Part shown: positions 1-40,704 of the stretch, piece by piece
Position numbering within the stretch: position 1 is the first letter of the stretch
Layout of the letters: each line of letters opens with the position of its first letter
Sequence record: SRR9188676_834
Reading direction: 5' to 3' (one strand)
DNA: 40,704 nucleotides
The notes under the pieces: generated by a model
Database searches by the model: none
What the model saw: the letters and a program-made list of their open reading frames with translations, nothing else
Told to the model about the DNA's origin: nothing
Made by a program: the position numbers and the translations under genes

Positions 1-259
1 ACACTTTACAATTTTTCCTATAAGAAAAAATCCTTTGAACTTCAAAAGCATTTCAGCTCACTCATTATCTAGTTGAGAACATTTTTTACCGTATAATAAA
101 TATTCAAGATAATTTACTGGCTAATAGCTATTTGACTTGCTTTTGAATTATTTTTTTTATTAAATTCAAGCATTAGAACAAGTACTACGCTCATTTACAC
201 CTTGTTTTAATATCTCCGAAGTAAGTCAATAGTTTAACACAAAAAACCCCTCTATTACC

Positions 260-880
260 ATGTCAGTAGTTAGAATTATCATTAGCTTCACAAAGTTGAG
301 AGATGATGATTTAGACACAAAAAGTCTTGTCATTATCAATAGTATGACGGGAAATTCTAATTTCCCAAATCCGCAACCATCTTTAGCAGAAATTGAAGTA
401 GCCAGAAGTGCTTATATCAATGCACTTTCGGCTAATCAGACAGGCGGGAAACAGCAAACCTTAGTTAAAAACGAAGCCCGTAAGGACTTAGAAGCCAAAC
501 TCAGGTTATTAGGATTGTATGTGCAGGCAAATTGTAGCAATAATGAAGTCATTGCCCAAGGTTCGGGTTTTGATATTCAGAAAAGTAGAGCACCTTTAGG
601 CATTTTAGACAAACCTAGCAATTTTAAAGTAGAGAATGGTCCAGCATCTGGAACTTTGATTGCTAGTTCAGATAGAGTAGATGGTGCAAAGTCATACGTT
701 TATCAAATAACGACAGCACCCGTAAGCAATACTAGCATTTGGCAAACGGAATTTGCCAGCACCAAAACACACATGTTTGTTGGGCTAACTCCGGGAACAC
801 AATATGCTATAAAAATGGCAGGCATTGGTGTCGAACCCATGTTGATATATTCAGATATACTCACGAAGTTTGTTTCATAG
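260..880 (+). CDS. Fibronectin type III domain-containing protein (N-terminal helical region + C-terminal FN3), no signal peptide
   Basis: 206-aa ORF; C-terminal FN3-like pattern KPSNFKV...V.GAKSY.YQ...GLTPGTQY.IKM.G.G; A-rich region upstream of the ATG. Confidence 0.75.
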   Translation: MSVVRIIISFTKLRDDDLDTKSLVIINSMTGNSNFPNPQPSLAEIEVARSAYINALSANQTGGKQQTLVKNEARKDLEAKLRLLGLYVQANCSNNEVIAQGSGFDIQKSRAPLGILDKPSNFKVENGPASGTLIASSDRVDGAKSYVYQITTAPVSNTSIWQTEFASTKTHMFVGLTPGTQYAIKMAGIGVEPMLIYSDILTKFVS

Positions 881-908
881 CAAAAGTGAGATATTAAAGC
901 AGTAGTAC

Positions 909-942
909 CAGCCCAAGCGAAAGTTTGGGCTGTGGTGTTTTT
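909..942 (+). terminator. Intrinsic terminator after FN3 gene
   Basis: Stem CAGCCCAAGC / GTTTGGGCTG with GAAA loop, then TGGTGTTTTT. Confidence 0.6.
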
Positions 943-1056
943 GGAAGAGATAAAAATGGTTTTGACAAAACAAAAAATAAACATTATAATAAAGATGTTA
1001 GAAATGTTTTGCTTGTTTTGGTAATATGTATGTTGTAAAGCATTTTTTGTTATTTA

Positions 1057-1084
1057 CAATAATCCTGACATCCCTTCGGGATTG
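1057..1084 (-). repeat. REP-like palindromic element (ATCCCGAAGGGAT core)
   Basis: Reverse complement CAATCCCGAAGGGATGTCAGGATTATTG nearly matches AATCCCGAAGGGATGAAAGGATTATAG at 30001-30027. Confidence 0.7.
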
Positions 1085-1187
1085 AATCATAGATGTAAAA
1101 AAGAAGAAGATATAATCAAGATAAAGTTTAAGCAAAAAAATAACGTTTATGAAGTATATTGAGGATAGTAAGTAAGAGATATATCAT

Positions 1188-1228
1188 AAAAAAAGGCTAG
1201 ACAAGTTTTAAATTTGTCTAACCTTTTT
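1188..1228. terminator. Bidirectional intrinsic terminator between convergent genes
   Basis: AAAAAGGCTAGACAA ... TTGTCTAACCTTTTT inverted repeat with A- and T-tracts. Confidence 0.7.
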
Positions 1229-1248
1229 ATAAATCGATTCAACTAATA

Positions 1249-2160
1249 TTAAATCTTAAAGCCGATTGTATCTTTTAAAAATGCTTTACTGATTTCTGCT
1301 GATTGCAAAGGAGTGCGAGTTTTCTCAGGCACGCCGTCTAATTCTACAATTGCCCATTTTTTATAGTTAATCTTTTGAAGATTATCAAAGACCGCTTTCA
1401 AATCTACATTTCCTTGTCCTAATTCTACAAATTTATAAGCTTTAGGATCATTAGGCTTATCTGCCAAAGGACTCTTTACATCTTTAATATGCAATGCTCC
1501 AATGATGTCCTTATATTGTAAAACTGCCTTTGCAGGAATACCTCCTCCTTGATGATAATGAGCAACATCCAATAATAATTTTATGTATTTAGGATTCATC
1601 GCCTGTACAATTACATCTACTTCTTCGGGGGTTTCTCCTAATTGGTGCATGTGATTATGATACACCGCTTGTACTCCTAAATCAGCCGTTTGTTTTCCAA
1701 TCTCATTCATAACGAAAGCCAAACGTTTTAACTCCTCGGTTGTTGGCAATCTATCTTTCGGACGCACAGAATTAGTTAATTGAATAGCGTTTCCACCCAA
1801 CGCTTTTACAAAACTTGCATGAGCTACGTGATAATCAATTGTACTTGCTTCTTTAGCAGGGTCAATCTCAACATTTCCACTAGAAAACATCGCTAAAGAC
1901 AAACCGTTAGAAGAGATTACGTCTTTCAATTCTTGTACTTTGGTTTTATAGGTATCATAGGCATTGGCTCTTAATTGAACACCTTTAAAGCCTAATGAAG
2001 TAATATCTTTCATAGCATCAAGGTCTTTGCCACCCCAAGTAATGGCAGAATATGCTAATTGAAGATTAGGTACTTTAGCCAGACTTTCAAAAGAAAACAG
2101 AGAAGCAGAAGCTAATAAACCTGCTTGATAAAGGAAATCACGACGAGAAATTTCAGACAT
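1249..2160 (-). CDS. Sugar phosphate isomerase/epimerase family (xylose-isomerase-like TIM barrel, IolE-like), Tat-exported
   Basis: SRRDFL twin-arginine signal; YHNH, LLLDVAH, HIKD, FVELGQG, WAIVELD motifs. Confidence 0.85.
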   Translation of the reverse strand: MSEISRRDFLYQAGLLASASLFSFESLAKVPNLQLAYSAITWGGKDLDAMKDITSLGFKGVQLRANAYDTYKTKVQELKDVISSNGLSLAMFSSGNVEIDPAKEASTIDYHVAHASFVKALGGNAIQLTNSVRPKDRLPTTEELKRLAFVMNEIGKQTADLGVQAVYHNHMHQLGETPEEVDVIVQAMNPKYIKLLLDVAHYHQGGGIPAKAVLQYKDIIGALHIKDVKSPLADKPNDPKAYKFVELGQGNVDLKAVFDNLQKINYKKWAIVELDGVPEKTRTPLQSAEISKAFLKDTIGFKI

Positions 2161-2196
2161 TTTCTTAGTTATTTTAGGATATGTAATACTTTATGT

Positions 2197-2204
2197 CAAA
2201 AGTA
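2197..2204 (-). promoter_or_regulatory. Bacteroidota primary-sigma -7 element (TACTTTTG)
   Basis: Matches TAnnTTTG on the minus strand about 37 bp upstream of the 2160 start. Confidence 0.5.
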
Positions 2205-2352
2205 TAAAGCAAGTTTAAACTACTGAAATTCTGAGATTAAAAATAATAGAACTCGCAACGGGAACTCTTACGGTTGTAAGGAGAATAAGATTTTAAAAGA
2301 AAGATTTTGATAAAGTAAAAATTATTGAAAGCTCAAGGCTCAGCACTTAAAG

Positions 2353-3000
2353 CTATAAAGTAACAATTCCTAACTTTATCGCCTCTACAACAATTCCTAT
2401 TCTTGTTTTTACTTTCATTTTATAAAAAGCTTGTTCACGGTAACCATCTACAGTTCTAGCACTACAACACATCAAATCTGCGATTTGATTGTAAGTAAGT
2501 TCTGTACAAGCATGACGAACAAATTCAAGTTCACGGTCGTTCAAACCTAATTCTTTGATGGGATTTTTAACTTTTTCAGGATTCAAGCTCTTTAATAATT
2601 TATCTGTAACGAATTCTGTGTAGTGGAATCCTCTGTTGATAATATTATCTAGAGCCGTTCTGAGTTCAGAAGGTTTACAACCTTTCAGTAAATAACCTTT
2701 AGCGCCATTTCTTAACATTCCGACAATCGCCTCCTCTTTATCGAACATCGAAAGTGCTAATACTTTTACTTCTGGGTAATTATTCTTCAACCATAAAGCC
2801 GTTTCATAGCCATCCATTTCAGGCATATTGATGTCTAGCAACACAACATCTGGAATCATTTTCAATTTAAAGTGCTGAATCAATTCTTTTCCATTACCAA
2901 CCTCGAACATCACTTCAAAAGTTTCCATTTTTTGGACTAAACCTGCCAAAGCATTGGCAAATAAAGTGTGGTCATCTACAATGGCGATTTTGTATTTCAT
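2353..3000 (-). CDS. NarL/LuxR-family response regulator (REC + HTH)
   Basis: VDDH, LLDINMPEMDG, GAKGYLLK receiver motifs; C-terminal LNDRE...TYNQIADLMCCSARTVDGYR LuxR-type HTH. Confidence 0.95.
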   Translation of the reverse strand: MKYKIAIVDDHTLFANALAGLVQKMETFEVMFEVGNGKELIQHFKLKMIPDVVLLDINMPEMDGYETALWLKNNYPEVKVLALSMFDKEEAIVGMLRNGAKGYLLKGCKPSELRTALDNIINRGFHYTEFVTDKLLKSLNPEKVKNPIKELGLNDRELEFVRHACTELTYNQIADLMCCSARTVDGYREQAFYKMKVKTRIGIVVEAIKLGIVTL

Positions 3001-3082
3001 CTTTCAAATCTTAGTGGCTTAAACAAGAGTTGTGAGCGGTCTGACGCAGGGATGACGAATTTTGAGTAGTCGTCTCTACTGT

Positions 3083-3877
3083 TTAAGACAGTAATAACGT
3101 AATTGTAATCTTTGTTTCTTTTCCGATTTCAGAACTAATTTGGCAAGTCCCTCCTATCAATTTTACTCTTCTTTGAATGTTTCTAAGTCCAGCCCCCGAT
3201 TGATTGATTTCATTTTGCTGAATTCTTTCGATATCGAAACCTTTTCCATCATCTTTGATGGTAAGTTCAAAATTTTCGGGACTGTAACTTAAAAGTACTG
3301 TTAAATTTTGGGCTTTAGAATGCTTTAGAGCATTATTTAGAACCTCTTGGGCTACTCTAAATAAAACAATTTCTCGTTCATAACCAAGCGAATACTTTTC
3401 ACCAACAATATTGATTTCAGTAGCAAAGCGTTTTGTTTTACGGATTCTAGCAATTTCGTGCGAGAGACTTTCTTCTAAACCAAATTGTTGTACAAAGTCT
3501 CCATCAAAACTTTTTGTTAGAGCACGTAAATCATTGATAGACTGATTGATAATTTCGTTCGTTTGTTTGATATAACCATCTTTATCATCGCCTTCCTCTT
3601 CCATGACATTCAAATTAATCCTAGCCACAGAAAGCAACTGACCAATATTATCATGCAATTCTTGAGCAATATCCTGTAAAGTCTGGTTTTGGATTTCTAA
3701 TTGAGATTTAAGAATCTCTTGTTCGTAGGCAATTTTGAGGGCTTGCTTTTCTTGACGGTGTTTTGCTTGGCGTTTTTGGAAGAGAATAATAAAACTTACA
3801 ATAAAAGCAGTAAGACCTAAAAAAATAATAGTTCCGAACGCTAATACCAATACTATGTCATCTATCTTCTTTTGCAT
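3083..3877 (-). CDS. HisKA_3-type sensor histidine kinase with a single N-terminal TM helix and no sensor domain
   Basis: IAQELHDNIGQ H-box, QEVLNNALKHS N-box, DDGKGF and GAGLRNI G-boxes; one hydrophobic helix at about aa 8-33. Confidence 0.95.
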   Translation of the reverse strand: MQKKIDDIVLVLAFGTIIFLGLTAFIVSFIILFQKRQAKHRQEKQALKIAYEQEILKSQLEIQNQTLQDIAQELHDNIGQLLSVARINLNVMEEEGDDKDGYIKQTNEIINQSINDLRALTKSFDGDFVQQFGLEESLSHEIARIRKTKRFATEINIVGEKYSLGYEREIVLFRVAQEVLNNALKHSKAQNLTVLLSYSPENFELTIKDDGKGFDIERIQQNEINQSGAGLRNIQRRVKLIGGTCQISSEIGKETKITITLLLS

Positions 3878-4488
3878 GAGAATCCTACAATAAACATAAC
3901 GTATAAAAATATATTAAGAATGGTATTTATATTGAACAAAGGTTTTACTAAATCTGAGTGCATCCTTTCTAAAGTATCAATTAAACCCATTAAGAAAAAA
4001 TTACCAGCATAAAAAGCAAAATTACCTACACTTATCCAAAACATGGGTAGCCTAGCCAAATTAATAACCTCTTCCTTTTGATATAATTCATAAAAATAAA
4101 AAAGAGATAATCCAATAATAAGTAAACACCTTAAAAGAAAATTATAAGGTGTGTCTGTTAAACTCTGAAGGTAAAGAGAGCTAAATGTTGAGAATAAAAT
4201 AAATATAAAAATTGAAAGTAAAGTTAGTTTTTTAGCTATAACACTTTTAAAAGTAGAAGAATAAATATAAGCTATACAGGTGTACTCAATAGGTCCATAA
4301 ATATGGAATAAAATTTGGTTATTCATCTTCAATATCCTATTGATTGTATATCCACTTGTTTCGACAATGATGATAACAATTAATAAAAAAGTAAATACTT
4401 TAAAATAATTTTCATGATATTTTTGATTCTTCAATGAAACAAAAAAGCAAATTATCACAATAATGATATATACAATTTGTAAATACAT
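3862..4488 (-). CDS. Polytopic (about 7 TM) membrane protein, candidate sensory partner of the downstream kinase
   Basis: Highly hydrophobic; overlaps the kinase start by 16 bp; ATG at 4488 (MYLQIV) preferred over the GTG at 4539, which overlaps a hairpin. Confidence 0.8.
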   Translation of the reverse strand: MYLQIVYIIIVIICFFVSLKNQKYHENYFKVFTFLLIVIIIVETSGYTINRILKMNNQILFHIYGPIEYTCIAYIYSSTFKSVIAKKLTLLSIFIFILFSTFSSLYLQSLTDTPYNFLLRCLLIIGLSLFYFYELYQKEEVINLARLPMFWISVGNFAFYAGNFFLMGLIDTLERMHSDLVKPLFNINTILNIFLYVMFIVGFSCKRR

Positions 4489-4537
4489 ATAATCATTTGT
4501 TTTAAAATTTCTCGAAAAATTGATACATAAACATAAC

Positions 4538-4565
4538 ACCTCTACACACTTTTCTGTGTAGAGGT
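4538..4565 (-). terminator. Intra-operon stem-loop (leaky terminator or mRNA stabiliser)
   Basis: Perfect 11-bp arms ACCTCTACACA / TGTGTAGAGGT, 6-nt loop, interrupted U-rich tail on the minus strand. Confidence 0.6.
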
Positions 4566-4586
4566 TAAATCTATATCCATAGCTAT

Positions 4587-5036
4587 TTAGTCTGGTCGTA
4601 ATGTTTTTAACAACTCATATACTTTGCTTGGTGGATGCCCAGTACCATCTTCTTCTCCAAAAATACCTTCTTCAATAATTATCTTTCCAGCAACTATTTT
4701 TTGCACTTTAGTTTTAACAGGATTTAAATCCTTATCAATTGCGAATAAAGCTACTGATATTCTTCCTAAATATTTAACAAAGTAAATTGCTAGCCCTTCA
4801 TAACCAGGTTGCTCTGTTAGTCTTTTGATACTATCTTTATCAAATAAATAAGCTGGATACCTGAAAGCTTTTGCAATAATTTCATTAGATAAATCGCTTA
4901 TCATTACTGCAAGATCCTCTCCACTGTAAGTCTTTCCTCCAATTTCAGGGTCATCAACTTTTGGTATTTCATCTAAGTTATCAATTGTCTCATCATAACT
5001 TCTACTTTTTGTTACAAACAATGTTGCCATAATCAT
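4587..5036 (-). CDS. Hypothetical protein, paralog of 5115-5618; C-terminal EEDGTGHPP motif
   Basis: 149 aa; shares Y..xKxxI, R[IL]S[VI]..[FY][AG][IL]DKxxN and a C-terminal G..xP motif with its neighbour. Confidence 0.75.
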   Translation of the reverse strand: MIMATLFVTKSRSYDETIDNLDEIPKVDDPEIGGKTYSGEDLAVMISDLSNEIIAKAFRYPAYLFDKDSIKRLTEQPGYEGLAIYFVKYLGRISVALFAIDKDLNPVKTKVQKIVAGKIIIEEGIFGEEDGTGHPPSKVYELLKTLRPD

Positions 5037-5114
5037 TAGGGGTTTAAATTGTGAAACGGTTAAATATTTATAGTTAAATTTTATATACTCTTAGTTATAA
5101 AGGCTGGTTGTCAT

Positions 5115-5618
5115 TTATTGATGATTCACAACTGGAGGTTTCCCAATAGGACAACATTGTCCATAATTATCTACTGCTAGAAATGGGTGATTGATATTAT
5201 CAGAATGTTTCCATTCATTTCCATTTTTATCCAATCCGTATACTAGTATTGATAATCTATTATTTACCACTGTAAAAACACATCCAAAGTTTTCTATCTT
5301 GTTTACGGAATTTGTATCCTGTTTTAAAATTTCTTCAATTGCGGCTTTAGGAATTATATATCCTTTAGGAATATCAACTCCCACTTCTGGGTAATCTATA
5401 CGCCAATCTTTAAATCCATTAATCATTTTGGTTGATTCACCTCTACCATAAATTCTATAAGAAAAATTTAGTGTTGAGTTTTCACCTTTGCTATTGTCTT
5501 TCAAACTAGGTACTAACTTCTCTTCCTTTTGTCCTTCTATCGAAGTAGGTTTGAAGTTAAAAATGAGGTTGAGGCTACCAACAAAAATGCCGAGTAATAG
5601 AATCAGTGTATTTTTCAT
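5115..5618 (-). CDS. Hypothetical secreted protein; C-terminal DNYGQCCPIGKPP motif; candidate signal precursor
   Basis: 167 aa; N-terminal signal-like MKNTLILLLGIFVGSL; paralogous core with 4587-5036. Confidence 0.75.
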   Translation of the reverse strand: MKNTLILLLGIFVGSLNLIFNFKPTSIEGQKEEKLVPSLKDNSKGENSTLNFSYRIYGRGESTKMINGFKDWRIDYPEVGVDIPKGYIIPKAAIEEILKQDTNSVNKIENFGCVFTVVNNRLSILVYGLDKNGNEWKHSDNINHPFLAVDNYGQCCPIGKPPVVNHQ

Positions 5619-5742
5619 GATAATTTAAGCGGTTTAAGTTTTAGAATTTGATTTAACTATTTGAAACTACTATTTAATCATCATTTACACAATAGGCATT
5701 TTTACTAAAACCATCAAAATCAACAAATTAAAAGCTTTTTCA

Positions 5743-5789
5743 GGTAAAATACCGTATTTCTACGCTATCAATACGGGGAAAATACGGGG
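5743..5789. promoter_or_regulatory. Phased regulator-binding array: TAC[CG] at 5750, 5761, 5772, 5783; direct repeat AATACGGGG x2
   Basis: Exact 11-bp spacing; overlapping palindromes GGTA-AAA-TACC, AAATAC-C-GTATTT and CGTA-TTTC-TACG. Confidence 0.6.
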
Positions 5790-5888
5790 TTATTTTTTAG
5801 TCTTTTTATACCTTTTTTGATACAAAAAAACTGATAGTTGAATGCTACTTATTTCCACCATGCTAAACCATTCCCCAAAATCTTATGT

Positions 5889-5896
5889 TAATTTTG
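5889..5896 (+). promoter_or_regulatory. Bacteroidota -7 element (TAATTTTG) for the ABC transporter gene
   Basis: Matches TAnnTTTG about 40 bp upstream of ATG 5937. Confidence 0.5.
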
Positions 5897-5936
5897 AAGT
5901 GTTATTGAAAACCACCTCAATATTTCAAACAAATTA

Positions 5937-7694
5937 ATGAGAAAAGAAGAAAAAAGCGGGCAAATATTTGATATACAAATCCTTCAAAGAATTTACAGTT
6001 TCCTTACTCCTTATCGCTTAAGGTTTTGGTCTTTGGTTGTCATCATCATGGTTTCGGCTTGTGTGGTGCCGCTTAATCCATTGTTAATTCGCCATACCAT
6101 TGATAATTATATTGTAGCTGGCAATTATCCGATGCTTGCCAATATGCTTTTGTTGATGATTGGGGTTTTACTCTTACAAGGTTTTCTGCAATTTGTTAGT
6201 GCTTATATGGCTGGTTGGTTAGGACAAACCGTTATTCGTGACATCCGTGTGCAACTATACGAGAAAATACTTTCGCTTCGATTAAAGTTTTTTGATGATA
6301 CGCCCATTGGTCGTTTGGTAACTCGTACTGTTTCAGATATTGAAACGCTTAATGATGTGTTTTCAGAAGGATTAGCGGCAATTGCTGGCGATATTCTGCA
6401 ATTGGTTTTAATTACAGGCGTAATGTTTTGGACAGATTGGCGTTTGACTTTGATTTGTCTTTGTACCGTTCCGTTTATGGTGATTTCCACGTATTTGTTC
6501 AAGGAATATATTAAGAAAAGCTTTAATGAAGTACGCTTGGCAGTTGCCAATTTGAATTCCTTCGTGCAAGAACATATTACAGGAATGAACATTGTTCAAA
6601 TCTTTAATTCCGAGAAATTAGAGTATGACAAATTTCTAAAAATCAACGAAGTACACCGAAATGCACATATTCGTTCTATTTGGGCATATTCTGTTTACTT
6701 TCCAGTTGCCGATGTAATTTTAGCCGCTGGAACAGGTTTAATCGTTTGGTTTGGTTCAAAACAAATTCTTACACATGATATGACATTGGGGACACTCACA
6801 GCTTTTATCATGTTTATGAACTTGTTTTTTCGTCCGATTCGCTTTTTGGCTGACCGTTTTAATACGCTTCAAATGGGAATTGTTTCTACTGAAAGAATTA
6901 TTAAATTGCTAGAATCCGACGAATATGTTGCTAACAATGGTACTTTTAAAGCCGATAAACTAAAAGGAAATGTACGTTTTGAAAACGTTTGGTTTGCTTA
7001 TAATGACGAAGAGTATGTGTTGAAAGATATTTCCTTTGAAGTAAAACAAGGAGAGACCATTGCTTTAGTCGGAGCAACAGGCGCTGGGAAATCATCAACA
7101 ATTAATTTATTAAGCCGTTTTTACGAAATCAATAAAGGTAAAATTTTTGTGGACGATGTCGATTTACAGGACTATGAATTAAATAGTTTGAGAAGTAAAA
7201 TTGGCGTGGTTTTGCAAGATGTATTTTTGTTTTCTGACACAATTGAAAACAATATTACTTTAGGCGATAAAAGCATTACTAGAGAAAAAATCATTGAAGC
7301 CGCAAAATTGGTTGGTGCGCATGATTTTATCGAACGTTTGCCTGATGGCTACGATTACAATGTGATGGAGAGAGGTGCGACGCTTTCTGTTGGACAAAGA
7401 CAATTGATTTCATTTGTAAGAGCCTTGGTTCACGACCCGAAAGTAATTGTATTGGACGAAGCTACTTCGTCTGTCGATACCGAAACAGAAGAAATGATTC
7501 AGAATGCTATCGCTAAATTGATGAAAGGCAGAACGGCTATCGTGATTGCTCACCGACTTTCAACCATTCAGAATGCACACAAAATTTTGGTATTAGATAA
7601 AGGAGAAATCAAAGAAGAAGGTACACACGATGAGCTTTTAGAAAAAGATGGTTGGTATGCAAGTTTACATAAAATGCAGTTTGTAACGGCGTAG
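5937..7694 (+). CDS. ABC exporter, fused permease/ATP-binding subunit (MsbA/multidrug type)
   Basis: Multi-TM N-terminal domain; Walker A GATGAGKS, signature LSVGQRQ, Walker B VIVLDEATS, H-loop IAHRLST. Confidence 0.95.
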   Translation: MRKEEKSGQIFDIQILQRIYSFLTPYRLRFWSLVVIIMVSACVVPLNPLLIRHTIDNYIVAGNYPMLANMLLLMIGVLLLQGFLQFVSAYMAGWLGQTVIRDIRVQLYEKILSLRLKFFDDTPIGRLVTRTVSDIETLNDVFSEGLAAIAGDILQLVLITGVMFWTDWRLTLICLCTVPFMVISTYLFKEYIKKSFNEVRLAVANLNSFVQEHITGMNIVQIFNSEKLEYDKFLKINEVHRNAHIRSIWAYSVYFPVADVILAAGTGLIVWFGSKQILTHDMTLGTLTAFIMFMNLFFRPIRFLADRFNTLQMGIVSTERIIKLLESDEYVANNGTFKADKLKGNVRFENVWFAYNDEEYVLKDISFEVKQGETIALVGATGAGKSSTINLLSRFYEINKGKIFVDDVDLQDYELNSLRSKIGVVLQDVFLFSDTIENNITLGDKSITREKIIEAAKLVGAHDFIERLPDGYDYNVMERGATLSVGQRQLISFVRALVHDPKVIVLDEATSSVDTETEEMIQNAIAKLMKGRTAIVIAHRLSTIQNAHKILVLDKGEIKEEGTHDELLEKDGWYASLHKMQFVTA

Positions 7695-7728
7695 ATTAGC
7701 TTTGAGATGTGAGCGATGAGCTTTCAGA

Positions 7729-7770
7729 AAAATCAATAGGGATGGACAAAAGTCCATCCCTATTGATTTT
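7729..7770. terminator. Bidirectional intrinsic terminator
   Basis: Perfect 19-bp inverted repeat AAAATCAATAGGGATGGAC / GTCCATCCCTATTGATTTT between convergent genes. Confidence 0.85.
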
Positions 7771-7836
7771 AATATTGATATTTCAAGATTTATGACACAA
7801 AAATCTGAAATTTATATTCCAAAATCCATAATCGGA

Positions 7837-8793
7837 TTATCCTATAATCTTCTTTAAACTTGCTAAGATTACCACAATTCCAACCATAATCATCAAGGCT
7901 TTTACTGGCAATTTACTTGATAAACGTGCTGCAATTGGCGCTGCTACGATTCCACCAAGGATTAATCCTAAAATTACTTGCCACTGCGAGAAACCGATGA
8001 CAAAAATGAAAGTTAATGATGAAGAAAGAGAAATAAAGAATTCAGCCAAGTTGACCGAACCAATGGTATATTTTGGATGACGACCCGAAGCAATCAAAGT
8101 AGAAGAAACAATGGGACCCCAACCTCCACCGCCGATAGAATCCATCATTCCACCAAACCAAGCTAATGGTCCAATCATTTTTACGTTTTTCTTTTGTTGT
8201 CGTTTTACCAAAGCTTTCTGAATAATTACAACACCCAGAATTAAAGTATAAACTGAAACTGCTGGTTTTACATAGTGCATATAACTTTCGGCTAAAGTAG
8301 AAAGTGCATAAGCGCCCAAAACTGCCCCAATTACTCCCGGAATTAATACCGCTTTAAATAATTTAGAGTTTACATTTCCAAACTTCAAGTGCATATAACC
8401 TGAAACACCACTTGTAAAAATTTCAGAAGCATGAACACTCATCGAAATAACTGCAGGAGAAACGCCAACATTCGCTAAAAAAGTAGAAGCTGTAACACCA
8501 TAAGCCATTCCTAACGCTCCATCAATCATTTGAGCAATAAAACCACCTAGAATATAGTATAAAATATCTGAATTGATTTCCTGTAAGCCTGTAGTGATAT
8601 TTTGAATGGTGAGATACGTAAAAACGAAATATCCTACTATCATTAAAGCCAAGGCATTGAAAAAGTGTATGGCTACTTCATAAATTGTTCTTTCTCGTTT
8701 CCAAATTTTAATAATTGCCTCCTCAAAAGGGTTTTTAGAAGACTTCTTTTTTTCAACAACTGGTTCTAGTTGAGCCGGCGATTCTATTTCCAT
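7837..8793 (-). CDS. Sulfite exporter TauE/SafE family permease
   Basis: GFIAQMIDGALGMAYG and DSIGGGGWGP motifs; multi-TM. Confidence 0.9.
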   Translation of the reverse strand: MEIESPAQLEPVVEKKKSSKNPFEEAIIKIWKRERTIYEVAIHFFNALALMIVGYFVFTYLTIQNITTGLQEINSDILYYILGGFIAQMIDGALGMAYGVTASTFLANVGVSPAVISMSVHASEIFTSGVSGYMHLKFGNVNSKLFKAVLIPGVIGAVLGAYALSTLAESYMHYVKPAVSVYTLILGVVIIQKALVKRQQKKNVKMIGPLAWFGGMMDSIGGGGWGPIVSSTLIASGRHPKYTIGSVNLAEFFISLSSSLTFIFVIGFSQWQVILGLILGGIVAAPIAARLSSKLPVKALMIMVGIVVILASLKKIIG

Positions 8794-8814
8794 AAAAAAT
8801 TAAATTCTTTGTTT

Positions 8815-8858
8815 CCTACAAAGTTAATAGAGTTAAATTAATCTACAAAACAAGTAGA
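8815..8858. promoter_or_regulatory. Two tandem TCTAC-N7-GTAGA-type palindromes (Rrf2/CymR-like operator) overlapping the tauE -7 element
   Basis: CCTAC-AAAGTTA-ATAGA (8815-8831) and TCTAC-AAAACAA-GTAGA (8842-8858); TAACTTTG on the minus strand at 8819-8826. Confidence 0.55.
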
Positions 8859-8926
8859 GTAATTATTTTAAATTTAATCTTTAGTAAATAAATACTTATT
8901 TTGTTATTCAATAAAAATCATTCGAG

Positions 8927-9790
8927 ATGAAGTGGATAACCCGTGAAAAACCAAAAATTGATAGAATTGCCTGTCCGTGGCTGATAAAGAAATATATAGA
9001 CACTGAAGCTGAATTTATTTTTGTGCCTTTTGATGAAGTTATCACTCAAGCTACCTTGCTGAATGCAATTCCTTTTGATGTTCCGAATGTTGAATTATCG
9101 CACCAATTGGGTTTATGTACTTTTGATAGCTTGATTGAAAAATATGCAATTGAAGATGAAGCTATTCACACAATGGCGACAATTGTACGTGGAGCCGATA
9201 CAGACAGACATGACCTTGCTCCACAATCAGCAGGTTTGTGGGCAATCGCTGCTGGAATGGCGCACAATATTCAAGACGACCATGAATTGCTAAAACAAGG
9301 AATGATAATTTATGATGGTTTATACAGTTGGGCGAAGTATCTACAATCTGTAAAGCATTTCCAAAATCCTTTTGAAAACCTATTGGTCAACGTTTTTCAA
9401 AAAGTATTTCAACCTGATGCAAGAAATAATCGTAAAACGCCAACTTGGGCAAAGGAGTTGAAAGACATTATTCAAGACCAGATTGATACAAATCTTACTT
9501 TGAGTTTGAAAGAAATTTCAAAAGAATTAGAAGTAAACCCCGCTTATCTTTCCAGAGAATTTTCTAAATACTTTGAAGATTTATCATTTGGCGAATACAT
9601 CCGAAAACTAAGAATTGAAAAGGCAATTGATTTAATGAGTACTTCAAATCATTCATTAACAGAGATTGCCTATTTAACAGGTTTTTCTGACCAAAGTCAT
9701 TTTACACGTATTTTCAAAAAACATACAGGCGAAAATCCTTCTATTTTCAGAAAAAATATTTCTAAAAGTAAGTTTGATACAAAAAGTTAA
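8927..9790 (+). CDS. chrB: Chromate resistance protein ChrB domain fused to an AraC-type HTH
   Basis: MKWITREKPKIDRIACPWLI...CTFD...IVRGADT ChrB-type motif; C-terminal LTEIAYLTGFSDQSHFTRIFKK AraC HTH. Confidence 0.9.
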   Translation: MKWITREKPKIDRIACPWLIKKYIDTEAEFIFVPFDEVITQATLLNAIPFDVPNVELSHQLGLCTFDSLIEKYAIEDEAIHTMATIVRGADTDRHDLAPQSAGLWAIAAGMAHNIQDDHELLKQGMIIYDGLYSWAKYLQSVKHFQNPFENLLVNVFQKVFQPDARNNRKTPTWAKELKDIIQDQIDTNLTLSLKEISKELEVNPAYLSREFSKYFEDLSFGEYIRKLRIEKAIDLMSTSNHSLTEIAYLTGFSDQSHFTRIFKKHTGENPSIFRKNISKSKFDTKS

Positions 9791-9857
9791 TTACGTTCTA
9801 TTTTACAGAGGATTAATCTTGGAGTTTTGTAAAAGTTAAATTTTAATATTTTTTACA

Positions 9858-11015
9858 ATGCCAGCTTATTCACTTCAATCATTGATTTTATACTTTCTGA
9901 AATTAGGTACAACGGGCTTTGGTGGACCAGTTGCTTTGGTGGGTTATATGCAGAGAGATTTAGTAGAAGATAAAAAATGGATTAGTGAAGAGGAATTTAA
10001 AACAGGATTAGCTTTGGCACAACTTGCTCCAGGACCACTGGCGGCACAGTTAGGCATTTACTTAGGTTTTGTACATTACGGCATTATAGGAGCAAGTTTC
10101 TGTGGATTAGCTTTCGTTTTACCTTCGTTTATTATGGTAGTTTTGCTTGGCATTGCTTATCGTTTGTATGGAGGTTTATCGTGGATGCAAGCTGTTTTTT
10201 ATGGCGTTGGAGCTTCTGTAATTGGAATTATTGTATTGAGTGCCTATAAATTAACTATTAAATCTATCGGCAAAATTTCATATAGTTCTTTTCGTGAGCA
10301 TTGGCTGTTGTGGTTATTTTATATTATTGGAGTCGCTGTAACGGCTATTACCCAAAAAGAAGAAGTTTTACTTTTTATTACAGCGGGCTTGGTTTATATG
10401 TTGGTAAAAGCTCCGCCAGCTTGGTTAAAAAACAATCCTTCCCCCAAATCCTTACTGGTTTTAGGCTTTATTGCTGATACTTCAGAATCAAGTACTTTAA
10501 CGAAATTGGCATTATTTTTTGCCAAAGCAGGTACTTTTGTTTTCGGTAGTGGTTTGGCTATTGTACCTTTTCTTCATAGTGGTGTGGTATCGGAGTATCA
10601 TTGGTTAGATGAGAAACAATTTGTAGATTCAGTGGCAGTAGCCATGATTACCCCTGGGCCTGTTGTGATTACCGTAAGTTTCATTGGATACTTAGTAGAT
10701 GGTTTTACAGGGGCTTCGGTTGCGGCAATAGCTACTTTTTTACCTTGCTATCTACTTACTGTTTTGCCCGCTCCTTATTTCAAAAGCTTCTCTAATAATC
10801 CATCTATCAAAGCTTTTGTACAAGGTATTACTGCGGCAGTGGTTGGAGCTTTGTTGGGAGCTGTAATCGTTATAGCTACTCAGAGTATCACAGATATAAG
10901 TACTTCAATCATCGCCTTAACTACAATTGTAGCATTAGTTTATATCAAAAAATTACAAGAACCCTACATTATTGCTATTGCGGCTTTGATTGGACTTATT
11001 TTAAAATCAATCTAA
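9858..11015 (+). CDS. chrA: Chromate efflux transporter (long-chain CHR)
   Basis: Two CHR repeats: GFGGP...APGP and FGSG...TPGP. Confidence 0.93.
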   Translation: MPAYSLQSLILYFLKLGTTGFGGPVALVGYMQRDLVEDKKWISEEEFKTGLALAQLAPGPLAAQLGIYLGFVHYGIIGASFCGLAFVLPSFIMVVLLGIAYRLYGGLSWMQAVFYGVGASVIGIIVLSAYKLTIKSIGKISYSSFREHWLLWLFYIIGVAVTAITQKEEVLLFITAGLVYMLVKAPPAWLKNNPSPKSLLVLGFIADTSESSTLTKLALFFAKAGTFVFGSGLAIVPFLHSGVVSEYHWLDEKQFVDSVAVAMITPGPVVITVSFIGYLVDGFTGASVAAIATFLPCYLLTVLPAPYFKSFSNNPSIKAFVQGITAAVVGALLGAVIVIATQSITDISTSIIALTTIVALVYIKKLQEPYIIAIAALIGLILKSI

Positions 11016-11190
11016 ATGGACAGGAAACAATTTCTTCAAAATAGTTTGATAATTGGTGGAGCAACTATTCTGCCTTCAAACTCTCTTTTTTACCGTTTCC
11101 TTGAATGAAAGCGGTTTAGATAAATTGACTGATGTCAATAGTAGTTTTATTCAACAATGCCCAAATCCAAGATTTGTTTTGAGTCCTTAA
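11016..11190 (+). pseudogene. Frameshifted, truncated remnant of a Tat-signal protein, probably the chr-operon Fe/Mn superoxide dismutase (ChrC-like)
   Basis: ATG directly after the chrA stop: MDRKQFLQNSLIIGGATILPSNSLF; removing one T from the T6 run at 11086-11091 continues ...NESGLDKLTDVNSSFIQQ then degenerates; SOD identity is from recall of similar N-termini and operon context. Confidence 0.5.
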
Positions 11191-11220
11191 TCTAAAATAA
11201 ACATACAAATTATTCCCAGA

Positions 11221-11736
11221 ATGAAAACAAAAATCCCCTTACTTATCTTATTGTTTTTTTTAACTAAAAATGCTTTCGCCCAACAAACTTCAGTCGAAAA
11301 CTCATACCCAAAAGTAGCGGGTTATATGGGAATTTTGCATCCGCTAAATACTTGGTCTGCTGATGGTACAAGTACAGGAAACTTTGGTGCGATTTACACA
11401 ATTGGTTTCCCGACAGGTATCAATATTCTGAAAAGTGATAAAATTGGCTTTAGCTTTGAATTTGTGCCAACGATTCGCTCTGAAAATGGCATAAGCAAAA
11501 TGAACAATTTTCTATTTCATCCGGGAGTAATGTTCCGTTTTAAACATGGACTTACTTTGGTAACACGAGCGGCTTTTGAGACAAGTGGAAGATATGGCTT
11601 TACGCCAGTACTTAATAAAGTAGTGAAGAAAAATAAACACTCTAATTACTTTGTAGCCATTCCATTGCCAGTCCGTTTTGGAAACGACAGACCAACTACT
11701 TATACATTGGGCTTTCAGTTTGGAGTAGGCTTTTAA
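11221..11736 (+). CDS. Hypothetical small outer-membrane beta-barrel protein
   Basis: Signal peptide ending AFA; alternating amphipathic strands; C-terminal GFQFGVGF. Confidence 0.65.
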   Translation: MKTKIPLLILLFFLTKNAFAQQTSVENSYPKVAGYMGILHPLNTWSADGTSTGNFGAIYTIGFPTGINILKSDKIGFSFEFVPTIRSENGISKMNNFLFHPGVMFRFKHGLTLVTRAAFETSGRYGFTPVLNKVVKKNKHSNYFVAIPLPVRFGNDRPTTYTLGFQFGVGF

Positions 11737-11828
11737 ATTAAGAGTGATGAATTGTAAGGGGTGAATTATGAAGTCTAAATGCCAGTAATTAAATTACTTC
11801 GTTTATTTTACAGATACTTCTCATTGAT

Positions 11829-11865
11829 ATTTGTGAGCAAAAAGAATTCCTTTTTGCTCACAAAT
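11829..11865. terminator. Bidirectional intrinsic terminator
   Basis: ATTTGTGAGCAAAAAG / CTTTTTGCTCACAAAT perfect 16-bp arms between convergent genes. Confidence 0.8.
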
Positions 11866-11867
11866 TA

Positions 11868-12455
11868 TTAAGCCAATAATTTCAATGCTTCTTGAATATA
11901 TGACAATCCTTTTTCAGAATATGTTAATGACAATGCAAACTGATGTCCGTGTGCATCCATTTTCAACAAAGATTTTTTAAGAATATTGATTACTTTTTCA
12001 GCATCATGTTTTGTATGAAATTCTTCATACTGAAATTGTAAAAAAACAAGACACAAAGCATTTTCCATTGTTTGTACTTCGGGGTCAGTTTTGATTCTCT
12101 GTTTAAGGACAATCCTCTCAACTTTAGCAATTTCATCTAAGTCAAAACCAACATCAAGTAATATTTCTTTTGCTTTTAAGGCATGAAAAAGCCCCAAATC
12201 TTTACGCCAAGTTAAATACCCAACTCTTCCATCTGGATAACTTTCTCTAGCTATTTCCCAACGTCCAATATGCTGGCATCTCGAAGCAAGTAATAAAGCT
12301 TGGCTTGCTTCTGGTTCTAATTTGAGTACCCAATTGTACAATTGAATCGCCAAAAAATATTCTTGAGGATAGCTTTTTCCCTCCCACTCAAAAACATGTT
12401 TATCGGTTTTGTTATATTCATCAAATTTTTGAAAAGCATTTGCTAGTTTTTCCAT
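11868..12455 (-). CDS. DUF4202 family protein
   Basis: LASRCQHIGRWEIARESYPDGRVGYLTWRK and QTMENALCLVFL motifs. Confidence 0.8.
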   Translation of the reverse strand: MEKLANAFQKFDEYNKTDKHVFEWEGKSYPQEYFLAIQLYNWVLKLEPEASQALLLASRCQHIGRWEIARESYPDGRVGYLTWRKDLGLFHALKAKEILLDVGFDLDEIAKVERIVLKQRIKTDPEVQTMENALCLVFLQFQYEEFHTKHDAEKVINILKKSLLKMDAHGHQFALSLTYSEKGLSYIQEALKLLA

Positions 12456-12806
12456 TATCTTAAAATTGGTTAAGTAATTATCCAGATTTTTGGGTTCTTA
12501 AAGTAAATCTCACAAATAAAAATTTACTAAACAATAAGGCTTTATCCTGACATTTTTAAAATTTCTGTATGGGTATTCACATATTTGCCATAACACACTG
12601 GTAAAAAATGTGTTATCCAATAATTTATAAATATTAATAATTAATAAAATAGCATCTAATACTTATTTTCAGTAACTTAAGTGACGAAAATTCAACATAA
12701 ATAAAACAATGCGTATAACAATATAACTTTTTTTCATTAGTTTGCATTAAGATTGATTTGGAACACCACGCCAGTCAAGTCTTATTAAAACTGCTTTCAA
12801 TTCGAT

Positions 12807-15386
12807 ATGAATAATTTCACTCCGCCAAATGAATTTATTACAATTCAAATTGAAGCCCTACAGGAAAACGATTTTGATCTCGTTCTTGATGTCGCTTCAA
12901 ACATATTTGACTCTTCAGTCATTTGCCTCTCTTTTTTAGGGGTAAAAAGGCAATGGTATAGGTCGGATGATGATACTTCTTTCAATTTCGATTTCAATCT
13001 AAGTAGCTACTTAGTCCAATATCAATTCAGCAATTCTGATGATATTTTCAATATCAAGCATCCTCGAGAAGCCTTTTTTATAGAAAACGGTATAGCGTCT
13101 ATCATTAGTAAAACATTGTATTTATCTAATGGCGCAATATTAGGGCATATTTCGTTACTCAACTCTTCGATTACTGAGCTTTCAGCCAAAGAACAAAAAA
13201 TATTAAGAACGCTTTCCCAAAAAGCAATTGCATTAATAGAACAAAACCAGCTTAATTTAGAGGAACTCGTTTTTGAAAAAAACCAGCTAAAAGTATTACT
13301 AAGTACTACCAATGATTATATCTGGTGTATAGACAAAAATCTTAACCTCATTTCTGCCAACAAAACCTACATTGATACCATCAAAAAACATACTGGCAAA
13401 ATACTAAAAGGTGGAAATTCATTTCTATTAAAAGATTATTATACAGATGAATTAATCGAGTTTTTTAAAGAACAAAGCCAGAAGGCTTTTTTAGGAAATG
13501 CTTTTTCAGTAGATACTTATATTCCTGCCACTAAATGGTATAATGAGCAATGGATGGAAATATCATTCCAGCCAATTTATGAGAATGGACAAGTAGAAAA
13601 ATTAGTTATTAATGCCAGAAATATTACTAAAAGGAAAAAAGACAAAGAAAAAATAAACAAAAGTAAAGAACAATACGAGTTACTTTTCCTTTCTAATCCA
13701 CAACCCATGTGGATTTATGATATTGAAACCCTTGCCTTTTTAGAAATCAATAATGCAGCCATCAAACATTATGGTTATTCAAGAGAAGAGTTTTTACAAA
13801 TGACACTTTTGGATATTAGACCAAAGGAAGATGCTTATAAATACCTCGACCATTCGAATCCAAATGATGAACTAGAGGCAAATCAGTACGAATGGAGGCA
13901 TATCAAAAAAAATGGAGAAACAATTTTTGTACTGATAACCACACATGGTATAATTCATCATGGAAAAAGAGCTCGCCACGTACTCATTAATGATATAACA
14001 GAACAAAAACTTTATCTTCAACTTCTTGAAAATGAAAGAACCAATACGGCGGCACTCATCAATAGTACTGATGATTTGGTTTGGAGTATCGATGAAAACC
14101 AATGTTTAGTTACTGCCAACGATGCTTATTTGAACCTGATTGAACATTTTGGTGGCACTAGAATCAAACAAGGAGATTGTATCAATAATATCAAAGGATT
14201 TGATGATGAAGTAAATTTATACTGGAAATCACTTAATGAAAGAGTTTTATCAGGCGAAACCTTTACCCATGAATTGTATTCTCAAAATGTAGATTCTATC
14301 TGGGGTTCTTGGAGTGAAATCAGATTTAATCCCATCAAAGATGGCGATAAAATCAGAGGTGCAGCGATGTTTGCTAGAAATATCTCTAATCGCAAAGAAA
14401 TTGAACTAGCGCTTGAAACCAATCAAAGAATTTTACTAGAGACTAGCGAAGTAGCAAGAGTTGGTGGTTGGGAAATAGATTTAGTCAATCAAACGGTTTC
14501 ATGGTCAAAAATCACTAAAGAAATTCATGAACTTCCACTAGATTACGATGTAAAAATAGATGAGATACTTCATTTTTACAGAGAAGGCGAAAACCGAGAA
14601 AGAATTAGAAAATTAATTGATACAGTAGTTGCTGAAGCGAAAGATTTTGATTTTGAAACCCCAATTATCACAGCAAAAGGCAATGAAAAATGGATTAGAG
14701 TAAAAGGTGGAGTAGCAACAATTGAAGGCAAATCAGTTAGGATTCATGGAATGATTCAGGATTTAGAAGATATTAAAAAGTTTGAAGTACTTCTAAAAGA
14801 AACAAGTGAAATTGGGCGTGTAGGTGGTTGGCAGTATGATATTCCTACTAAAAAAGTTACGTGGGGCTCCATCACAAAAGAAATTCATGAAGTACCAATC
14901 GACTATGAACCTACTTTTGAAAGTAGCATGAGTTCTTATAAAGAAGGTGAAAGCAGAAATGCTATCATTGAAGCCGTGAACAATGCAATACATTCAGGAA
15001 CACCATACGATTTAGAAGTACAAATCGTTACTGCTAAAGGAAAAGAAAGATGGGTAAGAGCTAAAGGAAGAGTAGAACTAGCCCAAGGCAAACCAATAAG
15101 ATTGTATGGAATGATTCAAGATATTAACGACCAAAAGAAACATCTTGGAGAAATAGAAGCACAAAATAAACAACTCAGAGAAATTGCATGGATGCAGTCG
15201 CACGTTGTGAGGGCGCCAGTGGCACGTATCATGGGAATTATCAATTTATTAAACGATTTTGATAGTGTTGAACTAAGTAAGGAAGAACTTCTGCAAAATA
15301 TTCTTGATTCTGCTTATGAACTTGATGGAATTATTCGAAAAATCAACAACACGATTAAAACAGATCACAACAATATTTTAATATGA
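12807..15386 (+). CDS. Multi-PAS (S-box) signalling protein with degenerate GAF-like N-terminus and C-terminal HisKA helix but no HATPase domain
   Basis: Repeated PAS/PAC motifs (NITKRK, DITEQK, GGW..D, QDI); ends SHVVRAPVARIMG...ELDGIIRKI with no G-boxes. Confidence 0.85.
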   Translation: MNNFTPPNEFITIQIEALQENDFDLVLDVASNIFDSSVICLSFLGVKRQWYRSDDDTSFNFDFNLSSYLVQYQFSNSDDIFNIKHPREAFFIENGIASIISKTLYLSNGAILGHISLLNSSITELSAKEQKILRTLSQKAIALIEQNQLNLEELVFEKNQLKVLLSTTNDYIWCIDKNLNLISANKTYIDTIKKHTGKILKGGNSFLLKDYYTDELIEFFKEQSQKAFLGNAFSVDTYIPATKWYNEQWMEISFQPIYENGQVEKLVINARNITKRKKDKEKINKSKEQYELLFLSNPQPMWIYDIETLAFLEINNAAIKHYGYSREEFLQMTLLDIRPKEDAYKYLDHSNPNDELEANQYEWRHIKKNGETIFVLITTHGIIHHGKRARHVLINDITEQKLYLQLLENERTNTAALINSTDDLVWSIDENQCLVTANDAYLNLIEHFGGTRIKQGDCINNIKGFDDEVNLYWKSLNERVLSGETFTHELYSQNVDSIWGSWSEIRFNPIKDGDKIRGAAMFARNISNRKEIELALETNQRILLETSEVARVGGWEIDLVNQTVSWSKITKEIHELPLDYDVKIDEILHFYREGENRERIRKLIDTVVAEAKDFDFETPIITAKGNEKWIRVKGGVATIEGKSVRIHGMIQDLEDIKKFEVLLKETSEIGRVGGWQYDIPTKKVTWGSITKEIHEVPIDYEPTFESSMSSYKEGESRNAIIEAVNNAIHSGTPYDLEVQIVTAKGKERWVRAKGRVELAQGKPIRLYGMIQDINDQKKHLGEIEAQNKQLREIAWMQSHVVRAPVARIMGIINLLNDFDSVELSKEELLQNILDSAYELDGIIRKINNTIKTDHNNILI

Positions 15387-15784
15387 AACTCAATTTATTA
15401 ATAGTAGATGACGACAAAATGGTGCAAACATTGCACTCGATTATAGCAAAAAAAAGTGGACTTACAGATTCTCCAATAAATTTTGCCGATGGACAACAAG
15501 CATTTGATTATATTATTAAAAACAATGGAGATGATGCCTATTTAATATTGCTCGACATCAATATGCCTGTAATGAATGGATGGGAATTGTTAGAAGCCTT
15601 GAAAAAACAAGCCCTGAAAAATCAAATTTTTGTGGTAATGGTAAGTTCTTCAATTGATCAACACGACCTCGACAAAGCAAGTACTTACGAACAAGTAATT
15701 TCTTATGTATCAAAACCTTTGACTAAAGATATTCTGGAAGGATTAAAAGCCCAACAACAAGTAAAACGCTTTTTTGAGCATTAA
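15383..15784 (+). CDS. Single-domain response regulator (CheY-like)
   Basis: IVDDD, LLDINMPVMNGW, SSS and KP motifs; 4-bp overlap with the upstream gene. Confidence 0.92.
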   Translation: MKLNLLIVDDDKMVQTLHSIIAKKSGLTDSPINFADGQQAFDYIIKNNGDDAYLILLDINMPVMNGWELLEALKKQALKNQIFVVMVSSSIDQHDLDKASTYEQVISYVSKPLTKDILEGLKAQQQVKRFFEH

Positions 15785-15803
15785 AATTAGCCTTCCAAGT
15801 CAC

Positions 15804-15851
15804 AAAATGGAATTAATGAAAGTTTAATCTTTTATTAATTCCATTTTTTTT
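15804..15851 (+). terminator. Intrinsic terminator
   Basis: AAAATGGAATTAATGAAAG / CTTTTATTAATTCCATTTT followed by T-tract. Confidence 0.75.
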
Positions 15852-16386
15852 GAAATTTATTTTAAGTATTTATACTTATTTTAATTTTATTTTTTAGGTC
15901 TAAAAATGTATTTATAAGCTTAAAAAAAGCTGTTATTTCTTATTTGTAGCTTAAAATTCAATACTACCTTTTATATAAAAACATTGATTTCATCATTTCA
16001 AGGGCATTTTTACAGCCAAACACTTTATAAAAGTTCAAAAATATTTTTTGTTTTATCAATTTTCTCCATCCTACTATTTCAAGTAGCAATTAGCTATACT
16101 TCTTCTCACCTAAAAGGTAATTTCACAAAATAGCCTATATTTTCTATCATATTTCATTAAAAAAAACTGTAAATAGCTAAAAACCAGTTAAAAACTTCAG
16201 CTTTCATCCTTCAAATCCATCATTTGGCAATCAAAATTTTTGGTTGCAACTTTCGTTATCTAAATACAATAAGTGTTTTTACTCATACTTATTACAAGGC
16301 TCTGTAAGATTTTATTTTCAATACTGAGGCTTTCTGGAAAAGTAAATTCTGAAACAAAACATACAAAACTTAAACATTACATTGTC

Positions 16387-16749
16387 ATGAAATCTAAATT
16401 TTTTTGGGCGGGCTTGTTACTGGTAGCAAGTTATGGTTCGTTCGCTCAGGAGGTTCCTTCAGGTGACCCTGGGTATAGCACAAGCAATTACAAACATCCT
16501 AATAAAGCAGCTGCGGCAGCTAAAAAAAATAAAAAAGGTTTTCCAATCAGTGAAAATGTCGCAATCAATAGGAATTACAAACAGGCAGGTACTCAGACAA
16601 CTGAAAAGGGCTTGAGTATTATTAGAAATCAGCCAAAAGAAGAGTACTTAACTTGGCAAAACCCTAAAATGCCTTTTACTAAAAAAGTAGTAAAAGACGC
16701 TGAGTTGGCGAACGATACCATCAGAAAGAACGATATAACTATCGACTAA
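16387..16749 (+). CDS. Hypothetical small secreted basic protein (YSTSNYKHPNKAAAA motif)
   Basis: ATG 16387 gives signal peptide MKSKFFWAGLLLVASYGSFA-Q; preferred over the GTG at 16273; followed by a terminator. Confidence 0.75.
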   Translation: MKSKFFWAGLLLVASYGSFAQEVPSGDPGYSTSNYKHPNKAAAAAKKNKKGFPISENVAINRNYKQAGTQTTEKGLSIIRNQPKEEYLTWQNPKMPFTKKVVKDAELANDTIRKNDITID

Positions 16750-16770
16750 TTTTCTGATTCCTTATCAAGC

Positions 16771-16817
16771 AACCTCCTTATGAACGTTTTCAACAGACAA
16801 TCATAAGGAGGTTTTTT
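16771..16817 (+). terminator. Intrinsic terminator
   Basis: AACCTCCTTATGA / TCATAAGGAGGTT followed by T-tract. Confidence 0.8.
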
Positions 16818-17272
16818 ATTTGGCATAAAACAAAAATTGAACTATTTCGATTCAAATTAATACTTATCTAATATTAATGACCGTAAACTAAAAAATGAAT
16901 TAACATTTGGTTTCGGCATACTAAATTACATGAGTAAATAGTTCTACACCACTCTATTTATACCTCAATAAACTTCTCTCATTACTTTATCTTATAAATT
17001 CAGATTAATTTAATAGCATTACTAGTTGTAACTCTTCCTTCAATCTCCCAAAAATCCTAAGTCTTATTTCAAAAAAAAAATAATTCTCTTTCATCCTTCA
17101 CTTTTAGGCTTCTATCAAAAACACAGTAAAATATTGCCGAGCTTTTTATTTTTTATCTCTTTGTTAACAAACTTTTATGTAAGTTGTAATATCAATCAAT
17201 CACGCTTTATATAATCCTTATATTTAAGAGTTCTTTTATTGATTCAATGGCATTAAAATAATCTGAATAAAA

Positions 17273-20200
17273 GTGAAGAGCACATCAAACAAAAATCAAA
17301 CTATTGAAAAAAGCATTGATAATTCACCTGTAGCAATGTTTCAGTTGGTATTGTCTACTGATGGAAAAATATCATTCCCTTATGTTAGTAGGGATATTGA
17401 ACACATATTTTTCGAGGCAGATAAAGCTACTTTTCAAAGCACTCCGTCTATCTACTTTGCATCTATATTCGAAGAAGATTATCAAAGTTTTTTCACCACT
17501 CTTGAAAATTCTCAAAAAGAGCAATCTAATTGGTTTTATGAATTCAGAATCAAACAGGACGAACATGATTTTCGTTGGATACGAGTATTGGCAAATCCAG
17601 AAGTAAATGTTGATGGCTCAATTATTTGGCATGGCTATTTCAAAGATATTTCTATTCGTAGAGCAACAGATGAGAGTTATAAAATGATAGAAAAACGCTT
17701 TAGCTCTATTATTGAAAACTTCACTGAAGGCTTTGCATTAGTGGATGTTGAAGGTACAATTTTAGAGATTAGTCCATCTGGTAAAAAAATATTGGGTTTC
17801 TACAACGACGAAAATACAAGTACAATTAAGAACAAATTAAATATCCATCCTGAAGACATTGCAACATTGGCTAATCTTTTCTTAGCTGTAATTGCTAATC
17901 CGACTCAAACGGAAAAGATGGAATTTAGAATTATTATGCCCGATGGCACTGAAAAATGGCTTGAAACTACTATTCACAATTTACTTGAAAATCAAGCTAT
18001 AAAAACAGTTTTACTGAATTTTAGAGATATTAATCAGCAAGTTTTGGCAAGAAAACAAAAAGAATTTGATGCCAAAAATTTAAAATCGTTGATTGATAAT
18101 ACCTCTGATATTGTATGGAGTGTAGATACGTCTTGTCGTTTAATTTCCTTTAATACTGCTTACGAAAAATTAGTTTTCGAATACATTCAAGAAAATATTT
18201 TTCCCGGAAAAAATATCCTTGAAACGCTGACATTTAGTCCATCTCATTTAGCACTATTTACTTCTTATTATAAAAGAGCATTTGAAGGAGAAACATTTAC
18301 TGTGCAATACAATATTTCTTATCTAAAAGATTTATGGAGAGAGGTTTCATTTTATCCAATTAAACTTGATGGTAAAGTAATAGGAACTGCCTGTTATGGC
18401 AAAGATATAACCGAAAGGAAACTTTACGAGGTTGCTTTACAAAAAACGAATGAACAATTATTGGCTGCACAAAATATAGCAAAGTTAGGCTATTGGGAAG
18501 TCGATTTGGTAGGAGAAAATCATTTCTGGTCGGATGAAATGTATCATATTTTTGATATTGATTTTGCACAAAGTCCACTCGATTTAACTGATGCCTTTAA
18601 CTATGTTCATGAAGATGATAGAGAAAAATTACTTGAACAACATCAATTAATGATGACAGAAAACAAGTATTTAAATCTTGATTTTCGTTTAAAAATGCCT
18701 AATGGACAAATAAAATACTTGGTTATGAATGCCAAGCTCAACAAAGACGAAAATGGAAAAAATATTCAAATAAGAATTACTTCACAAGATATTACTGAAA
18801 AGAAAAAGGCTGAAAATGATGTTATCCAACGAGAAAACCGTTTGAAAGCTCTTATTGAAAAAAGTACTGAAGGTATAGCAATTGTAAATGCCAACAAAGA
18901 AATCATAGATATTAGCCCTGTCGGAAAAAAAATATTCGGAATCAACAGTATTGAAGAGTACGATAGGAATTCTGTTCATCCAGATGATTTAAAAGAGCTA
19001 GGTATCGTTTTTGAACAAGTTTATGAACAACCCGATTATTCCCCAACTGCAAGTTTTAGGTACATAAAACCAAATGGTGAAGTATTATGGATTGAAACCC
19101 ACTTTAATAATCAGTTAGCAGAACCCTCTATTGAAGGTATTATCATGAATTTCATGGATATTACCAAAATAAAAATAGCCGAACAATTACTTAAAAGTGA
19201 ACAGTATTTGTTGAGGACAATCATCGACAATTTGCCTTTAAATGTTTATGTAAAAGATTTAGCATCCAAAAAAACCTTAATCAACAAGGCAGAACTGGAA
19301 TATTTAGGGTTCAAAGACGAAAAAGAAGGGCTTGGCAAGAATGATTATGAAACATTCACCGCAGAGTATGCTAAAATATTTATTGAAGAAGATCAAACCG
19401 TTTTCAAAACAGGAAAAGCAATTATCAACAAAGAAACGTTGATTGAAGACCCAACAAAAAAACGGGTATGGTATTTATTATCTAAAATACCACTTGTTAA
19501 TGAACAAGGTGAAATTGATAGATTAATTGGAATTAGTATTGATATTACTGAACAAAAACTTGTACAAGAACAACTCAGTGCAAGTGAATTAATGTTTAAA
19601 AATCTCGCTAAAAACGTACCGGGAGTGGTATATCAATTATGCGTTGAAGCTGATGGAACAACACACTTTCCGTATTTGAGTGCTAAAATTCAAGAAATAT
19701 TTGGAATTGACTTTGATAGCAAGGAAAAAGATTTAGCCAAACATATTTATTCAGAAGATAAAATTACTTTTTTAAATTCTATTTATGTAGCGATGATTAG
19801 TAAAAGTAATTGGAGCTATGAAGGAAGAATACAAGCTGATAATGGTGAAATAAAATGGTTTCAAGGGATGTCTAGCCCGACAATTATGGGTGATAGAATA
19901 ATTTTCAATGGAATTCTGATAGATATTTCCGAAAGAAAAAATGCAGAAGAATCTAAAAAACAACTTCGCCAGCTAGAACTTTCATTGGAAAAGGAAAGAG
20001 AGATAAACTTGTTGAAATCTAGGTTTATTTCTTTTGCTTCGCATGAATTCAGAACTCCACTGGCTACGATTGTCACCAGTATTGACATTCTGGGAATTTA
20101 CACCAATATGTTATCGGATGCTGAAGTCAAAGATAAATTAAAACACCATCTCAACAGAGTTACTTCACAAGCGAATCGACTGACAGAGATGCTCTCGGAT

Positions 20201-20701
20201 GTAATGTTATTGGAGAAATCAGCCAATAATAAAATTAATTTACAATTAGAGAACATTGATATTATATCTTTGATCAAAGAACTTAATAATCAATATTATA
20301 ATGAAAGAAAAGACAATCGAAAATTAGAACTGATTTTGCCTACAGAAAGTAAAGAAATTTTTTCAGATGCTTCTTTGTTAAAGCACATTATCAATAATTT
20401 GATTGATAATGCTTTTAAATATTCTAAAGATGCACCAAACCCAAGTTTAATACTGGCAATTAACGACAAGGATTTTAAAATCATTATTCAAGATTATGGT
20501 ATTGGTATTCCTTTAGAAGATCAACAGCATTTGTTTGAGATATTTTTCAGAGCCAATAATGTTTTAAATATCGACGGTACAGGCTTAGGATTGAACATTA
20601 CAAAAGAATTTACTCAAAAACTTGGCGGAACGATTAGTTTCAAAAGTGAAGTAGGCAAAGGAACAGAATTTACTTTGGTATTTCCTAAACATTATTCTTG
20701 A
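17273..20701 (+). CDS. Cytoplasmic multi-PAS sensor histidine kinase
   Basis: Series of PAS/PAC modules; SHEFRTPL H-box, NLIDNAFKY N-box, DYGIGI and GTGLGL G-boxes; GTG start. Confidence 0.93.
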   Translation: MKSTSNKNQTIEKSIDNSPVAMFQLVLSTDGKISFPYVSRDIEHIFFEADKATFQSTPSIYFASIFEEDYQSFFTTLENSQKEQSNWFYEFRIKQDEHDFRWIRVLANPEVNVDGSIIWHGYFKDISIRRATDESYKMIEKRFSSIIENFTEGFALVDVEGTILEISPSGKKILGFYNDENTSTIKNKLNIHPEDIATLANLFLAVIANPTQTEKMEFRIIMPDGTEKWLETTIHNLLENQAIKTVLLNFRDINQQVLARKQKEFDAKNLKSLIDNTSDIVWSVDTSCRLISFNTAYEKLVFEYIQENIFPGKNILETLTFSPSHLALFTSYYKRAFEGETFTVQYNISYLKDLWREVSFYPIKLDGKVIGTACYGKDITERKLYEVALQKTNEQLLAAQNIAKLGYWEVDLVGENHFWSDEMYHIFDIDFAQSPLDLTDAFNYVHEDDREKLLEQHQLMMTENKYLNLDFRLKMPNGQIKYLVMNAKLNKDENGKNIQIRITSQDITEKKKAENDVIQRENRLKALIEKSTEGIAIVNANKEIIDISPVGKKIFGINSIEEYDRNSVHPDDLKELGIVFEQVYEQPDYSPTASFRYIKPNGEVLWIETHFNNQLAEPSIEGIIMNFMDITKIKIAEQLLKSEQYLLRTIIDNLPLNVYVKDLASKKTLINKAELEYLGFKDEKEGLGKNDYETFTAEYAKIFIEEDQTVFKTGKAIINKETLIEDPTKKRVWYLLSKIPLVNEQGEIDRLIGISIDITEQKLVQEQLSASELMFKNLAKNVPGVVYQLCVEADGTTHFPYLSAKIQEIFGIDFDSKEKDLAKHIYSEDKITFLNSIYVAMISKSNWSYEGRIQADNGEIKWFQGMSSPTIMGDRIIFNGILIDISERKNAEESKKQLRQLELSLEKEREINLLKSRFISFASHEFRTPLATIVTSIDILGIYTNMLSDAEVKDKLKHHLNRVTSQANRLTEMLSDVMLLEKSANNKINLQLENIDIISLIKELNNQYYNERKDNRKLELILPTESKEIFSDASLLKHIINNLIDNAFKYSKDAPNPSLILAINDKDFKIIIQDYGIGIPLEDQQHLFEIFFRANNVLNIDGTGLGLNITKEFTQKLGGTISFKSEVGKGTEFTLVFPKHYS

Positions 20702-20729
20702 GTGATGCTCTGCTTACTCCTATTTTCAT

Positions 20730-20785
20730 AAAGTCATTATACAACATCTGTTATTTTAAACATTTTGTATAATGACTTTTTTTTT
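20730..20785 (+). terminator. Intrinsic terminator
   Basis: AAAGTCATTATACAA / TTGTATAATGACTTT followed by T-tract. Confidence 0.75.
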
Positions 20786-20926
20786 GTTTCTTGTCAGTAC
20801 ATTGCTTTTAAATATATTTTTACTCCATTTACACTACTACAAAGGTGTTTTTAGGAATATTTTCATCATTCCTCACATCAATTTCATTTTAAAAGTTGTT
20901 AGCTCATACAACTTTTCAATTAACAT

Positions 20927-22282
20927 TTGATAACTTATTTATTTAAAATTTTCGTGAAATATAGATTTAAACCTAACTTATACCACGTCTTTGTAAGCTT
21001 TTTTTTATTAGTTCTTGGAGCTTGTACAGGCGAAAAAAAAGATATTTCCATTGGTACTGTTCATATCAATTACAGTAATGGGAAATATACTTTAATTAGA
21101 AATGGAAAGCCTTTTCTAATTAAAGGTGCTTCTGGTTATACCAATTTAAAAAAATTGAAAGAATCAGGCGGGAATACTATCAGAACTTGGGATACCACCA
21201 ATCTCGAAGCTGTATTAAATGAAGCAAAGCACTATGATATAGCTGTTATTGTAGGTTTACCAATGCCAATGAATGAGTATGGTGATTGGTTTTATAAAAA
21301 TGACTCATTGATTAACAGTCAATACCAGCGCTATGCTAAGCTAATTAATAAATTCAAAAACCATCCTTCAGTATTGATGTGGTGTTTGGGTAATGAATTA
21401 TCTTTTCCTAACAAACCAAAATTCCTTTCTTTCTATAAAGTATTTAATAATTTGATAGATATGATTCACCAAAATGACCCTAATCATTTGGTGACGACTA
21501 CGATGACAAACTTTCAAAAAAAGAATATCTTTCATATTAAATATAGAACTAATATAGATTTTATATCTTTCAATGTATTTGGAAAATTAAAAGATATTAG
21601 AGCAGACCTTAAGGATTTTGAATGGTTATGGGATGGACCTTTTTTAATTACTGAATGGGGAATTGATGGTCCATGGACTAATCATGAACATACTGCATGG
21701 AAAGCCTATATAGAAAATACAAGTACTAAAAAAGCAGAGCATTATCTTTCAATATACAAAACACAAATGCCTGTTGAAAATCCGAGATATTTAGGTTCCC
21801 TAGTGTTTTATTGGGGACATAAACAAGAGAATACCTCTACTTGGTTTAGTTTCTTTGATGAAAATGGAGCAGCGAGCGAAGCAGTAGGCACAATGCAGTA
21901 TATCTGGACATCAAAATATCCAGAACATAAAGCACCACAACTACGTTACATGCTAGTAGATAATAAAGGAGCAAGAGAAAATTTACTTTATAAACCCAAT
22001 ACTATTGCCTCTGCAAAACTTTTGTTACTTAATAATGTTGATAGTACAGGGCTTCAATTTAAATGGGAAGTTTTACCCGAAGATTGGTATCAAGTAAATA
22101 ACCTCTATGGTCTAAAAAAAATGAAACCTATTCAAAATACTATTTTGAAAGAACAGAATAATACTGTACAATTCCGAGTGCCATCCAAAGAAGGTCCATA
22201 CCGAATTTATGTTTCGGTTTATGACCAATACGGCAACTTTGCTACTTGTAATACTCCCTTTTATGTAGTTGATAACAAATAA
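20927..22282 (+). CDS. Clan GH-A glycoside hydrolase lipoprotein (GH2-TIM-barrel-like / GH158-like beta-glucanase) with C-terminal Ig-like domain
   Basis: GGNTIRTW, WCLGNEL (acid/base), ITEWG (nucleophile); lipobox LGAC; exact start (TTG 20927 or a nearby codon) uncertain. Confidence 0.75.
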   Translation: MITYLFKIFVKYRFKPNLYHVFVSFFLLVLGACTGEKKDISIGTVHINYSNGKYTLIRNGKPFLIKGASGYTNLKKLKESGGNTIRTWDTTNLEAVLNEAKHYDIAVIVGLPMPMNEYGDWFYKNDSLINSQYQRYAKLINKFKNHPSVLMWCLGNELSFPNKPKFLSFYKVFNNLIDMIHQNDPNHLVTTTMTNFQKKNIFHIKYRTNIDFISFNVFGKLKDIRADLKDFEWLWDGPFLITEWGIDGPWTNHEHTAWKAYIENTSTKKAEHYLSIYKTQMPVENPRYLGSLVFYWGHKQENTSTWFSFFDENGAASEAVGTMQYIWTSKYPEHKAPQLRYMLVDNKGARENLLYKPNTIASAKLLLLNNVDSTGLQFKWEVLPEDWYQVNNLYGLKKMKPIQNTILKEQNNTVQFRVPSKEGPYRIYVSVYDQYGNFATCNTPFYVVDNK

Positions 22283-25200
22283 TGGAAGAACCTAAAATTT
22301 TACCTCCACCAACCCAAAAACAGCAGCGTACACTTCACTTGATGATTTTCATAGGTTTTTGTAGTATGTGCTATTTTCTATTTACGTTACTTAATAAATC
22401 TATTATAGCTAATCCCTTATTGTATTGGCTATTAATGGTTACTCTGATATTTACTTGCCTCAAAATAATTTACGAATGGTATCATTACCTCTTTATCTCC
22501 GTTCCCGAACAACCCTCTTATGTAAAAGATTATACTGTTGATATTTTCACAACTTTCTGTGCTGGAGAGCCTTATGAAATGATTGTAGAAACCCTTACTG
22601 CTGTGCAAGCAATTAGGTATCCTCATAATACTTATTTATGTGATGAAGCTGATGACCAATACTTGAAAGAAGTTTGTAAAAACCTTGGAGTTCATCATGT
22701 TACGAGAAAAGAAAAAAAGAATGCCAAAGCTGGTAATATTAACAATGCTTTAGCTCAATCCTCTGGCGAACTTTGTGTTGTCTTAGACCCTGACCATGTT
22801 CCTTTTCCAGAATTTTTAGACCCAATCGTCAATCACTTCAATGACCCAACAGTTGGCTATGTACAAGTTGTTCAAGCATATTATAATCAAGATGAAAGCT
22901 TAGTAGCAAAAGGCGCTGCTCAACAAACTTATCAGTTTTATGGACCGATGATGATGACGATGAACAGTTATGGTACTGTTCAAGCAATTGGTGCAAACTG
23001 TACTTTTAGAAGAACAGCCTTAGAATCAATCGGCGGGCATGCTGCTGGTCTGGCAGAAGATATGCACACTGCCATGCAAATTCATGCTAAAGGTTGGAAG
23101 TCTATTTACGTTCCTGCTGTATTAGCACGAGGACTCGTACCTGCTACTCTTTCAGCTTATTATAAGCAACAATTGAAATGGTCAAGAGGTGTTTTTGAAT
23201 TACTTGTTACATCATACGTTGAACTTTTTAGCAAGTTTAATTGGCGGCAAAAAATACATTACGGGATTCTTCCTTTTCATTATATGTCAGGGATTATCTA
23301 TCTTCTTAATTTCCTAATCCCAATTGTTTCACTTTTTGGAGATACTTATCCATTACAACTTGATTTAGTAACTTTTACCGTTGATGCTTTTCCTCTGATT
23401 ATTTCAACTGTAATCATCAGGCATTATGTGCAACAATGGGTAATGGAAGATAAAGAAAGAGGCTTTCATCTCATTGGAGGTCTTCTACAAATTGGTACTT
23501 GGTGGATATTTAATTTAGGATTGATTTACACAATTGTCAGAAAAAACGTCCCTTACATTCCAACACCTAAAGAAGCTACCGATGAGAAAAACTTAATCAT
23601 AAATATTCCTAATATTTGCGTCTTAGCTTTGTCAATCGCTGCGATAATATATGGTTTGTATTATGATTGGAATCCATTCACTTTCATGATGGCTAGTATT
23701 GCAAGCATCAACTGTGTATTTATTATTATTATTCTATATACTGGTGAGGAATTAAAAATAAAAAAACGCAGAAAAAACAATGAATTTTCGGACTCATTCT
23801 TTACTGCCATAGGTGAAGCAAAAGGTCGTTTCTGGATTCTGAGAAGAAAAGTCTATAAACAAATCAACAACAGAGGACTCTTAATTATGGTTGTGGGGAT
23901 ATTCTTGTGTTTTTACTTTCATAGAAGTAATCTTGATTTAGATTTTCTTAAAACAAAAGTAATAGATACCAAAAAATCATATTTCCTTACAGGTATTTTC
24001 TCGCCTACACAATCAGATGGCATATCATCTTTAAAGCTAGTCGATGATTTTCAAACAAAATCAAAAACGCATTTAGATATTGTCTCATTCTATATTCCTT
24101 GGGGAAATCAACGCAAATGTTTTTTACCTGTTTCTACTTTAGATACTGTTTATAAAAACGAATCCGTCCCAATGATAACTTGGGAACCTTGGCAAATACT
24201 CTTTGAAGATTCTACTGCTTCAAACGAAACTTTTGTTGATCAAAAAGTTTTTGCCAATATCACAAATGGGAAATACGATGATTACATTAAGCGCTTTGCT
24301 TTACAAATTAAAGCGTTAAAACAACCAGTATTTTTACGTTTTGCACATGAGGTAGATAATCCATTTTATCCTTGGTCAAAAAAAGGAAAAAATTCTTCTC
24401 AAGAGTTTAAAGCAGCTTGGAAATACCTTCGAAAAGTATTTTTCGACAACAACGTTTATAATGCTATTTGGATTTGGAATCCGTGGCAATCAAGTACTGC
24501 TGCTGAATATTTTCCGGGAAAAGATAATATTGACTGGATTGGAGTAACTGGGCTTAATTTTGCGCACTATAATCATGATAAAAAAGCTCGTTCTTTTGAA
24601 GAAATCTATTACTCATACCATAAAAACCCAATTTTCAGACAAGGAATCCCTGTAATGATTGCGGAAATGGCCTCTTTAAAGACTGCGGGAAATCAAGAAA
24701 AATGGGTAACCAATGCCTTTCAAAAGATAAAAATAAGCTTTCCTGAAATAAAAGCAATTGTTTTATTTAATTCATCTTTTGATAAAAACCTTCCTGACGG
24801 AAGCAAAGGAACACTAAATTGGAGCATTCAGACTGTGCCTAATTTTGCTATAGTTGAGAATCCACATAAGCAACACTCTTCATCAAAAGTGATTACTGAA
24901 GCTGATTCAAAACCTATTGATTTGCCAAAAAACAATGGTTTTGACATCACTAAAACTTTCTTGAACACAAAAGGAGTAAATTACAATAAAGCCCAATATT
25001 GGTATAGAAATATTACCCCTTTGACAAGAAAAACAATTACAAAGGATTTTGCTGAAATGCAAAAGGTAGGTATAAATACGGTTAAGTTTTGTGGACCAAG
25101 TGTTTATGACAGACTTTCTTTTTCAATCGCTAAAGATTTTGGGATGAAAGTTCATTATTGTCTCTATATTCCTGAAAATATTAACTTTATCAATGATGTT

Positions 25201-26067
25201 GAGGTATTAAAGGAACTCACTAATACCATTGTTTCATTCGTTCAAAATCATAAGGATAATGAATCAATTCTTTCATGGAACATTAGTAATAGCGCACTCC
25301 AAAAACTAGAGAAAGCTTATTACAAACCCGAATTATATTATCAACAGCAAGCATATTTTACATGGTTAAAGGATTTAACCCAAAAAATCAAAAATGAAGA
25401 CCCAAAAAGACCCATTACTTTAGATGTTGAACTTTTAAATGGCATTGATATTACAACAAGTATGATAAAACACTATGTGCCTGAAATAGATGCCTTTGGT
25501 TTGGTTGTCCCTGAAAAATCAAATAATTTAGCATTGCTGAAAACGCTGAAAGTACCATATTTCCTGAGTAATATTCCTGCTAAATTTTATTTACGCTTAT
25601 CAAATAGCAATCATTTGGCAACATTTATAGAAAGTTGGCAAGATCAAGAAAGTGCTGAAGCCATCACCTTTAATGGATTAAAAGATGTTAATGGAAGAAA
25701 TAAACCCGATTTATATCTTTTAAGTAAAAAATGGCACGGAAGTATAGCATCAAATAATTTACCCTTGATAAAAATATTACGTCCAGCAATGACAACGATT
25801 CCTAATACGTCTTTGCCTTATTATGCTTTGATTTATAAAAACAATAGCTGGCAAATTGCTGAAAACAATAATTCTGGCTTAACATTTGAATGGTATTTAG
25901 TAAAAACTGATGGTACGGAAAAAGGGGTTTCCATTCAAAAACTGGGTACAGGAACATCTGTCAATGTTATTATACCAGAAGACGTATTACATCATAAACT
26001 ATATCTGATTGCCAGTAAAGGAAAAAATATATCAACAACCCAATCTATATTAAATCTTCCTTTATAG
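22282..26067 (+). CDS. Processive GT2 beta-glycan synthase (BcsA-like) fused to GH26 and a degenerate GH-A domain
   Basis: LCDE, KAGN, LDPD, AED, QQLKW motifs plus TM helices; then ITWEPW, LRFAHE, MIAE (GH26); then KGVNY...GINTVK...SWNISNS. Confidence 0.88.
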   Translation: MEEPKILPPPTQKQQRTLHLMIFIGFCSMCYFLFTLLNKSIIANPLLYWLLMVTLIFTCLKIIYEWYHYLFISVPEQPSYVKDYTVDIFTTFCAGEPYEMIVETLTAVQAIRYPHNTYLCDEADDQYLKEVCKNLGVHHVTRKEKKNAKAGNINNALAQSSGELCVVLDPDHVPFPEFLDPIVNHFNDPTVGYVQVVQAYYNQDESLVAKGAAQQTYQFYGPMMMTMNSYGTVQAIGANCTFRRTALESIGGHAAGLAEDMHTAMQIHAKGWKSIYVPAVLARGLVPATLSAYYKQQLKWSRGVFELLVTSYVELFSKFNWRQKIHYGILPFHYMSGIIYLLNFLIPIVSLFGDTYPLQLDLVTFTVDAFPLIISTVIIRHYVQQWVMEDKERGFHLIGGLLQIGTWWIFNLGLIYTIVRKNVPYIPTPKEATDEKNLIINIPNICVLALSIAAIIYGLYYDWNPFTFMMASIASINCVFIIIILYTGEELKIKKRRKNNEFSDSFFTAIGEAKGRFWILRRKVYKQINNRGLLIMVVGIFLCFYFHRSNLDLDFLKTKVIDTKKSYFLTGIFSPTQSDGISSLKLVDDFQTKSKTHLDIVSFYIPWGNQRKCFLPVSTLDTVYKNESVPMITWEPWQILFEDSTASNETFVDQKVFANITNGKYDDYIKRFALQIKALKQPVFLRFAHEVDNPFYPWSKKGKNSSQEFKAAWKYLRKVFFDNNVYNAIWIWNPWQSSTAAEYFPGKDNIDWIGVTGLNFAHYNHDKKARSFEEIYYSYHKNPIFRQGIPVMIAEMASLKTAGNQEKWVTNAFQKIKISFPEIKAIVLFNSSFDKNLPDGSKGTLNWSIQTVPNFAIVENPHKQHSSSKVITEADSKPIDLPKNNGFDITKTFLNTKGVNYNKAQYWYRNITPLTRKTITKDFAEMQKVGINTVKFCGPSVYDRLSFSIAKDFGMKVHYCLYIPENINFINDVEVLKELTNTIVSFVQNHKDNESILSWNISNSALQKLEKAYYKPELYYQQQAYFTWLKDLTQKIKNEDPKRPITLDVELLNGIDITTSMIKHYVPEIDAFGLVVPEKSNNLALLKTLKVPYFLSNIPAKFYLRLSNSNHLATFIESWQDQESAEAITFNGLKDVNGRNKPDLYLLSKKWHGSIASNNLPLIKILRPAMTTIPNTSLPYYALIYKNNSWQIAENNNSGLTFEWYLVKTDGTEKGVSIQKLGTGTSVNVIIPEDVLHHKLYLIASKGKNISTTQSILNLPL

Positions 26068-26097
26068 TTTCAATTAATTCTTAGAAAAACTAACGTT

Positions 26098-27795
26098 GTG
26101 AGAAATAAGAAAGTCGTATATATAGTTGTAGCATTGGTAGTATTAACGATTGTTACATTTTTAAAATATGGGAAACCACATATCAAAGCAACTTATACAG
26201 ATGAATTAAGTACAAGATCTTACGAGCCTGTATTAGGAATTTATGATAGGTTTAAACAATTCTCTTCCCCAACAATCAGCGAATTTGAACATCATGCAAT
26301 CACATGGAAAAATAGTGCATTCTGGTTTAATGAGCAGGCTCTTACAACGCAATTAGACAAAGGAAAGCCTATTTTAATAACCATCGAAACATGGTCGAAA
26401 AACAGTATTACTACCTCCAACGATGATAATGTAATTGATGAAACACAAAAAGGGAATTATGACAATAAAATTGAAACACTGGGTAAGGTTCTAGCAAAGT
26501 ATCATCAACCTATTTTCTTACGTTGGAATCCATATATGGAACTCCCTTTGTATCAATATCCTTGGCAATTTCAATCTCCAGAGGCATATATCAAAGCATT
26601 TAATCATTTTGCAAAACAAATAAAAGGCTATGCTCCAAAAGTGAAAATCGTTTGGGGACCATCTGGCTATCCTGGTGATACAGAATATTGGCCCGGTGAT
26701 AAAAACATTGATTTAGTAAGTATCACTTTAGACGATTCTTATCAATATTACGCACCCGACCATAAAGCACTTGAAGGCATTAATACCTTAGCTCAAAAGA
26801 TTCATAGAATGCGTTTTATCAATAAACCTATATTGATATTAGGTACTGAAAAAATCAATAGCAATACTTTCCAAGCAAATTGGATTAGTCAGGCTACTGC
26901 TAACATTAATAAATATTCAAACACAGTATATTCTACTGAAAATTTTAACATTACTGGCAATAAACCATCAAGAAATGGGAAGCCTTTAATGGGTATTTAT
27001 GACCCAAAAGAACGTTTATTTACTGATAAAAGAATTGCGATTGAACACCTATTTGTAGATTTAGGAGATGTGCAAACAGGAAAATTTGAAATTGAATTCA
27101 AAAAAGTTTTATCAAGAAATCATGATGTGATTGTAACGATGGAACCTTGGCGTGACACAACTGGTATTGAAGACAAAAACCTAATGTTGAATATCATTAA
27201 TGGAAAATACGATAGAGAGTTTAAAAAACTTTATAACATTATTTCTAATGTTGAAAGAAAAGTATATTTAAGATGGATGCACGAAATGGAAATTCCTATT
27301 CATCGATATATGTGGCAAAGTCAAGACCCTGTAGCTTATATCAATGCTTATAGATATTTTATGCTTTTTAATAAAATTCCCAACAATAATATCAAAAAGG
27401 TTTGGGGACCTGCTGGCGACAGAGGTTCTGTGGATTGGTGGCCGGGTAATGATGTAGTAGATTATGTAAGCTTTGCTATCTATGGTTTGCCCGATAAAAA
27501 CATTACAGATCACAACAAACAAGAGCGATTTAATTTTATCTTCCAACGTAAAAACTACAGAATGCGTTTTCTGGAAAAACCCATTTTCATTACTGAATTT
27601 GGGGTAAAAGGACCAGAAGATTACCAAACTGAATGGATGAAAGAGGCTGCTCAAACCCTCAATGCCAACAAACAAGTTTTTGCAATAAGCTATTTCAATC
27701 TGTATGATAATCCAAAAGCTTGGGGAAAAATCCAAGCTCCTAATTGGAGTATCAGTACTAAAACATTTGATAGTTTCTATCAGGATTTAAGGTAA
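26098..27795 (+). CDS. Tandem GH26-like domain protein, N-terminally anchored
   Basis: Two repeats of GIYD...T.E.W...G.YD...LRW...WGP.G....WPG; second repeat has HEME and ITEFG. Confidence 0.82.
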   Translation: MRNKKVVYIVVALVVLTIVTFLKYGKPHIKATYTDELSTRSYEPVLGIYDRFKQFSSPTISEFEHHAITWKNSAFWFNEQALTTQLDKGKPILITIETWSKNSITTSNDDNVIDETQKGNYDNKIETLGKVLAKYHQPIFLRWNPYMELPLYQYPWQFQSPEAYIKAFNHFAKQIKGYAPKVKIVWGPSGYPGDTEYWPGDKNIDLVSITLDDSYQYYAPDHKALEGINTLAQKIHRMRFINKPILILGTEKINSNTFQANWISQATANINKYSNTVYSTENFNITGNKPSRNGKPLMGIYDPKERLFTDKRIAIEHLFVDLGDVQTGKFEIEFKKVLSRNHDVIVTMEPWRDTTGIEDKNLMLNIINGKYDREFKKLYNIISNVERKVYLRWMHEMEIPIHRYMWQSQDPVAYINAYRYFMLFNKIPNNNIKKVWGPAGDRGSVDWWPGNDVVDYVSFAIYGLPDKNITDHNKQERFNFIFQRKNYRMRFLEKPIFITEFGVKGPEDYQTEWMKEAAQTLNANKQVFAISYFNLYDNPKAWGKIQAPNWSISTKTFDSFYQDLR

Positions 27796-27879
27796 TGTTC
27801 ATCTAATCGATAATTGACATTAAACTTAAAAGCATAGCTTCTTAATTTTCATAAGCGTTTTCAAAACGCTACGAGTAAT

Positions 27880-28302
27880 TTAAAACTCCACTTTCGGACT
27901 AACATCCTTTAGAGATGCTTTCATCATAGCAATGGTTTTCGATAACATTAAAGGAGCTTGTGTATGGTCAAAATCAATAGACACATAAGTTTTCTTTGAA
28001 GTAATTACTTCCATTTGTGCAGCCATTGCACCATCATAAAAAGATTTAGTACTGGGTCTTTTTAAACGAGAGATACTATTTAATTTCACTTGCTCCATCG
28101 TTTTCAAGATTTTCTTCCACTGAATAGCTTTAGTTTTAAAGCTATGTCTTTCAGCATTGATAGTAACAATGGTACTATCAGCCGTTATAAGCAAATGCTT
28201 CTGCATTCCTCTTGTCTGATAATGAAGTGCTAGTGAATGAATCGTTTCTTTGGGTGAAACATTGATTCCTAACATGAAAAATATAAAGATGAATTGATTC
28301 AT
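27880..28302 (-). CDS. Hypothetical exported protein (TRG...L.RPS.K.FYDGA...FDH..AP)
   Basis: 140-aa ORF with short hydrophobic N-terminus, directly downstream of the protease. Confidence 0.65.
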   Translation of the reverse strand: MNQFIFIFFMLGINVSPKETIHSLALHYQTRGMQKHLLITADSTIVTINAERHSFKTKAIQWKKILKTMEQVKLNSISRLKRPSTKSFYDGAMAAQMEVITSKKTYVSIDFDHTQAPLMLSKTIAMMKASLKDVSPKVEF

Positions 28303-28338
28303 AAAAAAAAGCCTTCTCTCCGTGCTTAGAGAAGGCTT
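28303..28338 (-). terminator. Intrinsic terminator after the protease gene
   Basis: AAGCCTTCTCT / AGAGAAGGCTT arms; A8 at 28303-28310 gives the U-tract on the minus strand. Confidence 0.75.
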
Positions 28339-28368
28339 AAATGTATTACTTTTTATTGATTATTCCAT

Positions 28369-29364
28369 TTATGGATTAAAACTAGCTCTAGCTCCTCCAA
28401 CTGCAAAAATGGCTCTTGTTCTAGTTTTTTGTCCTGCCGAGAACATGTACATACAAGCGTCGTCGGTATAATCCATATAATTCATAAACATATCACCGTT
28501 TGGACCATTACTACAAGTAACTTTTGGAAACGATGGACAACCATAATTAGCCGTTTGTTGTGTAGGAGTGTCTGTTACCATATCATTACCACAAGAAGCA
28601 TCACCCCAAATATGACGTAGATTTAACCAGTGACCAATTTCATGAGTAGCTGTTCTACCTTTATCAAATGGCGCTGAGACGTAACCTGTAGTACCAAAAT
28701 ACTGAGGTGAAATAACCACACCATCAGTTGAAGCAGCACCTCCTGGAAATTGAGCATAGCCTAAAATATTACTTCCAATATTACAAATCCAAATATTGAG
28801 CGTAGTTGTAGGAGACGTTGGATCAATCCCTCCTTTTTTAGCACTTTTCATCGCATCTCTAGTTCCCCACGAAGTTTTATTACTTTGTTTACGCACAACA
28901 TTCGAAAGCGTAAATTGTAATTCTAAATTAGAGAATCTTGAAGTAAAAGCACTTGGTACTAAACTTGCATCGGTATTAGTACCGCTAAAATCTTTGTTAA
29001 GTACATCAATTTGTGATTGAATCTGTTCAATGCTAATGTTTTGAGCAGCAGTGTTATAAATGACATTTACAACTACAGGAATTACCAAAGTACCTGTTTC
29101 TCCTACCCTACTTGCTTTCATTTTTTGTTGAAATGCCAATGTTTGTTGTTCAACAGCATTCATTTTATCAATCAAACTTGGGTCTTCTTTCATGTTTGCT
29201 TCAAGTACTTCCATCGAAGCACATTGACGCCCCATCCTAACATTTCTTGAAGATTCGTTTAAATCATTTAAAGCCTCATCTGAATTTTCTAATGATACAT
29301 CATTGCAGGATACAATAGCTAAAGAACTAGCTACGAAAGCTAGTAAATGGAGAATTTTTTTCAT
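28369..29364 (-). CDS. Zinc metalloprotease, family M43 (ulilysin/pappalysin-like) lipoprotein
   Basis: HEIGHWLNLRH zinc motif, MNYMDY Met-turn, RQCASME cysteine-switch prodomain, lipobox IVSC; start MKKILH at 29364. Confidence 0.92.
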   Translation of the reverse strand: MKKILHLLAFVASSLAIVSCNDVSLENSDEALNDLNESSRNVRMGRQCASMEVLEANMKEDPSLIDKMNAVEQQTLAFQQKMKASRVGETGTLVIPVVVNVIYNTAAQNISIEQIQSQIDVLNKDFSGTNTDASLVPSAFTSRFSNLELQFTLSNVVRKQSNKTSWGTRDAMKSAKKGGIDPTSPTTTLNIWICNIGSNILGYAQFPGGAASTDGVVISPQYFGTTGYVSAPFDKGRTATHEIGHWLNLRHIWGDASCGNDMVTDTPTQQTANYGCPSFPKVTCSNGPNGDMFMNYMDYTDDACMYMFSAGQKTRTRAIFAVGGARASFNP

Positions 29365-29569
29365 CGCTTTTAGTTTTTTGAAGTAAAAAAGGTAATACGA
29401 AGAACACATAAATGAAGTGCACGAAAAATGTGTTCATCTTAATCTAAATTTATCGTTTTTATTATAAAAAGACAAAGAAATCATGAATATTTATCACTTA
29501 ACTTTCATTTTCTTCACATAAGTTAATTAAAGTATTTGTCTATACTTTAATTTATTTACTATTATCAAC

Positions 29570-29602
29570 AAAAAATGGCACTAGCTTTAGGTCAATGCCA
29601 TT
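29570..29602 (-). terminator. Predicted intrinsic terminator abutting the 42-bp array
   Basis: Minus strand AATGGCATTGACCTAAAGCTAGTGCCATTTTTT: stem with G-U pairs followed by U-tract. Confidence 0.55.
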
Positions 29603-29820
29603 CCGATGACTGATTTTCAGTGGCGTGATAATAAAAACAAAACTTCGATGACCGATTTTCAGTGGCGTGAGAGTAAAAACAAGACTTCAATGAACAATTT
29701 GCAGTGGCGTGTGAATAAAAATAAAGCTTCGATGACCGATTTTCAGTGGCGTGTGAATAAAAATAAGACTTCGATGACTAATTTTCAGTGGCATGAGAAT
29801 AAAAACAGGGCTTTGATGAC
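29601..29820. repeat. Tandem array of five 42-bp units plus a partial sixth
   Basis: ATG recurs at 29606, 29648, 29690, 29732, 29774, 29816; consensus CTTCGATGACCGATTTTCAGTGGCGTGWGAATAAAAAYAAGA. Confidence 0.95.
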
Positions 29821-29902
29821 TCCGCAGTTGTTGTTGTTTATCATTGGGTCGCCAAGACCAACAATACCAGCGTTAGCAATACACCAATTATCGAAACCAT
29901 AA
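29606..29902 (+). CDS. Possible 14-aa repeat protein (MTDFQWR.NKNKTS)x5
   Basis: Open frame across the array; several synonymous differences among units; poor initiation context. Confidence 0.3.
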   Translation: MTDFQWRDNKNKTSMTDFQWRESKNKTSMNNLQWRVNKNKASMTDFQWRVNKNKTSMTNFQWHENKNRALMTPQLLLFIIGSPRPTIPALAIHQLSKP

Positions 29903-30000
29903 TTTTGAATTGCAGGAAAGCCTAGTACTAATTGGAGTATTAAAACAAAACTGCTGATTAAGTCTGCATTTTTAAAATAGTGTAAATAACCCTTTTCCCA

Positions 30001-30070
30001 AATCCCGAAGGGATGAAAGGATTATAGAACAGAGCAAGATATTATTTCTAAAACCCCGAAGGGGTGATAT
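30001..30070 (+). repeat. Paired REP-like palindromes (ATCCCGAAGGGAT and ACCCCGAAGGGGT)
   Basis: Two short GAA-loop hairpins about 50 bp apart; same family as 1057-1084. Confidence 0.7.
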
Positions 30071-30157
30071 AAATGTATCCAATTATCAAAACCATATTTT
30101 TTTCTCCCTCGTTGTAATTATCTCCAACATAGACAAAAGAGATTGTCATTCCGTTAA

Positions 30158-30197
30158 ATAAATAGCGGTCAAAAAACTAATTTTGACCGCTATTTAT
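30158..30197 (-). terminator. Terminator at the end of the PUL
   Basis: ATAAATAGCGGTCAAAA / TTTTGACCGCTATTTAT perfect 17-bp arms. Confidence 0.8.
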
Positions 30198-30245
30198 GCT
30201 TTTAACATTTGGGATTACTAATATTTATCCATATTCAATGCTAGG

Positions 30246-31859
30246 CTATTTATAAACCCTAATATAATCTACTTCAAACGTTGAGGTAACAAAATTTGGA
30301 TCAATCGCTCCGCCAAATGTTCCGCCCATTGCGAAGTTGATGATAAAAAAGAAATCCTTGTTGAATGGTAAAGCATTTGTGTTGGTGAAAGTGTAAAAAA
30401 GCTTATTGTCAACATACATTTTGATAGTACTTGCCGACCAATCTATTGAATAAACATGAAATTCAGTAGAAGCATTTGTGATGGTTGTATTACCACTATC
30501 GGCATTTCCTCCTGCATGATTAGGATGGTGCATTGTTCCGTAAATTTTATTGGGTTCGTTGCCTTTGGCTTCCATAATATCTATTTCTCCGCAAGCTGGC
30601 CAACCAACAGTTTGTATATTACTTCCTAACATCCATAAAGCTGGCCAAGTGCCTCCGCCTGTAGGAAGTTTAGCACGAATATCTACTCTTCCATAAGTAA
30701 AAGAGAATTTATTCATGGTTTGAATTCTTGCCGAAGTATAGGCAAAACCACTGTAATTTTCTTTTTGAGCAGTGATTTTCAATAGACCATCTTTCACTTG
30801 GATGTTTTCAGTGCGATTGGTATAAAATTGTTTTTCAGCATTTCCCCAACCATTATCTCCATTGCCTAAATCATAACCCCAAACAGCAGGATTAGGCGCA
30901 CCGTCTTTATCAAATTCTTCTGCCCAAAACAATTTCTTTTCTGTTACGGGTTCTTCGGCTTGTTTTACTTTCAATTTGGTAAACCAAGCATTTCCATCTG
31001 CACCGATTGTTCTTAAAGTCATGCTGTTGGCAGAAAGTGCTAATATTTCATACGTATTACTCCCTGTTGCAAAATTTACAATCCCATTTCCCGGTACTGT
31101 AAATTGTACTCTAGTAGAATTTGCAGTTGTTGATGAAGAAGTAGCTCCTGAAAAAATTAAATTTTTAGCACCCGTAGTACTTATATCATAACAACCATCG
31201 CCACCAGCCAAACCATAATATGAAGTAGCTGCACCAATTAATGAAGATTGCCCTTTGTTATCGACAGTCATTGCTACGTTGTTGTTGGCATCTTTTGTAA
31301 AAGTAATTTCATCATCATACAAACAAGCAGGACGAGTATTTGGGTCTGCTGCATACCAAATTGGAGAAAAGGCATCTGCTGGACCAACACCTACGTGTCC
31401 AGAAGCATCTTTATCTGTCACCCAAACTTTTGAAGCATTGTTTGTCAAAGCCGTAAGAATATCCGTAGGAACTTCAAAAGCCACAAATACTTTTACTTTT
31501 TTACTCAAGGTAGAAGCTGCTCCACCCGTTCCGACAGCACTTACCGTAATGGTATAATCTTTAGTACCAGGAATACTGTACTTATATGTGATTTTTCCTG
31601 AAGGAACCATTTGCGTAGTTCCGTCACCAAAATCAACTTTATAAGTTAAAGCCTTGTCGGCAAGGGTTGAAATTACCACATTTCCAGAACCATTTCCGTT
31701 TGGATTGTTCGCATCTACTCCCTGTACATCAGCCGTTATTGTAAGATTTGAAGGCGCAACAATATCTCCAAAAGCATATTCTGCTTGTTTACAAGCACTA
31801 ATACTCATTACCGATGCACACAAAATGAGTATAAATGATTTTATATTATTAGTTATCAT
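30246..31859 (-). CDS. GH16 beta-1,3-glucanase (laminarinase-type) lipoprotein with PKD-like and additional N-terminal domains
   Basis: WPALWMLG...GEIDIME catalytic motif; lipobox ISAC; VDFGDG PKD-like motif. Confidence 0.9.
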   Translation of the reverse strand: MITNNIKSFILILCASVMSISACKQAEYAFGDIVAPSNLTITADVQGVDANNPNGNGSGNVVISTLADKALTYKVDFGDGTTQMVPSGKITYKYSIPGTKDYTITVSAVGTGGAASTLSKKVKVFVAFEVPTDILTALTNNASKVWVTDKDASGHVGVGPADAFSPIWYAADPNTRPACLYDDEITFTKDANNNVAMTVDNKGQSSLIGAATSYYGLAGGDGCYDISTTGAKNLIFSGATSSSTTANSTRVQFTVPGNGIVNFATGSNTYEILALSANSMTLRTIGADGNAWFTKLKVKQAEEPVTEKKLFWAEEFDKDGAPNPAVWGYDLGNGDNGWGNAEKQFYTNRTENIQVKDGLLKITAQKENYSGFAYTSARIQTMNKFSFTYGRVDIRAKLPTGGGTWPALWMLGSNIQTVGWPACGEIDIMEAKGNEPNKIYGTMHHPNHAGGNADSGNTTITNASTEFHVYSIDWSASTIKMYVDNKLFYTFTNTNALPFNKDFFFIINFAMGGTFGGAIDPNFVTSTFEVDYIRVYK

Positions 31860-31877
31860 GATTATCTGAATGTTAGA

Positions 31878-33959
31878 TTAATAAAGAATGATGTCATCAA
31901 ATAAATAAGTGAAGTTCGCAGAGCCATCTCCTTTGGTACCATTATCAAAAATCAAGACTACTTTTTGATAGCTTTTGCTTACATCAATTCCGCTGAAATC
32001 AAAAGTTAGTTCTTCCCAAGCATTGGCTTTTGTCGTACTTAATTCTTTTTCAAAACTGACACCACCATCCGTCAGACTTTCTACTTTCAACAAAACTTTA
32101 GTGCCTATTTTCGGAGCATATACTTTCATTTTAAAAGTTTTACCGACAGAAAAATCTATCGTTTTCTCTAAAGTTATAAAAGCACCACCCCAAGCTTGAC
32201 CGCCATTTTTAATCATTTGAGCCACTTTCGAACTTGTATTGATTCCATTTGAATGCGGATTTGCAATGACTGTTGCATTTCCTCCGTCGAAATTCAAGAA
32301 GTCGTATTTCAAAGAAGTAGATTCAAAAGTTAATGGAATAGTAAGCGTATTATTGGTTTCAGTAGCTGTAGCGATTTTTACATCATCCCAATAAAAAACT
32401 TTACCATTACCCGCTGTTCCAAAATCAAAGAATAAGGAAGCTTTGTGATAAGTATTCGATAAATTAAGGGCAGAAGTACCTGTTACTTGTTTGGTAAAAT
32501 CAAAGGTTAATTCTTCCCAAGCTTTAGCAGATTTAGTCAATACTTCAGTTTCAACAGAGATAGAAGCATTATTACGGTCTTCAATTTTTAATCGGATTGG
32601 AATTCCCGCTGCTGGAGAATATACTCTCACACTCATTTTAGGATTAGAAGCCGTCAACTTAATAGCAGAAGCAAAACCTGTTGGCGTTCCGATAGTAGTT
32701 CCAGCCCAAGTTTCAGCACCAGAAGGCTTGGTTGTGATTTTTACTTTATTACTTGCATTAGTTGGGTCAACGCCGTCGATAGTACTATTATTTCCGAAAT
32801 CTGTTACGGTATAATTCGTATTAGCTTCATCAAAAGTGACAGGCAAATTGATTGGCGCAATAACAACAGGGTTCATCAATTTAATATCATCAAACAAGAA
32901 AGTAAAATTAGCTGAACCATCACCACGAGTACCATTATCAAAAATTAACACGATATTTTGATATGAATTAGCTGTATTAATAGCACTGAAATCGAAGATT
33001 AATTCTTCCCAAACATTTGCTTTGCTTGTAGTAAGTTCTTTCTCAAAACTTTGTGAACCATTTGAAGCATTTTCTACTTTCAATAAAACTTTTGCACCTA
33101 CTCTTGGAGAAAACACTTTCATTGAGAAGAATTTATTCACAGAAAAGTCCATCGAAGCACCCAAAGTAATTAAACTTCCACCATAAGTTTGTCCCGGATT
33201 TTTCACCATCTTAGCCACTTTTGAAGAAGTATTAATACCACTAACTTGCGGATTGGCAATTACAGAAACATCACCACCTTCAAAATTGCTGAATTTATAG
33301 GTTTGTCCAGCCGTTTCAAAGTCAAGTGGTAATACCACAGGACTGACAATGTTTATCGTCTTTTTCACTTCGGTTATTGCTTTTCCACCACTCAAAGCCA
33401 CTACTTTCATCGCATAATTTCCTACCGCTGTATAAGTATGGCTAACGGTTGCACCTTCTAAAAAAGACATCGGTACTTCATTAGCAACATCTCCAAAATA
33501 CACTTTAAACAAAGTTTCGTTTGTCGCTTTTGCTGAAACATTTACTTTGAAAGGATTTGCTGGGTCGATAGTAGAATTTACTTCTACATTTTCTGGTGCT
33601 TTAAAAGAGACTGTAAGTTCTTGCGTACTTTCTGATACTTTTCCAGTGACTCCTTTTCCATCCAATTTTACGCTATAAATACCTTCTGCATATTTGTGTT
33701 GTATGCTTTTTCCTGCATCGACAGTTACGGGCGAAGCGGTACCATCACCAAAATTTACAGAGAAAGTGGCAACGCCTTCGCCATTTGGCGTGATGGTTAC
33801 TAAACCCGTATTGTCTTGGGTGATGTCAAAAAGAGCTGACATTTTTGCGGGTGATGAGGCAGTTTCAAGAAAAGAAATATCATCAAAAAGCTTTTCATTA
33901 CATGCCGACATGATAGCGATAAAGGCTAACATGGATAAAAATTTATGTATATTTTTCAT
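31878..33959 (-). CDS. Surface glycan-binding lipoprotein (SusE/F-positioned): two PKD-like domains + three repeated CBM-like modules
   Basis: Lipobox MSAC; FGD motifs; three repeats P..F[ED]...WEEL.FDF...FD.GT.G.G...DD[IV]. Confidence 0.8.
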   Translation of the reverse strand: MKNIHKFLSMLAFIAIMSACNEKLFDDISFLETASSPAKMSALFDITQDNTGLVTITPNGEGVATFSVNFGDGTASPVTVDAGKSIQHKYAEGIYSVKLDGKGVTGKVSESTQELTVSFKAPENVEVNSTIDPANPFKVNVSAKATNETLFKVYFGDVANEVPMSFLEGATVSHTYTAVGNYAMKVVALSGGKAITEVKKTINIVSPVVLPLDFETAGQTYKFSNFEGGDVSVIANPQVSGINTSSKVAKMVKNPGQTYGGSLITLGASMDFSVNKFFSMKVFSPRVGAKVLLKVENASNGSQSFEKELTTSKANVWEELIFDFSAINTANSYQNIVLIFDNGTRGDGSANFTFLFDDIKLMNPVVIAPINLPVTFDEANTNYTVTDFGNNSTIDGVDPTNASNKVKITTKPSGAETWAGTTIGTPTGFASAIKLTASNPKMSVRVYSPAAGIPIRLKIEDRNNASISVETEVLTKSAKAWEELTFDFTKQVTGTSALNLSNTYHKASLFFDFGTAGNGKVFYWDDVKIATATETNNTLTIPLTFESTSLKYDFLNFDGGNATVIANPHSNGINTSSKVAQMIKNGGQAWGGAFITLEKTIDFSVGKTFKMKVYAPKIGTKVLLKVESLTDGGVSFEKELSTTKANAWEELTFDFSGIDVSKSYQKVVLIFDNGTKGDGSANFTYLFDDIILY

Positions 33960-33989
33960 CGAAATTCATTTAGAAAATATGAGTCTGAA

Positions 33990-35489
33990 TTAATAACCAG
34001 CATTTTGTACCAAGCCAGAAACATCAATTTCAGCTTGTGGAATTGGAAATACTTCGTTCTTTCCAACAACAAAATTTTTGATTTTCGTAGCCGCTTGTCC
34101 AGTACGAACCAAGTCGAAAAAGCGGTCGCCTTCCATGCCTAATTCTAATCTACGTTCAGTCCAGATTGCTTCTTTCAAAGTATTTCCGGTAGCCGAAATG
34201 TTATGTGCATTGTCTCCGAAGGCTCTTTGACGAACTTTATTCAAGTACAATTGCGCATTGACATCATCTGGAGAAGCTTTACGATTCAAAGCTTCAGCAT
34301 ACATCAAATAGACATCCGAAAGACGGATAATACGTTGATTATTCAAATAATTCAGTTCGATTTGTCCGCTGGTTTCTCCTTTTCTTGGCAGATATTTTTG
34401 GTTATACAAACCAGTATTTTTATAAGGAGCTACTTGATAAGTAATGCCTAAATTTGGATTAGCATTTTTATATGCTTCGATGTCCAAACAAGTAACCTCT
34501 TTTCTTTTATCACCAGCCTGATAAGCATTGGCTAAATCTTGCGTTGGTAAATTGGTACTCCAACCTGCTGCATACGGACTATTCCCTGTGATGCCACGAA
34601 TACCACATTGCTGAACTGCTAAATTTCCTTGTCCACGAGTAACACCACCCCAATTGTAATAAGGAGAAAGATTTGAATATTGAATTTCAAAGACAGCTTC
34701 AGCACCATTTTCACCAGATTGCAAGAAAATATCTCCAAAATTTGCTACTAAAGAATAAGGTCCATCAATTACACTTTTTAATACTCCTGCGGCTAAATCA
34801 AACTTATTTTGATACAAATAAACTTTTCCTAAAAGTGCTTGTGCCGCAAATTTGGTGATTCTACCATTTTTAGGGTCAGTACTTGGTAAAACGGCGATTG
34901 CATTGGTCAAATCTTTTTCAATTTGCGCATAAACATCTGCTTTAGGTGCTTGTTTCATTGTTCTTGAATCAGCAATTCCCAACTTTTTATCCACAAACAA
35001 AGGCACATTTCCGAAAACTTTTACCAAAGTGAAATAATAGTAAGCTCTTAAAAATGCTACTTCGCCATACATGGCTTCTTTTTCAGGAAAAGCAATTACT
35101 TCGCCTGCTGGATTTTTGTCTTTGTATTGATACAGATAATTCGCACGATTGATGCCTTCGTAAGAAGCCTTCCAGATTTCGGCTAAAGTTCCATTTTGTG
35201 CAGTAAGTGTGAGGTCATCAATATTCTGTAAATCTAGTACGTCAGAGGCATTTTCACCTCCTGCTACTGCATTATCAGAAGCAATATCCCCCACTGGCAC
35301 TAATTGGTTCAACCATTGTATTGGTGTATAAACACTTACACCCATGCTTTGATAATCAGCAGAAGATTTCAAATAATCTTGGTCGGTTACTCTATAATCA
35401 TCTTTTGGACTATAGTCAACCCATTCACTACAGCTAGTAAAAACCATTGTAATGAACAGAAAACAGAGAGTATTTTTTATATTTTTCAT
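33990..35489 (-). CDS. susD: RagB/SusD family glycan-binding lipoprotein
   Basis: Lipobox FTSC; FLRAYYYF.LV..FG.VP, IRLSDVYLMYAEA, ERRLELGMEGDRFFDLVR motifs. Confidence 0.95.
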   Translation of the reverse strand: MKNIKNTLCFLFITMVFTSCSEWVDYSPKDDYRVTDQDYLKSSADYQSMGVSVYTPIQWLNQLVPVGDIASDNAVAGGENASDVLDLQNIDDLTLTAQNGTLAEIWKASYEGINRANYLYQYKDKNPAGEVIAFPEKEAMYGEVAFLRAYYYFTLVKVFGNVPLFVDKKLGIADSRTMKQAPKADVYAQIEKDLTNAIAVLPSTDPKNGRITKFAAQALLGKVYLYQNKFDLAAGVLKSVIDGPYSLVANFGDIFLQSGENGAEAVFEIQYSNLSPYYNWGGVTRGQGNLAVQQCGIRGITGNSPYAAGWSTNLPTQDLANAYQAGDKRKEVTCLDIEAYKNANPNLGITYQVAPYKNTGLYNQKYLPRKGETSGQIELNYLNNQRIIRLSDVYLMYAEALNRKASPDDVNAQLYLNKVRQRAFGDNAHNISATGNTLKEAIWTERRLELGMEGDRFFDLVRTGQAATKIKNFVVGKNEVFPIPQAEIDVSGLVQNAGY

Positions 35490-35516
35490 TGTTAGTTTTT
35501 CTTAAAATTTAATTAC

Positions 35517-35654
35517 TTTCGGACCTCGGATTTCGGTTGTCGGATTTGGAATCTGACATTTTATTTACGCTTAGATTATCAGCTTTAATTACTGAAAACC
35601 GAAATTAGAAGTCAAAAAACTGATGACTGAAATCCGAAAGCTGAAATCCCAAAT
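35517..35654. repeat. Inverted clusters of degenerate 7-bp repeats in the susC-susD spacer
   Basis: TTTCGGA CCTCGGA TTTCGGT TGTCGGA TTTGGAA on the left; ACTGAAA TCCGAAA GCTGAAA TCCCAAA on the right. Confidence 0.65.
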
Positions 35655-38600
35655 TTAAAATCTTACATCCACACCAACAGACCAAGTTCTTGCTTGCGGA
35701 TAAGTACCACGGTCAACGCCTGTATCTAACACGCCACCCGGTACTTCTGGGTCATAACCTGAATATTTCGTGAAAGTGAAAGCATTTTTTACTTGTGCAT
35801 AAATGCGGATTTTATTCACTACTTTCTTAGGCACTAAAGAGTATGGTAATGTATAACCAATCTGAACATTTTTGATTTTCACGAAAGAACCATCTTCCAC
35901 ATAGCGGTCCGAAACCCTGATATTACTGTTAGCATCAACAAATGAAAAACGTGGATTATTGGCATCGTTAGTTGAACCTTCGCCCGTCCATCTTCCTAAA
36001 ACAGATCTAAATTTGTTAGAGTAAATCGCATTTCTTTCGTAAGCTCTGTAAATATCATTTCCCACAGACGCATAAGTAAATACGTTTACATCAAGATTTT
36101 TATAAGTAATGCCAACGTTCCAACCCAAGGTAAAATCAGGGAAAGGGTTTCCGATTTGCGTTTTATCTAAATCGGTAATTTGACCGTCTCCATTGACATC
36201 TACGAAACGAATATCACCCGGAACTGCACCCGTTTGTTTTGGAGCTTCGGCGATTTGTGAAGTATTTTGAAAAAGTCCATTGGTTTTAAATCCGTAGAAA
36301 TAACCCGGAGCAAAACCTTGTTGGAAACGAGTAGCCGTTTGTGATTGTCCGTTGAAATACGAACCACCCGGAATAATAGCTGTTCCATCTGAATTAGTAG
36401 CGGTTACTAAATTTTTAGAAGTAGTAAAAGTAACGTTAGTATTCAGTTTTAAATCTTTCAAGATTTCAGCATTGTAACCAAGATTCAAATCAACACCACT
36501 ACTTTTAGTTGAACCAATATTCGCAGTTGGTGCAGCAGCAGCACCCAAGTACAATGAAATAGAAGGCGTAAATAATAAACCATCAACCGATTTATCAAAA
36601 TAATCTGCTGAAAGAGACCATTTATTATCACCAAAACGAACATCAAAACCAACGTTGCTTTGTAGCTGTTTCTCCCAACGCAAAGTGGTATTGGCATAAG
36701 AACCCACCGTAGAACCCGTCGTAAAAGTATTGCCAAAAGTATAACCATTACTGTTAGCATCGCCTGCGTAACTTGGTCCGCCAGAAATAATACCTACATA
36801 TTGCGGATTAACGTTTTCGTTACCAATAGATCCATAACTTCCTCTGATTTTCAAGTAATTCAAGAAATCAACACTAAAGAAATCTTCATTTGAAATTACC
36901 CAGCCCAAAGAACCCGCATAGAAATTGGCAAATTTATTATCAATCCCAAAAGCATAAGAACCATCACGACGAGCAGAAAACGATACTAAATATTTGTCTT
37001 TATAATCATAGTTTACTCTACCGAAGTAAGAAAGGTTTTTTCTAAAATATTGTCCATTACCAACTGTTTGCGCATTGGTATTGGTAGCAGTATTGATACC
37101 TGTTGCAGAAGTAAGGTCTGCGAAAGTCCATGAATTAAAAGGAACATCTTGTCTTGAACCATTGATTTCGTCGCCAGCTATTTTAGCGAATGAAATCCCT
37201 AATACTGTTTCAAAATTATGGTCATTATTAATTTTGAAATTATAAGTACCGAAAGTTTCAAAAGTATAAGTATTGTCGGTTCGTTTAGATTCGTAAACGC
37301 TGTTATGTCTGCCAGTAACGGTTGAGCCATCGGCATTCATAGAGTTTTCTACATTCAAAGGACCATAAAAAACGAGTGGCGTAAACGATTTGTAAGTGTT
37401 ATTAAAATTGGTATAACCAAAACGAGAAGAAAGCGTCAAGTTTTTGATTACTTCGTATTGTAGCTCTAATTTCCCATATAATTTATTTCCGTTACTTTCA
37501 TTGTAGTTGTTATCCAGTTTTGTCAAAGGATTAAAAATCTCTGAAAGTAATAAATTACTAAAGCCATATTTCCCTACAGTATTCGGTACGGTATTCAATA
37601 CAGAAACAGTTGGGTCAAAGTTCAAGGCACTTCCAATTACTGAATTGAAAGAGTTTTCTTGGACACCTACACTTTTAATATTTACATAACTGGTATTTGC
37701 CAAGAATTTTAATTTGGGAGCAATCTGAAAAGTAAGGTTTGTAGTAAAATTCAAACGGTTAAAATTTGAATTTTCACCACCGCCAACAATACCATCTTGC
37801 CCTAAATATCCACCAGAAAGAAAGTACTGAACTTTGTCACTTCCTCCTTTTACCGAAACATTGTGCGATTGCAAAGGAGCATCTTTGAAAATTTGTTTTT
37901 GCCAATCTGTTCCAACACCCAAAGTTGATAAATCTTTAAAAATCAATCCTCCGCCAGCAACCAAACTTCCTTCGTTCAAAATCGCTCCGTATTCTGTTGC
38001 ATTTAATACGCCAATAGTTTGCATTACTTGCTGAACGCCATAATTACTACTGTAAGAAATTTCTGCTTTTTGATTCTTTCCACCACTTTTTGTAGTTACT
38101 ACAATCACACCATTTCCACCTTTTACACCGTAAATAGCTGTAGTTGCCGCATCTTTCAATACGTTCATTGATTCAATATCGGCAGAATTGATAGAATTAA
38201 AATCATTTAAAGTTTGTGGTACGCCATCAATAATTACGACGGGGTCTGTTCCCGAAAAAGAAGGAATACCTCTAATCAATACTGTTGGTTTTGAACCTGG
38301 TGAACCATTTGAAATAACGGTAACACCTGAAGCTCTACCCTGAAGTGCATCTTCTGGACGAACTGGGCGAAGTTTTTCAATATCAGCACCTTTTACCGTA
38401 GCAATTGCTCCAGAAACATTGGTTACTTTTTGCGTTCCATAACCTACCACAACTACTTCATTCAGTTTTTTGCTATCAGGCACTAAACTGATGTTAATTG
38501 AAAAGCGATTTCCAACTGTTATTTCTTGTGGGTCATATCCAACCGAAGTAATGACTAATACTGCTTTTTCGTTGGGAACCACCAATGAAAAATTTCCATT

Positions 38601-39128
38601 GGCATCGGTTGTAGTACCTTGCGTTGTACCTTTTATAGCAATACTTACGCCTGCAATGGTTTCATTATTTTCGGCATCCGTGATTTTCCCTTTGATGGTT
38701 TGCTCTATGCTACTTTCTAAAAAACCCAAATTGTCTTCTCCATCAATTTTAGAAGTGGTTTTGGCATTCAATCTTTTGAGTAGGATTTTTCTACCGACTA
38801 CTTCATAATTTATTTTCAAAGGCTTTAACAATTCTTCTAAAACCGTTGAAAGTTTCTCTTTCTTTACGACAAGACTTACTTTTCTATTAGCCATAATCAA
38901 CTGAGGACTATACATAAACTTGATATTCGCCTCGGTTTCTATCTTTTCAAGAATCTTTTCAACTTCTTGCTGACTAACGTTGATACTTACCTTTTGGTCA
39001 AGTATTTCCTGAGCATGTGTAGTTCCCGCATTTGCGAACGACATACACAGAAAGGTAATAATGGTTTGGAATAAACTGATTCGCATGATCTTAATCGGAA
39101 TCTTGTTAAATTGTCGATTTTTTGACAT
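35655..39128 (-). CDS. susC: SusC/RagA TonB-dependent transporter with N-terminal signalling (STN) extension
   Basis: STN-like region, carboxypeptidase-regulatory-like domain, LNEVVVVGYG, VLKDAATTAIYG..G.NGVIVVTTK plug, C-terminal YPQARTWSVGVDVRF. Confidence 0.96.
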   Translation of the reverse strand: MSKNRQFNKIPIKIMRISLFQTIITFLCMSFANAGTTHAQEILDQKVSINVSQQEVEKILEKIETEANIKFMYSPQLIMANRKVSLVVKKEKLSTVLEELLKPLKINYEVVGRKILLKRLNAKTTSKIDGEDNLGFLESSIEQTIKGKITDAENNETIAGVSIAIKGTTQGTTTDANGNFSLVVPNEKAVLVITSVGYDPQEITVGNRFSINISLVPDSKKLNEVVVVGYGTQKVTNVSGAIATVKGADIEKLRPVRPEDALQGRASGVTVISNGSPGSKPTVLIRGIPSFSGTDPVVIIDGVPQTLNDFNSINSADIESMNVLKDAATTAIYGVKGGNGVIVVTTKSGGKNQKAEISYSSNYGVQQVMQTIGVLNATEYGAILNEGSLVAGGGLIFKDLSTLGVGTDWQKQIFKDAPLQSHNVSVKGGSDKVQYFLSGGYLGQDGIVGGGENSNFNRLNFTTNLTFQIAPKLKFLANTSYVNIKSVGVQENSFNSVIGSALNFDPTVSVLNTVPNTVGKYGFSNLLLSEIFNPLTKLDNNYNESNGNKLYGKLELQYEVIKNLTLSSRFGYTNFNNTYKSFTPLVFYGPLNVENSMNADGSTVTGRHNSVYESKRTDNTYTFETFGTYNFKINNDHNFETVLGISFAKIAGDEINGSRQDVPFNSWTFADLTSATGINTATNTNAQTVGNGQYFRKNLSYFGRVNYDYKDKYLVSFSARRDGSYAFGIDNKFANFYAGSLGWVISNEDFFSVDFLNYLKIRGSYGSIGNENVNPQYVGIISGGPSYAGDANSNGYTFGNTFTTGSTVGSYANTTLRWEKQLQSNVGFDVRFGDNKWSLSADYFDKSVDGLLFTPSISLYLGAAAAPTANIGSTKSSGVDLNLGYNAEILKDLKLNTNVTFTTSKNLVTATNSDGTAIIPGGSYFNGQSQTATRFQQGFAPGYFYGFKTNGLFQNTSQIAEAPKQTGAVPGDIRFVDVNGDGQITDLDKTQIGNPFPDFTLGWNVGITYKNLDVNVFTYASVGNDIYRAYERNAIYSNKFRSVLGRWTGEGSTNDANNPRFSFVDANSNIRVSDRYVEDGSFVKIKNVQIGYTLPYSLVPKKVVNKIRIYAQVKNAFTFTKYSGYDPEVPGGVLDTGVDRGTYPQARTWSVGVDVRF

Positions 39129-39262
39129 AATTTTGAATTGTTAGTTTTGAACGACTGACACAAAAGAATCCCTGCATCAAATGAATAGTTGATGTTGAAA
39201 AGCTTGAGCACTTTTAGGGATATTTAAGTCGGTGATGTTGGTAGCATCATCGGCTTTTTTTT
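39128..39262 (+). ncRNA. Predicted antisense sRNA unit over the susC leader (promoter element + terminator)
   Basis: TAATTTTG -7 element at 39128-39135; hairpin AAGTCGGTGATGTT / AGCATCATCGGCTT (39226-39256) with T8 tract oriented on the + strand. Confidence 0.55.
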
Positions 39263-39365
39263 ACACGAAATTTGATTGATTTGTTACTTCACGTTGATTT
39301 GAATGACTGTTTGATGATTGTTTATGTTTTGAAATTGTTTAAATAGATTCTATTAAATTTGACGA

Positions 39366-40475
39366 TTACTTACATCCTTTTCCTTCAATTACAATTTTTC
39401 CTTCTTTCATTTGATATTTGGCTTCTAGCACTTCACAGATAAGGTTGATTTTTTCTAAAAGTGGCTCGTCGCCCAATTCTGCTGTTAATTCACATGAAGC
39501 CATTAATGTTTTGTCGTACTCAATCTCAATTCCGTAGGCATTTTCTAAAATATCAAACACTTCAAGTACTGATTTGTTCTTAAAAACAAAACTCTGACTT
39601 TGAATTGAAGGTAGTGAGACGATTTGCGGAGCAGTCAATTCAGCTCGTTTAAATTGCCATTTCGGACGAATAAACGTTGCTTGCTGATTTGGTAAAACTA
39701 ATAAACCCGTTAACACTTTGCTTACTTGCTGTTCTTTGAGCGCTACATTTTTCTGAGAGAAAACCGAAACTTTCCCCGTTTTTACAAATACTTGTACTTG
39801 TTTGTCGTCCTCAAAAGCTTTGATGGTAAAACTTGTTCCTAATACTTTGGCGACGACTTCGTTGGCATAAACAAAAAATGGCTTATTAGGATTTTTAGCA
39901 ATCTCGAAAAAAGCTTCTCCAGAAAGTACTACTTCACGAGTATCACCCGTGAATTTTTCAGGATAACTTAGTTTACTATCGGCTTGCAAAACCACAGAAC
40001 TTCCGTCGGATAAAGTAATTAATTTGCTTGTTGATGAAGTGTTTTTTATTTCAATGAATTTCGTTTTCTGTGCGACTTTGGCTACTGAATTACTGTAAGT
40101 TGGTGTTTCTTTTTCGGATAATTTTTCAAAAACAACATAAGAAAGTAAAGTCACTAACAATACGGAAGCCGCCAAACTTAATTTGCGGAAAGATGAATGT
40201 TGCCAGAAATTTACTTTTTTAATGCTACGTTGTTCGGCTATATCTACAATTTTAGCAATTGCTGCTGCGATTTCTTCTTCTCCGATTTCCTCCTGAACAT
40301 TTCTAAGCGCAACAATGATTGCTTTCGCTTGTTGAATAGTTTCATACTTTTCAGGATGTTGAGCAAGCCAATTTTCCCAGAAAGTACTTTCTGTTGATGT
40401 GTTTTTCAAAACCCATTTTCTGAAACTCGCATCAAAAGCGAATTCATTAGCTGTATATTGGCTGTAATCTAACAT
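39366..40475 (-). CDS. fecR: FecR-family anti-sigma factor
   Basis: F..D.SFRKWV N-terminus, one TM, LSDGS.V.L, REV.LSGEAFFEI, VLGTSF motifs. Confidence 0.93.
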   Translation of the reverse strand: MLDYSQYTANEFAFDASFRKWVLKNTSTESTFWENWLAQHPEKYETIQQAKAIIVALRNVQEEIGEEEIAAAIAKIVDIAEQRSIKKVNFWQHSSFRKLSLAASVLLVTLLSYVVFEKLSEKETPTYSNSVAKVAQKTKFIEIKNTSSTSKLITLSDGSSVVLQADSKLSYPEKFTGDTREVVLSGEAFFEIAKNPNKPFFVYANEVVAKVLGTSFTIKAFEDDKQVQVFVKTGKVSVFSQKNVALKEQQVSKVLTGLLVLPNQQATFIRPKWQFKRAELTAPQIVSLPSIQSQSFVFKNKSVLEVFDILENAYGIEIEYDKTLMASCELTAELGDEPLLEKINLICEVLEAKYQMKEGKIVIEGKGCK

Positions 40476-40674
40476 AGAATAATTTGTATTATTTTGCTCT
40501 ATACTTGAAATAGCCGATACCTAATACTCCATACTCAGTTGAAATGAAATATTTTTTATTTTTTTTGAAAAAGAAAAATGAAGTTTACAAAGAGAGAAAA
40601 TCAAGTGTGTTTAAGTGCATATTTATAATATAATTTCAAATAAAGTTTGGGCGTAAGCATTTTCTGAAATTCCG

Positions 40675-40704
40675 CTGTTTGAGCGAAGCGAGGCGGTTCG
40701 CCGC
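40675..40704. repeat. Partial REP-like element at the window edge
   Basis: GC-rich CTGTTTGAGCGAAGCGAGGCGGTTCGCCGC in AT-rich context; truncated by the window. Confidence 0.35.

Follow-up and report, generated by a model that had tools for sequence, protein, structure and literature searches.

The locus analysed here is one copy of a widespread and undescribed signalling module of Bacteroidota. A search of the full-text literature (main texts) retrieved no description of the cassette, of its membrane protein or of the CPPxC-tail family, and such absence is no proof. The copy lies in the window, i.e. the whole analysed stretch of 40,704 nucleotides, and comprises two small tail proteins (A and B), a polytopic membrane protein (M), a histidine kinase and a response regulator.

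Gene content and recurrence of the cassette

An earlier note on this DNA had listed five co-oriented genes, and all five were found as open reading frames of the minus strand, close to where it had placed them. In the direction of transcription these are A (5115-5618, 167 aa), whose N-terminus is hydrophobic (signal or anchor) and whose C-terminal end reads DNYGQCCPIGKPPVVNHQ; B (4587-5036, 149 aa), which has no signal sequence; M (3862-4488, 208 aa from the in-frame ATG at 4488), probably a 7-TM protein of N-out/C-in orientation, for which the ORF list offers an alternative GTG start at 4539 (ORF 3862-4539); the kinase (3083-3877, 264 aa), consisting of a short stub, one TM helix, a coiled coil, HisKA_3 and HATPase_c; and the regulator of the NarL/LuxR type (2353-3000, 215 aa; REC plus GerE). 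The kinase starts 16 nt inside the 3' end of M, so that the M stop and the kinase start overlap. Among the five proteins only the kinase (HisKA_3 and HATPase_c) and the regulator (Response_reg and GerE) matched Pfam domains, and A, B and M matched no NCBIfam model either. The H-, N- and G-boxes of the kinase and the Asp pocket of the regulator are intact. The only hydrophobic segment of the kinase (residues 17-33) follows the short N-terminal stub, and there is no extracytoplasmic domain. Domain scan and single TM segment thus confirmed the proposed combination of a kinase without sensor domain and a LuxR-HTH regulator. An Rfam scan of positions 2000-6200 returned nothing relevant. The Arcicella locus is adjoined by a divergently transcribed ABC gene (585 aa), a context specific to Arcicella.

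The M family has 1306 representatives at E<=1e-3 (50 %-identity clusters), and nearly all of the 150 representatives listed are stand-alone proteins of 150-240 aa. A split or frameshifted kinase was considered and ruled out, because M is as a rule a separate protein of ~210 aa. M was present in 84 of the 301 genomes sampled from the order and in 87 of the 401 sampled from the phylum, often in several copies per genome. A homolog of the HisKA_3 kinase followed M directly in 27/30 loci, in 34/40 wider loci (20 of which were already in the 30-locus set) and in 20/20 loci from other orders. Outside the host's class, M was followed by a gene for a PAS-HisKA-HATPase_c kinase (7/7 scanned), with the same N-terminus of stub, single TM and coiled coil (11/11 read). 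Except for tail protein, M, kinase and regulator, no gene recurred beside the cassette in the wider and the other-order loci. The earlier proposal of a dedicated signalling cassette is borne out by this recurrence of the order tail protein-M-kinase across the phylum. In the window, M is followed immediately by a single-TM, sensor-less kinase and preceded by a predicted alpha/beta tail protein, the arrangement by which the cassette is defined. Judged by gene neighbourhood, the core that stays constant is the pair of tail protein and M, which is plugged into two kinase classes. The pair is duplicated as a unit in loci L085 and L073, and interleaved arrays of the form T-M-T-M-M-HK-RR occur, for example in L085.

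Tail proteins and the membrane protein M

The tail proteins evolve fast and share an alpha/beta domain without known match, which is followed by a C-terminal tail of the form [FY][DN]xGx(C)PP(x)C. The motif is DNYGQCCPIGKPP in A and EEDGTGHPP, followed by a short helix, in B; both align with the family, B without the Cys. A conserved Gly or Gly-Gly stands immediately N-terminal to the (C)PP tail, and G133 and P135 are invariant in the B alignment. On these alignments the motif can do without its Cys, as B has HPP and 15 of 20 tail proteins from other orders have no Cys tail; this counts against the reading favoured below. A and B had been taken for paralogs; when the two are compared directly, support for this is weak (BLASTP, E 0.01 over 43 residues; profile-profile, E 4.5e-4, probability 33 %), but both align into one wider family. 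Both are real genes under purifying selection, with dN/dS of 0.15-0.18 within type for A and of 0.25-0.36 for B.

The domains of the tail proteins comprise 100-350 aa and are folded. An AlphaFold2 model of B with a pLDDT of 74.5 replaced an earlier one made from 7 sequences (pLDDT 56). No fold was assigned with the newer model, the best VIA-align Z score among 48,161 chains being 3.3 and the best Foldseek E value 0.17. The best profile match of the tail proteins among PDB sequences, an IpaH LRR (E 0.0063, 20 bits), was treated as noise. Export signals were found on 2/38 tail proteins of the host's order, 8/20 of other orders and 14/19 of other classes; outside the host's order many tail proteins are lipoproteins or carry Sec signals.

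Word-based protein searches gave few relatives (6 for B, 5 for A and 22 for the tail profile), and tail proteins were therefore collected by position beside M. The gene directly upstream of M had a Cys tail (CPxxC, CxPP or CC) in 53/77 cases, compared with 9/404 control ORFs of the same loci, a count that is conditional on picking the tail proteins by position. An independent check was provided by a genome-wide search of five genomes, in which all nine tail-protein matches adjoined an M gene, each directly upstream. The small-protein homologs are thus strictly linked to the genes for the membrane protein and the kinase; unlinked homologs had been named beforehand as an argument against a signalling cassette.

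M contains five strongly and two weakly hydrophobic segments. The 7TM protein of the earlier note stands as a polytopic protein, probably with seven helices. The window M matched the family profile at 4.7e-75, the profile alignment itself including this M; its membership is supported independently by the 1306 representative homologs. Pfam contained no family matching M at E<=0.01, two of the 50 M members scanned giving chance-level matches, and at this threshold there was no sequence-level match to 7TMR-DISM or other known bacterial 7-TM receptor families. The best hit of the M profile among PDB sequences (E 0.077) was treated as noise, leaving no relative there, and the Atlas neighbours of M were all Bacteroidota hypotheticals. 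Within the host's class E43, E68, N188/N192 and Y196 are conserved, and in our reading they sit in the predicted outer halves of the helices. The M alignments contain no invariant Cys or His. Since neither residue is conserved, we infer that M is unlikely to be a peptidase of the AgrB or CPBP type. A predicted complex of M with B scored 0.02 against a mark of 0.34, in a run without alignments and without controls, and this score speaks neither for nor against binding. The charge pattern of M gave the same predicted topology in all three samples (host's order, other orders, other classes), yet the export signals on the tail proteins vary, a localisation paradox that weighs against the reading favoured below.

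Strain-level alleles, candidate operator and hairpin

In near-identical Arcicella genomes a block consisting of A (after the signal sequence), B, M and the TM helix of the kinase has been swapped for alleles that are 18-25 % identical. The bounds of the block were derived from the breakpoints of the DNA match to genome G001 together with the protein identities. In the window it extends over positions 3739..5511 (no strand assigned) and covers B and M, the part of A beyond residue ~36 and the N-terminal ~45 residues of the kinase. Between the window and G001 the variable parts were 18 % (A), 18 % (B), 25 % (M) and 20 % (kinase residues 1-45) identical, whereas identity was 94 % for the kinase core, 99 % for the regulator and 100 % for the neighbouring ABC gene. 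The G+C content was 0.24-0.32 inside the block compared with 0.33-0.39 in the flanks. Genome G020 combines the A2 type with B1/M1, and the same mosaic was present on a metagenome contig; as far as these sequences tell, the A allele assorts independently of the M allele. That A does not follow M also counts against the reading favoured below. Over 52 loci, M and the kinase N-terminus co-varied with a partial rho of 0.15, a value reached by 8 of 300 permutations. For the distance matrices of tail and M (mirror-tree), in which the tails are saturated, the partial rho was 0.03 and was reached by 76 of 300 permutations.

The promoter repeats and the hairpin after the small genes, both reported earlier, were located in the sequence. 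The candidate operator upstream of A (5752..5789, minus strand) contains a direct repeat of CCCCGTATT, with copies at 5781-5789 and 5770-5778, 11 nt apart, and an inverted AATACGG at 5752-5758. The pattern CCGTATT-N22-AATACGG had one match in the window and none in 100 shuffles. It occurred once per genome of ~6 Mb, at the promoter of A only, and the backwards control matched G001 once. The inverted pair is kept in G001, G020 and G012, and the second direct copy of CCCCGTATT is not kept in G012, an 80 %-identical relative. A scan for sigma-70 promoters gave fewer matches than shuffles, such a scan not being meaningful for Bacteroidota. The hairpin (4538-4565, minus strand, 11 pairs, with a T-rich tail), a terminator or attenuator between B and M, was the sole terminator-like site within 2200-6000. 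It is kept in G020 and, with a compensatory change in the stem, in G012, and is missing from the G001 allele. Its position between B and M suits A and B as outputs at least as well as the favoured reading, against which it is a further point.

Proposed function and rival explanations

We give about even odds to the cassette being a self-regulating four-part sensory system of tail protein(s), M, sensor-less kinase and regulator, in which the tail protein is the dedicated partner of M. M would be the signal-receiving membrane partner and would control the kinase through a putative contact with the only TM helix of the latter. The tail protein, a putative protein ligand or co-sensor, would probably dock on M by the flexible (C)PP tail at its C-terminus. 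Once phosphorylated, the regulator of the NarL type would bind the candidate operator, the inverted repeat found only in front of A, and would thereby set the level of A and B, and partial termination at the hairpin after B may hold the expression of M, kinase and regulator below that level.

Two families without a relative in Pfam, NCBIfam or PDB form a constant pair before histidine kinases across Bacteroidota. M occurs in 87/401 genomes, often in multiple copies, and may therefore be a major route of input into two-component signalling that has escaped annotation. Cell-cell communication in Bacteroidota is poorly understood, and the near-identical Arcicella strains have alternative specificity blocks and thus offer a natural experiment on gene-encoded signals. 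A phylum-wide ligand-receptor system, with the encoded protein or a (C)PP peptide as the cognate ligand of a 7-TM receptor driving the sensor-less kinase, is a tentative idea to which we assign a low probability. If true, strains would use the allelic blocks as pherotypes to sense density or to tell self from non-self, and the family would be the first of the peptide quorum-sensing type in a diderm phylum with none described. Even if the pair proved to be an 'accessory sensor' or 'stress effector', thousands of proteins now annotated as 'hypothetical protein' would gain a function.

The Agr system of staphylococci (AgrBDCA) consists of a polytopic membrane protein of ~200 aa, a precursor with a Cys close to the C-terminus, a kinase and a regulator, and has hypervariable specificity groups. 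The window locus also groups a polytopic protein, a small protein with a Cys tail, a kinase and a regulator and has variable alleles, but A, B and M have no Pfam match to AgrB or AgrD, M lacks an invariant Cys or His, the kinase is HisKA_3/HATPase_c and not of the AgrC type, and the regulator is NarL (GerE) and not LytTR. The kinase core of ComP is of the HisKA_3 type, as is that of the window kinase, and ComQXPA of Bacillus subtilis likewise has a NarL-type regulator. The order signal gene, kinase, NarL regulator on one strand is shared as well. So is a polymorphism between strains that spares all but the signal genes and the receptor's membrane part, comQ, comX and the 5' end of comP being described as poorly conserved between strains in the available part of PMC6334282. 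Unlike ComQXPA, the five window proteins include no Pfam match to a ComQ-like isoprenyl transferase, A and B are folded proteins of 149-167 aa (ComX is a prepeptide of ~55 aa), the multi-TM part is a separate gene beside a kinase with one TM (ComP has a multi-TM domain of its own), and the host is a diderm. The absence of an AgrB/ComQ-like enzyme noted before agrees with the Pfam results for the five proteins, and no gene that could code for a processing or export enzyme recurs beside the cassette in the wider and the other-order loci. The suggested analogy to ComQXPA and Agr is upheld by the allelic block, which mirrors comQXP; it is one of logic and does not extend to membership in either family. 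In RcsF-IgaA-Rcs a small lipoprotein sensor and a multi-TM intermediary modulate the kinase. The polytopic membrane protein SpdC controls histidine-kinase activity, according to the accessible part of PMC5854430. RcsF-IgaA-Rcs and SpdC-WalK resemble the cassette in having a polytopic intermediary (plus a small exported or lipoprotein sensor) that feeds a kinase. They differ in that no sequence or fold relation was found, the partners are here encoded together, and most tail proteins of the host's order have no export signal.

LiaFSR-type systems are marked by a LiaF-family accessory protein and PspA/LiaI-type targets. A Lia-like envelope-stress module, in which M in the role of LiaF controls an intramembrane-sensing HisKA_3 kinase and A and B are induced effectors like LiaI and LiaH, not inputs, appears possible but rather improbable. 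In the Bacillus operon liaIH-liaGFSR the target genes are followed by a weak terminator and then, by read-through, by accessory membrane protein, kinase and regulator, and no promoter other than that of the operon itself is a relevant target (PMC3567932, in the part available). This layout fits equally well: small genes and a hairpin after B stand in front, the accessory membrane gene is just upstream of a sensor-less HisKA_3 kinase with its NarL regulator, and the operator at this promoter only parallels autoregulation from a single promoter. LiaS-type models were among those that gave a score with the kinase (NF052531, E 1e-20, well under the model cut-off), and a localisation that varies, as that of the tail proteins does, is less of a problem for effectors. 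However, neither Pfam nor NCBIfam has a model that matches M, A or B, which are therefore none of LiaF, LiaI or PspA, nor are they related in sequence to LiaH. The tail-protein/M pair holds together when the kinase class changes and duplicates as a unit, and a tail-to-M gap of <=30 nt in 51/77 loci (hand-counted) leaves no room for a terminator. A joint allelic swap of M, A/B and the kinase TM helix is not expected of a generic stress effector.

The same swap speaks for peptide or protein quorum sensing, the reading of the earlier note, which we nevertheless hold to be doubtful. A and/or B would be exported, and the putative autoinducer would be either the intact protein or a peptide cut from its C-terminus behind the [FY][DN]xG site. 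M would sense it from outside and activate the kinase, and the regulator would raise transcription of A/B in a positive loop, the allelic blocks being pherotypes. The variable block joins candidate signal genes, receptor and the membrane part of the kinase, with core and regulator constant, as reported for comQXP (PMC6334282, available part). The operator is unique to the cassette's own promoter, no other conserved output genes lie beside the cassette, and Sec or lipoprotein signals are present on many tail proteins elsewhere. The predicted outer position of the conserved M residues and the Gly or Gly-Gly right before the (C)PP tail agree with such a signal too. Yet 36/38 tail proteins of the host's order, B included, have no export signal, lipoprotein-anchored forms cannot diffuse, and no processing or export enzyme is conserved beside the cassette. 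The tail domains, folded and under purifying selection, are also unlike short prepeptides, and A assorts independently of M. Strain-level polymorphism, the faster evolution of B, Cys-rich C-terminal tails and the divergent ABC gene beside the Arcicella locus might instead point to a bacteriocin or toxin locus, with the tail proteins as Cys-containing antimicrobial precursors, M as immunity protein and kinase plus regulator as control. This is very improbable: PADLOC gave no match, no conserved gene for a modification enzyme or a leader peptidase lies nearby, and the ABC gene lies outside the conserved cassette elsewhere, whereas M stays with a kinase in the 27/30, 34/40 and 20/20 loci given above and its stop overlaps the kinase start.

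The cassette in the window

Five co-oriented ORFs were called on the minus strand of the window within 2353-5618, in agreement with the layout described in the earlier note. They encode the small proteins A (5115-5618, 167 aa, with a hydrophobic N-terminus at residues 4-20) and B (4587-5036, 149 aa, without such an N-terminus), the polytopic membrane protein M (3862-4539), a kinase (3083-3877) with its ATG still within the M gene, 16 nt from the end, and a regulator (2353-3000). An in-frame ATG at 4488 would give M 208 aa, the usual length in its family; its hydrophobic segments are five strong and two weak. A Pfam scan of the five window proteins found HisKA_3 and HATPase_c in the kinase and Response_reg and GerE in the regulator, confirming the proposed LuxR-HTH protein, and matched nothing in A, B or M. 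The nearest NCBIfam models were of the MctS/UhpB/LiaS/NarQ type for the kinase and of the NarL/MctR type for the regulator, all far below cut-offs. As had been claimed, the kinase has no sensor domain: a short stub is followed by one hydrophobic helix (residues 17-33) and a run of basic residues. The kinase has an intact H-box (ELHDNIGQ), N-box and G-boxes, and the regulator retains the DD, D56, S/T and K positions. By the names of the closest homologs in the source records, the window belongs to the genus Arcicella (Cytophagales, Bacteroidota).

The internal hairpin expected after the small genes was located at 4538-4565 on the minus strand (11 pairs, T-rich tail), the sole terminator-like site within 2200-6000. 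It is retained in the related Arcicella genome G020 and carries a compensatory stem change in another, G012 (80 % identical DNA); the alternative allele of the nearest genome, G001, is without it. The phased promoter repeats are there as well. Two direct copies of CCCCGTATT, 11 nt apart, followed by an inverted AATACGG, are present upstream of A; of these elements, G012 retains just the inverted pair. None of 100 shuffled versions of the window contained the pattern CCGTATT-N22-AATACGG, which occurs exactly once per genome in three Arcicella genomes of ~6 Mb, each time at the A promoter.

The M family and the tail proteins

An exhaustive search yielded 1306 representatives of the M family at E<=1e-3. 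Since nearly all of the 150 representatives listed are stand-alone proteins of ~150-240 aa (one has 321 aa), the idea that M is a split or frameshifted kinase was rejected. No Pfam model covers the family (50 members scanned gave two chance-level matches only), a profile search detected no sequence relative of M in the PDB, its Atlas neighbours are Bacteroidota hypotheticals, and its relatives are called 'hypothetical protein' in the source records. Of 301 genomes in a sample of the order, 84 have M (19 of 22 within the window's own family), and of 401 in a sample of the phylum, 87 do; multiple copies are frequent. One large family had none (0/87). Several M matches from other classes (e.g. 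G509, G410, G501, G398, G414) contain one in-frame stop (TGA, TAA or TAG), which may reflect either alignment overhang into the upstream gene or a broken gene.

The gene right after M encodes a HisKA_3 kinase homolog, and next to it there is usually a NarL-type regulator. Such a kinase was seen in 27 of the 30 best loci, in 34 of 40 wider loci (half of them also among the 30 best; one further locus is without an M call) and, among the other orders of the class, in all 20 loci. In other classes M precedes a 420-690-aa PAS-HisKA-HATPase_c kinase (7/7 scanned), whose N-terminus is a short stub leading into a single TM helix and a coiled coil (11/11 inspected). M thus pairs with two kinase classes, alike only in being without a sensor domain. 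In L070 and L071 (genomes G170 and G303) a subgroup of M genes follows a 454-aa gene with no kinase or tail protein alongside, so M also occurs outside the cassette.

Directly upstream of M lies a gene for a protein of 83-357 aa, for which no Pfam or NCBIfam model matched. These tail proteins have in common an N-terminal helix, a core resembling 'F..d.l..LL.q.g..GiRiY.g ... l.lvgvD..G.D', a variable linker and a C-terminal motif. The tails are [FY]D[FLM]xx(P)CPPxC, G(K)LCPPxC, CPxxC or GxCC, often with SPLN after, in the window's order and in other classes, and mostly Cys-free [FY][DN]xGxxxP(P) in other orders. A Cys tail in the last 25 residues was present in 53 of 77 proteins upstream of M versus 9 of 404 other ORFs of the same loci; as the loci are related and were picked via M, a P-value has little meaning here, but the contrast is large. 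Longer tail proteins appear to hold the core twice; those of L051, L054, L055, L057, L058, L061-L063, L069, L072 and L075 (240-357 aa) have the doubled core ahead of a single C-terminal CPP tail. Linkage of the small-protein homologs to membrane-protein genes, on which the earlier note had staked its proposal, was found throughout: searched independently, from the tail proteins towards M, five whole genomes gave nine matches to the tail-protein profile, all adjoining an M gene. Four M loci of these genomes had no profile match; three have divergent or two-domain tail proteins, and the fourth adjoins an unrelated 454-aa gene.

A (tail …DNYGQCCPIGKPP…) and B (…EEDGTGHPP…) both fit this family and bear the Gly/Pro-containing motifs ascribed to them. 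The Gly and first Pro are invariant in B homologs, and the Cys of the tail has been lost in B. The proposed paralogy of A and B is weak by direct comparison (E 0.01, and E 4.5e-4 for profile against profile). An AlphaFold2 model of B from a 49-row family alignment had pLDDT 74.5, rising to ~90 in a four-stranded core with flanking helices; no solved fold matched it (best Z 3.3, best Foldseek E 0.17). The dN/dS values were 0.25-0.36 for B, 0.15-0.18 for A (within type), 0.13 for M, 0.05-0.11 for the kinase core and 0.03-0.06 for the regulator; A and B are therefore real genes, evolving faster than the other cassette genes.

Loops 1 and 3 and the C-terminus of M are positively charged and loops 2, 4 and 6 neutral or negative, alike in each of the three sets examined (50, 20 and 19 proteins), which predicts an N-out/C-in topology throughout. 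A hydrophobic signal or lipobox N-terminus was seen in 14 of 19 tail proteins from other classes, 8 of 20 from other orders (7 with lipobox) and 2 of 38 from the window's order; in the window itself A has such an N-terminus and B has none. Export signals of the tail proteins vary by sample, whereas the predicted topology of M is constant.

Alleles of the Arcicella locus and their interpretation

G001 shares 94-98 % DNA identity with the window on both flanks and has no match to ~3739-5511. Identity of the products is 100 % for residues 1-36 of A, 18 % for the rest of A, 18 % for B, 25 % for M, 20 % for residues 1-45 of the kinase, 94 % for the kinase core, 99 % for the regulator and 100 % for the adjacent ABC gene. 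The allelic block has a G+C of 0.24-0.32, below that of the flanks. The window's B/M/kinase-N type also occurs in G012 and G020, in the latter together with the A type of G001 (92 % identical to G001's A), and in a metagenome contig the match likewise ends at the A|B junction and gives way to sequence of the A2 type. B, M and the kinase TM helix thus travel together in these four genomes, and A assorts independently. B-type genes were found in only 3 of 25 genomes of the genus, plus one weak match. Covariation of M with the kinase N-terminus over 52 loci was modest (partial rho 0.15, 8/300 permutations). G001 has two further complete cassettes, one in L126 with a tail protein of 95 aa that has no signal (4271-4558) and one in L127 with a 185-aa lipoprotein tail protein (4648-5205), so that three systems with differently localised tail proteins are possible in one cell.

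By hand count, 51 of 77 loci have no more than 30 nt between the tail-protein and M genes, and the pair is duplicated as a unit, e.g. T-M-T-M-M-HK-RR in L085; tail protein plus M is the constant unit. The kinases joined to it have a single helix as their only membrane element, and this helix is swapped with M between strains. From tight encoding, unit duplication, helix exchange and covariation we take M to be a sensor or transducer in the membrane that serves the kinase, with the tail protein as a partner dedicated to M. Through the unique inverted repeat the regulator would act back on the promoter of A and B, and M, kinase and regulator would be kept at a lower level by the hairpin. To this reading as a whole, in which we infer the contacts and the stimulus, we give an even chance.

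The interpretation proposed earlier is supported in part: the cassette is real, conserved and of a signalling kind, and its alleles resemble pherotypes, but quorum sensing and a 'precursor' role are hypothetical. That A and/or B are exported, the whole protein or a C-terminal peptide being an autoinducer sensed by M, seems unlikely to us: export signals and processing or export enzymes are missing, the tail-protein domains are folded and constrained, some tail proteins have an anchored lipoprotein form, and A assorts independently. We would be about as doubtful of a Lia-like module with A and B as its outputs. The layout does match that of liaIH, a weak terminator and liaGFSR expressed by read-through, with a single relevant target (PMC3567932), but the tail-M pair is portable and duplicates as a unit, and its alleles are replaced jointly, all of which speaks against it. 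A bacteriocin/immunity locus would fit the polymorphism, but misfits the coupling of M to the kinase and is very improbable.

ComQXPA and Agr, each with a signal, a receptor, a regulator and pherotypes, follow a logic similar to that of the cassette, and so do LiaFSR, RcsF-IgaA and SpdC-WalK, in which kinases are under the control of accessory proteins. Pfam and NCBIfam scans placed none of its proteins in the ComQXPA, Agr or Lia accessory families; what it has in common with these systems is the generic HisKA_3/NarL core only. The cassette was undescribed in the full-text literature searched, and we regard it as a two-component system whose accessory input proteins come from two families that are themselves undescribed.

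Surroundings of the cassette

A divergently transcribed 585-aa ORF (5937-7694), whose translation reads like an ABC exporter (permease plus ATPase), is 96-100 % conserved beside each of the four Arcicella cassettes and is no part of the cassette in other taxa. Partly palindromic elements of ~35-45 nt at 7695-7770 and 1042-1086, which match both strands, recur at 84-100 % identity in many places in G001, G020 and G012 and so look like REP-type intergenic repeats. Downstream of the regulator (1249-2245, compared with L009/L010) synteny breaks: the next gene in the window encodes a xylose-isomerase-like TIM-barrel protein (Pfam), while in G001 and G020 the regulator is followed by an opposite-strand 244-aa ORF and the TIM-barrel gene is on another contig. 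A 206-aa ORF at 260-880, which matches fn3 weakly (E 0.003), has copies of 68-71 % identical DNA on two other G001 contigs, and thus belongs to a small paralog family.
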